From: Sedimentisphaerales bacterium
Lineage (GTDB): Bacteria; Planctomycetota; Phycisphaerae; Sedimentisphaerales; Anaerobacaceae
Assembly (NCBI GenBank): GCA_963708075.1
Contig: OY970194.1
Location: forward strand, 160,001-224,000
Direction of reading: 5' to 3'
DNA length: 64,000 nucleotides
Positions 1 through 64,000 of the stretch are shown here, in pieces. A model generated the notes under the pieces. The model saw nothing but the letters and a program-made list of their open reading frames with translations, was not told the origin of the DNA and did no database searches. Position numbers and translations under genes: made by a program. Every line of letters begins with the position of its first letter. Within the stretch, counting starts at the first letter, position 1.

Positions 1-1641
1 GGCTGGCGAGTTCAGGCAGCCATGATGGCCGCCGTCTTTACCGCCATGGGGGTCAACTACCTGGGCTGCGCGTTCTTCGTATTTCGGCGAGAACTCGACC
101 GGTCCGGCGTCTTGCGCTGGCGTGTCGCGGCAATCGGACTCATCGGCTATACCGTCTTGCTTCGCCTAACGTACCTGGGCGCGGTGGATTTGCTGCCCGA
201 GGAGGCGTACTATTGGAACTATGCCCAGCATCCAGCCTTGGGCTATCTGGACCATCCGCCGATGGTCGCGTGGCTGATCAGTATCGGCACGGCCCTGGCC
301 GGCGATACGGAGTTTGGCATCCGGCTCGGCACATTCCTGTGCTGGTTTGTCACGGCGGGGTTCTGCTTTGGACTGGCCCGTAATCAGTTCGGAAAGGCAG
401 TCGGACTGGTCGCCGTGATGCTTGCGGCCTTGTTGCCATTCTTCTTCCTCTTCGGTTTCTTCACAACACCGGACGGTCCACTGACCGCCTGCTGGGCCGG
501 TGCACTCTTCTTCCTGGAGCGGGCCATGCTGGCGCATCGGCGCTGGGCGTGGTGGGGCTTGGGAATCTGCATGGGATTGGGCATGCTCTCCAAGTACACG
601 ATGGCCCTGTTGGGACCTGCGACGCTTGCGTTCCTCCTGTTGGACCGCCCAAGCCGGCGCTGGTTGTTGCGTCCGGAGCCGTATGCCGCGGCGCTGGTGG
701 CGATGCTTCTATTCCTGCCTGTGATTCTTTGGAACATCCAGCACGACTGGGCGTCCTTCGCATTTCAGGGCACGCGACGTCTCCAGGGTCAGCCCGAGTT
801 CGGGCTCCACGTGCTGGCCCTTTCCATGATTGAGCTGATCACACCATTTGGAGTCGTCGGCGCATTCCAGGCCATCCTGTCGCGGGGAGACTGGCGGACC
901 GGAACGGGCGTCCTCTGCCCGGCCACATTCAGACGATGGTTGTTCACCGCTGTTTTCACATTGGCCCCGCTGTCAGTATTCGTCCTGTTCAGCCTGCGCC
1001 ACTCGCCCAAGTTGAACTGGACAGGCCCCGTGTGGCTGGCGGTACTGCCGGTGATCGCCCGACAGATAGTCGTGGCCCCCGACGTTCTACGAGGATGGCT
1101 CAAGATCTTCAATCAGCAGATGTGGGCCCCAACGCTCACGGTGACGGTCGTGCTGTTTGGCGGATTCCTTCATTACACGGCAATTGGATTGCCGGGTGTT
1201 GGCATAGATGGTGACGACATGCATTTGCCTGTGGCCTGGGAAGAGATCGGGCGGGACGTCGAGCAGATGGAGGAACAGATCGAGACGAGCCTGGGCGTCG
1301 AGCCACTGGTGGTGGGGATGGACAAGTACTTCATGGCGAGTGAGCTCGCGTTCTACCGGCGCGACGGCAGGGAGGGCGTGGAGCACACGGCCAGTCGCAG
1401 TCTGTTCGGAGAAAATGGACTCATGTATGCGTTCTGGTTCCCTCCGGAACGGCAGGCCGGCCGGGTCCTTCTGTTGATCAGCTTCGACCGTGAGGATATC
1501 GATGATGGCAGAATTGCCCAGTGGGCCAATCGGACGGGCCCTATTGAAGAGCGCGTACTGCACAAGTACGGGGATCACGTGCGGTACTTCTGCCGGATCG
1601 CGTATGGCTACCAGCCGCGTCCCTCTGCCGTGGGCTCCTGA
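1..1641 (+). CDS. ArnT/PMT-family (GT-C) membrane glycosyltransferase, 5'-truncated by window edge
   Basis: Motifs EEAYYW..GYLDHPPM, TPDGPL, GLGMLSKY; many TM segments; frame is open from base 1 (GWRVQAAMM). Confidence 0.85.
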   Translation, partial: GWRVQAAMMAAVFTAMGVNYLGCAFFVFRRELDRSGVLRWRVAAIGLIGYTVLLRLTYLGAVDLLPEEAYYWNYAQHPALGYLDHPPMVAWLISIGTALAGDTEFGIRLGTFLCWFVTAGFCFGLARNQFGKAVGLVAVMLAALLPFFFLFGFFTTPDGPLTACWAGALFFLERAMLAHRRWAWWGLGICMGLGMLSKYTMALLGPATLAFLLLDRPSRRWLLRPEPYAAALVAMLLFLPVILWNIQHDWASFAFQGTRRLQGQPEFGLHVLALSMIELITPFGVVGAFQAILSRGDWRTGTGVLCPATFRRWLFTAVFTLAPLSVFVLFSLRHSPKLNWTGPVWLAVLPVIARQIVVAPDVLRGWLKIFNQQMWAPTLTVTVVLFGGFLHYTAIGLPGVGIDGDDMHLPVAWEEIGRDVEQMEEQIETSLGVEPLVVGMDKYFMASELAFYRRDGREGVEHTASRSLFGENGLMYAFWFPPERQAGRVLLLISFDREDIDDGRIAQWANRTGPIEERVLHKYGDHVRYFCRIAYGYQPRPSAVGS

Positions 1642-1703
1642 TGCGTCGGATGAGAAGAGGCCCGGCAGTTGGAGCCTGGTGGTGGATTACGGGCTGTTGG
1701 CAC

Positions 1704-1733
1704 TTGACATGGCGGTCTCCGATCGTTTAAGAT
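1704..1733 (+). promoter_or_regulatory. sigma70-type promoter
   Basis: TTGACA (1704-1709), 18 nt, TAAGAT (1728-1733). Confidence 0.5.
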
Positions 1734-1741
1734 CCGAGTAT

Positions 1742-1841
1742 ATGGTTATTGTCCTGTAACAGAAGCCGCAACCGTCGAGCGAAGCCGTAAGGCACATGGC
1801 TCTCACCATTGCCATGTGTCTCGCTATCGGTTTGGCTTCTG
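1742..1841 (+). promoter_or_regulatory. 5-codon uORF (MVIVL) followed by a long stem-loop; candidate attenuator leader
   Basis: ATG 1742 to TAA 1759; nested pairings cagaagcc/ggcttctg, aaccg/cggtt, agcga/tcgct, cacatggc/gccatgtg. Confidence 0.5.
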
Positions 1842-1916
1842 AATTCCCCCACGTGTTTCAATGAGCTTGTTACCCGAAATCCAACGTGTATTCGAGGAAC
1901 ACAGGAGATACAGACA

Positions 1917-2690
1917 ATGGACCAACACGAACAGCAGGAGTTCTTCTATGAGATTTTCGATGCCTCTCTGCCCCGGCTCGGTCCCGGAGACGAGGCTTCG
2001 ACGAAAAGAGCACTGGATACGCTGCTTTCCGCGGGACTCTTACGCGAGAAGGCCCCGTGGCGAATCCTGGACGTCGGCTGTGGAAACGGCGCCCAGACCA
2101 TTGAGTTGGCGAAACATACACCGGGGATGATCCTGGCGATAGACAACCATCAGCCGTGCCTTGACGAGTTGCAGCGTCGTGCTGAAGCGGCCGGGGTCTG
2201 GAGCAAGATTCGCCTGTCCTTGAGAGACATGCGCACTCTGACGGCGGATGATGGGCCATTCGATCTGGTCTGGTCGGAGGGAGCCCTTTTTGTCATGGGC
2301 TTTCGCGAGGGAGTGGCCGCCTGCCGGTCTCTACTGGCACCGGGTGGCGGGCTGGCCGTCAGCGAGTTGTGTTGGCTGAGGTCCGACCCGCCGGCTGAAT
2401 GCCGGGAGTTCTTTGCCGGCGGATACCCCGCCATGACGGACATAAGTGCCAACCTGGCCGCCATTCGTGGCTGCGGCTGTGACGTCATCGAGCACTTCAC
2501 TCAGCCGGAGTCGGCCTGGTGGGAGCCATACTACCTCCCGCTGCAAGACCGGCTTCACGTGCTCTGTAACAAATACGCCGGGGACAGCGAGAGGTTGTGC
2601 ATGCTCGAGTCCATCCAGAAGGAGATCGATATCTACCGCAAGTACTCCGCTTACTACGGCAACGTGTTCTTCGTGATGCGAGGCCGCTGA
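1917..2690 (+). CDS. Class I SAM-dependent methyltransferase
   Basis: ILDVGCGNG motif I, FDLVWSEG; AGGAGA RBS before ATG 1917. Confidence 0.9.
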   Translation: MDQHEQQEFFYEIFDASLPRLGPGDEASTKRALDTLLSAGLLREKAPWRILDVGCGNGAQTIELAKHTPGMILAIDNHQPCLDELQRRAEAAGVWSKIRLSLRDMRTLTADDGPFDLVWSEGALFVMGFREGVAACRSLLAPGGGLAVSELCWLRSDPPAECREFFAGGYPAMTDISANLAAIRGCGCDVIEHFTQPESAWWEPYYLPLQDRLHVLCNKYAGDSERLCMLESIQKEIDIYRKYSAYYGNVFFVMRGR

Positions 2691-2736
2691 ACTCGAGCGT
2701 GCTGCACTCAGAGACGTGCCGGCTCCAATGAACATG

Positions 2737-2769
2737 AGACCCCGGGGGCAGATGCTCTCGGGGTCTTTT
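2737..2769. terminator. Hairpin between convergent genes, probable terminator
   Basis: agaccccgggggca / tgctctcggggtct stem followed by TTTT. Confidence 0.55.
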
Positions 2770-2781
2770 CCACGTTTTCGC

Positions 2782-4290
2782 TCAGTACCGTTGCAGGAGG
2801 TCGAGCATCTTGCGGTCGAGTTTGTGGCCGAGAAAGGCCTCGTATTGCACGTCGGTCCGGCCGCTGTCCATCACGCCGAGTGAGCCTCGGAAGTTCCACA
2901 AGGCCCAGCCGAGCCCGGCCTTCTGGAAGTTGCTCAGGCAATCCTCCATCCATCGCAGGGTCACGTCATGGGGCGTCTGGTTGTATGCACCCCATTCGCC
3001 GACCATCACGCCCACACCGGCTTCCTTGATCTGGACCCAGGGTGCGACGTAGTTGTCCCACAGCCACTGGCGGTCCATGGCCGCATCGCTCTGAAACGCC
3101 CCGGCCGGATTCGACGGCTCGAACCGCAGGACGTGGTGGGCCTCACCCCAGCGAGGGCTAACCGGCAGCGAGAACGAGCGGCCGTCCGCCAATTCAAAGC
3201 CAATCTCTGTGATCGTCAGCCAGTCTCCCACCGTGTTGTCCAGTCGGATCTCCCGCCGGCACGTGGGGGCGGGAATGGTGAAGTCCTGGTCGTAGATGTT
3301 CTGGTACACGTTCCATTCGGGCACGTACACGACTTGCTTCCAGGGCCCCTCGCCCGGCCCGGGCTTGAACTCCTGATACCAGGCGGTTCCGCCACGGCCG
3401 CGATCCACGGAGACCTCCAGCCTCGCGGAGTGTGACACGGTCCCCACGCGGACATGGAACGTGAACGGTTCCGGGATGCTCGCTTCGATGATCACCGGCG
3501 ACCGCAGGTCCGGCTTGGTCGGCCCATACAGGTAGCCGGCACATCCCAAGGGCTGCGGCCACATGGGCTCAGCCCACTGGTCCGCCCCCGTGACCCAGCC
3601 GGCCTTGTAGTGAGTCAGGGTGAAGGGCTGATACCCCCGAGTGGCTTGGGCCACGCCCAGCGGGATCAGGTTCCAGCTTGGCGTCACGCCGTAGTTGAGC
3701 CCGTCGGCGATGATCAGGCGGTTGGGGTCCTCCGCGCGGATAGCCTCGACCAGCAGGCCGACCACGTGGGCATGGACGTTGGGGTCTATGTCCGACGGCT
3801 CATTGAGCAGGTTGAAACTGAGCCGGCTGTTGGGAATGCCCTTGTAACGCCTGGCAAAGAGGGCCCAGTGACTGGCGCAGGCTTTCTGCGTGTCGGGATC
3901 GGTCCACAGGCTCGTGGGCTCGGGCGGGCTGGCCACCGTGTATCCCGGCGCCCGGTGGAAATTGAGACAGACGTGCACGCCGTACTGTTGTCCGTACTCC
4001 ACGGCCTGGTCCACCCAATGCAGGGCCGTTTCATCGAATCGGGCCCAGTCCCCGTTGCGGATCCAAAAGCGGTAATCCATGGGCAGCCGAACGAAGTTGA
4101 ACCCCAACTCCGAGATGAGCTTAAAATCCTCCTCTTTGAAAGGCGGCGTCGAGCTGCCCTTGTAGAACATCTCCAGCAGATTGAACCCCCGCCATCGCGG
4201 CAGCTCTCTCGCCGTAGGCTCAGCTTGCGCCAAGGCCACAGCCTGAATCATCCCGCAGATCACTACCGCCATCCATATCCGTTTCATCAT
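2782..4290 (-). CDS. Secreted glycoside hydrolase family 5 (cellulase family)
   Basis: Signal peptide MMKRIW..AVALA; WRGFNL, GFNFVRLP, NFHRAPG, LNEP acid/base, VGEWG nucleophile, WALWN. Confidence 0.9.
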   Translation of the reverse strand: MMKRIWMAVVICGMIQAVALAQAEPTARELPRWRGFNLLEMFYKGSSTPPFKEEDFKLISELGFNFVRLPMDYRFWIRNGDWARFDETALHWVDQAVEYGQQYGVHVCLNFHRAPGYTVASPPEPTSLWTDPDTQKACASHWALFARRYKGIPNSRLSFNLLNEPSDIDPNVHAHVVGLLVEAIRAEDPNRLIIADGLNYGVTPSWNLIPLGVAQATRGYQPFTLTHYKAGWVTGADQWAEPMWPQPLGCAGYLYGPTKPDLRSPVIIEASIPEPFTFHVRVGTVSHSARLEVSVDRGRGGTAWYQEFKPGPGEGPWKQVVYVPEWNVYQNIYDQDFTIPAPTCRREIRLDNTVGDWLTITEIGFELADGRSFSLPVSPRWGEAHHVLRFEPSNPAGAFQSDAAMDRQWLWDNYVAPWVQIKEAGVGVMVGEWGAYNQTPHDVTLRWMEDCLSNFQKAGLGWALWNFRGSLGVMDSGRTDVQYEAFLGHKLDRKMLDLLQRY

Positions 4291-4552
4291 CTTCTCACCC
4301 CGGCATAACACATCGCAAGCACTCTCTTGTGATCCCTGGGCACCTGTCATTCATATGATAGCACATAGACAGTCACGACTCAATGAGGCTCGGATGATAG
4401 AAGACACATCCGCTTCGGGATTTCCATTTCGCGGGGCGGCGGATTTCGGGTACACTGATAGTTTGTCATGGTTCCGGGCAAATCAGGAGCAGTAGCCGGC
4501 GTGGCATCGGGCAGGTCCCGGCAACGTCGGCGGCCAGAGGAGATCGGATGGG

Positions 4553-5098
4553 ATGATTGTGTTGCGACCGCCATTGAGCGAAGCCGACGTGCGCCGGTTG
4601 AAAGCGGGGCAGGAAGTGGCTGTCAGCGGGACCCTCTACACGGCCCGGGACATGGCTCACAAGCGGCTGTGCGAGGCTTTGGATCGTGGCGAGGAGCTTC
4701 CCATCCCCCTGGAAGGAGCGGTCATCTACTTCGTGGGTCCGACGCCGGCCCGCCCGGGAGCCGTTATTGGGGCCGCCGGACCGACGACCTCCGCCCGCAT
4801 GGACCCGTTCAGCCCGAAGCTGATCGCCCACGGGCTGCGGGGCATGATCGGCAAGGGGTACCGTAGCGAGGAGGTTCGCAAGGCATTGCAGCAGTATGGC
4901 GCGGTACACTTGGCGACGCTTGGCGGGGCGGGGGCCCTGTTGAGCCGGCACATCACCCGCGCTGAGGTCGTCGCGTATGAGGATCTGGGCACGGAGGCCA
5001 TCCGCCGGCTGGAGGTGGTTGATTTCCCGGCCGTTGTGGCGTATGATGCAGCCGGGAAGAGCGTGTACGACGTGAACAAGGGACTATCTGGAGCATGA
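4553..5098 (+). CDS. Fe-S hydro-lyase (class I fumarate hydratase/tartrate dehydratase) beta subunit
   Basis: YTARDMAH, GPTTSARM, MIGKG, GGAGALL, YEDLGTEAI motifs. Confidence 0.9.
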   Translation: MIVLRPPLSEADVRRLKAGQEVAVSGTLYTARDMAHKRLCEALDRGEELPIPLEGAVIYFVGPTPARPGAVIGAAGPTTSARMDPFSPKLIAHGLRGMIGKGYRSEEVRKALQQYGAVHLATLGGAGALLSRHITRAEVVAYEDLGTEAIRRLEVVDFPAVVAYDAAGKSVYDVNKGLSGA

Positions 5099-5099
5099 G

Positions 5100-6170
5100 A
5101 TGCAGGTAGCACTGTTGGGACTGACGCAGTCGGGCAAGAGCACGATTTTCACCGCGATCAGCGGTAAGCAGATACCGCCGGGCGGCGCGATGGGCATTGA
5201 GGAGGCCATCGTGTCGGTGCCCGATGAGCGGCTGGACTGGCTGACCAGGCTCTACAAGCCCAAGAAGACGGTACACGGGACCATCGACGCACTGGATGTG
5301 CCCGGCTTCGATTTCACGAGCGATCACGGGCGAGCCGCGGCCCGGCGGCTGATTGGTCAGATACGAACGGTGGACATGCTTGTCTTCATCGTCCGGGCAT
5401 TCGAGAACCCGGCGGTGCCGGCGTATCGCAACAGCGTGGACCCTAAGAGGGACTTGGCCGAGTTGCGGACGGAAGTGCTGCTGGCGGACCTGGAACTGGT
5501 GACCACGCGGATCGAGAAGCTCGAAAAGCAAGTCACCAAGCCCACCAAGACGCAGGCGCACGATAAAGTCGAGCTTGCCCTGCAGAAGAAGTTGCAGGAG
5601 GCGATCGAGTCGGAAAAGCCGATCAGCTCCGTGGTTGAGACGGAGGAAGAGCGGGCCATGATCAAGTCGCTCGGTTTCTTGACGCTCAAGCCAATTGCCG
5701 TGGTGATAAACGTCGGCGAGGATGAGCTCGACCGCAAAGTCGATCTCGGCGGCACGATCGATGATTCCGTGCCAGTCGTGACGTTGTCGGCCAAGATCGA
5801 GCTCGAGCTGGCCCAGTTGGACGAGGAAAGCCGCAAGGCGTTCATGTCGGATCTTGGAATCCAGGAGTCGGCCGCCGGCAAGTTCGTCAGGAGCTGCTAC
5901 GCCGCCACGGGCTTGATCAGCTTCCTGACGGTCGGCGAGGACGAGGTTCGAGCCTGGCCGATTAAAAAGGGCACAATCGCAGTCGACGCCGCGGGCAAGG
6001 TGCACAGTGACATCAGGCGGGGCTTCATCCGTGCCGAGACCATGGCCTATGACGACCTTAAGGCGCTGGGCGACGAGAAAGCGGTCAAGGCAGCGGGCAA
6101 GATGAGGCTCGAAGGCAAAGAGTATGTCGTGAAGGATGGTGACATCATCAACTTCCGATTCAACGTTTAG
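5100..6170 (+). CDS. ychF: YchF/Obg-like ATPase
   Basis: P-loop GLTQSGKST, VPDERL, EVRAWPI, AAGKVHSDI, GKEYVVKDGDIINFRFNV. Confidence 0.9.
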   Translation: MQVALLGLTQSGKSTIFTAISGKQIPPGGAMGIEEAIVSVPDERLDWLTRLYKPKKTVHGTIDALDVPGFDFTSDHGRAAARRLIGQIRTVDMLVFIVRAFENPAVPAYRNSVDPKRDLAELRTEVLLADLELVTTRIEKLEKQVTKPTKTQAHDKVELALQKKLQEAIESEKPISSVVETEEERAMIKSLGFLTLKPIAVVINVGEDELDRKVDLGGTIDDSVPVVTLSAKIELELAQLDEESRKAFMSDLGIQESAAGKFVRSCYAATGLISFLTVGEDEVRAWPIKKGTIAVDAAGKVHSDIRRGFIRAETMAYDDLKALGDEKAVKAAGKMRLEGKEYVVKDGDIINFRFNV

Positions 6171-6192
6171 AGTCCCTGAATGAACTGCCTTA

Positions 6193-6260
6193 TGTCACCC
6201 CCGCGCAGGCGGGGGTCCACGACCGTGGGTTTCTGGATTCCCGCCTTCGCGGGAATGACA
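6193..6260. repeat. Inverted REP doublet (GTCATTCCCGCGAAGGCGGGAATCC family)
   Basis: tgtcacccccgcgcaggcgggggtcca ... tggattcccgccttcgcgggaatgaca; related single copy at 52884-52909. Confidence 0.8.
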
Positions 6261-6319
6261 TGCGAGGGGTATACACCGGAGGCTCTTAGGCTGGTCCAAA
6301 CATGGGAGTTTCGTAAGAT

Positions 6320-7354
6320 ATGAAAGCTGCTGTGCTGACCGGCATTCGCCGGCTGGAGGTCAGGGAAGTACCCGATCCGAAGATAGAGAAGGATACGGAC
6401 GTACTACTGAAGATCGAGAAAGTGGGGGTGTGCGGCTCGGATGTCCATTACTTCGAGACGGGCCGGATCGGCTCGCAGGTGGTCAAGTTCCCGTTCATCG
6501 TGGGCCATGAGTGTGCCGCAACGGTGGCACGCGTGGGCAAGGCGGTAAAGCAAGTGCGGGTAGGAGACCAGGTGGTCGTCGAGCCCGCCGTCTCGTGTCA
6601 CACCTGCGACCAGTGCCGTCGCGGCCGGGAGAACACCTGCTTCAAGCTGAGATTCCTCGGCACGCCGGGACAGGGTGACGGCTGTCTCAGCCAGTTCATC
6701 GTCATGCCCGAGGAGTGCTGCTTCCCCACCAAGGGCAAGCTTACGATGGAGCAGGGAGCTTTGTGTGAGCCGCTGGCCATTGCTGTCTATGCGGTCAAAC
6801 AGTCGCATCTGCCTGCCGGGGCGGATGTGGCGATCCTCGGCGCCGGGCCTATCGGGTTGAGCTGCATGACTGTTGCACGAGCCCAGGGAGCGCGGAACTG
6901 TTACATGACGGAGAAGATCCCCGAGCGGATGAAAATGGCCCGGGACAACGGGGCGGCATGGGTCGGCAACCCGCTGAAGGAGGATATCGTCAGCGCAATC
7001 CTGAAGCAGCAGCCGCTGGGGGTAGACATCGCCTACGAATGTGCGGGGCAGCAGGAAACGATTGACCAGGCGGTCGATCTGCTCCGGGCGGGCGGCACGC
7101 TCATGCTCATCGGCATTCCCCGCGAAGACCGGATTTCGCTCTCTATCGACAAAATCCGCAGAAAGGAAGTAACGATTGTCAACGTGCGCCGTCAAAATGG
7201 CTGTACGAAGGCGGCCATGGACCTGGTCGCGTCGGGCAAGGTGAACGTTGATTTTATGGTCACGCACCGCTTCGGGCTCGACGGCGTGCAGGATGCCTTC
7301 GAGATGGTCGCCGCTTACCGGGACGGGGCGGTGAAGGCAATGATTGAAATGTGA
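6320..7354 (+). CDS. Zn-dependent medium-chain alcohol/polyol dehydrogenase
   Basis: CGSDVH, GHE, four-Cys structural Zn site, GAGPIG. Confidence 0.9.
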   Translation: MKAAVLTGIRRLEVREVPDPKIEKDTDVLLKIEKVGVCGSDVHYFETGRIGSQVVKFPFIVGHECAATVARVGKAVKQVRVGDQVVVEPAVSCHTCDQCRRGRENTCFKLRFLGTPGQGDGCLSQFIVMPEECCFPTKGKLTMEQGALCEPLAIAVYAVKQSHLPAGADVAILGAGPIGLSCMTVARAQGARNCYMTEKIPERMKMARDNGAAWVGNPLKEDIVSAILKQQPLGVDIAYECAGQQETIDQAVDLLRAGGTLMLIGIPREDRISLSIDKIRRKEVTIVNVRRQNGCTKAAMDLVASGKVNVDFMVTHRFGLDGVQDAFEMVAAYRDGAVKAMIEM

Positions 7355-7358
7355 TCGT

Positions 7359-8614
7359 ATGTCCGACCAGGCACAGATCAAAAAGGCCAGCATCATCAGC
7401 ATCGGCAACGAAGTTCTCAACGGGCAGACTGTCGATACAAACGCTGCACACATTGCACGCAGGCTGACTGCTACGGGTGTTCCGATCGTCAGCGTCTACG
7501 TGGCGCCCGACGAATTGGGAGCCATAAAGCGAGTCCTCAACCTGGCGACAGGCGAGGCCGACGTCGTGGTGATTTCCGGAGGGCTCGGGCCGACCGATGA
7601 TGACTTGACCCGCCAGGCGATAGCCGATTTCCTGGGCGTGGATCTGGTGCTGCGCGAAGAGCTTCTCGCAAAGATTCAGCAGTTTTTCGACAAGCGGGGC
7701 GTGGCGATGCCGGCAAGGAATGCGATTCAGGCGCACATTCCAGCCGGTGCGAAGCCTATAGACAACGCGACAGGCACCGCTCCCGGCGTGGAGGCGGAAA
7801 AGGGCGGCGCGGTCTTGTTTTCCTTGCCCGGCGTCCCCTCGGAGATGGAACAGATGCTGGAGGCCTCCGTCCTGCCCCGGGTGCGCGAGATCGCCAAGTC
7901 ACAGGTGATTGTCACAAAACGGCTGAAGTGCTTCGGGGCGGGGGAATCCACCATCGCCGAGATGATCGGTGATGCCATGCAGCGGGGCGCAACCCCCTGG
8001 TCAACTGCACGGTCCATGCCGGCGTGATTACCCTGGAGGTGGTGGCGACATCGCTGGATCGGAGCAAGGCCGAGGAAATGGCGGCGGAGGAGGAAGCCTC
8101 CCTTCGCCGGGTCCTGGGCAAGCTGGCGTATGGAGCGGAGGACCAGACCCTGGCGGAAGTTGTCGGCCGGAAACTGGTGCAGGCGGGCAAGACACTGGCC
8201 GTAGCCGAGTCCTGTACCGGGGGACTATTGGCAAAACTCATTACGGATGTTCCTGGTTCCAGCCGATATTTTCTCTGTGGCTGGGTTACGTACAGCAACG
8301 AAAGCAAAAGCCGGCAGTTAGGAGTGCTTCCGGCACTGATCGAAACGCATGGAGCCGTCAGTGAGCAGGTAGCTGTGGCGATGGCCCAAGGCGCACGATA
8401 TAACGCAGGAGCGGATTTTGCCGTCGGGATTACCGGGATTGCCGGACCTGAAGGAGGCACCGAACACAAGCCGGTCGGCCTTGTATATATTGCTGTGAGC
8501 AGCAGGGACAGTACGGACATATCACGGTACGTGTTTCCCCACGACAGAAGTTCCGTCCGGCTGCGAGCGGCACAAACGGCATTGAACCTGCTTCGCCTGA
8601 AATTGGAGATTTGA
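7359..8614 (+). CDS. cinA: CinA (MocF domain + NMN deamidase PncC), split by one frameshift near 7985
   Basis: IGNEVLNG..DTN, SGGLGPTDDD, GTAPG, AESCTGG, GITGIAGP; adding one G to the GGGG run 7984-7987 joins the two ORFs (RGRNPLVNCTVHAGVIT). Confidence 0.9.
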
Positions 8615-8639
8615 CTTGTCCTGTCCAACGTGCTATAAT
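8611..8639 (+). promoter_or_regulatory. sigma70 promoter of the pilus cluster
   Basis: TTGACT, 17 nt, TATAAT with extended -10 TG. Confidence 0.75.
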
Positions 8640-8680
8640 AAGTACTCAGGGACCGGTGGAATCAGCCAGGTGAGGTTTGT

Positions 8681-10420
8681 ATGACCAAGCAGCGCAGGCA
8701 CTTAGGGGAAATCCTATTTAAGGCCGGGCTGGTAGAAAAGCAAGCTCTGATCAATGCCATCAAGACCGCCAAGTCGAGCAACAAGCGGCTCGGGCAGGTT
8801 TTGATTGAATTGGGCCTGATCAACGAGGATACGCTCACTAAGGCGCTCGCCAAGCAGTTTGGGCTGCAATACGTCGATCTGGACCAGGTCATTATCCCCC
8901 CTGACGCGACAAAAATCGTACCGGAAGACCTGATCAAGCGACATAACATCCTGCCGCTGAGCTCGGGTAACGGAAAGCTTCGACTCGCCATCTGCGATCC
9001 CATGGACATCGAGATGATGGACTCGATTCGGCTTCGCCTGAACGCGGAACTGGAGTGCTGCCTGGCGAATCCAACGAAGATTCGGTCCTATATCGAGAGT
9101 ATGGTGAAAGAAGATAAGGGCGGGGAGAAAGATGACAGACTCAAGCACAGCATCGATGCTACAGCGGCGGAACTGGCCGAGGTGGGCAGTGAACTGGCAG
9201 CCGAGGCGCTGCGGATGCAGGCGGGGGACAACGGCGATGAGGGGCCCATCATTCGCCTCGTAAACCTGGTCATCGATACCGCCTACCACATGCGGGCCAG
9301 CGATATTCACGTCGAGCCCATGGCGGACCGGGTCCGCATCCGGTACCGCGTCGATGGCGTCTGCCTGGAGAAGGACAATATCCCCAAGAACATGCAGGCA
9401 CCCTTGATCGCGCGTCTGAAGATTCTGTCCGGAATGGACATTGCGGAAAAGCGGCTGCCGCAGGACGGTCGTATCAAGCGGAACATCGCCGGCACGGATA
9501 TTGACTTCCGTGTCTCCTCCCTGCCGGGGGTCCACGGGCCCAGTGTCGTGCTGCGTATCTTGCGGCCGGATGCCGTCAATATCGGTATTGAGTCGCTGGG
9601 ATTCGAGCAGGACAACTATGAGCAGTTCCAGAAGATCATCAAAAGACCTAACGGGATCTTCCTGGTGACGGGACCTACCGGTAGCGGCAAGACGACGACG
9701 CTTTATGCCGCCCTGCAGGAATTGAATAAGCCCGATAAGAAGATTATCACAGCGGAGGACCCCGTCGAGTACAACTTTGCCGGCATGAACCAGTGCCAGG
9801 TAAAGGAGGATATCGGCCTGACATTCGACAAGATCCTGCGCTCCATGCTGCGTCAGGCGCCCAATATCATCCTCGTCGGCGAAATCCGCGACAACGCCGT
9901 TGCGAATATCGCCATCCAGGCGGCCTTGACAGGACACCTGGTCTTCAGCACATTGCACACGAACGATGCCTGCGGCGCCATTACCCGTCTGATCGATATG
10001 GGCGTCAAGCCCTTCCTCGTGGCCAGCTCGATCCAAGCCATTATGGCGCAACGACTTATACGCGTCATCTGCAAGAAATGCAAGGTCGTGGACGAGAATC
10101 CAGACCCCCACCACCTCCGGCTGCTTGAGATAGATCCGGCAGAGCTGAAGACCCGACCTGTGTATAAAGGGGCGGGCTGCAGTGTCTGCCACGGCACAGG
10201 ATACAAGGGCCGACTCGGCATCTTTGAAATGATCGAGATGAACAGCGAGATTCGTGAGCTTGCGTTCAAGAGGGCTACGACCAGCGAGCTACGGCGTGCG
10301 GCAAAGGCCACAGGCATGCGCACGCTCATGGAAGACGGCAAACTCAAGATCTTCAAGGGGCTTACCACCCCCGCAGAAGTATCGGAAACGGCACAGGCAG
10401 AGAGCATAGCAACTGAATAG
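8681..10420 (+). CDS. pilB: PilB/GspE assembly ATPase (copy 1)
   Basis: N-terminal LGEIL/RLGQVL repeats, [36 protein letters not shown], CxxC...CxxC. Confidence 0.9.
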
Positions 10421-10446
10421 CAACGAGACTGCATGAGGATCACCAG

Positions 10447-11599
10447 ATGGCGACACTGAACATGGATCGACTTCTCCAGGCGTGCGTAACGCAGGGGGCA
10501 TCCGATATTCACATCAGCGTGGGCCGCCCGCCGGTCCTGCGCCTCGACGGGCACCTGAGGTCTCTGGAGACCAAAGTGCTCGAGCCGGACGACACGACGG
10601 GCTTGATGAAGAGCATCACGCCGGACCGCTGCCAGCAGGAACTCCAGGAGGAAGGCGGTACGGACTTTGGTTTTGCCTTTGGCGATGCAGCCCGGTTCCG
10701 CGTGTCCGTGTTCAGGCAAAAGGGCAATATCTCCATGGTTTTGCGTCAGATTCCCAACAAGATCCTGACGTTCGAGGAGATCGGTTTGCCGAAGATTTGC
10801 GCGGCCCTGTGCCGCCGTCCCCGTGGCATGTTCCTGGTCACGGGCCCGACAGGAAGCGGCAAGACGACTACATTGGCCACGATGATCAACTACATCAATG
10901 AGAACTTCGACCGCCATATCGTGACGGTCGAGGACCCTATCGAATACTATCATCCCCACAAGAAGTCGATCATCAACCAGCGTGAGGTCGGCGTGGACGT
11001 CCCGAGCTTTGCCGAGGCACTGCGGCGTGTGCTGCGTATGGACCCCGACGTGATCCTGGTTGGCGAGTTGCGCGATCTGGAAACCATTGAGGCGGCGGTG
11101 CGTGCGGCCGAAACAGGCCACTTGGTCTTCAGCACGGTCCACACGACCAGCGCCGCCGGCACGGTCAACCGAATTATCGACGTGTTCCCTGTGGACCAGC
11201 AGGAACAGATTCGAATCCAGCTCAGCGGCAACCTGATCGCGGTACTGAGCCAGGCCCTGTGCCCGCTGGCGACAGGGCGGGGCGCGTGGCAGCCTACGAG
11301 TTCATGGTCGTAACGCCGGCTATTGCCAACCTTATCCGTGAGAACAAGACGTACCGCATCGATTCGAGCATCCAGACGGGCAAGAAATTGGGCATGCAAC
11401 TGCTTGATGAGCACCTGTGGCAGCTTTACGATACGGGCAGAATCAGCCTGGAGGAGATGCTGGACAAGGGCCGTCAGGTTGCGCCCTGCAGGAGAAGGCG
11501 CTGGCCAAGATCGGTGGCGCCAAGGGCAAGGCGATGAAGAAGAAGGCGGCCGAGGCAGCCAAGGAACTGGAAGACCTCGGACCTATCCTGAAGACGTAA
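10447..11599 (+). CDS. pilT: PilT retraction ATPase, split by frameshifts near 11280 and 11481
   Basis: [46 protein letters not shown] signature in the shifted frame. Confidence 0.9.
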
Positions 11600-11807
11600 G
11601 CACCTCGGAACGGTACCAGGGACTGCCATCGAGGAAACATCCTCAAGGAGGGGGGATTGACTTCTCCGGGTCGGGACTACCGACTTTTCAGGGCTTGACA
11701 ATGCGTCTCATTAACCAGGTGTCCAATGCGTAATATTTGTAACGCTCGGTATTTACTCTCCGTCTTGAAATGCGTAGATTGAATAAGGACTTTGAGGGTA
11801 ACAGGAT

Positions 11808-13574
11808 ATGGGCACGATGAAAACAGCGGAAAAATATCCTCCAGCGGAGCAACTCCGGGGCCGACCGTTGGGCCGCATCCTCATGAAGATGGGGCTCCTG
11901 AGCCGGGAGAAAGTCCACGAATGCCTCGAAATCCAGAAGAAGCGAGGGGGCGACGTGCGGCTGGGGCAGATCTTGCTCGAACTCGGGCTTGTCAACGAGA
12001 CGCAGCTCCAGGTGGCATTGGCCGGCAAGCGAGGCATGGAGTATGGGAGCATCGAAGGCCTGACGATCGCGCCGGAAGTGATCGAGAAGGTCCCCGCCCA
12101 GATGGCCAAGTCGTATCATATCCTGCCCGTCGAGTACAACAAAGAGAAGAATGAGCTGGCGGTGGTTCTGGACAACGTGGACAATTTCCGGGCCACCGAT
12201 GATCTGCGGACGCTCATGGGTTTCAATGTGACGGCGAAGATCACGGATCGCGACACCCTTGAGAGTGCGCTGAACAAGTATTATGAGACCAAGCAGGATG
12301 AGGGAATTACTGAACTGATTGACGAGATCCAGTCGGATGCGTTCCTGGCGGAGTTCGAGGGAAGGAACGCGAGCATCGACTTGGACGAGCTGAAGGAACT
12401 GTCCGAATCGAACCCGGTGAAGAAGCTGCTGAACCTGGTGCTTCTGCAAGCGATCCGGGACAAAGCGTCCGATATTCACTTCGAGCCATTCGAGAACGAG
12501 TACAAGATGCGCTACCGCATCGATGGCGTGCTGTACGAGATGATCCCGCCTCCGAAGTACATCGCCGCGGCCCTGAGCTCGCGTATCAAGGTCATGGCGA
12601 GCCTCGACATTGCGGAGCGGCGTCTGCCTCAGGACGGCCGAATCTCGCTGACCGTGCAGGGCAACCCCGTGGACCTGCGCGTCAGTGTTTTGCCGACCAT
12701 GTTCGGCGAAAGCGTCGTGCTGCGTGTGCTCGACCGAAGCCAGTTGAGCTTCGACCTGGAGAAGCTGGGCTTGCGGCCCCATGACGTCAAGACCCTGCGT
12801 CAACTCATCCGCAGGCCCAATGGGATCCTTATCGTGACGGGGCCGACGGGGTGCGGCAAGACCACCACCCTGTACTCGGCATTGAGCGAGTTGAACAGCA
12901 TCGACGTCAAGATCATCACCACGGAGGACCCTGTCGAGTACGATATCGATGGCCTCATTCAGTGTCAGATGAAGCCGGACATCGGCCTGACATTTGCCCG
13001 CTGCCTCCGGTCGATTTTGCGGCAGGACCCCGACATTATCCTCGTCGGCGAAATTCGTGACCTCGAGACAGCCGAAATCGCCGCCCAGGCGTCGCTGACG
13101 GGACACCTCGTGTTCACCACGCTGCACACCAACGATGCACCGAGCTCGATTGCCCGTCTGCTCGATCTGGGGGTCGAGCCGTTCCTGATCACGGCAACGC
13201 TGGAGGGGATTTGTGCCCAGCGGCTTGTACGAAAGATATGCACGAGCTGCAAGACGGCGTACGAGCCCAATGAAGCGCAACTGAAGGAGTTGAGCCTGAC
13301 GGAGGAGGACATCAAAGGCAAGAAGTTCTACTACGGGCGCGGCTGCAGCAAATGCAACGGGACCGGCTACCGCGGAAGAGTGGGCGTTTTCGAGATCATG
13401 ATGTTCGACGACGAGATCCGCGACCTGATCATGAATCGCGCGTCGACGAACGTCCTGCGTGTCGCGGCCCAGAAGAAGGGCATGATACTGCTTCGCGACA
13501 ACGGCCTGGCCTCCATTTTCGACGGAATCACGACGCTCGATGAGATTGTGAAAGAGACGATAACAGAAGGTTAA
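11808..13574 (+). CDS. pilB: PilB/GspE assembly ATPase (copy 2)
   Basis: [48 protein letters not shown] Zn motif. Confidence 0.9.
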   Translation: MGTMKTAEKYPPAEQLRGRPLGRILMKMGLLSREKVHECLEIQKKRGGDVRLGQILLELGLVNETQLQVALAGKRGMEYGSIEGLTIAPEVIEKVPAQMAKSYHILPVEYNKEKNELAVVLDNVDNFRATDDLRTLMGFNVTAKITDRDTLESALNKYYETKQDEGITELIDEIQSDAFLAEFEGRNASIDLDELKELSESNPVKKLLNLVLLQAIRDKASDIHFEPFENEYKMRYRIDGVLYEMIPPPKYIAAALSSRIKVMASLDIAERRLPQDGRISLTVQGNPVDLRVSVLPTMFGESVVLRVLDRSQLSFDLEKLGLRPHDVKTLRQLIRRPNGILIVTGPTGCGKTTTLYSALSELNSIDVKIITTEDPVEYDIDGLIQCQMKPDIGLTFARCLRSILRQDPDIILVGEIRDLETAEIAAQASLTGHLVFTTLHTNDAPSSIARLLDLGVEPFLITATLEGICAQRLVRKICTSCKTAYEPNEAQLKELSLTEEDIKGKKFYYGRGCSKCNGTGYRGRVGVFEIMMFDDEIRDLIMNRASTNVLRVAAQKKGMILLRDNGLASIFDGITTLDEIVKETITEG

Positions 13575-13622
13575 TGAGCACAACGCCCTGCGCAGGGGAT
13601 GGACTGAACAGGAGGTACGAAG

Positions 13623-14873
13623 ATGCCGGTATTTCAGTATGTGGCGTTGGATTCGCAAGGCGTCGAGGTGAAGGACGAGATCGAGGCGCTGAGCGAGAAG
13701 GAAGCGATCAGCAAGATCCGCAACATGGGGTATTTCCCCACGAAGGTGCGGTCGAAGACGGCGACCAAAACCGGGGGCAAAGCGGCGGCCAAGACCACGC
13801 ATCGGCGGGGGGCCAATGGAAGGGTCAAGGTAAAACACGTCACGCAGTTCGCCCGGCAACTCTCGACCCTGCAGGACGCGGGATTGCCCATCCTTCGTTC
13901 GCTGCGAATTCTCCAGGAGCAGCAGAAAGGCGGCAATTTCAAGCGAATCATCGGATACGTGGCAGACGACATCGAGGGCGGCTCGACGCTGTCGGAGGCG
14001 ATGGCGAAGTACCCGCGAGCCTTTGACCGGCTGTTCGTGAACATGGTGGCGGCGGGCGAGACGGGCGGCGTGCTGGACCTGATCCTCTCGCGTATCGCGG
14101 ACTTCAAGGAGAAGGCGATCCGGCTCCGCGCCCGCGTCAAAAGCGCGATGATTTATCCCATGGTCGTGCTGGGGGCGGCGTTTCTAATCGTGCTGGGTCT
14201 GATGAAGTTCGTGATTCCGTCGTTCAAGACCGTGTTGGAAGAGATGGTGGAAGGCAAGCTCAACCCGGTGACCACGACCGTGCTGGGGATCAGTAACTGG
14301 ATTGCGTACGACTACGGGTGGGCGGTGATGATCGCCATTCCGGTCATTATCATCATCCTTCTGAGAGTTGTCCGGAAATTCCGTCCGGGTCGCCTGGTGC
14401 TGGATACGATCAAGCTGCGGGTGCCGGTTGTCGGGCAGATCAGCGGCAAGGTCTCCATCACACGATGGACCAGGACGCTCGGGACATTGATCAGCGCCGG
14501 CGTGCCGATTCTTGACGCTCTCAATGTGACCCGCGAGACAGCCGGCAACGAGGTATATGCCAACGCGCTGGGCGCCGTCCACAACTCCATTCGGCAGGGC
14601 GACACATTCGCCGGCCCGCTTCGGCAGTCGAAAACGGTGGACCTGCTCGTTTGCAACATGGTGGCCGTCGGGGAAGAGACGGGCGACCTGGACAAGATGC
14701 TCTTGAAGGTCGCTGACAACTACGACGAGCAGGTGGACGTGTTGGTCGGCGGCCTGATGTCGCTGCTCGAGCCGATCATGATCCTCATGCTCGGCAGCAT
14801 CGTCATGGTCATCGTGCTCGCCGTCTTCCTGCCCATGATCCAGGTGATTACGAGCTTGAGCTCGGCGCAATAA
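13623..14873 (+). CDS. pilC: PilC/GspF inner-membrane platform protein
   Basis: FARQLSTLQDAGLP, MVAAGETGG, AMIYP, GEETGDLD, LLEP. Confidence 0.92.
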   Translation: MPVFQYVALDSQGVEVKDEIEALSEKEAISKIRNMGYFPTKVRSKTATKTGGKAAAKTTHRRGANGRVKVKHVTQFARQLSTLQDAGLPILRSLRILQEQQKGGNFKRIIGYVADDIEGGSTLSEAMAKYPRAFDRLFVNMVAAGETGGVLDLILSRIADFKEKAIRLRARVKSAMIYPMVVLGAAFLIVLGLMKFVIPSFKTVLEEMVEGKLNPVTTTVLGISNWIAYDYGWAVMIAIPVIIIILLRVVRKFRPGRLVLDTIKLRVPVVGQISGKVSITRWTRTLGTLISAGVPILDALNVTRETAGNEVYANALGAVHNSIRQGDTFAGPLRQSKTVDLLVCNMVAVGEETGDLDKMLLKVADNYDEQVDVLVGGLMSLLEPIMILMLGSIVMVIVLAVFLPMIQVITSLSSAQ

Positions 14874-14901
14874 TTGCAGTCCTGAAAAACGAGGCACCTA
14901 T

Positions 14902-15813
14902 ATGAAGGAGAATCCTATGAAACCCGTCGCGAAACAAACCAGACATCGAAAAGCATTCACCATCGTGGAGCTGCTGACCGTCATGAGCATCATCGTGATC
15001 CTCATCGGCCTGCTGGTTCCGGCCTTGAACAAGGTCAAACAGTATGCCACGAACGTCAAACAAAAGGCCCAGTTCCACAGCATTGAGGCCGCGGTGGAAC
15101 TGTTCGACAGCCAGTTCGGCGGTTACCCCGACTCGACCTTTTCTCCGTCCGGGACCACGGGCCCACGCGCCTACTGCGGCGCAGAGAAACTCGCCGAGGC
15201 CATGATGGGCCGGGACCTGATGGGCTTTCATCCCGACTCGATTTTCCGCAGCGACGGAACGAATGGTCTGACACCTGCTCAGTTCCTGTATACTCCCCTG
15301 ACGCGTGCTGCTCGACCGGGTCCCTTCCTGCCTCTGGAGAATGCTAGTGCAATTCCCTTGGGCGAGATCTACGCAAACATTGGTCCTTTTGACCCGTGTG
15401 ATTTCGTCTTGTGCGACGTGTACAACCGTGTGACAGATATCAAGACCGGTAGGAAGGTGGGAATGCCCCTGCTTTACTACAAGGCTAATACCTCCAGGCA
15501 ATCTCACGACCTGACGAACCCCAACAATCCGGACAACATCTACAACTGGAAAGATAACTCGGAGCTCATACGCCTGGGCAAGCCATTTGACCTAGCCGGA
15601 CTGCCCCACCGGCTTCTCTCGTACCCTGGGGTGCCACCCGTTCCAGCCGAGGCGGAGGGGATCAGGTTCTACCGAAACATCCAGAACGAGAGGGTGTCAA
15701 CGATCACAAGGCCGTACCGGGCCGATTCCTACATCTTGATTTCCGCCGGTTGGGACGGCGAGTATGGCACGGCAGATGATATCTGCAACTTCGACTGGTC
15801 GTTCAGAAATTAA
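14902..15813 (+). CDS. Large prepilin/pseudopilin (GspG-like C-terminus)
   Basis: KAFTIVELL class III signal; SAGWDGEYGTADDI. Confidence 0.85.
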   Translation: MKENPMKPVAKQTRHRKAFTIVELLTVMSIIVILIGLLVPALNKVKQYATNVKQKAQFHSIEAAVELFDSQFGGYPDSTFSPSGTTGPRAYCGAEKLAEAMMGRDLMGFHPDSIFRSDGTNGLTPAQFLYTPLTRAARPGPFLPLENASAIPLGEIYANIGPFDPCDFVLCDVYNRVTDIKTGRKVGMPLLYYKANTSRQSHDLTNPNNPDNIYNWKDNSELIRLGKPFDLAGLPHRLLSYPGVPPVPAEAEGIRFYRNIQNERVSTITRPYRADSYILISAGWDGEYGTADDICNFDWSFRN

Positions 15814-15965
15814 TTCGAGCAGCGAGGTCGGACAAGGCTTCCTCGCGACGGTTTCGATAGGATTGCGATTCTCATGGCCATGGCGTTATCGGGGCGGCTG
15901 GTGAGCCGGCCGCCTGAGACAAGGCGAAAAGTCGATAGGGACCATCGTATTGAAAGAGGACTACC

Positions 15966-16928
15966 GTGAGACGTGAAAAGTCGGGCTTGACGATCATAGA
16001 GATCCTGGTGGTGGTCGGCATCATCGCCATCCTCGTCGGCATCCTGGTGCCGGCGTTGACGATGGTGCAGAAGACGGCCAAAGGCGTGAAGCAGCGGGCC
16101 CAATTCACGGCGATAGACCTGGGTCTGGCTGCGTTCCGCAATGACTATGGCGAGTACCCGCCGTCGAACTGGTGGGACTCGCTCATCCCGAACACTCCGC
16201 AGGACTATTGCGGGGCACAAAAGCTGGCCGAGGCGCTGCTGGGCTGGGACCTGCTCGGTTTTCATCCGGATTCGGCATGGCGAGCGGACGGGCTCGATGC
16301 GGTGAATGGGCCGGAGACCTATGACCCGGCGGGGGTGTACAAGAAGGATCCGGTTGTCTATCAGCAGAACCTCAAGAAAAGGCGGGACCGTTACATCGAG
16401 ATGGATGTGGCCAATGCCTTCCAGCTTGGCGAGAGTACGGCCGGTAGGGACGGATTGTTCGTGAGTACAGCGGGGCTTTGGGGCGGTCAGCCGCTACGGA
16501 AAAACACATACGTGCTGTGCGATGTGTATGATGTGCCCGAGAGAAAGTTGATGCTCCCGGATGGCCGAAGCGTCGTTCCGGGCACGCCCATCCTGTACTA
16601 CCGGGCAAATGCAGCCAGCAAGACAATCGACAGGACGATCTCCGGGATCCGGCTCCGGGATCTTATCTACAACTCAGGTGATAACGTGCCGCTGATCAAC
16701 CTGGGGCGGCTGTCGGATGCCGCCAAGCCTATTGCCCAGCGGCAACAGCACCCACTGGACATGGCTGCCACTCCGCCGTGGGGCGTCAATTTCTATGACT
16801 ACATCCGGGACTCGAAGGTGACGGCTCATCCCTGGCCTTACCGGCCGGACTCGTACATCCTGATCTCGGCCGGGCCGGACGGCCTCTATGGCACCAACGA
16901 CGATATCCGCAATTTTGGAAAGAGATAG
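15966..16928 (+). CDS. Large prepilin/pseudopilin, paralogue of the preceding gene
   Basis: SGLTIIEIL signal; SAGPDGLYGTNDDI; shares several blocks with 14902..15813. Confidence 0.85.
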   Translation: MRREKSGLTIIEILVVVGIIAILVGILVPALTMVQKTAKGVKQRAQFTAIDLGLAAFRNDYGEYPPSNWWDSLIPNTPQDYCGAQKLAEALLGWDLLGFHPDSAWRADGLDAVNGPETYDPAGVYKKDPVVYQQNLKKRRDRYIEMDVANAFQLGESTAGRDGLFVSTAGLWGGQPLRKNTYVLCDVYDVPERKLMLPDGRSVVPGTPILYYRANAASKTIDRTISGIRLRDLIYNSGDNVPLINLGRLSDAAKPIAQRQQHPLDMAATPPWGVNFYDYIRDSKVTAHPWPYRPDSYILISAGPDGLYGTNDDIRNFGKR

Positions 16929-16959
16929 CACGGACCCTCGTGTGGGGCGGGCGTGGCCT

Positions 16960-17430
16960 ATGGCTGACTGGAAATACAAACGCGGAATGACGCTTGTCGA
17001 GATCCTGGTCGTGCTGGCGGTGATCGCCGCCCTGGCTGCCATGATCATTAAGGTGACGCTCCGCGTGGAAAACCAGTCCAGTGAGAACATCGTGGCCAAT
17101 GCCTTCTCCCTGCTCAAGGCGGCGTTGCGGGAATACTATGAGTACACGGACACGTTCCCGGTGCCCCTAAGGCCGACTGGCTCGGGCCGCATACAAGACG
17201 TCTACGACGCCCTCGATGCCGTGCCGACGTCTCGTCAGATTCTCAAGGGGATCGACACGGTCCTCGTGCAGAGGCATGACAAGCAGCCGGCCCCGGCGAG
17301 ACTGTACGACCCGTGGGGCACTCCATTCGATTATATCTATACTCCGGGCGATACCTTCCCGGAGCTGGTTTCGGCCGGGCCGGACAAGACGTTCGGCACC
17401 GCCGATGACATCAGCAGCAAGGGCACATGA
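16960..17430 (+). CDS. Small GspG-like prepilin
   Basis: RGMTLVEIL; DPWG and SAGPDKTFGTADDI motifs. Confidence 0.85.
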   Translation: MADWKYKRGMTLVEILVVLAVIAALAAMIIKVTLRVENQSSENIVANAFSLLKAALREYYEYTDTFPVPLRPTGSGRIQDVYDALDAVPTSRQILKGIDTVLVQRHDKQPAPARLYDPWGTPFDYIYTPGDTFPELVSAGPDKTFGTADDISSKGT

Positions 17431-17485
17431 CGGACCTGCGAGTTCCGTCAGAACAGTAATGCGATGCGATAAGAGAGCAAGACCC

Positions 17486-18355
17486 ATGCACGGTCGACCA
17501 CACAGGACAGTTGGTTTGACGCTCATCGAGACGACGCTGGTCGTCGCGACGATCGCGCTGATGGTGGGTCTGGCCCTGCCGGCCGTGCGGGCGCTGGTCC
17601 ATTCCTTCCAATCGGAAGGCGGGACGAAAAGCATCATTCAGGCGGCCCTGAACTCCGCGCGGACCATGGCCGTGACGCACCAGCGGTACGTCGGCGTACG
17701 TTTCCAGAAGGCGTGCATCTCGGAAGATCCCTGCGACCCGCTCAAAAGGGAGTTGAATGCGCCGCAGTACATGATCTTCATCATGCAGGAGGCCCCTGAT
17801 GTTCTGAATCTCGATAATGGTTTCCGAGCCCTCAAAGGACACGAGCCGATCAAGCTGCCCGACACGATCGGTGTCATGCAGCCAGAGGCTCCCCCTGCCA
17901 GGATATCCCTTGTGAGCGCCAAGCTTCCAGGCATGCTGAACGACATGACGACGTTCTCCATCATCTTCTCGCCTTCCGGCAGGCTGGTGGTTCATAAAGT
18001 CCGAGTCCGTAACAGGGATGGCGTATACCTGCCGGCGAACGATCCGGGGTCCACGAAAGTATCTCAAGACGATATCTTCAATTCCGCGGAGAACATCTGC
18101 CGGTACAAGGAGGGCATGTTCATCCAGGACGACTACTCGACGCTCAAGAACCCCTCCGCGAGGACTACGGAACTCGGGTTGGGGGAGGAGGACAGCGTCA
18201 CGAGCTTCTTCACGTATGAGACTGCGACGCTGCGAACCTTATACACGAAGCTCAACCGGCCTGATCCAGATGTGTTTACCTATCTCGACGCACTCGCAAA
18301 GGACAAGTCTGTGTATGTGAGTCCGTACACGGGGAACTTGGTTTCATCGGATTGA
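17486..18355 (+). CDS. Minor pilin, FimT/GspH-like (alternative start 17459)
   Basis: GLTLIET signal; ALNSARTMAV; IIFSPSG. Confidence 0.75.
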   Translation: MHGRPHRTVGLTLIETTLVVATIALMVGLALPAVRALVHSFQSEGGTKSIIQAALNSARTMAVTHQRYVGVRFQKACISEDPCDPLKRELNAPQYMIFIMQEAPDVLNLDNGFRALKGHEPIKLPDTIGVMQPEAPPARISLVSAKLPGMLNDMTTFSIIFSPSGRLVVHKVRVRNRDGVYLPANDPGSTKVSQDDIFNSAENICRYKEGMFIQDDYSTLKNPSARTTELGLGEEDSVTSFFTYETATLRTLYTKLNRPDPDVFTYLDALAKDKSVYVSPYTGNLVSSD

Positions 18356-18364
18356 CCCAGGGAT

Positions 18365-19180
18365 ATGAGCAGAAACCTGCGACAACATGGATTCTCGTTG
18401 ACCGAAACGCTGCTGGCCGTGGCGACGCTGGCCGTGGGGTTGCTGTTCGTCGGCGGGACGTTCATGACCGCCGTCTATTTCTCCACGATCTCGACGGAGC
18501 GGATGATTGGCTCCGTGGCGGCGGACGAGGGGTTTGCCAAGATCAAGCTGTATGGCCTCGATCCGGGCGCCATTACCCCGGTCAGCCTGTATACCCTGGA
18601 CCCGAATTCCGGCGACCCGGCGTCTATCCCGTATGTCCCATTCGAGTGGCTCAAGACCATTCCGCTCTCGGAGTACCTGTATCCTTCGACTGGAGAGACG
18701 ATGGTCGCCCAGTACTCGTGGGGGGCCATCTGCCGGCGGATGGCGGGCGGGGGACGCCTGGTCCAGGTCACCGTGTTCGTCAGCCGGAAAACCGGGGCTC
18801 ATTCGCAGTACCGCGTGCGAAAGCGCGGCGTCGATTGGCCAAGCCTGGACGTGTCCGACCTGCCTCGCCCGGTGCGCGTCAGCGTCGTGGAAATTACAGG
18901 ATCGCCGAACGAAATCCAGATCGTGGACAACCTTGCGGACGGCATCGATGAGCGCATGTTCATCAATGACGGAGCGTCCATCGTGGATGACGCGACGGGG
19001 CAGATCTACCGTGTCCTGAAGCGTTCCGAGACCCAGCCGGACAGAATCACGCTGGATCGGGCGTGGACAGGGGGTTCCCTCACGCCGGCGGCGCGCGGCG
19101 GGGTCTGGGTGGTGCCGCCATCGACCTTGGGCGGGCGCAATCCCCTTGTAGCTATTTATCAGCAGGTTCTCAGGTTCTGA
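18365..19180 (+). CDS. Minor pilin, PilV/GspI-like
   Basis: HGFSLTET signal with hydrophobic helix; position in cluster. Confidence 0.75.
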   Translation: MSRNLRQHGFSLTETLLAVATLAVGLLFVGGTFMTAVYFSTISTERMIGSVAADEGFAKIKLYGLDPGAITPVSLYTLDPNSGDPASIPYVPFEWLKTIPLSEYLYPSTGETMVAQYSWGAICRRMAGGGRLVQVTVFVSRKTGAHSQYRVRKRGVDWPSLDVSDLPRPVRVSVVEITGSPNEIQIVDNLADGIDERMFINDGASIVDDATGQIYRVLKRSETQPDRITLDRAWTGGSLTPAARGGVWVVPPSTLGGRNPLVAIYQQVLRF

Positions 19181-19188
19181 GCCGTACG

Positions 19189-20262
19189 ATGCGAAAAGCC
19201 TTTACATTGATCGAAGTGGTGGTCTCCCTGGGGATTCTGGCGGTGATCCTGTCGTTCGCCGGAGTCATCTTCAGGGTCAGCGTCGATTCCCAGCGGCTGG
19301 CGATGGCCAACGCCGAGATCATGCAGAAGCTCCGCGTCATCACAGAGCAGTTGGACACCGACTTTCGCGGGCTGTGCGAGGACGGGGAGATCCTGGTTTT
19401 CTGGCGCGCCGCGCACGTCCCCAACTTCATCGGGTCCAACCCGAATCATCCGTCGGCATTCGTGCGATACGACACGATCATGTTCTTCGCCGCCGGCGAC
19501 TGGTATACGTATCGGGCGACTCCTGTCATTCGCGGCAATATGGCGAGAATCTGCTATAGTCTGGCCAACGTTCCGGGGGCTGACCCATTGGACCCGAACC
19601 GGCCGATGGCTCAAAAGCCTTCAAAACGCATGTTGGCGAGAACGCAACACATCCTTACCTCGCCGTCCGGGCCGGTTGATCCGAATGACCCCCTGGGCAT
19701 GCGAGGATTTTCTGACAGCCAGTGGCAGGCTTGGAACAGCACGCAGGAGTACGATGCAATCTCGCTACAGGGATGGCTGCGCATCCCCAACGACATAAAG
19801 GCGGATATCATCTCTGTAATCGGAGACATTGAAGTCAACGTCGGGGTGACCAGCACCAGGTACAAGACGGCCGGGGGAATCATGTTGAACCTCGATCAGC
19901 CTGCGAACTCACTGCACGCCCTTATCTGCGAAGGCGTGGGGCAGTTCAAAGTCCAGGGCTGGAGCGATGTACAGCAGCGATGGATACCGGAGGTGAATCC
20001 GAACGGGGATCTTGACTTGGTAGATGATTCGGATTTCGTTCTCGATGGGGTGAACCTTCACGCCAGGAATATCCCGGGGTTGCGATATCCTGATGGGCCA
20101 GTGACGCTGAGAAACAATCAGAGGACCAGTCTGCGCGGCGTGCCCCTCAGTGATGTTCCCGGGCTTGGACGTGCGCTGAAGTTCACATTCACCTTGTACG
20201 ACTCGAAGGGCCTGATACCGAACGGCAGGACGTTCACGCACATTGTCAGCCTGGACAAGTGA
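19189..20262 (+). CDS. Minor pilin, PilW/GspJ-like
   Basis: KAFTLIEVV signal; QLDTDF; position in cluster. Confidence 0.75.
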   Translation: MRKAFTLIEVVVSLGILAVILSFAGVIFRVSVDSQRLAMANAEIMQKLRVITEQLDTDFRGLCEDGEILVFWRAAHVPNFIGSNPNHPSAFVRYDTIMFFAAGDWYTYRATPVIRGNMARICYSLANVPGADPLDPNRPMAQKPSKRMLARTQHILTSPSGPVDPNDPLGMRGFSDSQWQAWNSTQEYDAISLQGWLRIPNDIKADIISVIGDIEVNVGVTSTRYKTAGGIMLNLDQPANSLHALICEGVGQFKVQGWSDVQQRWIPEVNPNGDLDLVDDSDFVLDGVNLHARNIPGLRYPDGPVTLRNNQRTSLRGVPLSDVPGLGRALKFTFTLYDSKGLIPNGRTFTHIVSLDK

Positions 20263-20272
20263 CTGGATTACT

Positions 20273-22942
20273 ATGATGGAACGGCATAGACGATCATCAG
20301 CGAGTGTTCATCGTGGCTCGGCCCTCCTCCTGACCGTGATTCTCACGAGCCTGTTGGCCATCGTGGGCGTGCTGTTTCTGATGGCGACGCGCATCGACAA
20401 AATGGCTACTTCGGCGACGGCGGAGAACCGCGAGATCACATTCGCTGTCGATTCCGTCGTAGCACGTATCGCGGAGGAACTGGCCCGGGATGTGCCTCGC
20501 GGCTCGGCCGGCCAGGAGTACCAGGATTTCCCGGATGCGAACGATTCCTGGTTGGCGGACCTGGAGCCGCGCAGGTCGCCGTCGGACCCGAACGTATACC
20601 AATGGGGGCAGATCAGCGACGTCACCGGGTATTTGCAGAGTCATGGATTCGTGATACAAGATGTCAATGTCGATCCGTTCGGCGCAAGCAAGGTCGTCCC
20701 GGAGTACTCCAAGATCGAGGTGACCGGCGGTGGGCAACTGATAGACCGCCAGGCTGCGAATGCCGACGCTGACGGCGATGGCATTGCCGATTCAAAGTGG
20801 ATCGAGTTCGACGGGTTGATGTCGAGCAAGGGCAGGCTGGTATATACGGCCGTGCGGATTGTGGACAATGGCGGGATGCTCAATGTAAATACGGGCTTCG
20901 CGTTTGATCCCACCGATGCCGCGGTCACGGCAGCAGACGTCGATGGACATACGCAGCTCCAGGTGAATCTCCTGGCGATGGACCGCGGTACCGCAGCTTC
21001 CGCGAAGGCAAGACTACTCGGGGCCCGCGCCAACAACACCCCCAGTGCAGCGGCGATGAATCTTGCGCAATATGAACGGGACGTGATCTGGAATTTCGAT
21101 TGGCTGGGAGCCATCTATACTCCGTTCGATCTGTCGGATGAGTTGGAGCTTCGCTATCGCTATTGCGTAAACAGCTCGGGAACCCAGACACGGCTCGAAG
21201 GGATGTGGAGCACGGTGGGCTCGACGGCTGATCTTGTTACAGTGCCTTATGATGGGTATCGGGATGCTCGCCGGCCCCCGGCGACATGGAGGCGGCTTGA
21301 CGACTGGCGTGCGAGAGTCACCAACGAGCCCAACGCAGCCGTGCCGGACGTGCGGCATCTGCTCACCACGTACAACCTGGATCGGATCCTTGCGCCCCAG
21401 TCTGTGTTCAGCGCGACGGGAATCGATCCTGACAAGATGCTGAACGTCAATACGGCAAGCGATGAGGCGCTCAAGCGAGTCATCACGAAGGCCCTGGAAG
21501 GTATGAACCTCGCGGCGTTCGGCGACCCGGCCCAGATCGCCGCTAACATCAAGGACTACATCGACGAGGATGATACCATCACGGTACAATACGGAGCGGT
21601 CACGACCTCTGCGTACTTTGGGTTCGAGCGCCCGTGCATCTACCTTTCGGAGCTGGCCTATAGATCTGTGCGCAATCCGAGCGGGAACACGCCGTACAAG
21701 TCCTTTGCCGTGGAGTTGTGCAGGCCGTACTTTGAGGATTCCGACCCCCAGCCGAATGAGTGGAGGGTTTTCATCGATAACCAGACAGGCGCTGATGTTA
21801 CTCAGGTCTTCACGTGGTCGGGAACGAGACAGTTCCACGTGCTGTTGTCAGAGAATTCCCAAGCCGCCATCACGGCTGATCATGTTTTCTTCGAGGACCT
21901 GAACACGCCGCCCGATCCAACGTTGGTGCCCGGGTACGATCCCACCAGGTACAGCAACCCGTCCACGCAGCCGTTGGATTCCGCGGGTTTCAGCGCCGGC
22001 GCCACGATCGAGCTGCAGCGCAAGGTCAGTGTGAACGGGAGGGATGCATGGCTCCCCGTGGATCAAGTAAGGGTGCCCGCGACGTTCAATCCGGATACGG
22101 CGGATGGGGCGGTTCACAAGCTCCAGAGGGACATCCTGGCGGAGAAATGCATCTTCCGCCTGTGGGGACCGGCCGATCCCAATGCCGGCAAGAGCCTCGG
22201 CAACGGCAACAGCCAGTATAAGAGCGCGGACACCCGCAAGCTTCAGGCGCATCCGGCCAATGGACCGCTGCTCAATATCGGCGAACTGGGCAAGATCTTT
22301 GCCAAGAGCGCGTACAACATACCGGATCCCAATCTGGGCACTCCACCGGCAGAGAGTCTGCTGATCGATGTCAACGAGCCTGTTTACCAGATGCTGTTCA
22401 ACTACCTCACGGTGATCGATCCCACGAGTCGCAACAGCAATCTGCGGCAGGACGAGATGCGGGTGAAGGGCCGGATCAATATCAACACGGCCCCGGTATT
22501 TGTCCTGGCGCAGCTCCCGTGGATGTCCCAGTACCAGGAGACCGTCCCGTTGGAGAGGGCACGCGGCGTCGTTGCGTACCGGAACAGGTGGGGTGCATTC
22601 AAGAACATCGGCGGGCTGATGCTGGTCCCCCAGATGGGGCAGCTTCAGCATGACGGTGTCAATAATCTCTTCGACGTGGGCCCGGCGGCCACCGTGAGGA
22701 GGGGACCCGATCTGACGTTGGATACGGTCACGGACGATACCGAAGAGCGCGACCTGATCTTCACCCGGATCAGCAACCTGGTGACCGTGCGCAGCGACGT
22801 GTTCACAGCATATATCCTGGTCCGGATCGGGCTCGATGGGCCGCAGAAGAGGGTCGTTGCCATCTTCGACAGGGGCCTGACAAAGTCGCCTCGCGATTCG
22901 GTGCGCGTCCTCAGCCTGGAGCAAGTACCCGATCCGCGATGA
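20273..22942 (+). CDS. Large PilX/GspK-like protein with helix-hairpin-helix-like segments
   Basis: RGSALLLTV signal lacking Glu5; LNVNT and ININTAP repeats, GAFKNIGGL, TVRSDVF. Confidence 0.75.
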   Translation: MMERHRRSSASVHRGSALLLTVILTSLLAIVGVLFLMATRIDKMATSATAENREITFAVDSVVARIAEELARDVPRGSAGQEYQDFPDANDSWLADLEPRRSPSDPNVYQWGQISDVTGYLQSHGFVIQDVNVDPFGASKVVPEYSKIEVTGGGQLIDRQAANADADGDGIADSKWIEFDGLMSSKGRLVYTAVRIVDNGGMLNVNTGFAFDPTDAAVTAADVDGHTQLQVNLLAMDRGTAASAKARLLGARANNTPSAAAMNLAQYERDVIWNFDWLGAIYTPFDLSDELELRYRYCVNSSGTQTRLEGMWSTVGSTADLVTVPYDGYRDARRPPATWRRLDDWRARVTNEPNAAVPDVRHLLTTYNLDRILAPQSVFSATGIDPDKMLNVNTASDEALKRVITKALEGMNLAAFGDPAQIAANIKDYIDEDDTITVQYGAVTTSAYFGFERPCIYLSELAYRSVRNPSGNTPYKSFAVELCRPYFEDSDPQPNEWRVFIDNQTGADVTQVFTWSGTRQFHVLLSENSQAAITADHVFFEDLNTPPDPTLVPGYDPTRYSNPSTQPLDSAGFSAGATIELQRKVSVNGRDAWLPVDQVRVPATFNPDTADGAVHKLQRDILAEKCIFRLWGPADPNAGKSLGNGNSQYKSADTRKLQAHPANGPLLNIGELGKIFAKSAYNIPDPNLGTPPAESLLIDVNEPVYQMLFNYLTVIDPTSRNSNLRQDEMRVKGRININTAPVFVLAQLPWMSQYQETVPLERARGVVAYRNRWGAFKNIGGLMLVPQMGQLQHDGVNNLFDVGPAATVRRGPDLTLDTVTDDTEERDLIFTRISNLVTVRSDVFTAYILVRIGLDGPQKRVVAIFDRGLTKSPRDSVRVLSLEQVPDPR

Positions 22943-22952
22943 TGGGCGGCGG

Positions 22953-23765
22953 CTACGCGCTCATCAACTGGATAAGCCTGGGATGGGTCTTGCGGTTGGC
23001 CACCACGATCTGAAAGGTCTGGCCCTCGTACTGATCGAGGTCGATCGGGAACAGCTTCTCTCCCTTCCAGTCGGTTATGACAGCTTCTGCCGCTTCTGCA
23101 ATCACGACTCCGGCGGCGATATCCCACAGCTTCGGCGTACAGCCCACGGCGGCCACCAATCCGCCCCGCGCCACATACGCCATGTGCAGGGCCGTCGTGC
23201 CGAAGTTGCGAAATCGCGATACCTTGATGATCTCGCATGCCCAGGGCGGAACCTCGTCGAAGTGGCTGTCAAGGCCGACGCTGGTGATCGGCCCGATCAG
23301 TTCCTCCCCTGCGACAATGCGCCTGCCGTCCAACTGGGCATCCCCTCCCTTGACGGCGGTGAACATGTTCTCTGTGGCGGGCTGGAAGATGACGCCGACG
23401 ATTGGCTCGCCCTCATACAGGGCGGCGACGCTGACGGCGAATATCGGTACGCCATGGGCGTAGTTATTCGTGCCGTCGATCGGGTCGATCGCCCACCAGA
23501 TGGCGGGCTCGCCCTGCGGCGGCCGTTTGAATAGCCTGCCCTTCTCGCCCTCCTCGGCGATGAAGCCGTGGTCGGGATAGGTCTCCCGGATTCGCTGGAT
23601 GATGATCTGCTGGCACTCCGCGTCGGCTCGGGTAACCAATTCGGTGTCGCTCTTTCGGACGGCTTGGACGTAATTCATCTGTTCCATCGCGTGCTGGCCG
23701 GCCAGGCGAGCGGCCACGATGGCGGTTTCCAGGATTTGACTTAAGTCTTTTTGTTCCAAGGACAT
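22953..23765 (-). CDS. Inositol monophosphatase family (SuhB-like)
   Basis: VTRAD, AEE, IDPIDGTNNY, WDIAAG. Confidence 0.9.
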   Translation of the reverse strand: MSLEQKDLSQILETAIVAARLAGQHAMEQMNYVQAVRKSDTELVTRADAECQQIIIQRIRETYPDHGFIAEEGEKGRLFKRPPQGEPAIWWAIDPIDGTNNYAHGVPIFAVSVAALYEGEPIVGVIFQPATENMFTAVKGGDAQLDGRRIVAGEELIGPITSVGLDSHFDEVPPWACEIIKVSRFRNFGTTALHMAYVARGGLVAAVGCTPKLWDIAAGVVIAEAAEAVITDWKGEKLFPIDLDQYEGQTFQIVVANRKTHPRLIQLMSA

Positions 23766-23785
23766 AGATACCTCTGCTGCGATCA

Positions 23786-23814
23786 TTGACAGGTTTCCGG
23801 GCTTGTTCTATTCT
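23786..23814 (+). promoter_or_regulatory. sigma70 promoter, probably leaderless transcript
   Basis: TTGACA, 17 nt, TATTCT, 6 nt, ATG 23821. Confidence 0.55.
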
Positions 23815-23820
23815 ACAGTC

Positions 23821-24291
23821 ATGCCGGACGTACGCCAACAAACAAATCACGGCCGGAGAATCCGCCGGGCTTCGCCAAGACAGCGTATGATCGCAGGGCT
23901 GTTCGCTCTGGGCGTCTTTGCCCTGTTTGGGAGCCTGTGGCTGCTGCAGCGGGTCGGCTTCGATTTCGGGTTGATCTTTCCGCTTTGCGGCGTGAAGCAG
24001 AGATGGGGCTTGACATGCCCGACCTGCGGGATGACGACCTCCGTGCTTGCCTTTGCCCGCGGAGACCTAGTCACCGCCTTCTACGTCCAGCCCGCGGCGG
24101 CCTTTCTGAATTCCCTGCTGGTCGCGGGGGCATTTTTTGCTTTCCTCATCGCCGTGTCCGGCGTATATTTCAGGGCCCTGGACCGGCTGTTCGCCGAGAT
24201 CAGGATCAGGCACGTGGTCGTGGGTCTGCTCATTATCCTCGCTGCCGGCTGGGCCGTGACATTGGCCCGCGCGATAGCGGCACAGACCTGA
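23821..24291 (+). CDS. DUF2752-like membrane protein
   Basis: PLC..CPTCGMTTS motif, three TM helices. Confidence 0.75.
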   Translation: MPDVRQQTNHGRRIRRASPRQRMIAGLFALGVFALFGSLWLLQRVGFDFGLIFPLCGVKQRWGLTCPTCGMTTSVLAFARGDLVTAFYVQPAAAFLNSLLVAGAFFAFLIAVSGVYFRALDRLFAEIRIRHVVVGLLIILAAGWAVTLARAIAAQT

Positions 24292-24321
24292 GTGGACGAT
24301 AATTGTTGAGGGACTTGGAGC

Positions 24322-25917
24322 ATGAGCATGGTCAGAGTGTTGATCACAGACAAACTGGCGAAGGAAGGAATCGACTTGATTAACGCCACGGAAGGGGCGG
24401 AAGCCGTCGTCAAAATCGGAATTCCCGAAGACGAACTGGCGAATATCATCCGCGATTACGACGGCCTGATTGTGCGCAGCGAGACGAAGGTAACGGCCAA
24501 GGTTCTCGCCAATCCGGGCCGGCTCAAGGGCGTGGCGCGGGCGGGCGTCGGCGTGGACAACATCGATGTGCCTGCCGCCACACGTAAGGGCATCCTGGTG
24601 ATGAATACGCCGGGCGGCAATACGCTCAGCGCCGCCGAGCACACGATGGCCCTCATGCTGGCCATGAGCCGAAACGTCGTTCAGGCGTGCAACAGCCTCA
24701 AGTCCGGCGCCTGGGATCGCAAGAAATACATAGGCAACCAGCTCAACAACAAGATCCTCGGCATCATCGGCCTGGGTCGGATCGGGATGGCCGTGGCGAA
24801 AATGGCTCGCGGGTTCAATATGAAGATCCTGGGCTACGATCCACTGGCGGCGCCCACGGATGCCGGGGAGTTTGGCGTTCAGGTGACCGACGATGTCACG
24901 CGGATCTTCCGGGAATCGGATTTCATCACGGTGCATGTGCCGAAGAACCCGCAGACACTGAATATGATCAACGCGGACCAGATCGGGATGATGAAGCCAA
25001 CCGTGCGGCTGATCAACTGTGCCCGGGGCGGCATCATCAATGAGAGTGCCCTGTATGATGCGCTGGCCAAAAAGCGGATCGCCGGGGCGGCCCTGGACGT
25101 GTTCTCGACCGAGCCTCCCGAGGACAAGCGATTTTCGGGACTCGACAACTGCATCGTCACCCCGCACCTGGGGGCCAGCACCGAAGAGGCGCAGGTGGAG
25201 GTGGCGGTCGAAGCGGCCCAGATCCTGCTGGACGCCATCAATGGCGGCCCGATTCGAAACGCGGTCAACGCGCCGTCCACAGCCGGCGCCATGCCTCCGC
25301 TCGTGCGCAAGTATGCGGAGCTTACCCGCCGGGTCGGCAAGATGCTGAGCATCATCGCACCCGGAAGCATCAAGGGCGTCCAGGTCCAGTACCGCGGAAC
25401 GATTGGCGGGATGAGCATCGAAGCCGCTACATTGAACTTCGCCATGGGGCTGCTCCAAAGGCATTTTGACATGCCGCTGAACATGGTGAACACGCCGGTG
25501 CTCGCCAAGGAGCGCGGCATCAGCATCGATGAGACGAAGAACGCGGAACCTCGGGATGTTGCCTCGAGCTTCAGCGCGACGGTAGTCACCAGTGAAGTCA
25601 CGCGGACGGTCAGAGGGTCCGTGTTCGGCGAAACGCTGCTTCGCATCATTGAGATCGACGACTTCCATGTCGAGATGACGCCGCAGGGCACTGTGCTGGT
25701 GATCTTCAACGACGACAAGCCCGGCGTGATCGGCTCCGTCGGCACAATCCTCGGCAGGCACGGCATCAACATCGGCACCATGGGCGTCGGGCAGAAGCTC
25801 GAATTGCAGAAGGCGATCCTGGCGGTAAGCCTCGACAAGGAACCTGATGCGGCTACGGTCGAAGAACTCCGCAAGCTCGATTTCGTCAACGAACTCCACA
25901 TTTGCTCGCTCGACTGA
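24322..25917 (+). CDS. serA: D-3-phosphoglycerate dehydrogenase
   Basis: RAGVGVDNID, GLGRIG, NCARGG, TPHLGAST, C-terminal ASB+ACT (DKPGVIG). Confidence 0.95.
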   Translation: MSMVRVLITDKLAKEGIDLINATEGAEAVVKIGIPEDELANIIRDYDGLIVRSETKVTAKVLANPGRLKGVARAGVGVDNIDVPAATRKGILVMNTPGGNTLSAAEHTMALMLAMSRNVVQACNSLKSGAWDRKKYIGNQLNNKILGIIGLGRIGMAVAKMARGFNMKILGYDPLAAPTDAGEFGVQVTDDVTRIFRESDFITVHVPKNPQTLNMINADQIGMMKPTVRLINCARGGIINESALYDALAKKRIAGAALDVFSTEPPEDKRFSGLDNCIVTPHLGASTEEAQVEVAVEAAQILLDAINGGPIRNAVNAPSTAGAMPPLVRKYAELTRRVGKMLSIIAPGSIKGVQVQYRGTIGGMSIEAATLNFAMGLLQRHFDMPLNMVNTPVLAKERGISIDETKNAEPRDVASSFSATVVTSEVTRTVRGSVFGETLLRIIEIDDFHVEMTPQGTVLVIFNDDKPGVIGSVGTILGRHGINIGTMGVGQKLELQKAILAVSLDKEPDAATVEELRKLDFVNELHICSLD

Positions 25918-25920
25918 TTT

Positions 25921-27297
25921 ATGGCGGAAGATCTCATCATCAGCGTCAGCGGGATGAGAGGGATTGTCGGCAAGAGCCTCACCCCGGTAGTCGCGGCGGA
26001 GTACGGAGCCGTATTCGGCACGTTTCTCAAGGAGAGCATTGATACCGGGGGCGAACGATTCTCGGTCTGCGTGGGGCGCGATTCTCGCGTCAGCGGCCCG
26101 ATGCTGGCGTCGGCTCTGGCTGCCGGCCTGTGCGCCACGGGTATCGATGTCATCGACCTCGGGATCGTGACAACTCCCGGCGTGGGCATCATGGTACGTG
26201 AGCTCGGTTGCGAGGGCGGGATCGTCATTACCGCCTCTCACAATCCGATCCCGTACAACGGGATCAAGCTTCTGCTCGGCAACGGGATGGCGCCGCCGGT
26301 GGATACGGCGGAGACGATCCGGCAGCAATTCCTCGCCAGGCATTTCCACTTTGTAGAATCGATCCGGTGTGGGCGGATCGCCTCCAGCGATCAGACGGAC
26401 CGCGTGCATATCGACAAGGTGCTGGCCATCATCAATAAGAAGCAAATCGCCGGCAAACGCTATAAGGTCGTGCTCGACAGCATCAACGGAGCCGGGGCAA
26501 GGGTCACCAAGAAGCTGCTGGCTGAGCTTGGCTGCACAGTGGTGGCGATCAATGACGAGCCTACGGGGCTCTTCGCACATGAGCCTGAGCCGACGGCGGC
26601 GAATCTGACCGGGCTGTGTAAATGGGTGAAGCAGGAGAGGGCGGATCTGGGTTTTGCTCAGGACCCCGACGCGGACCGGCTGGCTATTGTCGATGAGAAG
26701 GGCACGTACATCGGCGAGGAGTATACCCTCGCGTTGGCCGCAAGACATGTGTTTGCGACCAACGGCGGCATTGCGGCCGCGAACCTGTCCACCTCGCGAA
26801 TGATCGACGACGTCGCTCGCCGTGCGGGCGCTCGCGTGATCCGTACTCCGGTAGGCGAGGCCAATGTCGCCAACGCCATGCTCGACCACAAGTGCGTCAT
26901 CGGCGGCGAGGGCAATGGCGGCGTGATCGATCTGCGGGTGGGTCCGATCCGTGACAGCCTCGTCGGAATCGCGCTGGTTCTGCAATTGATGACTGAGACG
27001 GGTAAGACCATCAGCCAACTGGTGCAGGAGATCGGCAGTTATTCCATGCACAAGGACAAGTTTGCCGCTGACTCAAAGCAGGCAGCGAGGATTATGGCAT
27101 TGGCCGCCGAGAGATTTACCGACGCCGCACTGGATACCTCCGACGGCTGCCGGTTCGATTTTCCGGACGGCTGGATTCATCTTCGCACGAGCAATACAGA
27201 GCCTGTCATGAGGGTGATCGTGGAGGCCAGGGACGAACCCACGGCTCGCCGGTACATCGAGGCCGTCTCGGAAATACGCAGGTCCGTCCTGGGATGA
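25921..27297 (+). CDS. glmM: Phosphoglucosamine mutase / phosphohexomutase
   Basis: ITASHNP, DPDADR, GGEGNGG, RTSNTEP; exact substrate cannot be resolved from motifs. Confidence 0.75.
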   Translation: MAEDLIISVSGMRGIVGKSLTPVVAAEYGAVFGTFLKESIDTGGERFSVCVGRDSRVSGPMLASALAAGLCATGIDVIDLGIVTTPGVGIMVRELGCEGGIVITASHNPIPYNGIKLLLGNGMAPPVDTAETIRQQFLARHFHFVESIRCGRIASSDQTDRVHIDKVLAIINKKQIAGKRYKVVLDSINGAGARVTKKLLAELGCTVVAINDEPTGLFAHEPEPTAANLTGLCKWVKQERADLGFAQDPDADRLAIVDEKGTYIGEEYTLALAARHVFATNGGIAAANLSTSRMIDDVARRAGARVIRTPVGEANVANAMLDHKCVIGGEGNGGVIDLRVGPIRDSLVGIALVLQLMTETGKTISQLVQEIGSYSMHKDKFAADSKQAARIMALAAERFTDAALDTSDGCRFDFPDGWIHLRTSNTEPVMRVIVEARDEPTARRYIEAVSEIRRSVLG

Positions 27298-27423
27298 ATC
27301 CGACGCTCGCTATTGTGACGGGACCTTCTCTTCAGTTGTGCCTGTGTCACATATTTACAGCATCGGCGCGCTGCCTGCTCCGAGACGGATGGCCCAGCCA
27401 GGATTGCCTGCGGCGGAAAACTG

Positions 27424-27452
27424 TTGCAGGCGGACCGCAAAAGAAATAGAAT
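27424..27452 (+). promoter_or_regulatory. Possible sigma70 promoter
   Basis: TTGCAG, 17 nt, TAGAAT upstream of ATG 27500. Confidence 0.4.
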
Positions 27453-27499
27453 ACACCACTTCGCGGAGAGGATCTTGCGCAGGAAAGGATAAAAGCAGC

Positions 27500-29599
27500 A
27501 TGGGTCTTGAGAGTTTCTTTAACCCGAAGTCGGTCGCGATTGTTGGCGCCTCCCGCCAGAAGGGCAAGGTGGGCTATGAGATTCTCGCCAACATGATTGC
27601 GGGCGGCTACGCGGGTGAAATTTTCCCGATCAATCCGAACACCGAGTCTATTGAAGGGCTTAAGTGTTTTCCCGACCTCAAGTCGATCGGCCGTGTTCCG
27701 GACCTTGTGATTATCATCGTCCCGGCCAAGTATGTGGCGGGGGTGATGGAAGAATGTGGGAAGATCCGCGTGCGGTCCGTGATCATCATCACTGCCGGCT
27801 TCAAGGAAGTGGGTAAGGAGGGTCGGGAGCTGGAGGAGCAGGTCGTGCGGATCGCCCGCCGGGCGGGGATTCGTTTCATCGGCCCCAACTGCCTGGGCGT
27901 GATCGCTCCGTCACACAAACTCAACGCCAGCTTTGGTGGTGATTTGCCGACGCCCGGAGGAATCGGGTATATTTCCCAATCCGGTGCGCTGCTGGCGGCT
28001 ATCCTGGACCTGGCCAACGCCAGCGGCATCGGCTTCAGTAACCTGGTGAGCATCGGAAACAAGGCGGATGTCGATGAGCTGGACATCATCCAGGCCCTCG
28101 GCTCGCAGAAGGATACGAAGGTCATCGCCGGATACCTCGAAAGCATCACGGATGGCGACGCCTTCGTGCGAGAGGCAGAGGAGATTTCGTACAAGAAGCC
28201 CATCCTCCTGATGAAGTCCGGCGGGACCGAGGCCGGGGCGCGGGCGGCTTCCTCGCATACGGGCAGTCTGGCCGGCGGGGAAGTGGCGTACGAATCGGCC
28301 TTCAAGCGGGCCGGCGTCATTCGCTGCGACTCGATCAAACAGCAGTTCGATTTCGCCCAGGCGTTCGCCAATCAGCCCCTGCCGAAGGGGCCGAGGGTCG
28401 CGGTGATTACCAATGCCGGCGGCCCGGGCATCATGGCCGCCGATGCGATCGAGCAGGAAGGCCTGACATTTTCGAAGCTGGAGGAAGAGACGCGGAAGAA
28501 ACTTACGGAGGGCCTGCCGCCTGCGGCCAACGTGTACAACCCCGTCGATGTGCTGGGCGATGCGCTGGCCGACCGCTACGAGTTTGCCCTCAACATCGTG
28601 CTGGATGACCCGAACGTGGATAGTGCGATCGTGCTGTTGACGCCGCAGGCTATGACGCAGGCGAAAGAGACGGCCGAGGCCGTCGTCCGGATTGCGGGGA
28701 AGAAGGGTAAGTCGGTCCTCGCCTGTTTCCTCGGCGCCCAGAAGGTCGAGGAGGGGGTCCGGATACTGCGAAAAGGCAATATTCCGCAGTATGATTCTCC
28801 TGAAAGCGCCGTGGCCACGCTCAAGGTCATGACGGACCACATCCGGTGGCGCAACAGGCCCAAGCGCGTTGTCCGGCTGTTCCCCGTCAACCGGCGCAAG
28901 GTCGAAAGCATCGTCGAGAGGCACCTGCGCCAGGGGTTACTGGAGATCGGCGAGGCGGAATCCAAAGAAATCCTGGAGGCGTACGGTTTTGCCACGCCGA
29001 AGGGCTCCATCGCCACGACGGCCGAGCAGGCGGCGAACATCGCCCAGCAGCTCGGCTACCCGGTCGTGCTGAAGATCTGGTCACCCGATATCCTGCACAA
29101 ATCGGACGTCGGCGGCGTAAAGGTAGGGTTGAAGAGTGAGCAGGAAGTGAAAGACGCCTTCGACCTGATGATGTACCGCATCCCGAAGAAGCGGCCGGAG
29201 GCGCACATTCTCGGCGTCCTCGTGCAGGAGATGGTCCGCAGCGGCAGGGAAGTGATTCTCGGCATGCACCGGGACTCCCGGTTCGGACCTCTGATGATGT
29301 TCGGCATGGGCGGCATCATGGTGGAAGTCCTGAAGGATGTGTCGTTCTACCTGGCGCCGTTGACCGGTGAGGAAGCCAAGCAAATGCTCATGAGCACCAA
29401 GACGTATCACATCCTCCAGGGCGTGCGAGGCCAGGAGGGCGTCGATATTGAAGCGATCGCTGAGGGATTACAGAGGCTCTCACAATTGGTGACGGAGTTC
29501 CCTCAGATCAAGGAGATGGACATCAACCCGTATGTAGTCGGCGTTCCCGGCACGACCTCGATCGCCGTGGACGCCCGGATTAGCTTAGAGAAGAAATGA
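27500..29599 (+). CDS. Acyl-CoA synthetase (NDP-forming), fused alpha+beta (acetate--CoA ligase ADP-forming family)
   Basis: PKSVAIVGAS, GPNCLG, SQSG, ASSHTGSLAG (phospho-His), NAGGPG, ATP-grasp HKSDVGGV, DINP. Confidence 0.9.
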   Translation: MGLESFFNPKSVAIVGASRQKGKVGYEILANMIAGGYAGEIFPINPNTESIEGLKCFPDLKSIGRVPDLVIIIVPAKYVAGVMEECGKIRVRSVIIITAGFKEVGKEGRELEEQVVRIARRAGIRFIGPNCLGVIAPSHKLNASFGGDLPTPGGIGYISQSGALLAAILDLANASGIGFSNLVSIGNKADVDELDIIQALGSQKDTKVIAGYLESITDGDAFVREAEEISYKKPILLMKSGGTEAGARAASSHTGSLAGGEVAYESAFKRAGVIRCDSIKQQFDFAQAFANQPLPKGPRVAVITNAGGPGIMAADAIEQEGLTFSKLEEETRKKLTEGLPPAANVYNPVDVLGDALADRYEFALNIVLDDPNVDSAIVLLTPQAMTQAKETAEAVVRIAGKKGKSVLACFLGAQKVEEGVRILRKGNIPQYDSPESAVATLKVMTDHIRWRNRPKRVVRLFPVNRRKVESIVERHLRQGLLEIGEAESKEILEAYGFATPKGSIATTAEQAANIAQQLGYPVVLKIWSPDILHKSDVGGVKVGLKSEQEVKDAFDLMMYRIPKKRPEAHILGVLVQEMVRSGREVILGMHRDSRFGPLMMFGMGGIMVEVLKDVSFYLAPLTGEEAKQMLMSTKTYHILQGVRGQEGVDIEAIAEGLQRLSQLVTEFPQIKEMDINPYVVGVPGTTSIAVDARISLEKK

Positions 29600-29600
29600 C

Positions 29601-31475
29601 ATGCAGAATTTCGACTGGAAAGCCAAGTACAAAGATAAGATCAAGACGGCCGCGGCGGCGATGAAGCTGGTCAAGTCCGGCAACAGTATTTTCATCGGCA
29701 CGGGATGCGCCCAGCCGCAGCACCTCGTGCAAGCCATGGTCGAGCACTCCGACCATATCTACGACGCGCATATCGTGCACCTGCTGACCATGGGCGATGC
29801 GCCCTATATCCGCGAGCAGTTCCGCGACAAGTTCAAAATGAACAGTTTCTTCATCGCGGAGAACGTGCGCGACGCGATAGAGAAAGGAATCGGCGATTAT
29901 ACGCCGATCTTTCTGTCGGAGATCCCGGCGGAGTTTGAGACCGGGCGTATTCCGATCGATGTGGCGATGATCTCCGTAACGCCGCCGGATGTCAACGGCT
30001 TGTGCAGCCTCGGCGTCTCCGTGGATATCGTGCAGGCGGCGGCGTCGAACGCACACTATGTCATCGCCCAGGTCAACAGCCGCATGCCGCGAACCTACGG
30101 CAACAGTTTCATGCACGTGAACACGATTGACGTGCTTGTGCCGTTTGATGAGCCGGTCATAGAGATCCCGATCCCGGAGCCCGATGAAACATTGCGGCGG
30201 ATCGGCGAGAATGTGGCCAGGCTGGTCGATGACGGCAGCACCATCGAGTGCGGCATCGGCCGAATCCCCCAGGCGCTGGCGGAGTACCTGGTATACAAAA
30301 AGGACCTCGGCATCCACACCGAGATGTTCAGCGACTGGATCATCGACCTCATCGACTGCGGCGCGATCACCTGTGCGAAGAAGTCGCTCAACCGCGGCAA
30401 GATCGTCGCAAGCTTCTGCATGGGCTCGCAAAGGCTGTACGACTATATCGACAACAATCCCTTCTTCGAATTCTACCCCACCGAATACGTCAATGATGTG
30501 AATATCATTGCCCAGCACGACCGGATGGTGGCCATCAACGTCGGGCTGGAGATCGACCTGACCGGCCAGGTGTGTGCGGATTCCCTGGGCTACAGGTTCT
30601 ACAGCGGTATCGGCGGACAGGTGGATTTCATTCGCGGGGCGGCCCGAAGCCGCGGCGGCAAGGCGATCATCGCCATGCCCTCGACGGCCAAAGACGGCCA
30701 CGTATCGAGGATCGTGCCGCATCTGACGGAAGGGGCCGGGGTCGTGACCACACGCGGCGACGTCCACTACGTGGCTACCGAATACGGCGTCGCTTACCTG
30801 CACGGCAAGAGCATCCGGCAGAGGGTGCTCGACCTGATCAACATCGCTCATCCGAAATTCCGAAAGGGCCTGATCCAGGCCGCCAAGGCAAGAAACTACA
30901 TCTACCAGGACCAGATCGAGCTGGCCTGGGACCAGGTGAACTATCCGGAGGAACTGGAGCACTACACGACGCTGCGCGACGGGACCGAGATCTTCTTCCG
31001 CCCGATCAAGCCGGTGGACGAGGCAGCCCTGTCGGAGATGCTCTACTCGCTCAGTGAGGAATCTGTGCGGACTCGCTACATGACGCGGACGATGACCTTC
31101 CCTCATAAAGATATTCAGCAACTGACGAATATCGACTACAAGCAGGACCTGGCCATCGTCGGCCTGGTCCCGGGCGTCGGGGGCGAGGATATTGTCGCCA
31201 TGGCGCAGTATTTCCTGGACCCCAAGACCCAGGCGGCGGAGGTAGCCTTCCTCGTGCAGGATGAGTGGCAGCAGAAGGGCATGGGCACGTTCCTGCTGGA
31301 CTATATCACACAGGTCGCCAAGCAACGGGGCGTGAAGCGGTTCTATGCGAAGGTCCTGGGTGACAACAAGCCCATGCTGGCGATCTTCCAGAACTCCGGG
31401 TACAAGGTCAATATCGAGTTCGACGGCGACGTGTACAACATCGCATATGACTTGACCAAAGAGGAACAACCATGA
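29601..31475 (+). CDS. Acetyl-CoA hydrolase/CoA-transferase fused to a C-terminal GNAT acetyltransferase
   Basis: GIGRIP, GIHTEM, SGIGGQVDF, TEYG; C-terminal AEVAFLVQDEWQQKGMG and NKPML. Confidence 0.9.
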   Translation: MQNFDWKAKYKDKIKTAAAAMKLVKSGNSIFIGTGCAQPQHLVQAMVEHSDHIYDAHIVHLLTMGDAPYIREQFRDKFKMNSFFIAENVRDAIEKGIGDYTPIFLSEIPAEFETGRIPIDVAMISVTPPDVNGLCSLGVSVDIVQAAASNAHYVIAQVNSRMPRTYGNSFMHVNTIDVLVPFDEPVIEIPIPEPDETLRRIGENVARLVDDGSTIECGIGRIPQALAEYLVYKKDLGIHTEMFSDWIIDLIDCGAITCAKKSLNRGKIVASFCMGSQRLYDYIDNNPFFEFYPTEYVNDVNIIAQHDRMVAINVGLEIDLTGQVCADSLGYRFYSGIGGQVDFIRGAARSRGGKAIIAMPSTAKDGHVSRIVPHLTEGAGVVTTRGDVHYVATEYGVAYLHGKSIRQRVLDLINIAHPKFRKGLIQAAKARNYIYQDQIELAWDQVNYPEELEHYTTLRDGTEIFFRPIKPVDEAALSEMLYSLSEESVRTRYMTRTMTFPHKDIQQLTNIDYKQDLAIVGLVPGVGGEDIVAMAQYFLDPKTQAAEVAFLVQDEWQQKGMGTFLLDYITQVAKQRGVKRFYAKVLGDNKPMLAIFQNSGYKVNIEFDGDVYNIAYDLTKEEQP

Positions 31476-31482
31476 TCGCCAG

Positions 31483-31611
31483 ACGATTTATGAATTACGA
31501 TTTACCATTTACGATTTCTGCTTGGTGCTTTGGCCCCTCCGGTATTTCCAGGGTGTCGATGTTGCTTCCTCACAATTGTCGATCATCAATGGTAAACCGT
31601 AAATCGTAAAT
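31483..31611. repeat. Inverted heptamer tandem repeats (ACGATTT)n ... (AAATCGT)n
   Basis: Five 7-mer units at 31483-31517; reverse-complement units at 31587-31611. Confidence 0.8.
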
Positions 31612-32746
31612 GCAAAGATCCGCCTTCATACACTCGCAGGAGATCGAGAAGTACAGTTATCCTGAGGACAGTCCCTTCAAGACCGAGCGTGCCGGCCGAA
31701 CGCGACATGTCTTGCACACGATGGGGCTGCTCTCGGGCGAAGGGATCCGGGAGGTCCCGCCCAAGCCGGCCGACAGAAGGACGCTGAAGAAGTTTCACAC
31801 CGCCCGCTATCTGCATGCCCTGAAGAAGGCCGAGGGAGGCCGGTGGGACCTGGACGCTCTTCACATGGGGCTCGGGACCACCGATTGTCCGATCTTTCGC
31901 GGGATGTATGACTATGCGGTGCTCGCCACAGGAGCGACGCTGGTCGGCGCTGAGCTGATCCTGTCGGGCGAGGTCGATGTGGCCTTCAATCCCTCCGGCG
32001 GATACCATCACGCCTTTCCGGAAAAGGCAGCCGGCTTCTGCTACATCAACGACAACGCGCTCGCCTGCACCGCCCTTGCGGAAGCGGGCAAGCGGGTCTT
32101 GTACCTGGACGTGGACGTGCACTACGGGGATGGAGTGGCTTACGCTTTCTACGGCCGCTCCGACGTGATGACGATCTCGCTGCACGAGAATCCGAAGATG
32201 CTGTTCCCGGGAACGGGCTTTGAGGACGAGATCGGCGAGGGGGAGGGCCGGGGCTATTGCGTCAACCTGCCGCTGCCGGTAGGGACGTTCGATCAGGCGT
32301 ACATCTATGCCTTCGATTCCGTCGTCATGCCTCTGATCAAGGCCTACCGCCCGGACGTGATTGTCTTCGAGCTGGGTGCCGATACGCTGGCCGGCGACCC
32401 GCTCGCCCACCTGTACTTGACGAACAACACCTACGCAGATATCGTCGAGCGCCTGCTGCGATTCAACAAGCCGATCCTGATGACCGGCGGCGGCGGATAC
32501 AACGTCGAGAACACGGTTCGTGCCTGGGCGCGGGCCTGGACGGTCCTTTCAGAGCAGGATACCACGCATGGCATGGAAGCGGCCGTCGGAGGAATCATGC
32601 TTCAGAGCACAGATTGGCAGGGGGGCCTTCGCGACCGGGAACTTCCCGTCACGAGCCAGCAAAGAGATACGGTCCTATCTGCCCTTGATGTCTCCATAGA
32701 GACAATCAAGGCCAAAGTCTTCCCGATCCATGGCCTGCGGCCATGA
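31610..32746 (+). CDS. acuC: AcuC/HDAC-family Zn-dependent protein deacetylase
   Basis: GGYHHA, GFCYIND, DVDVHYGDG, SLHE, FPGTG, GADTLAGDPL, GGGGY. Confidence 0.9.
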   Translation: MQRSAFIHSQEIEKYSYPEDSPFKTERAGRTRHVLHTMGLLSGEGIREVPPKPADRRTLKKFHTARYLHALKKAEGGRWDLDALHMGLGTTDCPIFRGMYDYAVLATGATLVGAELILSGEVDVAFNPSGGYHHAFPEKAAGFCYINDNALACTALAEAGKRVLYLDVDVHYGDGVAYAFYGRSDVMTISLHENPKMLFPGTGFEDEIGEGEGRGYCVNLPLPVGTFDQAYIYAFDSVVMPLIKAYRPDVIVFELGADTLAGDPLAHLYLTNNTYADIVERLLRFNKPILMTGGGGYNVENTVRAWARAWTVLSEQDTTHGMEAAVGGIMLQSTDWQGGLRDRELPVTSQQRDTVLSALDVSIETIKAKVFPIHGLRP

Positions 32747-32800
32747 TTTGGAAACGGGACCAGGGGTGCCCTGATCCCGCCCCATATCACCTGAAATTCA

Positions 32801-34081
32801 CTATGCCGGCACAGCCACGAGCTTGGGCTGCGGTCGCTGGATAAGAAACGTCAGGGCGGTGCCGACGAGCAGGAGCACGCTCGCCACGATGAACGAGGAC
32901 ATGTAGCTGCCTCCCGTGCCATCCGCATTCTTGCTGGCCTGATAGAGCATCTGCTGCACCCGTGGCAGTACGAAGCCCCCTACGCCCCAGGCGGTGAAGA
33001 GGACGCCGTAGTTCATGCCGAAGGTCTTCAGTCCCCACAGGTCCTTGGCGTAGGAGGGGAAGAGCGCCAGGTTTGCCCCGTAGTTGGCGCCAATGAGGGC
33101 GGCCAAAAGCACGATGACCACGGCTGCCATATCCTTCGAGGCGGTTACCGGAATGGCCACCAACATCAGCATCGCCTGAATGGTCAGGACCAGGCACAGC
33201 GTCCATCGTCGGCCGATCCTGTCGGAGAGCGTTCCTGCGAGGATGCGTCCGCCGGCATTGCCGATGGCCATGACCGCCACCGCCACGAACGCGAGTTCGC
33301 CCATGCTCTTCTTGGCCATGCCGCTGATACTTCCGATGACCATCAGCCCAGCGCCCGCACCGATGAAGTAGATCACCCACAGCAGATAGAACAGCGGCGA
33401 TCGCAGGATCTGGCCGGGGGTGACGTTGACGGCAGCAGATTTGGCCGGAGCATTTCCGCCGGCCGGCTTGGTACCGGCCACAAAACCCGCGGGCGGATTG
33501 ATCAGCCATTGCGCGAGACCACACACGATGGCCGTGAATGCAATACCCAGGATGAGCATGGTCTTCTGGACGCCGAAATGCCCCAGTAAATATTGCGAGG
33601 TCGGCGCCAGATACACCGGGGCCAGGCCGAAGCCCGCCACGACCAGTCCTGCGATGAGGCCGGTCTTTGCGGGCGGAAACCACTTGAGCGCAGGTGGCGT
33701 GGCCGAGGAGTAGCCGAAGCCGATACCGATGCCGGCCAGCACGCCGAAGCCGAGGAGCCATACGGCATAGCTGCTCGTGGTCGAGCAGAGCAAGAATCCC
33801 ACTCCAACCAGCAATCCGCCGATGGACGCGGTCAGACGCGGGCCGAATCGGTCCTGGCACCGACCGGCCAGGATCATCGCAAAGGCGAAGACCAGGCAGC
33901 ACAGGGCATAAGGGTCATTGAGCTGGTCGCCCTTCCAGCCGAAATCCTTCTCGATAGCGCCCTTGGTGAGGCTCCAGGCATAGAGGATGCCGAGGGCCAG
34001 GTTGATGCCGAGTCCGGCGAGGGTGACGATCCATCCGCGATTGGCGACAGGGGGTTGAAGTGTATCGGTGTGATCGGCCAT
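32801..34081 (-). CDS. OFA-family (oxalate:formate antiporter-like) MFS transporter
   Basis: GILYAWS, GRCQDRFGPR, KWFP, NAGGR..LSDRIGR, NYG.LFTAWG. Confidence 0.88.
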   Translation of the reverse strand: MADHTDTLQPPVANRGWIVTLAGLGINLALGILYAWSLTKGAIEKDFGWKGDQLNDPYALCCLVFAFAMILAGRCQDRFGPRLTASIGGLLVGVGFLLCSTTSSYAVWLLGFGVLAGIGIGFGYSSATPPALKWFPPAKTGLIAGLVVAGFGLAPVYLAPTSQYLLGHFGVQKTMLILGIAFTAIVCGLAQWLINPPAGFVAGTKPAGGNAPAKSAAVNVTPGQILRSPLFYLLWVIYFIGAGAGLMVIGSISGMAKKSMGELAFVAVAVMAIGNAGGRILAGTLSDRIGRRWTLCLVLTIQAMLMLVAIPVTASKDMAAVVIVLLAALIGANYGANLALFPSYAKDLWGLKTFGMNYGVLFTAWGVGGFVLPRVQQMLYQASKNADGTGGSYMSSFIVASVLLLVGTALTFLIQRPQPKLVAVPA

Positions 34082-34095
34082 AGACAATCCTTAAG

Positions 34096-34136
34096 AAAAA
34101 AAGCCGGACGCATAGCCATGTCGGTCATGCGTCCGG
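34096..34136 (-). terminator. Intrinsic terminator after acs
   Basis: ccggacgcat/atgcgtccgg stem followed by T7 on the minus strand. Confidence 0.7.
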
Positions 34137-34159
34137 TCCACAGTTGCTGAATCGAGAAA

Positions 34160-36139
34160 CTACTTGCCTCGGCCTTTGACCAGGGCCTCGACGACACTGG
34201 GATCGGCCAGGGTGGTGATGTCACCGAGATTGTCGGTGCTGTTCTCTGCGATCTTGCGCAGGATGCGCCGCATGATCTTGCCCGAGCGAGTCTTTGGCAG
34301 CGCGGGGGCGAACTGGATCACTTCCGGCATGGCGATCGGGCCGATCTCCTTGCGCACGTGCATGACGAGTTCCTTCTTGAGCTCGTCGCTCTCGTGGACG
34401 CCTTCCTTGAGCGTCACGAAGGCGTACAGGGCCTGCCCCTTGATCTCATGCGGCATGGGCGTAACGGCCGCTTCGGCCACTTTCGCGTGGCTGACCAGGG
34501 CGCTTTCGACCTCGGCGGTGCCGATGCGGTGGCCGGAGACGTTGACGACGTCATCGATACGGCCCATCAGCCAGTAATCGCCGTCCTGATCGACGCGGCA
34601 CCCGTCGCCCGTGAAGTACTGATCCGCAAACATCGTGAAGTAGGTATCGATGAAGCGATCGTGATCGCCCCACATCGTTCGCATCATGCCCGGCCAGGGC
34701 TTGCGGATGCATAGCTTGCCGCCCTCGTTGGCGCCGCACTCTGTGCCATCGTCGCGCAGCACGACCGGATCGACGCCGGGGAAGGGCTTGGTCGCGCTGC
34801 CCGGCTTGAGGGTAAACGCGCCCGGCAGCGGCGTGATCAGAATGCCGCCGGTCTCCGTCTGCCACCAGGTATCGACGATCGGGCACTTCTCGTGGCCGAT
34901 GTGCTTGTAGTACCAGATCCAGGCCTCCGGGTTGATCGGCTCGCCGACCGAGCCCAGGACCCGCATCGTATCGAGCTTGTACTTGGCGGGCCATTCATCG
35001 CCCAGACGCATCAGCGAGCGAATCGCCGTGGGGGCGGTGTAGAACACCGTGACACCAAACTTGTCGCAGATCTGCCAGAACCGGCCGGCGTCCGGATATG
35101 TGGGCACGCCCTCGAACATCAGCGAGGTGGCCCCGTTGGCCAGCGGCCCGTAAACGATGTAGCTGTGTCCGGTCACCCAGCCGATATCGGCGGTGCACCA
35201 GTACACATCCTTGTCGTGAACGTCAAAAATGACTTTGTGGCTGAACGCAACGTGCAGCAGGTACCCGGCGGTGGTGTGCACGACGCCCTTTGGCTTGCCG
35301 GTCGAGCCCGAGGTGTACAGGATGAACAGCGGGTCCTCCGCGTTCATCTTCTCGGCGTCGCACTTATCGTTTACGTTGGCCATCTCATCGCTGTACAAAG
35401 TGTCACGGCCCGGCTGCATATGGCACGGATCGTCGGTAACCTTCACGACGATGACGCTCTCGATGGAAGGTGTCTTCCGCAAAGCTTCATCGGCGATATT
35501 CTTCAGCGGGATGTGCTTGCCGGCACGCAACGAGACATTCGCCGTGACCAGCATCTTGCACTCGGAGTCGTTGATGCGTCCTTCCAGGGCGTCGGCGCTG
35601 AAGCCGCCGAACACGATGGAATGGATCGCGCCGATGCGCGTGCAGGCGAGCATCACGATCGGCAGCTCCGGGATCATAGGCATGTAGATCGCCACGCGGT
35701 CGCCCTTGCGGACGCCCTTGGCCTTCAGAACATTGGCGAATTTGCAGACTTCCTTGTGCAGTTGCTCGTAGGTGTACTTCCTGACGGCCGCGTCCTCTTC
35801 GCCCTGCCAGATCAAGGCCGTCTTCTTGGCGGTCGGCGTGCCCAGGTGGCGATCGAGGCAGTTCACGGACACGTTGAGCTGGCCGTCGGCGAACCATGTG
35901 TGCTCAATCTTGCGGGCGGCCGTGTCCCACGTATATTCCAGGCTTTTCGTCGGCTTCTTGAACCACGTAAGCGATTTCGCCTGTTCCAGCCAGAAGTTGT
36001 CGGGATCATTAATGGATTGCTCCCACATCTTCCTGTACTGATCCACGCTGGATATATAGGCGGTCTTCTTGATGCGCTCCGTCGGCGGAAACACACGCGT
36101 CTCCGTCATCAGAGAGCTAATCGCTCTTTCTTGGGCCAT
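34160..36139 (-). CDS. acs: Acetyl-CoA synthetase (AMP-forming)
   Basis: [42 protein letters not shown]. Confidence 0.97.
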
Positions 36140-36275
36140 AGCATTCTCCTTCTGTGATTAATCTGTTCGTGCAAACAACTTCGCTCACATTCCCCGCGGG
36201 CGAACTCCAGACTATCAAACAGACCACGGCAGATAACCCTGCCGCAGGGCCCACGGGGGCATGGGGTGTAAACCC

Positions 36276-36307
36276 AACTTTATAAAGTTCGGGCCGGCGG
36301 CTGTCAA
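36276..36307 (-). promoter_or_regulatory. acs promoter with a palindrome over the -10 box
   Basis: TTGACA, 17 nt, TATAAA on the minus strand; perfect 14-bp palindrome AACTTTATAAAGTT at 36276-36289. Confidence 0.65.
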
Positions 36308-36329
36308 AAGAAAAACATGCAGTTGCCGC

Positions 36330-36572
36330 TCAGAACTTGCGGATCAAGGATGCCTCCGCCCGGACGTCGTCGGCCTCGCCGGAACTGCCGTCATCTGTGC
36401 GCCAGCGGGATAGCTCCAACCCGACGTTCACGTGCCTGTTCAATGCGTACAGTACGTCGCTGGAAATGGCGCGGTTCAGCGTGCCGCCGCCCGGGCTCAC
36501 GTCGTCGGCGCCCGCGTCATCGAGGGCCGCGCCGGCATTGAAAGTCCACTTATCCTACGGTCCAAGTGTGAA
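36330..36572 (-). pseudogene. C-terminal remnant of an outer-membrane beta-barrel porin (DcaP-like)
   Basis: Frame without a start codon: FTLGP*DKWTFNAG...HVNVGLELSRWRT...VRAEASLIRKF*; alternating beta strands, terminal Phe, in-frame TAG. Confidence 0.55.
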
Positions 36573-36598
36573 AGTTGGGATCCGCAATGAGGCTGCTG

Positions 36599-38392
36599 CT
36601 ACTCCCGGAGTTTTTGAACCGCTTCCGTATGATGGGTCAGGAGGTACTGTTTGGCCGGGCCGCCGAGATGCTCCCAGGGCAGGATTTCGGCGGGATCGAA
36701 TTGTCTTTGCGCCAGGGCGTCGAGGTCCAGGCCGGACTCGGTGAACGCGGTCCGCCATATCTGGTAATTGAAAACGTCGTCCCACAGGTCGAAACGGGCG
36801 CCGGCCCGCCACGCGGCTTCGATCACGTCGGCGCATCGCCTGTCACTCCGGCCGATGGCCGATTCCAGGACGCTTCGGTCCATGTCGTGGAACTTGAACT
36901 GCAGGTACTTCGCCCGCAGACGCAGTTTCTCATCGAGGATCAATCGCCGCGCCTGCTCGAAATAGGACCTCGGGCTTTGCGGCAGCCATTGAAGCGGCGT
37001 GTGGGGTTTCGGGACGAACCAGCTCACCGTGATATTGATCTGGCCCGTCTTGCGATCGATGGTCCTTCGCAGCCTGGCTAATCGATCCGATAAATCGACG
37101 ATCGCTGCGACATCGTCCAAGGTCTCGCCGGGCAGGCCGACCATGAAGTACAACTTGAGCTTTTGCCAGCCGCTCTTATAGGCTTCCTCGACGGTTGCGA
37201 ACAGGTCGCCGTCTTTGAGGGGTTTGTGGATGATTTGCCGCAGCCTCTCGCTGGCTGCCTCGACGGCGATGGTCAGGCCGCTCTTACGCACCGAGGTGAA
37301 GAGCTTCGGCACAAGCTTCAACTGCTGGTCCACCCGCAGGCTTGGAATGGACAGGCCGACGTGCTTGTCCTCGAAATACTTGTGAAGCCGCACGGTGAGG
37401 TCCTCCAGGTGCGGGTAGTCGGCTGTGGACAGGCTCAGCAGGCTCACCGTATCGAATCCGCTCGCTGCATAGGACGCCTTGGCCAGTTCAAGTACCTTGT
37501 CCGCACTGCGAGTGCGGATTGGCCGGCGGCAATAGCTGGCCTGGCAGAACCGGCATCGGCCCGGACAGCCTCGCATGATTTCCACGCTGACCCGCTCGTG
37601 TACGGCCTCGACGTACGGCACGATCGGGGCGGTCGGGACCGGCGCATTCTCGAAATCCTCTACAACTGCATTCTCCAGCCGGGTCCGCAGGCCGGGTTGC
37701 GTGACATTGATGCTTGCGATATGCGAGTTGTCGCATGTGAACTCGTAGAATTGGGGCACGTAGGCCCACTCGAACCGCTTCGCTGCTTCAAGCAACATTT
37801 GCTCTCTGCTTTGCCCGGCCTTCTTCGCTGCAAGGAGCAGGCCCGCAAGTTCCGCAACAGCCTCCTCGCCCTCGCCAAGAACGAACAGGTCGATAAACGG
37901 TGCTATCGGCTCGCAGCAGTTCGCCATGCCGCCGCCGGCGATGATGAGCGGATCGCCCTCGCCTCGCTGGTCCCGGCGAACCTGGAGTTCCGCCAGATCG
38001 AGCGCGTTCAGGACGTTCGTGTAGCACAGCTCGTTCGTCAGGCTGAAGCCGATCACGTCGAAGCTGCGCAGGGACGCTCTCGATTCGAGGCTGAACAGGG
38101 GAATCTGTTTCTGCCGGAGGACTTGTTCGGCGTCCATCCAGGGCGAAAACACTCGCTCTGCGGCGACCCCGTCCAGATCGTTGAGAATATGGTAGAGGAT
38201 GGCCAGTCCGGAGTTGGACATGCCGACCTCATAAACGTCGGGAAAGCACAGGGCAACCGTCAACTCGGCCTTGCCCAAGTCTTTCCTGACCTGGTTGACC
38301 TCGCCCCCGATGTAGCGGCCCGGCCGAGTCACGTGGGGTAGGAACTCCCGCTCCACGCGATCGCCTAACATCTCTATCATTCTTTCTTTCAT
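36599..38392 (-). CDS. B12-binding-type radical SAM protein (TIGR03960-like)
   Basis: PGRYIGGE, FPDVYEVGMSN, RGCPGRCRFC CxxxCxxC, KLYFMVGLP, FVPKPHTP. Confidence 0.88.
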   Translation of the reverse strand: MKERMIEMLGDRVEREFLPHVTRPGRYIGGEVNQVRKDLGKAELTVALCFPDVYEVGMSNSGLAILYHILNDLDGVAAERVFSPWMDAEQVLRQKQIPLFSLESRASLRSFDVIGFSLTNELCYTNVLNALDLAELQVRRDQRGEGDPLIIAGGGMANCCEPIAPFIDLFVLGEGEEAVAELAGLLLAAKKAGQSREQMLLEAAKRFEWAYVPQFYEFTCDNSHIASINVTQPGLRTRLENAVVEDFENAPVPTAPIVPYVEAVHERVSVEIMRGCPGRCRFCQASYCRRPIRTRSADKVLELAKASYAASGFDTVSLLSLSTADYPHLEDLTVRLHKYFEDKHVGLSIPSLRVDQQLKLVPKLFTSVRKSGLTIAVEAASERLRQIIHKPLKDGDLFATVEEAYKSGWQKLKLYFMVGLPGETLDDVAAIVDLSDRLARLRRTIDRKTGQINITVSWFVPKPHTPLQWLPQSPRSYFEQARRLILDEKLRLRAKYLQFKFHDMDRSVLESAIGRSDRRCADVIEAAWRAGARFDLWDDVFNYQIWRTAFTESGLDLDALAQRQFDPAEILPWEHLGGPAKQYLLTHHTEAVQKLRE

Positions 38393-38412
38393 GCGGGTAT
38401 TATAAAGAGAGT

Positions 38413-39456
38413 ATGAAAATTAACATCCGTTTTGTTTTCCTTGCTTTTGCCGCGGTCGTGCTGCTCTATCTCATGTACGCCCGCATGACCGAGTCGGGTT
38501 CGGTCCAGCTCGACAGCGGCCACCGCGTGGTCATGGGCACGTTCTCCCGTGTGGTTGTTATCGCCGGCAGCGAGCGGGCGGCCAGGAAATGCGTGGAGGC
38601 CGCCTTCGAAGTGCAGCGGCGGATCGAAGAGCTGATGAGCTATCAGCGCGAGGATTCCGAGCTGAGCAGGATCAATCGCGAGGCCGCCGACAAGCCGGTC
38701 CCCGTAAGTCCACTGACGTTCGAAGTCCTCCAGAAGTCAGTCCAGTTCAGCAAGCTCTCCGATGGGGCATTCGATGTCACGGTGGGCCCGCTGATGGACC
38801 TGTGGAAAGCAGCGGGGGAGGCCAATGAGCCTCCCACCGAGGAGGCGCTGGCCGAGGCGCGCGGCAAAGTCGGCTACGAGAAACTGATCCTCGACGAGAA
38901 GAATCTGACTGTCCGTTTTGCCGTCAAGGGTATGAGGATCGATCTCGGCGGCATCGGTAAGGGCTACGCGGTGGATAGGTCGGTCGAGGCGATCAAGAAA
39001 CGCGGGGCCATCGGTGCAATGGTCGATCTCGGCGGCAACATCCGCTGCTTCGGCCAGCCCCCGCGCGGACAGGAGCACTGGCGGGTCGGCCTGCAAGACC
39101 CGAACGTGAGCCCGGACGAAATGGACGATTCAAAGATCCTGCTGATTTTGGCCCTCACAGACCAAAGCGTTGCCACGAGCGGCGACTACCGAAGATTCGT
39201 CGAAGTCCAGGGCGCAAAGCAAAGCCACATCATCGACACCGGCACCGGCAAGGGAGCGAACAAGCTGGTCAGCGACACGATCATCGCCCCCGACGCTACA
39301 ACCGCTGACGCCCTCTCCACCGCCGTCAACGTCCTCGGCCCCGAAAAAGGCCTCGCCCTGATCGAGCGTCTCCCCAACGTCGAAGCCATCCTCATCCCCG
39401 CCGACGACCCCACCCACCCCATCTTCAGCACCGGCGCAAAAGCCTATGTAGAATAA
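38413..39456 (+). CDS. apbE: FAD:protein FMN transferase
   Basis: MGT, GAFDVTVGP, DLGGIGKGYAVD, ATSGDY, ADALST. Confidence 0.93.
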   Translation: MKINIRFVFLAFAAVVLLYLMYARMTESGSVQLDSGHRVVMGTFSRVVVIAGSERAARKCVEAAFEVQRRIEELMSYQREDSELSRINREAADKPVPVSPLTFEVLQKSVQFSKLSDGAFDVTVGPLMDLWKAAGEANEPPTEEALAEARGKVGYEKLILDEKNLTVRFAVKGMRIDLGGIGKGYAVDRSVEAIKKRGAIGAMVDLGGNIRCFGQPPRGQEHWRVGLQDPNVSPDEMDDSKILLILALTDQSVATSGDYRRFVEVQGAKQSHIIDTGTGKGANKLVSDTIIAPDATTADALSTAVNVLGPEKGLALIERLPNVEAILIPADDPTHPIFSTGAKAYVE

Positions 39457-39478
39457 GCCCCCCCTTGCTTGGGCAGTC

Positions 39479-41719
39479 CTATGGCTGCTTGTCGCGCTCC
39501 CAACTCAGTCGCGGATAGTCTTGCCCCTCCAGAATCGACCACATATCCTCCGTTCCATTTCGTGTTTCATCCACAAAATCCCATCCGGCGTCGAGGAACG
39601 TTGCGGCTACTTTCATCTCTGACGTGGTCCTGCCGATACCGCCGGCGCTGCTCTGTTGACCACTAGTTTGGATATCCCAGAAGCATGCTGTGACTGTGCC
39701 AAGATCATTCCTTCCCACAAGACCGCCGCAATCGGTCTTCCCTAAAACCCGCCCGGCAGAATAGCAATTAACGATTGTGTTGTCGCTGGATGATGCACGT
39801 CCCACCAGCCCGCCGACCCTGCCGTCTGCGGAGACACTGCCCGTGGCGTAACAATCCTTGCATGCACCAGAATTTATTCCTGCCAAACCTCCCACTTCGA
39901 GTTGCCCGCTCGCATCGCCGTCTGCGTGGCAGTCAGAAAGCATTGCCGAATAGCCGTTCATACCTACCAGCCCACCGATGGCCGTTTGTCCCGCGACGAT
40001 AGTATTGGAACTGCAGTTCACGAGACGGGCCAGAATCACACCCGCTCCATTGAAGGGCGTGCCATTTTGACCGACCAAGCCTCCGACAATGGCTCTGCCG
40101 GAAACGCGGCCTCCCTCCACGTGACAGTTGCGAAGTGTTCCTCGCCACATCCGGCCTGCGAGGGAACCGACGTTCTTCGTCTTGGCGCCACCGACCATCG
40201 GGTCCACCAGTCTGACATTTCGCACCTCCGCAGCATCACCCGTGACGATACCGAACAGTCCTATGTCTTGCGATTCGACGCCCACGCAGGTGAGGTTTGA
40301 GATAGTGAAGTTCCCTCCATCGAACACGCCCTCAAACGCATATTCGTTGTTGCCTATTGGATAGAAATGCACACCACTGAGATCGATATCATCGATCACT
40401 TTGAGATGGGCACCCATCAGTCTTGGATTGTGCCCGATGCTGTTCAACTGCTCTGCGGTTGCGATCAGGTAGGGGTCGCCCGCGGTGCCTGTCCCGCCGG
40501 AAAATGCGAGTTTCGGCGGTTCCGGAAGCTGCCACCAAAGGATCGGATAACCTCCGCCGGCGGGCTCGGCCCAAACGTCGCCCGGGCCATCGGACTTGCC
40601 CACGAAATTCCACCCTGCGGCCATGAACATGTTGGGATCTCGCATCTCCGCTGTGGTCTTGCCCGTGAGTATCGTCACTTGGTCCTGCGAATCGAAGATC
40701 TCGGCATGCCAGAAGGAGGCCGTGACTCTCATTTCGATATCCGTAGGCGCGCCGACGAATCCTCCTGCATACCTTCTCCCGGTGATGCGAGCAACCGAGT
40801 AGCAGTTGGTGATGGCAAACATCCCGCCGTATCCTAACAGTCCGCCGACACGTTCGTCGCCTGTCACGTCACCCACGAAATAGCAGTTGATGAACATGCT
40901 GCTACCGGGGAATCCTGCCGTGCCGACGAGGCCGCCGACCTTGTCCTTGCCTGTCACTTCGCACGCGGCAAAGCACCGGTCAAATAAACCAAACGAGCTG
41001 TCGCCCACAAGGCCCCCGGCGATGGAGAACTCTGCCGACACATGCCCAGTGCACGAGCAATCTCGAATCGTTACGTATGCTTCATCGCCCGGCTGCATAA
41101 AACCGCTTCTTCCGACCAAGCCTCCGACGTTTCCCCAGCGACCATGGACATCCGTATTCTCCGCATGGCAGTTGATGAGATTCCCTTGCCTGAGATATCC
41201 TACCAGTGATCCCGTGTTTTCTCCCGTGTATATGTCAATCCGAGGGGCGATGAGTCTCACGTTGCGGATCTCTGCATTGGGGTCAGCCACCGTTCCGAAT
41301 AGTCCGACATCCCCACGTACTGGTGACGTATAAACGAAGTTGAATATGGTGTGATCATCGCCATCGAAGACGCCTCTGAACGGGCCAATTGGATTGGCGT
41401 CGTCTGCCGCACGTATAGACCGATCGTCGGATGCAGCGAGGGTGCCTCTGGTGTGGACTTCCTGGGCGGTGCCTATGATATTGAACGGGACACCTCCGAG
41501 GCTCGCCAGGTCGATGTCCGCCATGAGTCTGAAGTGCTTGTCCCAGTCGCCGGGATTGGTGCCGATGGCGTTCATTTGCTCAGCGGTGTAGATCAGATAA
41601 GGATCGTTAGGATCGCCGGTACCGCCGCCATATTTCGCGTGGGCAGGGATGGCGGGAAGGCCGAACACGATGAGTATAAGAGCCGTTTTCAGGACACAAA
41701 AGCCTCTCGTTGCTGCCAT
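39479..41719 (-). CDS. Secreted GLUG-motif repeat protein with two tandem modules
   Basis: Signal peptide; GGTG..DPYLI.TAEQ.N.IG twice; many GGLVG motifs; AGWDF/AGWNF and YP.L at module ends. Confidence 0.85.
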   Translation of the reverse strand: MAATRGFCVLKTALILIVFGLPAIPAHAKYGGGTGDPNDPYLIYTAEQMNAIGTNPGDWDKHFRLMADIDLASLGGVPFNIIGTAQEVHTRGTLAASDDRSIRAADDANPIGPFRGVFDGDDHTIFNFVYTSPVRGDVGLFGTVADPNAEIRNVRLIAPRIDIYTGENTGSLVGYLRQGNLINCHAENTDVHGRWGNVGGLVGRSGFMQPGDEAYVTIRDCSCTGHVSAEFSIAGGLVGDSSFGLFDRCFAACEVTGKDKVGGLVGTAGFPGSSMFINCYFVGDVTGDERVGGLLGYGGMFAITNCYSVARITGRRYAGGFVGAPTDIEMRVTASFWHAEIFDSQDQVTILTGKTTAEMRDPNMFMAAGWNFVGKSDGPGDVWAEPAGGGYPILWWQLPEPPKLAFSGGTGTAGDPYLIATAEQLNSIGHNPRLMGAHLKVIDDIDLSGVHFYPIGNNEYAFEGVFDGGNFTISNLTCVGVESQDIGLFGIVTGDAAEVRNVRLVDPMVGGAKTKNVGSLAGRMWRGTLRNCHVEGGRVSGRAIVGGLVGQNGTPFNGAGVILARLVNCSSNTIVAGQTAIGGLVGMNGYSAMLSDCHADGDASGQLEVGGLAGINSGACKDCYATGSVSADGRVGGLVGRASSSDNTIVNCYSAGRVLGKTDCGGLVGRNDLGTVTACFWDIQTSGQQSSAGGIGRTTSEMKVAATFLDAGWDFVDETRNGTEDMWSILEGQDYPRLSWERDKQP

Positions 41720-41864
41720 GGTTGATCTCCCTTCCTTTCCTCGATCCTGGCTCGACTGCCCGGGAACACAGACAGTATAGCAGATGAGGCGTGTCTGAGT
41801 CAATGGCGAGAGAAAACGCGGATAGTACGACTCAGCGAAAGGTCGTTGGAGTGCGTGCGCCTTT

Positions 41865-42749
41865 CTATGTTTTGCCTGCGGCGGGTTGTTTGGCTTTGGG
41901 GTCGCGGGGGGCGGGGGCGGTCTTGCCTCGGTAGACGATGGCGCCGGTGGGACACTTGTTGCAGGCGGCTTCGGTCTGGCCGGAGGGCTCGTATTTGGCG
42001 AAATCCAGGTGGGCGAAGTTGTCCTCGACCTTGAAAGCGTCGCACTGTTTGGCGCACAGGCCGCAGCCGATGCAGCCGACCTGGCAGAATTCCCGCGTCG
42101 GCCTGCCGCTCTCACGGCTGCTGCAGGCGACGACCATCATGTTCTCGTGGGCAAAGGGGACCATCCGGATCAGGTTTCGCGGGCAGGCCTTCGAGCAGGC
42201 GGCGCAGCCGGTGCACTTGCTGTAATCGACCGTGGCCAGACCATCGACGACGTGCAGAGCGCCGAACTTGCAGGCGCGGGTGCAATCGCCGAATGCAAGG
42301 CAGCCGAACTTGCAGGCCTGGGTATTGGCCAGCGCATTGACTGCGGTGCAGCTTTGTATGCCGTAGTAGTGACCGTGAAAGGTCCTGTCGCCCGTGTGAG
42401 CGCGGCAATGCACGACCGGCCGTAAGGGCGGGCCGGGATGGCTGATCTGGATGTTTAGAATCGCTGCGATCTTTGCCGCCACCTCGGGGCCTCCCGGAGC
42501 GCATTTGCCCAACAACTGCGGATCATTCCGGACCGCGGGGGCGTACTGCCCGCACCCTGCGAACCCGCATGCACCGCATTCCACATGAGGAAGGACCGCG
42601 TGAATCTGCTCGATCTGCGGGTCCACCTGCACTTTCAGTCTCTCGCTGGCGATCAACAGGACAATTGCAAAGGCCAGGCCAAGCCCCAGCATGATCAAAC
42701 CGGCGGGCCACGCGGCATTCCAGAGTTCCAGTATCGTAAGAAGGATCAT
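41865..42749 (-). CDS. rnfB: Rnf complex subunit B
   Basis: CGACGFAGC, CAPGG, multiple ferredoxin Cys motifs. Confidence 0.92.
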   Translation of the reverse strand: MILLTILELWNAAWPAGLIMLGLGLAFAIVLLIASERLKVQVDPQIEQIHAVLPHVECGACGFAGCGQYAPAVRNDPQLLGKCAPGGPEVAAKIAAILNIQISHPGPPLRPVVHCRAHTGDRTFHGHYYGIQSCTAVNALANTQACKFGCLAFGDCTRACKFGALHVVDGLATVDYSKCTGCAACSKACPRNLIRMVPFAHENMMVVACSSRESGRPTREFCQVGCIGCGLCAKQCDAFKVEDNFAHLDFAKYEPSGQTEAACNKCPTGAIVYRGKTAPAPRDPKAKQPAAGKT

Positions 42750-43336
42750 TTAATCATCCCAGCAAAACCCATGAACGCCAGCGTGAGCAGACCGGCCGTG
42801 ATCAACGTGATCGGGGCGCCCTGAAGGGCCTTGGGCACGTCGGCCAGAATCAACTCCTCGCGGATGGCGGCCATGATGCAAATCGCGACCGTAAAACCAA
42901 TCCCCGTTCCCGTACTAACCACGACGGCTTCGAGCAGATTGTTCGTGCCCCAGACGTCGAGAAACAGGCAAATCCCCAGAATCACGCAGTTCGTGGAGAT
43001 CAGAGGCAGGTAGATGCCGAACGCATCGTACAGGGAAGGGAAGAATTTCCGCACGTACATCTCCACAAGCTGCACGGCACCGGCGATGATGACGATGTAG
43101 CAGATGTAGCGGGTGACCTCCATGTGCAGCGGGATGAGCACGTAGGCGTCCACGAGCCAGGTCAAGGTGCCGCTCAGGGCGGTCACGAACGTGACGGCCA
43201 GACCCATGCCGAGGGCCCGATCCAGCCGGCCCGAGACGCCCAGGTACGGGCAGGTCCCCAGGAACTTCGTAAACACGAAGTTGTTCACGAGGACGACGGA
43301 CAGAAACCCCATGGCCAATGCGGTGAATCGGTCCAC
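42746..43336 (-). CDS. rnfA: Rnf complex subunit A
   Basis: NNFVF.KFLGTCPYLGVS, YLPLISTNC. Confidence 0.92.
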   Translation of the reverse strand: MDRFTALAMGFLSVVLVNNFVFTKFLGTCPYLGVSGRLDRALGMGLAVTFVTALSGTLTWLVDAYVLIPLHMEVTRYICYIVIIAGAVQLVEMYVRKFFPSLYDAFGIYLPLISTNCVILGICLFLDVWGTNNLLEAVVVSTGTGIGFTVAICIMAAIREELILADVPKALQGAPITLITAGLLTLAFMGFAGMIK

Positions 43337-43337
43337 C

Positions 43338-43961
43338 TTATGCCTCCTTCTTGCGAGTCAGGACGTTGATCAGGCCGAGGATCAGGCCGAGGGTGACGAA
43401 GGCGCCGATGGGCATCTGCATGGCCAGCCAGGGGACAAATGCCTTGGGCATCACCTGGATATCGAACAAGTGGCCGGTTGCGAGGACTTCGCGGACACCG
43501 GCAAGGATACACAACGCTATTGTGAAGCCCGCGCCCATGCCGATGCCGTCGAGTACGCTGACGAGCGGCCCGGATTTGCTGGCGCAGGCCTCGGCCCGAA
43601 AGATGATGATGCAGTTGACGATGATCAGCGGCACATACGCCCCAAGGATTTCGCTCATCTCTGGCTGGTAAGCCTTGAGGAACATATCGCAGATCGTGAC
43701 GAAGGTGGCGATCGTCACGGTGAACATGATGATCCGGAGGTGCGGCCGCAGGAGGTTTCGCATCAGGCTGACCACGAGGTTGCTGCAGACCAACACGAAG
43801 ATCACGCTGAGACCCATCGTCAGCGCGGGCTTGACGGCAGAGGTGACCGCCAGTGGCGGGCACATCCCGATCAACAGGCGAAACGTCGGATTCTCTCGCC
43901 ACAAGCCCGAAAAGAGCGCCGCGGAGTAGGGGCTGGAAATGGAACCGTTACTGGCCGACAT
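43338..43961 (-). CDS. rnfE: Rnf complex subunit E
   Basis: ENP, GMCPPLAVT, PLIIVNCII, RAE. Confidence 0.92.
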   Translation of the reverse strand: MSASNGSISSPYSAALFSGLWRENPTFRLLIGMCPPLAVTSAVKPALTMGLSVIFVLVCSNLVVSLMRNLLRPHLRIIMFTVTIATFVTICDMFLKAYQPEMSEILGAYVPLIIVNCIIIFRAEACASKSGPLVSVLDGIGMGAGFTIALCILAGVREVLATGHLFDIQVMPKAFVPWLAMQMPIGAFVTLGLILGLINVLTRKKEA

Positions 43962-44574
43962 TGCCGATCAGTCCTTTCTTCTGCATCTGGTCCTTGATCT
44001 GTGTCAGGAACGTGTTGACGATGTTCACGGCGGCCTGGCTGGTGACGGTGGCGCCGGTGATCGCCACGATCTGGGAATCGATGGCGGTGGGGCTGCCCGT
44101 CTTCACAAGGGTGAACCGTTCCGCCGGGGCGTTGATGAACTGGTTGCGGTAGAAGTCGGCTTTGATCTGGTCGCCGAACCCGGGTGTCTCGCTGCTCGCC
44201 AGGACGCTGAAGCCCATCATCTTCTGGAAGTCCTTGTCGGCGGCGATCACCAGCTCAATCGGGCCGGCAAAGCCCGTGCCACGGGCGTTGAAGCTCCAGC
44301 CGACGCGCTGCCCGTCGGCTGAGAATGCCTCAAAGATCATGGCCTTCTCCTTCGAGCCGTCGGGCAGTTGAACTTCGATATCCGCTTCGACCGGTTGGAA
44401 TCGTTCAGCCGCAGGCAGCAGGGCTTTTGTCAACATGTTGAGTTTAGCGATCCTGTTCTGCTCGATGCGGTCCGACAGGGCGGCATTCGTCACGGCGATC
44501 AGCAGGCCGAAAAAGAAGGCGCTGATCAGGAGCAGCCAACTCTGCTGGATGAAGTACTTGAGCTTAAACAGCAT
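43948..44574 (-). CDS. rnfG: Rnf complex subunit G
   Basis: ETPGFG, ITGATVTS FMN site; GGAGG RBS before ATG 44574. Confidence 0.9.
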   Translation of the reverse strand: MLFKLKYFIQQSWLLLISAFFFGLLIAVTNAALSDRIEQNRIAKLNMLTKALLPAAERFQPVEADIEVQLPDGSKEKAMIFEAFSADGQRVGWSFNARGTGFAGPIELVIAADKDFQKMMGFSVLASSETPGFGDQIKADFYRNQFINAPAERFTLVKTGSPTAIDSQIVAITGATVTSQAAVNIVNTFLTQIKDQMQKKGLIGNVGQ

Positions 44575-45583
44575 GCGGCACACCTCCAACCGGGACCGGC
44601 TTGACGAACCTGTCGATCAGCGGCCTGACACCGTTGGCCAGAAAGACAGCGTACATGACGCCTTCAGGGTATTCACCGACGATTCGGACGAGCATCGTGA
44701 AGACGCCGATGAGGATGCCGAAGATCCACTGGCCGCGAATGGTCATGGGCGCGGTCACCGGGTCCGTGGCGATAAAGAACGCGCCGAACAACAATGCCCC
44801 GCTGGTCAGATGGTAGACCGGCTGGACATACGCCTCCGAGTCCAGCAGATAGGCGATCCCGGCAAAGGCGAACGCGGAAGCCAGGACGGCCAGGGGTATG
44901 TGGATCGTAATGGTTCGCCGGATGAGCAGATACACGCCGCCGATGAGCAGCCCGATCACGCTGGTCTCGCCGAGACAGCCGGCCTTCTCGCCGAGCAGGC
45001 TCTGCCAGAGCGGCAGCCGCTCGTCGTATATCCAGGCGCCGGTCTTGTCCTTGATCGCGGTCTTGCTCCAGGCCAGCGGTGTGGCCTGCGTCCTTGCGTC
45101 AATCGCATTCGCAGGACTGACTGTCGGCATGGTCGTGTCGAGCGTCGCCGGCACCGTCCATGTCGTCATGAGGATGCCGAAGGAGGCCGTCAGAAACAAC
45201 CGGCCGGCCATCGCGGGATTGAAGATGTTGGCCCCGAGGCCGCCAAAGACCATCTTGCCGATGCCGATAGCGAAGACGGCGCCGATGGCCGCTGCCCAGA
45301 GCGGCAGGGCGGGCGGCAAGGACAAACCAAGGATGATGCCGGTCACTACGGCACTGAAGTCGCCGAGCGTATTCGGCTTCTTGCGAACCAGATTACAGAG
45401 CCATTCCGTGGCGGCGCACCATGCGACACACACGGCGATGACCGCTAGACCACGAATCCGGAAGAAGACTGCCGCGGCGATCACTGCGGGCATAAGGCCA
45501 ATGATCACATCGAGCATGATTCGCCGGGTCGAGAGCGGCCTGCGAATGTGCGGGGCGAATGTAACCGTAATATCCTGGGGCAT
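44564..45583 (-). CDS. rnfD: Rnf complex subunit D
   Basis: FGGLGANIFNPA, ATPL FMN Thr, GETS, FIATDPVT, YPEGV. Confidence 0.92.
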   Translation of the reverse strand: MPQDITVTFAPHIRRPLSTRRIMLDVIIGLMPAVIAAAVFFRIRGLAVIAVCVAWCAATEWLCNLVRKKPNTLGDFSAVVTGIILGLSLPPALPLWAAAIGAVFAIGIGKMVFGGLGANIFNPAMAGRLFLTASFGILMTTWTVPATLDTTMPTVSPANAIDARTQATPLAWSKTAIKDKTGAWIYDERLPLWQSLLGEKAGCLGETSVIGLLIGGVYLLIRRTITIHIPLAVLASAFAFAGIAYLLDSEAYVQPVYHLTSGALLFGAFFIATDPVTAPMTIRGQWIFGILIGVFTMLVRIVGEYPEGVMYAVFLANGVRPLIDRFVKPVPVGGVPHAV

Positions 45584-45626
45584 CGATTGGGTCCTTGGTC
45601 ATCCTGCGTCACGGGACTGGACAAAA

Positions 45627-46988
45627 TCACATCGGCATTTTCTTCCTTTGCCGGGCGCGGAGTATTTTGCCGGTTCGGATGTAGCCGGTCAGATCGATCT
45701 TGGCCGGGCAGGCGTAGCTGCAGCAGCCGCACTCGATACAGGCGCTGATGTAGTAGCTCTCCGCCACGTCCATCAGGTTATTTTTCACCGCGTGCGCGAT
45801 CCGGGTGGGGTTGAGATTCTCCGGGCACGCCTGGACGCATCGGCCACAACGGATGCAGGTTGTCTGCGTCCGGTCGAGCCCGGCGGCGCTGACTTGCTCC
45901 TTTGTCAACACCGTCACGGCCCCGCTGGCCTTGGCAATCGGCGTGCTCAGATCGGCGATGGCGATGCCCATCATGGGCCCGCCCATGATAACCTTGGCAG
46001 CCTGCTCCGTGAGAACCGCCGCAGTGGCCGATCAGGGCCTCGACAGAGGTTCCCAGTGGCACATAGTAGTTGCCGGGACTGGTGATGGCCTCGCCGGTAA
46101 CGGTGACGACACGATGGGTGAGTGGCCGGCCATAAAGGACTGCATCCGCAATCGCCGCCGCCGTGGCCACGTTATCGACTACCACGCCGATAGCCGGAGG
46201 GATGCCGCCGGTCGGCACGACCTTGTTCAGGACGGCCCGAATGAGTTGCCGCTCACCGCCCTGCGGGTACTTCGTCTTGACAGGGACAACTCGGACGCTC
46301 CCCGCCAGACCCATCGCCTCCAGCGCAGCGTTCATCTTCTCGATGGCCTTAGGCTTGTTGTCCTCGATGGCGATGAAGACGTTGGAGGCGCCGCAGGCTC
46401 TTTGGGCCAGTCGCATTCCGGCGACGATCTGCTCCGTCCATTCGAGCATGAGGCGATAGTCGCACGTGATGTACGGCTCGCACTCGCAGCCGTTGATGAT
46501 CAATGTATGCTTGGGGACTTTCGCGTCGGGCTGGATCTTGACGCTCGTCGGAAATCCAGCGCCGCCCATGCCGACGATCCCCGCTTCCCGCACGGCGTCA
46601 CAGATCTGCTCCGGCGTATACTTGGCCGGGTCGAAGTTCTGCGGCACCGAGAAAGCGGGAAGACTCGGCTCAGCCGCAGATTCCGCCTCGATCATCACGG
46701 CGAGGCTGCGCCCGAGCACCGGGTGTGATCGCAAGGCAATTTCTTTCACTTTCCCCGCGACCGGCGCGTGGACCGGGCGCAGATGAACCCCTGGCACTGG
46801 CCGATCTTCTGCCCGGCCTGCACCACGTCGCCTTTCTTGACGGTCGGCTGGGCGGCGGCCCCAATGTGCTGGCTGAGGAACACGGCCAGTTCTTTCACGG
46901 CCGGTCCAGGCTGAATCTGCCTGTCCGCCGTCAGATGCTTACTCTCCGGAGGATGCACTCCTCCGGCAAATGATGCTTTCTTGCCCAT
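45627..46988 (-). CDS. rnfC: Rnf complex subunit C, split by frameshifts near 46776 and 46014
   Basis: GGVHP, QHIGA, GMGGAGFPT, ECEPYIT, KYPQGGE, GGPMMG, CIRCGRC, CIECGCC across three frames. Confidence 0.9.
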
Positions 46989-47018
46989 GGTCGAAATCAC
47001 ACCAATCCATTCCGGATA

Positions 47019-47309
47019 CTACTTTGCCCGATGATGTCGCTTGATCGCTGTGCTGACAACCAGCACAAGGACGGCAGAGGCAGCCAGAGCCATCACACAC
47101 GCGAGCGGCGTCTCGTACCGCGGGGCTACAATGCCATCCAGAAGCGCGCCGCATAGAGCCAGCGTACCCGCGAAGACGGCTATCGGCAGCAGAAACGCAG
47201 CGATGGCCTTGAGGGTTACCGAAGGCCCCTCGGCCTTTCCAAGCTGCTCGTAAGCCTTCGCACACGTGTGCGCCTCACTGCAACCCTTGCAGATCTCCGG
47301 CTGTTCCAT
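47019..47309 (-). CDS. Small RseC/MucC-like membrane protein
   Basis: CKGC....C motif, AFLLP, two TM helices; first gene of the rnf operon. Confidence 0.65.
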   Translation of the reverse strand: MEQPEICKGCSEAHTCAKAYEQLGKAEGPSVTLKAIAAFLLPIAVFAGTLALCGALLDGIVAPRYETPLACVMALAASAVLVLVVSTAIKRHHRAK

Positions 47310-47339
47310 GATTTTCACTACCACACGCAGAAAGGGAGA

Positions 47340-47367
47340 ATTATAATCTGGCCCCAACGTTTTTCAA
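47340..47367 (-). promoter_or_regulatory. sigma70 promoter of the rseC-rnf operon
   Basis: TTGAAA, 16 nt, TATAAT on the minus strand. Confidence 0.55.
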
Positions 47368-47397
47368 CATAGAGTTTCGGGAATATGGAATACCGTT

Positions 47398-48282
47398 ATG
47401 CCGAATAGAGTGATCCTGCTTGCCCTGGCGGGAGCATTGGCTCTTTCAGCGGGTTGCGCCGTCAATCCTGTTACGGGCGACGAGGAGCTGATGTTCTTCC
47501 CGCCGGAGGATGATGTGAAATTGGGCCGGCAATACGCGGGTCCTATCGAGAAGGAGTTGGGCGGCCGAATCGCGGACGAGAACCTGCAACGCTACGTCAA
47601 TGATGTGGGGCAGAAGATGGCCCGCGTCTGCCATCAGCCGGACATCTCATATCACTTCACCGCGGTTGAGGACAAGATGATCAATGCTTTCGCCTTGCCC
47701 GGCGGCTATGTCTTTATCACGCGCGGGCTGCTGAAGGAGATGAAGACGGAAGGGCAATTGGCCTCGGTGCTGGCCCATGAGGTCGGGCACGTGGTCGCCC
47801 GGGACACCATGGCCGCGCTGAGCCGCCAGCTCAGCATGGCGGCGCTGGTGGTGGGAGCCCACGTCAGCGGCGCGCCCGGCAGGGTGACTCGTGCGGCGGA
47901 TTTCATGACCGCCATGCTGTCTTTGCAGTATAGCCGAGATGATGAACGAGAGGCGGATATGACGGGTCTGTCCTATATGACAGGGGCCGGTTACGATCCG
48001 AATAGCATGGTCGAGATGATGCAAGTCCTCGATGAACTGCAGACGGTGCGGCCGATTGAGTTCTTCTCCACCCACCCGAATCCGGAAAGCCGCATCACCT
48101 ACATCAAAGAGAAGATCGCCACACGGTACTGCGGGCTAGGCACGCTCAAGAGAGGCCAGCAGGAATACGAAGAGGCTGTCCTGTCCAAGTTGAAAAGGCA
48201 CAGGAACGTGAATGCTGCCACTCCGGATCTGCCGGAGGCTGTCTCTGATCCAGCAGGCACACCGGAAAAGACCGGCCCATGA
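47398..48282 (+). CDS. M48-family metallopeptidase lipoprotein
   Basis: SAGC lipobox, NAFALPGG, HEVGH, YSRDDEREAD, STHP. Confidence 0.9.
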   Translation: MPNRVILLALAGALALSAGCAVNPVTGDEELMFFPPEDDVKLGRQYAGPIEKELGGRIADENLQRYVNDVGQKMARVCHQPDISYHFTAVEDKMINAFALPGGYVFITRGLLKEMKTEGQLASVLAHEVGHVVARDTMAALSRQLSMAALVVGAHVSGAPGRVTRAADFMTAMLSLQYSRDDEREADMTGLSYMTGAGYDPNSMVEMMQVLDELQTVRPIEFFSTHPNPESRITYIKEKIATRYCGLGTLKRGQQEYEEAVLSKLKRHRNVNAATPDLPEAVSDPAGTPEKTGP

Positions 48283-48284
48283 GG

Positions 48285-48460
48285 GTGTGGTCGGAATACG
48301 GTGGCAATCGGCGAGCCTCTTCGTAGGTCGTGCGTCCCCGCACGACCAGTCCGGGCCCTTGCAACGGACTGGATACCGTACAAGGCCACAGCCGAAAGAG
48401 GACGAGCGAGGACGCTCGTCTTACGCGGAGCCCCGAATCCGCCACCGAATGGCGGCCGCA
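48285..48460. repeat. Short composite REP element
   Basis: Ends GTGTGGTCGGAATACGGTGGC / GCCACCGAATGGCGGCCGCA; inner hairpins at 48323-48347 and 48401-48424. Confidence 0.7.
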
Positions 48461-48472
48461 TCCCCCCTGTGG

Positions 48473-48866
48473 GTGTGGTCGGAATTCGGTGGCGGCGTGT
48501 AGCCGCCGTGTGCGGACTGCGCCTCTTTCGTCCCTTACGGGACTGGCTTTTGTCCTCGGCCCCGGTTCCCCAGCGATAAATCGCTGGGCTATTCTCTATC
48601 GCCCTTCGGGCTTGAACTGCGCCCGGACGGGTTGATCATTATCCCGCAGGCGTTGCGGCTATTGGCTATCGCCCTGCGGGCTTGGACTTCGCTCCAGTCC
48701 TCTTGCGTCGGCCCGTCCGCCCCGCGGGGGCGATCGACACTAGCCCACCGTTTCAACGGTGGGTACGATAGTCAATCCTATCTCAAAGCCCCGTAGGGGC
48801 GAAAGAAGACTGGGCTGCGCTCTTGTGTCGGGTGCAAACCGAATCCGCCACCGAAGGCCGACCGCA
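48473..48866. repeat. Composite palindromic element, copy 1
   Basis: Palindromes GTCCCTTACGGGAC, CCCAGCGATAAATCGCTGGG, CCCACCGTTTCAACGGTGGG, GCCCCGTAGGGGC; homologous to 55554-55840 and 60777-61103. Confidence 0.88.
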
Positions 48867-48906
48867 GTCGCCCATGACGGCCGGTTTCCTCGCATCGCGA
48901 GTGTGA

Positions 48907-49320
48907 TCAGCCTTGCCCCGCCTGGCGAGCCTTGCGGGTGTCTTCCACCTTGCTGTGCTTGCACTTGGGGCACCGATCCGGGAAGTCATTCGGGACGGAG
49001 CCGGCGATGAAGATCTCGTTGCAGTTGGCGCATTTCTCTGCCAGGAAGGCCGCATTCTTGGAGCACTTCTGGCACGTCAGGGGCGGGGTGAGCATCATAG
49101 CTGCTGCGCTGGCCGCGGCCTTCTCGCTGATGTCCTTGTAGTACTGCTTTCGGCTCATCTCAAAGGACGCATTGCAGGACCGGCACTTCATCCAGACCTG
49201 CTCCGTGTCGCTGATGGAGTTGATGCCCGCGCTGCCGCCGCCGGACCGGGTCTTGACAAACACGAGCACAGCCACAAGGATGCAAGCCGCGATGATGATG
49301 GCGTAGATGGTGTTCTTCAT
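48907..49320 (-). CDS. Membrane-anchored protein with four CxxC motifs (double Zn ribbon)
   Basis: N-terminal TM helix; CRSC, CQKC, CANC, CPKC; GGGAGG RBS. Confidence 0.8.
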   Translation of the reverse strand: MKNTIYAIIIAACILVAVLVFVKTRSGGGSAGINSISDTEQVWMKCRSCNASFEMSRKQYYKDISEKAAASAAAMMLTPPLTCQKCSKNAAFLAEKCANCNEIFIAGSVPNDFPDRCPKCKHSKVEDTRKARQAGQG

Positions 49321-49440
49321 GGCTCAAAACCTCCCGAACAGTCAAATCAGTCTTTGTGATGCAGCTCTGTGGATGTCGAACGCGGACCCAAGTACGCATA
49401 CATCACTGAGGGTGAACGATACCGCCGGGCCCTTGTGATG

Positions 49441-50499
49441 TCAAATACTTGTTGTTTTTCCCGCGGAGGTCCTGCCCAGTTGCAGGATTCTGGCCGGTTC
49501 TTCCGGGAACCCTGTGCGCGCGGACAGGTAGGCCGACTCGAGCACCGCCATGTTGTGGAGACCCTCCTGGGCGCTGGTGATCAGGCTCGGCTCCTCCGGG
49601 TTCGTTATGCTTCGTGCGAAGCTGCAGAGCAATCGCCGCATCGTGTCCGGCTCATCCTGGTCATACTGCCATCTCTGACTCTCCCGGCCGGTGCACGTGT
49701 TCAGCGTGACGAGGTCCCCCGTGACCGTCAGTAGGGCATCTTTGCCGTACACTTTCAAGGACAGCTCGTTCGGCCCCACCTCGTTACGGCGCGTGGCGGT
49801 GATGCTGCCCACCAATGTGTCGGTGAATCGCAGGGAAACCACGGAGGTATCCTCCGTGAGGTACAGCCGCAACTGCTTGTCGGGAGCCCCGCTGGCGTTC
49901 AGCGCATACACCTGCTGGGGCACGGGGAAACTCCAGAGGATCTGATCGATGAGCGGGTAGGCGTCATGCAGGAGCACTCCGCCCCCGGCTAGTTGTGGGT
50001 CGGTGTACCAGGAGGGCCGATCCGCTACAGCGATGCTGCAGTACGCTTTGATCAGGTAGATACCCTCGATGTGGCCCTGCAGGATCAACTCGTGTGCGGT
50101 GATGTAGCTGGGATTGAATCTCGCGGGGTTGGCAACGGCGAACTTGACCTTCTCGCTCTCGGCCATCTGCACGTATTCGCCGGCCTCCTCGAAATTCCTT
50201 GCGGGCGGCGCGAGCTTGAGGATGTTGAACTTCCTCTTGATGGCCGTCTTGAGGTGCTCGCCGTAGGCATGGATATCGGTGGCCAGCAACAGACAATCGA
50301 GCTGATTCTGAACGATCAGTTGCCGGTAGTCGGTAAATGCCTCACATTTATATCTGGCGGCCGCCTTCTCCGCCTTCTGAGGGTCCTGGTCAGCCACGGC
50401 CTTGATCTGAAAACAACCGGACCGTGACGCCGCGTCAAGAAGGAGCCAGCCCTTTTGGTCGAGACCGAGTACCGCCGCAGTAAGAGTCTCTGTTGCCAT
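49441..50499 (-). CDS. Gfo/Idh/MocA-fold protein with degenerate motifs
   Basis: Rossmann-like N-terminus, AGGGVLL, TEDTS, AYLSARTG. Confidence 0.8.
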   Translation of the reverse strand: MATETLTAAVLGLDQKGWLLLDAASRSGCFQIKAVADQDPQKAEKAAARYKCEAFTDYRQLIVQNQLDCLLLATDIHAYGEHLKTAIKRKFNILKLAPPARNFEEAGEYVQMAESEKVKFAVANPARFNPSYITAHELILQGHIEGIYLIKAYCSIAVADRPSWYTDPQLAGGGVLLHDAYPLIDQILWSFPVPQQVYALNASGAPDKQLRLYLTEDTSVVSLRFTDTLVGSITATRRNEVGPNELSLKVYGKDALLTVTGDLVTLNTCTGRESQRWQYDQDEPDTMRRLLCSFARSITNPEEPSLITSAQEGLHNMAVLESAYLSARTGFPEEPARILQLGRTSAGKTTSI

Positions 50500-50508
50500 G
50501 CATCGCCA

Positions 50509-51783
50509 TCAATCCCGATTGTTGTTTTTGTGCGGTATGATGAAGTGCTCCGGCACGGGGAACTGCGAGCACAGCAGAAGCACTTCTTTGCCAATTTCCT
50601 CGATCATCGGCTCGTTGTCGATATTCTCGGCCACCCTGTGGATGAACGTGGCGACCTGCCGGGCTTCCGCCTCCTTGAAGCCGCGGGTGGTGATCGCCGG
50701 CGTCCCGACGCGCAGGCCGCTCGGATTGAACGGCGGGGCCGGATCACCGGGGATCGTGTTGTAATTCGAGACGATCCGCGCCCGGTCGAGAGCCTTGGCC
50801 AGCTTCTTGCCGGGAATACCCTTGTTCCTCAGGTCGATCAGGATCAGATGATTATCGGTCCCACCCGAAACGAGATTGAAGCCATACTCAAGAAGCTTTT
50901 CCGCCAGCGCCTTGGCATTCTTGACGATCTGTTTGGCGTAGGCGACAAACTCCGGCGTGTCGGCCTCCGCCAAAGCTACGGCGACCGCCGTCAGCGTGTG
51001 CATGTGCGGGCCGCCTTGAAGACCCGGGAAAACCGCACGATCCACCTTGTCGGCATGTTCCGCCTTGCACAGCAGCATGCCTCCGCGCGGACCGCGCAGC
51101 GTCTTGTGCGTGGTCGTGGATACGATGTCGGCGTACGGCACGGGGCTTTGGTGGATGCCCGCGACCACGAGGCCGGCGATATGTGCGATATCGCTGACAT
51201 GATATGCCCCGATTTCACGGGCGATCTCGCCAAAGGTCTTGAAATCGATGGCTCTCGGATAGGCGGTCGCCCCGGAGATAATGATCCTGGGACGGTGCTT
51301 TTTCGCCAGATCGCGAATGAGGTCGTAGTCGAGCCTGCCCGTTTCCGTGTTGAGGGTATAGGATACGGAGTTATAGAACTTGCTGGTCAGCGAGACTTTC
51401 CAGCCGTGGGTAAGGTGTCCGCCGTGTACGAGCGACATTCCCATGATCATGTCGTGCGGCTCGATGAGAGCGGAATACGCAGCCATGTTCGCTACCGACC
51501 CCGAGTACGGCTGCACATTCGCGTGATCGGCCTTGAAGAGCTTCTTGGCCCGCTCCTGTGCCACCTTCTCGATCAGGTCGGTAACCTGCTGTCCTTCGTA
51601 GTATCGTCTGCCGGGGTATCCCTCGGCGTATTTGTTTGTCAGACAGCTTGACGAAGCCATCATGACGGCCCGTGACACGTAGTTCTCCGACGGGATCAGG
51701 CGGATCGAACCGCTCTGCCGGGTCTCTTCCTGTCGGATGAGCTCGTAGATCTGCGGATCATACTGCTCGAGAGCTGTCCTCAT
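50509..51783 (-). CDS. glyA: Serine hydroxymethyltransferase
   Basis: LIPSEN, NKYAEGYPG, GGHLTHG, TTHKTLRGPRGG, FPGLQGGP. Confidence 0.97.
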   Translation of the reverse strand: MRTALEQYDPQIYELIRQEETRQSGSIRLIPSENYVSRAVMMASSSCLTNKYAEGYPGRRYYEGQQVTDLIEKVAQERAKKLFKADHANVQPYSGSVANMAAYSALIEPHDMIMGMSLVHGGHLTHGWKVSLTSKFYNSVSYTLNTETGRLDYDLIRDLAKKHRPRIIISGATAYPRAIDFKTFGEIAREIGAYHVSDIAHIAGLVVAGIHQSPVPYADIVSTTTHKTLRGPRGGMLLCKAEHADKVDRAVFPGLQGGPHMHTLTAVAVALAEADTPEFVAYAKQIVKNAKALAEKLLEYGFNLVSGGTDNHLILIDLRNKGIPGKKLAKALDRARIVSNYNTIPGDPAPPFNPSGLRVGTPAITTRGFKEAEARQVATFIHRVAENIDNEPMIEEIGKEVLLLCSQFPVPEHFIIPHKNNNRD

Positions 51784-51857
51784 GGTACTTCTCCACACGG
51801 TAACGGCACATCCCTGCCGGCGGCCATGGCGATTGAAGTCAAATAACAATAGCGGCT

Positions 51858-51886
51858 CTTATAGCAGAACCGGCCTTCCTCCACAA
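51858..51886 (-). promoter_or_regulatory. Possible glyA promoter
   Basis: TTGTGG, 17 nt, TATAAG with extended -10 TG on the minus strand. Confidence 0.4.
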
Positions 51887-51947
51887 GCTTTTATTCAGTG
51901 GAGTTCTGCCAAGGTGTGCGGCCGGTATTCGGCGGCAGAACCACGGG

Positions 51948-52655
51948 ATTGGCTTTGTTTCACACGAGCCACCGCCCCCTCCGCTGGCTTTGTTTCACAC
52001 AAGACCCCTTCCTGGATTTGGCTTTGTTTCGCACGACCGCTGAATAGCACGTAACGCCTTTCCTGCAAAGGACTTCCACCACACCCCGCCTCCGCAAGAT
52101 TGGCTTTGTTTCACACAGTAGGGCGGGCGTCCCCGCTCGCCCCGCCCGGCAGGGACAAATTGGCTTTGTTTCGCGCGATACATCCTCCGCTCCGTCGGGT
52201 GTGCCGTGCACACCACCTGTCCGGCAGGGCGAATTGGCTTTGTTTCACAGCCTCGCCCATCCGCTGCTGGCCTTTCAATCCGCAATCCGCAATCCAGGGC
52301 CTCCAGCCCTGCCAATTGGCTTTGTTCCACAGAATGGGTGCTGTCGACCGTTGCAGGCATCGATCCTTCAATCCGCATTTCGCAATCCCAGGGCCCCCGG
52401 CCCACAATTGGCTTTGTTTCGCGCACGGGCCCTCGCGTAGGATGGGCTGTGCCCACCGCCTGTCCGGCAGGCCAAATTGGGTTTGTCTTGCATGATAGCC
52501 TCTGTAGTCCTTTGAGTGAGGCAAATTGGCTTTGTTTCGCGCCGGGTTAGCCACCATGTGGCCCAACCGCCCTCGGCTGGGATCAACCCGAGGCCGGGGG
52601 ACTACCTGACACTTCAAACTTGACACTCCTTTCGATTTGGCTTTGTTTCACAGAT
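51948..52655 (-). repeat. Array of 11 direct repeats (plus strand TTGGCTTTGTTTCRC; minus strand GYGAAACAAAGCCAA) with irregular spacers
   Basis: Cores at about 51949, 51984, 52018, 52100, 52160, 52234, 52316, 52408, 52477 (degenerate), 52526, 52637. Confidence 0.92.
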
Positions 52656-52773
52656 TCGTTCACCCGCTCCCGGCCTTTCAATCCGCAATCCCCAGATCCT
52701 GCCACATGGCCATACGCTCCGACTTACCTGATCTGGCAGTCATTACCCTGTTTTTCCACTATCACACATACGT

Positions 52774-52789
52774 TGCAAATTCTGTGCCA
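52774..52789 (-). promoter_or_regulatory. sigma54 (-24/-12) promoter facing the repeat array
   Basis: Minus strand reads TGGCAC-AGAAT-TTGCA, matching TGGCAC-N5-TTGCW. Confidence 0.7.
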
Positions 52790-53208
52790 GGTGAACACCC
52801 CCGAATCCGGCGTCTCATCCCGGTTGTCGCCCGGGACAGGCAGCCCCATATGGCAGAGCCACTGAAACGCAGATTCCGATTTTGTCATTCCTGCGAAAGC
52901 AGGAATCCAACCTTAGCCGCAGAGGACTCCAGCCGTCTACTGTCAGCCGCCAACTGAGAACTGACAACTGCTCTTTCATCCGCAGATTTCACGGATTTCC
53001 CAGCCCGGCCTTCGGCCGGAACCAATGGCGTTTAACGCTTTGCGGGTACCGGCGGGGAGATGATGGAACCAGGCGGTCAGCCGGGGCTTTCTCCACCTTC
53101 CCCGCCGGTACCTTGAACGCGATAAACGCACGCTTGGCTTCTGCCGTAACACTCGCCTCGGCAATAACTTATGGAGAAGCTGCACAACGATCTGGAAAAG
53201 ACTTTCAC

Positions 53209-53351
53209 CGGCAACACCAAAATCCAAGGCCTGACCCCTTTTCCTCTCCATGAAGTGTGCTGTCCCCGGAATTCCACAATGGCCCGCACCCTAAAAAGTA
53301 CCGTACCCGTTTGATTCCCCTCGGCAACACCAAAATCCAAAGCCTGACCCC
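53209..53351 (+). repeat. 30-bp direct repeat ending in CCTGACCCC (candidate mobile-element end)
   Basis: cggcaacaccaaaatccaa(g/a)gcctgacccc at 53209-53238 and 53322-53351. Confidence 0.8.
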
Positions 53352-53423
53352 GTTTCTCCCTTTTCTCCCGTCAGATTTGACGTATTGGTCGCCGCGTCAT
53401 GGCCGGGCTCGCTGAGAGGGGCT

Positions 53424-53825
53424 CTATGGGTATTCGCTCTGTACCTCCCTCAATATAGAGTCCAGTTCCCCCGCTGGGAATCCGCTCAGACAGTTGCACC
53501 TACCACAGACGAAAGGCAATGTCCCACCGGGAATGGTGGCCATTCCGACCTCGCAAGAAGGGCAATACACGGAGCGTTCATAACCTCCCGAGGGTTTCCG
53601 CTTGAACTTGACGCCTCGGTATTCGACGAACTGGCGGCTCGGCATCTTTTCCTTGAGCATAGATATCTCTTCTCTCGCATTCGCAAGTTCTATCTGAAGA
53701 TCAGCCTTCTCCTTTTCGGCTTTCGCGAGCTCATCTTTCACGAGGCCCAGACGCTCTCTGAGGACAGCGCTTGATCCATGCTCGTTGATCGCTTTTTCGA
53801 GTAGCGACAAAGGATTTAGATTCAC
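53424..53825 (-). CDS. Hypothetical protein: coiled coil plus Zn finger
   Basis: GAGGTG RBS before GTG 53825; heptad-rich segment; CPSC...CGRC. Confidence 0.7.
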   Translation of the reverse strand: MNLNPLSLLEKAINEHGSSAVLRERLGLVKDELAKAEKEKADLQIELANAREEISMLKEKMPSRQFVEYRGVKFKRKPSGGYERSVYCPSCEVGMATIPGGTLPFVCGRCNCLSGFPAGELDSILREVQSEYP

Positions 53826-53935
53826 GATTGACACCTCAACGTTATTCAACCAAGATCATCAGTTGCATCCATTTATTATTGAACGTTCCCTCCACGTCTT
53901 GGCCACTATGGTCTGTCCTTGGCCCTCACGAAAGC

Positions 53936-54607
53936 CTACTTCACAATACTGACTATGACCGCAATAACCGACACTAGAAAGCTAAGCAGCGAAATCGTGA
54001 GTTCGGGAGTCCACTCAATAGGTTTCCGATCACGAAAGAATATCCTGACAAACGGGAACCACTTTTGCCGATATACCTGGATGCCGATCACAGCGAAGGG
54101 CAGGCAAGCTCCGCTCATCAGACCGCAGACCAGCCAATCCTCCCGGCTGAGCGCGAAACCGCCTAATAGGCCAAACAATAACGCCAGCATACCCAGTGCG
54201 ACAGGCATGATCTGCGGCTTCAGCCACCCGTACCATGGTCGTCGAGTGTCAAAGAAGGTGCGTAGCTGAGCGAGTTTGCCATGGTACCAAGTTGCATCCA
54301 TGGAGTGAATCTGGCAGTCTATATAACTGTGATAGCAGGTGAGATGAAGACCCGCCACGATCTCCTTACCGCTCCAATACTGGACTTCCGCACTAAACTT
54401 GTCTGTGTATGGTGGCAGACCACCTCCCAAAAGATCCGTGAGGGAGTCCGCCTTTTTCCTGGTGGAGCCGAGGGTAAACGAGTACTCTGAGTCCACCTTG
54501 GTAAACGTGCCGCCCTCGGACAACAGGGCAGCCAGAGCGAGCAGGTCGGCATTGTACAACACGGCTGGTCCATACCAGACAATCTCACGCAATTCGGTCC
54601 TTACCAT
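53936..54607 (-). CDS. Hypothetical protein with three C-terminal TM helices
   Basis: 223-aa ORF in an AT-richer segment; hydrophobic C-terminal helices. Confidence 0.7.
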   Translation of the reverse strand: MVRTELREIVWYGPAVLYNADLLALAALLSEGGTFTKVDSEYSFTLGSTRKKADSLTDLLGGGLPPYTDKFSAEVQYWSGKEIVAGLHLTCYHSYIDCQIHSMDATWYHGKLAQLRTFFDTRRPWYGWLKPQIMPVALGMLALLFGLLGGFALSREDWLVCGLMSGACLPFAVIGIQVYRQKWFPFVRIFFRDRKPIEWTPELTISLLSFLVSVIAVIVSIVK

Positions 54608-54988
54608 AGGTCGTTACTCACCCATATATTCGGAGACTAAGGTGCCAGGTACATCGTTCGAACTCACTCCTTGGTCTCCAAAGCTGTCACGCTCGACCTT
54701 GACAAAGGCATTGTAGGCGAGACTTGCGCATGTGGCAAGGAAAAAGGCAATCAAGAAGATGGGGCAATAGATTGCAAGACCCGAGGGTCATCCATATAGG
54801 GTTCTTGGCAAGTAAAAAAACACTCTCTTTGAACCGAAAAATCTACCCCTATGAAACATCCGTATTTCGGTCTGCTTGTGTCTGCTGTTGTGCAGCGTGA
54901 CACTAACCTATCGAAACGTCCAGGCTCCATCGCCCTTTTTCGCTCCTGCGAAGTTCGTTGGAGCAACGTGTCGAGTCCGCCGGCCGAA

Positions 54989-55155
54989 ACAGAGGTGGGG
55001 GTCAACAGAGGTGGGGGTCAGACCTACGCATTTCACATTCTGGGAACTCGGGGACATGTGTGAGCAAGCCGTTGTCAAGACGGTCGCGGGATTTTTTCGC
55101 GGAAGTCCCAAACATCTATTCGGCGTCACGCGGTTATGGCCTCGCAAGACCAGAC
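54989..55155 (+). mobile_element. 16-bp tandem duplication plus GGGGTCAG end; possible decayed RAYT-type transposase 5' remnant
   Basis: acagaggtgggggtca twice (54989-55020), then GACCTACGCATTTCACATT and a broken MPRKTR-like start near 55137. Confidence 0.35.
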
Positions 55156-55293
55156 CATGGCTGGGCCGTGTTTCCCTTCTCAGGCCGTCTCCAGGAGATA
55201 CTTGCGGGGCGTGCCCGGCCCTTGCCGCGTGATGTGACCTAGGGCAATCGCCTGTGCGTCATCGGCTTGGTGAGGGGAGTTCGGAGTAGGGCT

Positions 55294-55456
55294 GTTTGGA
55301 GTTCCGCCTTCAGGCGGGTCAGACAGTCCGGCCTTCCTCTTCCCTCCCACGGTTGCAGATGTGGAGCCGGCTGCGCCGGAAGACTCCCCAAACCGCCTAA
55401 AGGCGGAACTCCGAACGGAAAGACTCTCTGGCCCGCGTAAACGCGGTACTCCAAAC
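55294..55456. repeat. REP doublet/triplet (GGAGTTCCGCCTTCAGGCGG family)
   Basis: 55294-55317 is inverted relative to 55393-55416; variant at 55433-55456. Confidence 0.8.
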
Positions 55457-55553
55457 GCGAAGTCCATGCTCACATGCGATTGCTCTGGATCCCCACCCCG
55501 GGGATCGTCCGGCACATTTCAAAGGAGGAAGCAAACGCGATGTGTTGGCGGCT

Positions 55554-55840
55554 CCTCTTTCGTCCCTCACGGGACTGGTTTTATCCTTTGGCCCCGACTA
55601 CCCAGCGATAAATCGCTGGGCTATTGTCTTGCGCCCTACGGGCTTGGGTGGCCTGCCCCGTTCTCTTGCGTCGGCTCCATCCGCCCCGCAGGGGCGAGCG
55701 GCAATAGCCCACCGTTTCAACGGTGGGTGTCGATAGCCCATCATCTCCCAAAGCCCCGTAGGGGCGGCAGAAGACCACCAACGCGATGCATCCCTCTGTC
55801 GCGTGTGGTCGGAATCCGCCACCGAAAGCCGGGCGCACCC
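55554..55840. repeat. Composite palindromic element, copy 2
   Basis: Same ordered palindromes as 48473-48866. Confidence 0.88.
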
Positions 55841-55937
55841 GCCATTTTGCAGAACTCCACTTATTCATTGACAAAATCTGGTCGAAGATTAGGATAGAGA
55901 AGTGATACATCATACGAGTAGATAACGACTTAACGCT

Positions 55938-58063
55938 ATGCCACAGGCAAACGGTCAAGGGCCGGCCAGGGCTTTTTTCGAACGAGCACGCCAGGCCGCC
56001 GAGGCGGGGGACTACGACCGGGCTTTTGACGCGTACCTTCAGGGCATTCGCCATACGCCGGATGCCGTTTCGGAGGGACACATCGAGCTCCGCGTTCTCG
56101 CTCTGCGCCGACAGCAGCAGGGCGGGGCCAGGCCTTCGGAGGACGAGGCCAATCAGCGGCTGTCCGAGGGACGCACGCCCCTGGAGAAGCTGCTCAATGC
56201 CGAGTACTTGCTCGCCAAGGACCCTGAGAACCTGGTGTATGGCGAGGCCGTGCTGCGAGCTGCCGTGGCGGGGGGATACCGGCAGGCCGCCGGCTGGATG
56301 GCCGATCTGATGTTCCTGGCCAATAATAACGCCAAGAAACCCTCTGTGCCGCTGTATATCCTGTTGAAGGACTCGTATGCGTCGATCGGTCAGATGGATC
56401 GGGCGGCGGCCGCCTGCCAGAGGGCACTGCGGCTGAAGCCGGGCGATGACAAACTGACGGCCGACCTCAAGCAACTCAAGGCCAGGCTGTCCGCCGGTGG
56501 ACGCAGGATCACCCGGCAGGCAGCGGCACCTCCCGGGGATACGAGCGGTGCCAAATCGCAAAAGGCAAGCGTGCCGGTGGGCGATCTTGACGCATCTGCG
56601 GGCGCTCTGGTCACGGAAGCCATGCGGGCGGCGGCTGTGGGCGCGGCGACGGAGCAGAATATGGCGGAGGCGACGGCATTTTTTGGAAAGGCCAAAGCCG
56701 CGGCCGAGGGCAAGAACTACGATTATGCGATAAATCTGTACCTGGAAGGGCTGCAACGGGCCCCGGAGGCGCTGGAGGAGGGCCATCTGCCCTTGTGCGA
56801 GTTGGGGCTGCAGCGGCGCGGCAAGGGCGGCAAGAAACCATCCATGGTCGAGCGGGTCAAGCGGATGCGCGGCAAGAACCCGCTGGAGCAGATGCTCAAT
56901 GCGGAATACCTTTTCGTAAAGGACCCCGACCATCTGTCGTACGCGGAGGCTATGCTCAAGGCGGCTATCGACGGCGGCTTCAACAAAACGGCCCATTGGA
57001 TCGCCAACCTGATCTTCCAGACCAACAATGCGATTGAGAAACCCTCACTGCAGACCTATCTCTTGCTCAAGAGCTCTACGCGGCGCTTGGACAGTACGAC
57101 AAGGCGGTGGCGGCCTGTCAGCGCGCGTGCCGGATGAAGCCTGAAAGCAAAGAACTGGCCGATGAGTACAAGAACCTCTCCGCCGAGCTGACGATGTCCA
57201 AGGGCAAGTACGACGTGAACGGCGATTTCCGCCAGTCGATCCGGGACCGCGATACGCAAGCCAAGCTCTACGCGCAGGATCGCATCATCAAGACCGAGGA
57301 TTACCGCACGTCGGCCGTGGAGGACGCGCGGAGGGCCTATGCCCGCGACCCGGATCAGCCCCGGCACATCTTCACTCTCGCCGATACCCTGGCGGACCTG
57401 GAGACGGACCAGGCGGAGAATGAGGCGATCCACCTGCTGGACAACGCCTACGGGATTCATAAGGACTTCAATTTCAAGGAGAAGGCCGGCCTGCTGAGGA
57501 TCCGGCAGATCAAGCGGAAACTGCGGGAAGCGAGAAAGCAGGATGAAGCGCAGCCGGACGATGCCAGGGCCAGGGCACGCGTGGAAGAGGTGGTCGCTGC
57601 CCTCAATAGCGCCGAGGCGGAGCATTACCGGCTCTGTGTCGAGCACTACCCGACCGACCTGGCGATGAAGTATGAGTACGCGGTCCGGCTGATGCGGGCA
57701 AAGCGGTTCAATGAGGCGATCCCCCTGTTCCAGGATGCCCAGAAGGACCCCAGGCACAAGATCCCCGCCATGGACAAGATCGGCTATTGCTTCTTCATGA
57801 AGGGCTGGTATGCCGATGCCGTGGATGTCTTCCTGCGGGCGATTGAATCCTACGAAATAAATGATGATGCAATTGCCAAGGACTTGCGGTATAATCTGGC
57901 TCGTGCGTACGAAGAGCAGGGCGAAAAAGAAAAGGCCCTGGATGTCTATCGCAAGATCGCACAGTCGGACTTCGGCTACAAGGACGTCAGCGAACGGGTG
58001 GACCGGCTGCGGGCGGACCCGAAGAAGGCCGGTCCCGGAGCGGGAACCTCCGCCGACGCGTAG
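55938..58063 (+). CDS. TPR-repeat protein with a duplicated N-terminal module, frameshift near 57070
   Basis: TPR-like helices; adding one G at aag[g]agctc gives LLKELYAALGQYDKAVAACQRAC, matching the first module. Confidence 0.85.
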
Positions 58064-58144
58064 TCGTTTGTCCCGTAGTTCAGGTGGACCAACCTCTCAG
58101 TAAGTGTTGTTTGATAGTCGTGTTGAGATATTCAGGAGAACGAA

Positions 58145-58429
58145 GTGGCACATTCTTTATCGGCAAAGAAGAGAGTGAGACAGAACACCAAGCGGCGTGG
58201 GACCAACCGGGCCCGAAGAAGCGAAGTCAAGACCTTGATCAAGCGTTTTGAGACGACCATGGGCGAGGGTAACGCAAAAACCGCGGACGAGGAGCTCCAC
58301 GCCATTGTCAGAAAGCTGGACAAGGTGGCCAATACGAGCACGATGCATAAGAAGACGGCCGCCCGCAAGAAGTCGCGCCTGACCAAGCGGCTGAACGCCC
58401 TGAAGGCCAAGCCGGCCGCTTCCGCCTGA
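58145..58429 (+). CDS. rpsT: 30S ribosomal protein S20
   Basis: MAHSLSAKKRVRQ, LDK, HKKTAARKKSRL; AGGAG RBS. Confidence 0.95.
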   Translation: MAHSLSAKKRVRQNTKRRGTNRARRSEVKTLIKRFETTMGEGNAKTADEELHAIVRKLDKVANTSTMHKKTAARKKSRLTKRLNALKAKPAASA

Positions 58430-58504
58430 GCACCCACACCGCGGCGGTTGCCTCACCGGTGCGTTGCCGTTAAGAGGGCAGACAGTAGACGATACTGCGA
58501 AATC

Positions 58505-58550
58505 AGCAGCACTCAGTCGGTTGGAATATCGACTGCGTGCTGCTTTCGTT
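58505..58550 (+). terminator. Hairpin between rpsT and rnr
   Basis: agcagcac.cagtcg / cgactg.gtgctgct stem with a weak T tract. Confidence 0.4.
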
Positions 58551-58558
58551 GGTGAGCT

Positions 58559-60769
58559 ATGCCGAAAGTGTACAAGGATCGGATCCTCAAGTTCCTCAAG
58601 CACCCCGAGTACCGGCCGCTGAAGCTGGCGCAACTGGCCGAGTCTCTGGGCGTGGGTCCGGACGCCTACCCCCAGTTCAAGCAGGCGTTCGATGAGCTGC
58701 GACAGGCCGGGCACGTCATCATCGGAGCGGGAAACGTGATCACGCTGCCTGCCATGGCGGGTCAGGTGGTCGGCCGCTTCCGGGCCAACCCGAAGGGCTT
58801 TGGCTTCGTGATCCCCCTCGAGCCGAACGCGCACGGCGATCTGTTCGTTCCGCCGGATGACACGGGGGACGCCATGACCGGCGACACCGTGCTCGCGAGA
58901 GTCAAGCGAAAGGGCGGACGCGGCGCCGAGGCCCGCCACACCGGCGAAATCCTCAAGGTCCTGGAGAGAGCGAACAACCGGTTTGTCGGCACGCTGATGC
59001 GTCACCCCGAGGCGTGGGTGGTCCAGCCGGACGGCAGCAGTTTCATCGAGCCGATTGTTGTCGAGGATGTCACCGCCAAGAACGCCCGGGAAAAAGACAA
59101 GGTAATCGTCGAGATTCTCTCTTACCCGACGGGGCGGCACCCGGCCCGGGGCGTGATCATCGAGGTCCTCGGCCGGGCAGGGCACTATGATGCGGAGATC
59201 GAGTCGGTCATTCACCAGTACCATCTGCCGCAGGACTTCCCTCCCGAGTGCCTGGAGCAGGCGCGCCACGCGGCGGCAACCTTCGCGCCCGAGTTGCCTG
59301 ACGGCCGCGAGGACATCTCGAACAAGGTGATCGTCACGATCGATCCGCCCGAAGCCAAGGATTTCGACGACGCGATCAGCCTGGAGACGGATTCGCAGGG
59401 CCGCTGGGTCCTGGGCGTGCACATCGCGGACGTCAGTCACTTTGTCACGGCGGGCTCGCCGCTGGACGAGGAGGCTACGCTGCGGGGCAACAGCGCGTAC
59501 CTGCCGGGCCGGACGATCCCCATGCTGCCGGAGGTGCTCAGCAACGGCATTTGCAGCTTGCAGCCGGACCAGCCGCGATTCGTCAAGAGCGCGTACATGA
59601 CGTACGACGATCGCGGCGATGTCGTGTCACGCCGCTATGCGAACAGCATCATACGCTCCACGGCCCGGCTGACGTACGAGCAGGCGGATCGGATTCTCAA
59701 AGGCCACACCAAGGGCATGAAGCGGGAAGTGATTGAGCTGCTCCGCAATATGGAGTCGCTCAGCCGGCGGATCGAGGCCCGCCGCTATGAGCAGGGCATG
59801 CTGCACCTGGACCTGCCGGAGACGGAGCTTGTTTACGATGCATCCGGTCAGGTCGTCGACGCCCACCCGGCCGATGCCAGCTATCCTCATACGATCATCG
59901 AGATGTTCATGGTGGAGGCGAATGAGGCGGTGGCCTCGCTGCTGGATCGGCACAATGTCCCCTTCATGCGGCGGATTCATCCGGACCCGGATGCACTGAG
60001 CATGAAGAACCTTGCGAAGCTGCTGTACATCATGGGCCTGCCGATCCCCCGCAATCCCACGCGAAAAACGATCCAGGACCTGCTCGAATCGGTCCGGGGA
60101 ACCGATCGGTCGCTGGCCGTGAACATGGTTGTGCTGAGGAGTTTCGAGAGGGCCCAGTACGCGCCGCAGAACATCGGGCACTATGCCCTTGCTTCGAGGC
60201 ACTACTGTCACTTCACCAGCCCCATCCGCCGTTACGCCGACCTGCTCGTCCACAGGTTGCTGCAACGCCACTTGGAGGGCAGCATGGAAATCGCCAAACA
60301 GGAGACGGCGGGGCAGGACCTGGGCGAGGTGGGCGGGCATCTCACCTTCACCGAGCAACGCGCGGAGGATGCCGAGAAGGAACTGACCACGGTGCTGGTC
60401 CTTCAGATGCTCAGCAAGCGGATCGGCGAGGAACTGGACTGCGTCGTCACCGGGCTGACAGGGTTCGGCGTGTTCGCACAGTCGCAGAAATTCGGAATCG
60501 AAGGCTTGATCCGGCTGGAAGACCTCGGTCCGGACCACTGGCAGTATAATCAGAAGGCACAGTGCGTTATGGGACGGACCTCGGGCCAGGCCATCCGCCT
60601 GGGCCAGGCGATCCGGGTCCATGTCGCCTCGGTGAACGTGCCGGGCCGCCAACTGAACCTGATGCCGGTGGAGCCCCTCGGCGAAACCGGCCGCAAAACC
60701 CATCGGCAGGCTCGCAAAACGCGGAAGAGCAAACCCCGTGAAGGACGAAAACGCAAAGGTAGGCGATAG
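58559..60769 (+). CDS. rnr: Ribonuclease R
   Basis: GFGFV cold-shock domain, TIDP..AKDFDDA, HIADVS, HFTSPIRRY, S1 domain, basic tail. Confidence 0.95.
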   Translation: MPKVYKDRILKFLKHPEYRPLKLAQLAESLGVGPDAYPQFKQAFDELRQAGHVIIGAGNVITLPAMAGQVVGRFRANPKGFGFVIPLEPNAHGDLFVPPDDTGDAMTGDTVLARVKRKGGRGAEARHTGEILKVLERANNRFVGTLMRHPEAWVVQPDGSSFIEPIVVEDVTAKNAREKDKVIVEILSYPTGRHPARGVIIEVLGRAGHYDAEIESVIHQYHLPQDFPPECLEQARHAAATFAPELPDGREDISNKVIVTIDPPEAKDFDDAISLETDSQGRWVLGVHIADVSHFVTAGSPLDEEATLRGNSAYLPGRTIPMLPEVLSNGICSLQPDQPRFVKSAYMTYDDRGDVVSRRYANSIIRSTARLTYEQADRILKGHTKGMKREVIELLRNMESLSRRIEARRYEQGMLHLDLPETELVYDASGQVVDAHPADASYPHTIIEMFMVEANEAVASLLDRHNVPFMRRIHPDPDALSMKNLAKLLYIMGLPIPRNPTRKTIQDLLESVRGTDRSLAVNMVVLRSFERAQYAPQNIGHYALASRHYCHFTSPIRRYADLLVHRLLQRHLEGSMEIAKQETAGQDLGEVGGHLTFTEQRAEDAEKELTTVLVLQMLSKRIGEELDCVVTGLTGFGVFAQSQKFGIEGLIRLEDLGPDHWQYNQKAQCVMGRTSGQAIRLGQAIRVHVASVNVPGRQLNLMPVEPLGETGRKTHRQARKTRKSKPREGRKRKGRR

Positions 60770-60776
60770 GGCCAAG

Positions 60777-61103
60777 GGGTGCGGCCGACATTCGGTGGCG
60801 GGTTCCGATTCCACCGGACCCAAGAGCGCACCCTGGTCTTCTGTCGCCCCTGCGGGGCTTTGACATAGGATTGGCTATCGGCACCCACCGTTGAAACGGT
60901 GGGCTAGTGCCGATCGCCCCTGTGGGGCGGATGGGCTGACGCAGGAGGACTGGGGCGCAGTCGAAGCCCGCAGGGCGACAGAGAATAGCCCAGCGATTCA
61001 TCGCTGGGGAACCGGGGCCAAGGATAAAAACCAGTCCCGTAAGGGACGAAAGAGGGGCGATCCGCACACGGTGGCTACACGCCGCCACCGTATTCCGACC
61101 ACA
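60777..61103. repeat. Composite palindromic element, copy 3 (inverted)
   Basis: Reverse complement closely matches 48473-48866. Confidence 0.88.
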
Positions 61104-61216
61104 TCCGGGCCAAGATTCGCGGGCCCTCGGCAAAGGGCCATCTACGTGACTTCCATTGCTCGTCCCGCCGGACTCGTGTGCCAGGGACTCCCCCTTGAAT
61201 TCTATTGTAGTTCTAT

Positions 61217-61245
61217 TTGAACATTTGTATGACTTCTGGTATAAT
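61217..61245 (+). promoter_or_regulatory. sigma70 promoter
   Basis: TTGAAC, 17 nt, TATAAT with extended -10 TG. Confidence 0.6.
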
Positions 61246-61298
61246 GTGGGCTCTGTGGGAGGTCTGGGTAATGTTTGGTGACCCTGGAGGAGTATGAA

Positions 61299-63176
61299 AT
61301 GCGGCAGTGTCTGCCCGTGCTGCTGTCCTTGCTGGCTTGCTTTGTCCCTGTGCGGGCGGCGAGTCCGACCCGTTTCCCGTACTCTCATCTGGACGCTGCA
61401 AACGACATTCAAGCGAATTCCACGACCCTGACAGGGGTGATCCACGTGGATGACGACGCTCCGAATGATCCGGGGCCGGGCAACGTGGAGGTGAGTGACC
61501 CACAAGAGAATGGAACGCGTGAGCACCCATTTGACCGGATTCAGGAAGCGATTGAGGCCGCTGTGGATCGGGCGTCAATCTTCGTCCGCGCTGGGACCTA
61601 TCGCGAGACTATCGATCTGCTCGGCAAGCGCATTACGCTGACGGGATTCGATCCGAATGACCCGGGTGCCGCGGCATGGCCCGTGATTGATGGCGGCGGG
61701 GCTGGTCCGGTGGTGAGTTTCACCCACAGTGAAGATGCCAACTGCGTATTGTCCGGCTTTGTCATCACGGGGGGGCAGGACCAAACCGCCGGGGCAATCC
61801 TCTGTTCCGCCGGCAGTCCCACGATTGCCAACTGCCTGGTCGTGGGCAACCGCGCGACCCATCCGAAAGGGGCGGCGGTGTACTGCATGGACAGCGATCC
61901 GACGTTCGTAAACTGCACGATCAGCGGCAATCATGTGAGCGGTGAGAGCGCGACGATGCGATTCATTAACAGCCGGGCGGTTGTGGCCAACTCGATTGTC
62001 TGGGGCAACACGTCGGCGGCGATTCTGACCAGTGGCGATCGCCGGCCTCTGATTCGCTACAGCGCCGTGGCGGGCGGGTGGCAGGGGCCGGGCTGTATCG
62101 ACGCCGACCCCCTGTTTGCTCGTGCCGGCTATTGGGCGGTCCCCGGCCAACTCGATGTAATGGCTGGGCCGGATATTCCCGATGCCGTCTGGATCATGGG
62201 CGACTATCACCTGCGATCACAGATGGGCCGCTATGACCCCAAGCCAGGCAAGTGGGTTCCGGATCAGGAGACCAGCCCGTGTATCGATGCCGGCGATCCG
62301 TGCAGTCCGGTCGGCCCGGAGCCTTCTCCAAACGGCGGCCTCGTCAACATGGGGGTCTATGGAGGTACAACGGAGGCAAGCAAATCCTGGTCTGACGGCC
62401 CAGTTCATTTTCCGGACGCGAATCTGAAGGCGGCTGTGGAGCAGGAGTTGTGGATTCCCGACCCGACGCCGACGGACATGCTCGGCCTGACGCAGTTGGT
62501 CCGCCCCAACTCCTACATACGGGAGAACGCGGTTACGAACCTTGCCGGGCTTGAATATGCCGTCAATTTGCAGGAGTTGAACCTCCGATATCACGGTATT
62601 CGCGATATCTCCGCCCTGTCCGGACTGAGAAGTCTGCACACGGTGCTCCTCCTGGGCAACTACGTCCGCGATGTCTCCTCGCTGGCCGGGCTGAGCGATC
62701 TGCGAACGCTGGACCTTGAACAGAACGAGATCACCAGTATCGCGGTCCTGGCCCGACTGAGCAACCTGGAGTCCATCGGTCTTCACAGGAATTTCGTCAG
62801 CGACATCTCGCCGCTGTCGAACCTGACCCGTCTCCAGTGGGTCGATCTTCGGGCCATTCCCATGAATCAGGATGCCTACAGCACGTACCTGCCGCGGATT
62901 CAAGCGAACAATCCGGGTGTGACATTGCTCTACGACGCGTTCTTCACCGGCCGGCTGGTGGTCTCTTCCTCCGCCGGGGGATCGGTGATCCGCCCGGGCG
63001 TGGGCGCGTTCACCTACAGGTTCTACGAAGAAGTCGTGCTGGAAGCGGGAGCCGATCCCGGCTTTGAATTCGTCGGCTGGTCCGGCAGTTACTCCGCGAC
63101 GGAAAACCCCCTGTCACTGACAATGGACCAGGACTACGAGCTGCGGGCGAATTTCCAGCCTGACCCGAACCCATAG
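61299..63176 (+). CDS. Secreted protein: beta-helix + internalin-like LRR + C-terminal B-repeat-like domain
   Basis: Signal peptide; PFDRIQEAI, GTYRE, SPCIDAG, NMGVYGGT; FPDANL cap with LRRs; GFEFVGWSG; GGAGG RBS. Confidence 0.8.
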   Translation: MRQCLPVLLSLLACFVPVRAASPTRFPYSHLDAANDIQANSTTLTGVIHVDDDAPNDPGPGNVEVSDPQENGTREHPFDRIQEAIEAAVDRASIFVRAGTYRETIDLLGKRITLTGFDPNDPGAAAWPVIDGGGAGPVVSFTHSEDANCVLSGFVITGGQDQTAGAILCSAGSPTIANCLVVGNRATHPKGAAVYCMDSDPTFVNCTISGNHVSGESATMRFINSRAVVANSIVWGNTSAAILTSGDRRPLIRYSAVAGGWQGPGCIDADPLFARAGYWAVPGQLDVMAGPDIPDAVWIMGDYHLRSQMGRYDPKPGKWVPDQETSPCIDAGDPCSPVGPEPSPNGGLVNMGVYGGTTEASKSWSDGPVHFPDANLKAAVEQELWIPDPTPTDMLGLTQLVRPNSYIRENAVTNLAGLEYAVNLQELNLRYHGIRDISALSGLRSLHTVLLLGNYVRDVSSLAGLSDLRTLDLEQNEITSIAVLARLSNLESIGLHRNFVSDISPLSNLTRLQWVDLRAIPMNQDAYSTYLPRIQANNPGVTLLYDAFFTGRLVVSSSAGGSVIRPGVGAFTYRFYEEVVLEAGADPGFEFVGWSGSYSATENPLSLTMDQDYELRANFQPDPNP

Positions 63177-63255
63177 GGACAAGGTTGGTCGCGCCCCGGG
63201 TGCTCATTCTTCTCTGCGGTTGCAGAACTTCACCCAATCACACACGCTGGAGGCG

Positions 63256-64000
63256 TCACGGAGTGGGATATTTGACGGAGCAGCCGTAGGACTGGGTCTT
63301 CGGGGTGCTCACACGCTGGCCCGACGTCAACTCGGACAGGGCCTTGTCCACGTAGTTGACCTTGTCGCTGCCGTCGATCGTCTTGCCGTTCGGGGCGTTG
63401 TCGATCGCGCCGTCGTAAACCACGAAGCCGTCCTTGATGATAAAGATGTGGGGCGTCGTGATGGCGCCGTACTTGCGTCCCACATTGCCCGACCTGTCAT
63501 CGAGGATCGGGTACGGCAGCTTGTTCTTCTTGGCGAAGGCCCGGTTGGCTTCGGGGGTCGTCTGACTCGTGCCGTTGATGGCAAACCAGACGACGTTCTT
63601 GTCCTTGTATTTCCTGGCCAGCTCGATCATCGTAGCGGCCTTGTCGTAGTGATACTGCACGAAGGGACAGTCCAGATTGATCCATTCGAGGACGACGATG
63701 TTGCCTTTGTAGTCTGAGAGTTTCACCTTCCTGCCTTCAAAGCTGTTCAGCTCGAAGTCAGAGGCGCGTCGGCCCTGCGGAACCGCTCCCGGGGCGTTGC
63801 CGCCGCTCTCCTTGAGCGCCTTTTGCATCTGTTGCTGCTGCAACTCCAGTTGCTGCAGCTTCTCCTGGTAGTTCTGCTGTTGTCTGCTGATAAGCTTGTC
63901 GATCTGAGTGGCGGTCTCTTTGGCGTTCTCCTTGACCGCTGCCGCCCGGATCGTGCGCAAGTCCGCGATCAGGTCCTGATGAGCGGCCCTCAGGTCCTCC
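63256..64000 (-). CDS. Redoxin (AhpC/TSA-like thioredoxin fold) with an N-terminal coiled coil, 5'-truncated by window edge
   Basis: DFEL..G.KVKLSDYKG, WINLDCPFV, TTPHIF, YDGAID, YGCSVKY; frame open to base 64000. Confidence 0.85.
   Translation of the reverse strand, partial: EDLRAAHQDLIADLRTIRAAAVKENAKETATQIDKLISRQQQNYQEKLQQLELQQQQMQKALKESGGNAPGAVPQGRRASDFELNSFEGRKVKLSDYKGNIVVLEWINLDCPFVQYHYDKAATMIELARKYKDKNVVWFAINGTSQTTPEANRAFAKKNKLPYPILDDRSGNVGRKYGAITTPHIFIIKDGFVVYDGAIDNAPNGKTIDGSDKVNYVDKALSELTSGQRVSTPKTQSYGCSVKYPTP

Follow-up and report, generated by a model that had tools for sequence, protein, structure and literature searches.

In the NIME arrays of Neisseria, 20-bp dRS3 repeats separate more than 100 families of RS element, 19-214 bp long, in dynamic arrays that, in the available sections of the report, are 'not observed in non-neisserial genomes' (PMC1797815). 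Some dRS3 repeats serve as NTS sites, at which the small nuclease SsnA cuts, and the gene for SsnA is itself flanked by its own repeats (PMC11893778). The locus described here lies in a 64-kb stretch of DNA (the window, G000:C1:160001-224000) from the genome of a Sedimentisphaerales bacterium, a single contig of 7.5 Mb with 60% G+C, and on architecture the NIME array would be its closest described counterpart. As in NIME, so far as those sections describe it, numerous dynamic arrays, variable in copy number and with other small repeats inserted, are built from a short conserved repeat interspersed with spacers of many families. In the neisserial systems a dedicated protein recognises the repeat (a phage recombinase, or SsnA for the NTS form), a role for which the candidate here would be the product of a gene family we call P0001. 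The dRS3 repeat as described there is palindromic, however, and its arrays have no fixed polarity, whereas here the core is asymmetric and the arrays, found in another phylum, are one-directional, promoter-led and derived from a gene tail. Membership of NIME was rejected on the separating repeat, which is the asymmetric TGYGAAACAAAGCCAATT and not the dRS3 palindrome ATTCCCN8GGGAAT. The genome also contains a separate NTS-like hairpin family, distinct from the array core.

CRISPR arrays have repeats of about 23-47 nt, unique spacers of near-constant length, and cas genes. The present arrays resemble them in having a promoter-bearing leader followed by direct repeats of one orientation alternating with variable spacers, but the repeat is non-palindromic and only 13-18 nt long, the spacers (21-112 nt) recur as families, and the 38 dispersed arrays can lie inside open reading frames (ORFs), which together rule out a CRISPR assignment. 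BIMEs of enterobacteria alternate the orientation of their REP elements and, to our knowledge, have no separate conserved core, promoter or parent gene; the likeness here is that some modules, a GC hairpin with CTAC (GTAG on the other strand), are combined into mosaics. CrcZ and CrcY are RpoN-dependent RNAs that titrate Hfq/Crc, and CsrB and RsmZ are likewise sponge RNAs. With these the window array shares a promoter-led non-coding stretch in which many unpaired A-rich or fixed motifs lie between hairpins, as well as a sigma-54-type motif peculiar to few copies, the window's among them; it differs in the length of the core (18 nt against 4-8 nt), in belonging to a set of 38 arrays of which 36 have no sigma-54 site, in its origin from a gene tail and in matching nothing in Rfam. 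A literature search with the core or its complement returned primers and the like, with no bacterial context among the matches listed, and in freely accessible main texts no description was found of this core or system, or of intergenic repeat arrays in Planctomycetes or Sedimentisphaerales.

A preliminary description of this DNA had reported 11 same-orientation, non-palindromic repeats on the minus strand, with periods of about 34-111 nt, no credible ORF, GC hairpins in many spacers and no fit to a named family, and on each of these points it proved accurate. Between 51949 and 52649 on the minus strand, GAAACAAAGCCAA occurs ten times when up to two mismatches are allowed, eight copies being exact and two having one mismatch (52649-52637, 52538-52526, 52420-52408, 52328-52316 and 52246-52234, then 52172-52160, 52112-52100, 52030-52018, 51996-51984 and 51961-51949). 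These are its only matches in the 64-kb window, all on the minus strand, against a chance expectation of 0.90, and none of 100 shuffles reached ten. The eleventh copy is degenerate (AAGACAAACCCAA, 52489-52477, minus strand); start-to-start spacing of the cores is 34-118 nt, or 34-111 nt if the 118-nt interval is divided at this copy. Neighbouring cores are separated by modules of 21-105 nt, in which GC-rich hairpins are visible on inspection. The three sense frames hold six, three and one stop codons, so that no frame is open across the array and a coding reading is ruled out; a tandem coding protein repeat was rejected on the same stops and because the core of gene-linked arrays is read in two frames (see below). 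Searching 50000-55000 on both strands against 4227 Rfam families, those of CrcZ and CsrB included, gave no match at E≤1.

The window array is one of 38 one-directional arrays that make up an undescribed repeat family. The exact 13-mer GAAACAAAGCCAA occurs 204 times genome-wide, against none for the reversed control, and allowing up to two mismatches yields 283 cores, grouped in 38 arrays that have 3-13 copies apiece and never mix strands. In a logo of these 283 the conserved core lengthens to the 18-nt TGYGAAACAAAGCCAATT. Cores alternate with modules of 21-112 nt, and these are heterogeneous, the 245 spacers forming 207 strict similarity groups; the recurring types are GGATTGC-like heptad runs, GAAGTGT repeats, REP-like GC hairpins with CTAC, an 87-nt unit and a module we term X. 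The 87-nt units stand in runs of four to five, about 90-94% identical, which supports the proposal that arrays resize by slippage or unequal exchange between cores. Sixteen of the 38 arrays lie on the leading strand, and a polar DNA motif of the KOPS or Chi kind was ruled out on this count.

In the window, module 1 (52539-52636, minus strand; three GC hairpins and a GAAGTGT repeat) belongs to a five-member module family that is confined to arrays and constant in orientation. Module 6 (52113-52159, minus strand) is a REP-like GC hairpin followed by CTAC (GGGCGGGGCGAGCGGGGACGCCCGCCCTAC), and its 25-26-nt hairpin part occurs 14 more times outside arrays, on both strands. As wholes, the window's modules recur solely inside arrays and in unchanged orientation, while their hairpin and heptad sub-parts are found elsewhere in the genome too, on both strands. 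Module X (52031-52099, minus strand, containing GGAAGTCCTTTGCAGGAAAGGCGTTACG) lies between cores 7 and 8. Its type is conserved across the genus and in other Planctomycetota metagenome-assembled genomes (MAGs). Over 49 sequences from several genomes the core-X-core segment yields no consensus RNA structure. Module X carries a conserved AAAGGAG-TT-ATG; of 46 cases, 32 have the ATG and 32 preserve its frame as far as the next core. The window's copy has ACG for ATG.

The parent gene of the family, P0001 (G000:C1:940929 onward), encodes a helical protein of about 175 aa and is present in nine copies, one of them frameshifted, each directly followed by an array. Homology among these units extends from about 220 nt upstream of the start codon, through gene and array, to a conserved trailer of about 180 nt that holds a T-arm-like hairpin. 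ARAGORN found no tRNA in the trailer of gene-linked arrays, and the match of the trailer to the genome's 49 tRNAs is limited to the generic T-loop (11-13 nt). In six of the eight intact copies the ORF remains open across the whole array, to end 94-100 nt past the last core, inside the trailer; the gene frame is here free of stops, against 2-9 in the other two frames. Given this open frame and a trailer peptide (..RVAYHCHDIARSY) that recurs in homologues, the repeat tails of intact P0001 genes are probably translated. The tails are mosaic and differ among paralogues. Within one ORF the core is encountered in two reading frames, giving KQSQ and ETKPI, and in L123, a relative belonging to a different family of the order, both cores are found past the stop codon, so the core is conserved as nucleotides rather than as a peptide.

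Gene and core also occur together beyond this genome. The P0001 gene is present, in multiple copies, in 21 of 23 congeners, and the degenerate core RAAACRAASCCAAT in all 23, at 6-794 copies (a range of about 100-fold) against 0-1 for the reversed control. Outside the family only two genomes (G033 and G036) have at least three cores, and these are two of the three genomes with a match to the gene, a co-occurrence counted over related genomes that are not independent samples. Named P0001 homologues come from Sedimentisphaerales, Phycisphaerae and Planctomycetaceae MAGs, and ten of 12 homologues inspected have tails with peptides encoded by the core. Exact cores paired at a distance of 50-80 nt were found in Pirellulales, Phycisphaerae, Planctomycetaceae and Bryobacterales MAGs, with a P0001 gene just upstream of the array at four such loci. 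Core matches in Clostridia and Thaumarchaeota, which are coding ETKPK repeats, and in Alphaproteobacteria, which belong to an 18-bp tandem repeat, were not counted as the element. Most congeners have one or two cores per gene, paired cores being 90 nt apart with module X between them, and the large arrays appear to be lineage-specific expansions.

The P0001 protein has no match in Pfam (E≤1), NCBIfam, PADLOC, PHROGs or a profile search of PDB sequences, and a Foldseek search of the PDB gave nothing at E≤0.001. Its neighbours in the ESM Atlas are unnamed clusters only, the nearest in Planctomycetota and Acidobacteriota. A model from 44 sequences is all-helical, at moderate confidence (pLDDT 72). 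Homologues number 743 in the 104-333-aa range and 119 in the 334-479-aa range, and Pfam assigns no domain to any of them. Among IMG/VR contigs, 17 loci encode P0001 relatives, several of which have only the N-terminal motif (NAxKSTGPxTxEGK..NAxKHG) in common with it. Residues 3-46 of P0001 (44 residues) are 57% identical to a 313-aa viral-contig protein encoded directly upstream of a large terminase (phrog_2, E 1.2e-13) and a Mu-type portal, which is the position of a small terminase. TerS proteins bind arrays of short DNA repeats, and the sharing of the motif with proteins at the TerS-TerL-portal position suggests that it has a nucleic-acid-binding role. The rest of P0001 is unrelated, however, and its chromosomal copies have no adjacent packaging genes. 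Membership of the small terminases (Terminase_4) was rejected, as P0001 falls in no Pfam family at E≤1 and a single viral relative matched below threshold, at 18.8 bits against a cut-off of 24.7.

No gene body is present at 29 of the 38 arrays, the window's included. When leaders were sorted by eye from the 300 nt upstream of all 38 arrays, 11 (Class A, including the window's) had a sigma-70-type promoter; 13 (Class B) had TGCAAC-N16-GCGTCT, resembling an ECF-sigma promoter, and after it AAATCAA/AAATCGT heptads, a ribosome-binding site and a start codon; nine (Class C) lay behind the 3' end of a P0001 gene; and five fell outside these classes. By the same inspection the gene's promoter region is kept in 24 of the 29 gene-less arrays, and in many of these the ribosome site, start codon and a handful of codons survive as well; the window copy retains all four. 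The surviving N-terminus reads, for example, M..ARI..DRRDAGK at 1388807 and, in the window, MWQDLGIAD-stop. ORFs that begin at the leader start codon end early: 19 of the 29 leaders have a ribosome site and start that can be recognised, and from these only one ORF extends across all its cores. Because the ribosome site, start and first codons of the gene persist in the leaders of Classes A and B, we regard these solo arrays as units that lost the gene body, and the window array, judged by its sequence, as a solo copy of a unit made up of gene and repeat tail, in place of the stand-alone small RNA gene of the CrcZ/CsrB kind first proposed. A core read as RNKAN resembles the RRNAxKS codons of the gene, which had suggested a target-site deletion exactly there; this was dropped because several leaders keep those codons, with the first core 10-14 codons later.

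Promoters are enriched upstream of the solo arrays. A strict pattern census, separate from the sorting by eye, found sense promoters at 17 of the 29, eight of them sigma-70 (all with a 17-nt spacer) and nine ECF-like, against three and none in antisense and 1.8% and 0.2% of random windows, respectively. The next gene has the orientation of the array at no fewer than 19 of the 29 solo loci, and of the ten called in the opposite orientation several are low-GC3 ORFs that are probably spurious.

The leader of the window array (52650-52773, minus strand) is a remnant of the 5' end of a family gene, with GGAG at 52720-52717, ATG at 52707-52705, the nine-codon ORF MWQDLGIAD ending in a stop at 52678, followed by a GGATTGC heptad module; the leader's homologues include those in which M..ARI...RR.A.K from the N-terminus of the gene survives. 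Directly upstream is a near-consensus sigma-54-type -24/-12 motif, TGGCACAGAATTTGCA (52774-52789, minus strand), which points into the array from 124 nt before the first core, much as the preliminary description had it (about 120 nt). Overlapping this motif is a degraded sigma-70-like pair, CTGGCA (52790-52785) and TGTGAT (52766-52761) on the minus strand with an 18-nt spacer. In an alignment with nine sister leaders the sigma-54 motif falls exactly on their TTGACA-17-TATGAT, and TGTGAT has lost the A at the second -10 position of TATGAT. The one paralogous leader (G000:C1:1389238-1389266) keeps all 11 sigma-54 consensus positions; outside the motif the two are 71% identical (83/117), and other blocks there are equally conserved.

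That sigma-54 control would be a property of the system as a whole, as had been proposed on the expectation that other arrays would carry an oriented site, is contradicted by the genome-wide scan: a near-consensus -24/-12 motif precedes only two of the 38 arrays, the window's and that at G000:C1:1388807, and the sisters carry TTGACA-17-TATGAT or an ECF-like promoter in its place. Another five arrays are preceded by poor matches only, found with a loose pattern whose expectation is 0.18 for every 400 nt. Genome-wide there are 23 strict sigma-54 sites, where base composition would give an estimated 12 or so, and about half of these sites would thus be chance matches. The genome does carry rpoN, the absence of which had been named as counting against the proposal, together with about nine sigma-54 activators, and sigma-54 use is therefore possible. 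Among the 23 congeners searched we found no leader of the window's sigma-54 type, and BLAST for leader homology in them matched the heptad part alone. A CrcZ-type RNA was accordingly rejected for want of a constant RpoN-dependent promoter. The alignment suggests instead that in the window copy a sigma-54-type -24/-12 site has supplanted the ancestral sigma-70-type promoter, or that the one sequence now serves as both, possibly a switch of promoter class within one subfamily, with a functional sigma-54 site and a weak sigma-70 site being roughly equally probable.

Downstream of the array, and co-oriented with it, glyA (50509-51783, minus strand) encodes serine hydroxymethyltransferase (Pfam E 5.8e-160), its ATG at 51783 lying 166 nt past the last core. 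As to the sigma-70 promoter that glyA earlier seemed to have of its own, a sigma-70-like TTGTGG-17-TATAAG can be read by eye between array and gene (51858-51886, minus strand) and may be glyA's own promoter, but it is missing from the stricter promoter scan.

As to the RNA that such a leader would produce, the preliminary description envisaged many single-stranded sites. In sense RNA most of the core is indeed predicted to be single-stranded (0.65, with spacers at 0.37; 0.44 and 0.41 in antisense), but shuffling the spacers leaves the core at the identical 0.65, and its accessibility is thus explained by base composition alone. Hairpins with a single mismatch have, on the sense strand, A.C in nine cases and G.T in two (among 29 stems only), the opposite of what is expected of selected sense RNA, and this argues that their form did not arise as sense RNA; it is on the opposite strand that the hairpins look like REPs.

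We tentatively favour an explanation to which we give somewhat less than an even chance. The full unit would consist of a promoter, a ribosome-binding site and start codon, the P0001 gene and a one-directional array of cores and modules, and the window array, as a gene-less copy of it, would be transcribed from its retained promoter as a non-coding RNA toward glyA. The core would be a nucleic-acid recognition site, in RNA or in DNA, most likely for P0001-family proteins; we infer, and only infer, that the P0001 protein itself binds it. Were the core such a site, solo arrays could serve as multi-site platforms or decoys for a P0001-family protein and might have a regulatory effect, while the arrays would grow and shrink by slippage or unequal exchange between cores. 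A broader version of this proposal, which we consider unlikely, is a two-part system in Planctomycetota and Acidobacteriota made up of a small P0001-type protein that recognises the core through, or together with, a terminase-like N-terminal motif, cores in the tail of its own gene, and dozens of promoter-driven decoy arrays before housekeeping genes such as glyA, where the decoys would set the level of free protein or recruit it to chosen loci. It might be likened to the Ssn/NTS or CsrA/CsrB partnerships, differing from them in a new protein fold and a new site.

Mosaic intergenic repeats are often assumed to be functionless, and the foremost alternative, which seems to us possible though rather unlikely, is that the arrays are inert relics: decaying tails of P0001 genes, expanded selfishly by slippage and ectopic recombination at the 18-nt core and peppered with REP-like insertions. 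The lost gene body and the stops in all frames are as this predicts, and so is the 100-fold variation in core number among species, which is expected of expanding selfish repeats; the tandem 87-nt units would be recent amplifications, the hairpin and heptad sub-elements of the modules are dispersed over both strands of the genome, and the arrays show no replication-strand bias (16/38). Decay, however, fits poorly with the state of the cores. The best alignments between solo arrays are 64-79% identical, which indicates that these arrays are old, and yet 158 of 235 solo cores (67%) are still exact, compared with 36 of 48 gene-linked cores. Nor would inert relics be expected to keep promoter hexamers near consensus in leaders that can otherwise barely be aligned, or to be co-oriented with the next gene in at least 19 of 29 cases.

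A distinctly less likely alternative is that the core is a DNA recombination site, the crossover point of a cassette system by which P0001 proteins would have their C-terminal tails reshaped, with solo arrays as reservoirs of modules, comparable to shufflons, integron attC arrays, NIME/dRS3 or silent C-terminal cassettes. The ORFs that stay open through the array in six of eight intact genes and end 94-100 nt past the last core in a conserved trailer, the gene frame free of stops against 2-9 elsewhere, the mosaic tails that differ between paralogues and the core kept in two reading frames would all suit such a system. The modules themselves speak both ways: some families are common to gene-linked and solo arrays, but most are private to one class, and the two classes have no blocks above 95% identity in common that would mark recent exchange. 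Moreover, no recombinase was recognised in or beside the unit, whose homology between copies is bounded by the trailer and a point about 220 nt upstream of the gene, and direct repeats would favour deletion. The remaining alternative, in which the locus is an independent sigma-54-dependent regulatory RNA titrating Hfq, CsrA or another global RNA-binding protein in the manner of CrcZ or CsrB, is very improbable, for although the near-consensus motif is kept in both leaders of its subclass, rpoN and activators are present and the cores are A-rich and predicted unpaired, 36 of 38 arrays have no such motif, about half of the 23 strict sites are attributable to chance (about 12 expected), Rfam gives no match to the CrcZ and CsrB families or any other, an 18-nt core is far longer than the Hfq or CsrA motifs, and the array is a truncated gene tail.

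An architecture comparable to NIME, as far as the available sections of the neisserial reports describe it, is thus present in another phylum, where it shows three traits that NIMEs lack: the arrays are strictly polar, most of them have a promoter, and their parent gene is clear. That gene belongs to a large, multi-copy family with no match in any of the library or structure searches tried. For genome annotation, ORFs called across such arrays have unreliable C-termini. Returning to the explanation we favour, if the core is the binding site of P0001, gene and array would constitute a ready-made pair of protein and recognition site, and this would explain hundreds of 'hypothetical proteins' whose variable C-termini arise by read-through of the arrays.

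Upstream of the window array, the gene-less minus-strand copy at 51949-52649, the G+C content is visibly lower between window positions 53400 and 54900, a stretch that looks like an acquired island. It carries two minus-strand ORFs, one of 141 aa with CxxC pairs and one of 223 aa that is hydrophobic, neither of which has a Pfam match. Nearer the array lies a 31-nt inverted repeat (53028-53058 and 53099-53129), its arms 84% complementary and 40 nt apart, and a minus-strand copy of the hairpin GATTCCYGC-N4-GCRGGAATGAC (52884-52907) precedes the array's promoter by about 95 nt. This hairpin occurs 82 times across the Sedimentisphaerales genome G000, against none for the reversed control, and a second window copy is on the plus strand at 6236-6259. 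Its arms are near-identical to those of the Neisseria NTS/dRS3 site, which is cut by the ssDNA nuclease SsnA (PMC11893778). The genome also has a small GIY-YIG ORF, a 150-aa open frame at G000:C1:3460471-3460695.

In class B leaders (e.g. G000:C1:940870-940930), runs of three to six AAATCAA or AAATCGT heptads separate an ECF-like promoter, TGCAAC-N16-GCGTCT, from the ribosome-binding site that serves the gene for P0001, the predicted all-helical protein. On the same strand, array modules contain GATTGCG or GAATGCG heptads, and these look similar to the leader heptads once those are reverse-complemented. The non-coding module X (46 copies in G000 and the metagenome-assembled loci) conserves a Shine-Dalgarno-like AAAGGAG, followed by TT and an ATG placed 31 nt ahead of the next core, and translation of the core from this ATG gives ..R(R/Q)NKAN. 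This peptide is loosely like the N-terminus encoded by the P0001 gene itself, M..ANRRNAxKS.

Downstream of the last core, a trailer of about 150 nt is conserved at G000:C1:942026-942190 and at the ends of six other gene-linked arrays. It holds a T-arm-like hairpin, GCGG(T/C)TCGAATCCGC, then CACCG; ARAGORN finds no tRNA in it, and its match to the G000 tRNAs is limited to the generic T-loop.

The 13-mer of the planctomycete core is also contained in a perfect 18-bp tandem repeat, GAAACAAAGCCAAATCCC, present in 6-9 copies in alphaproteobacterial contigs (L041, L019, L070, L071, L076 and L079; Hoeflea, Flavimaribacter and Rhizobiaceae), a likeness that may be coincidence.

When translated in the protein database entries P0002-P0240, REP-like hairpins give the peptide TP(Y/C)GVTTN. 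Hundreds of these public 'hypothetical proteins' (212-479 aa) have variable C-termini because their ORFs extend into repeat arrays of this family.
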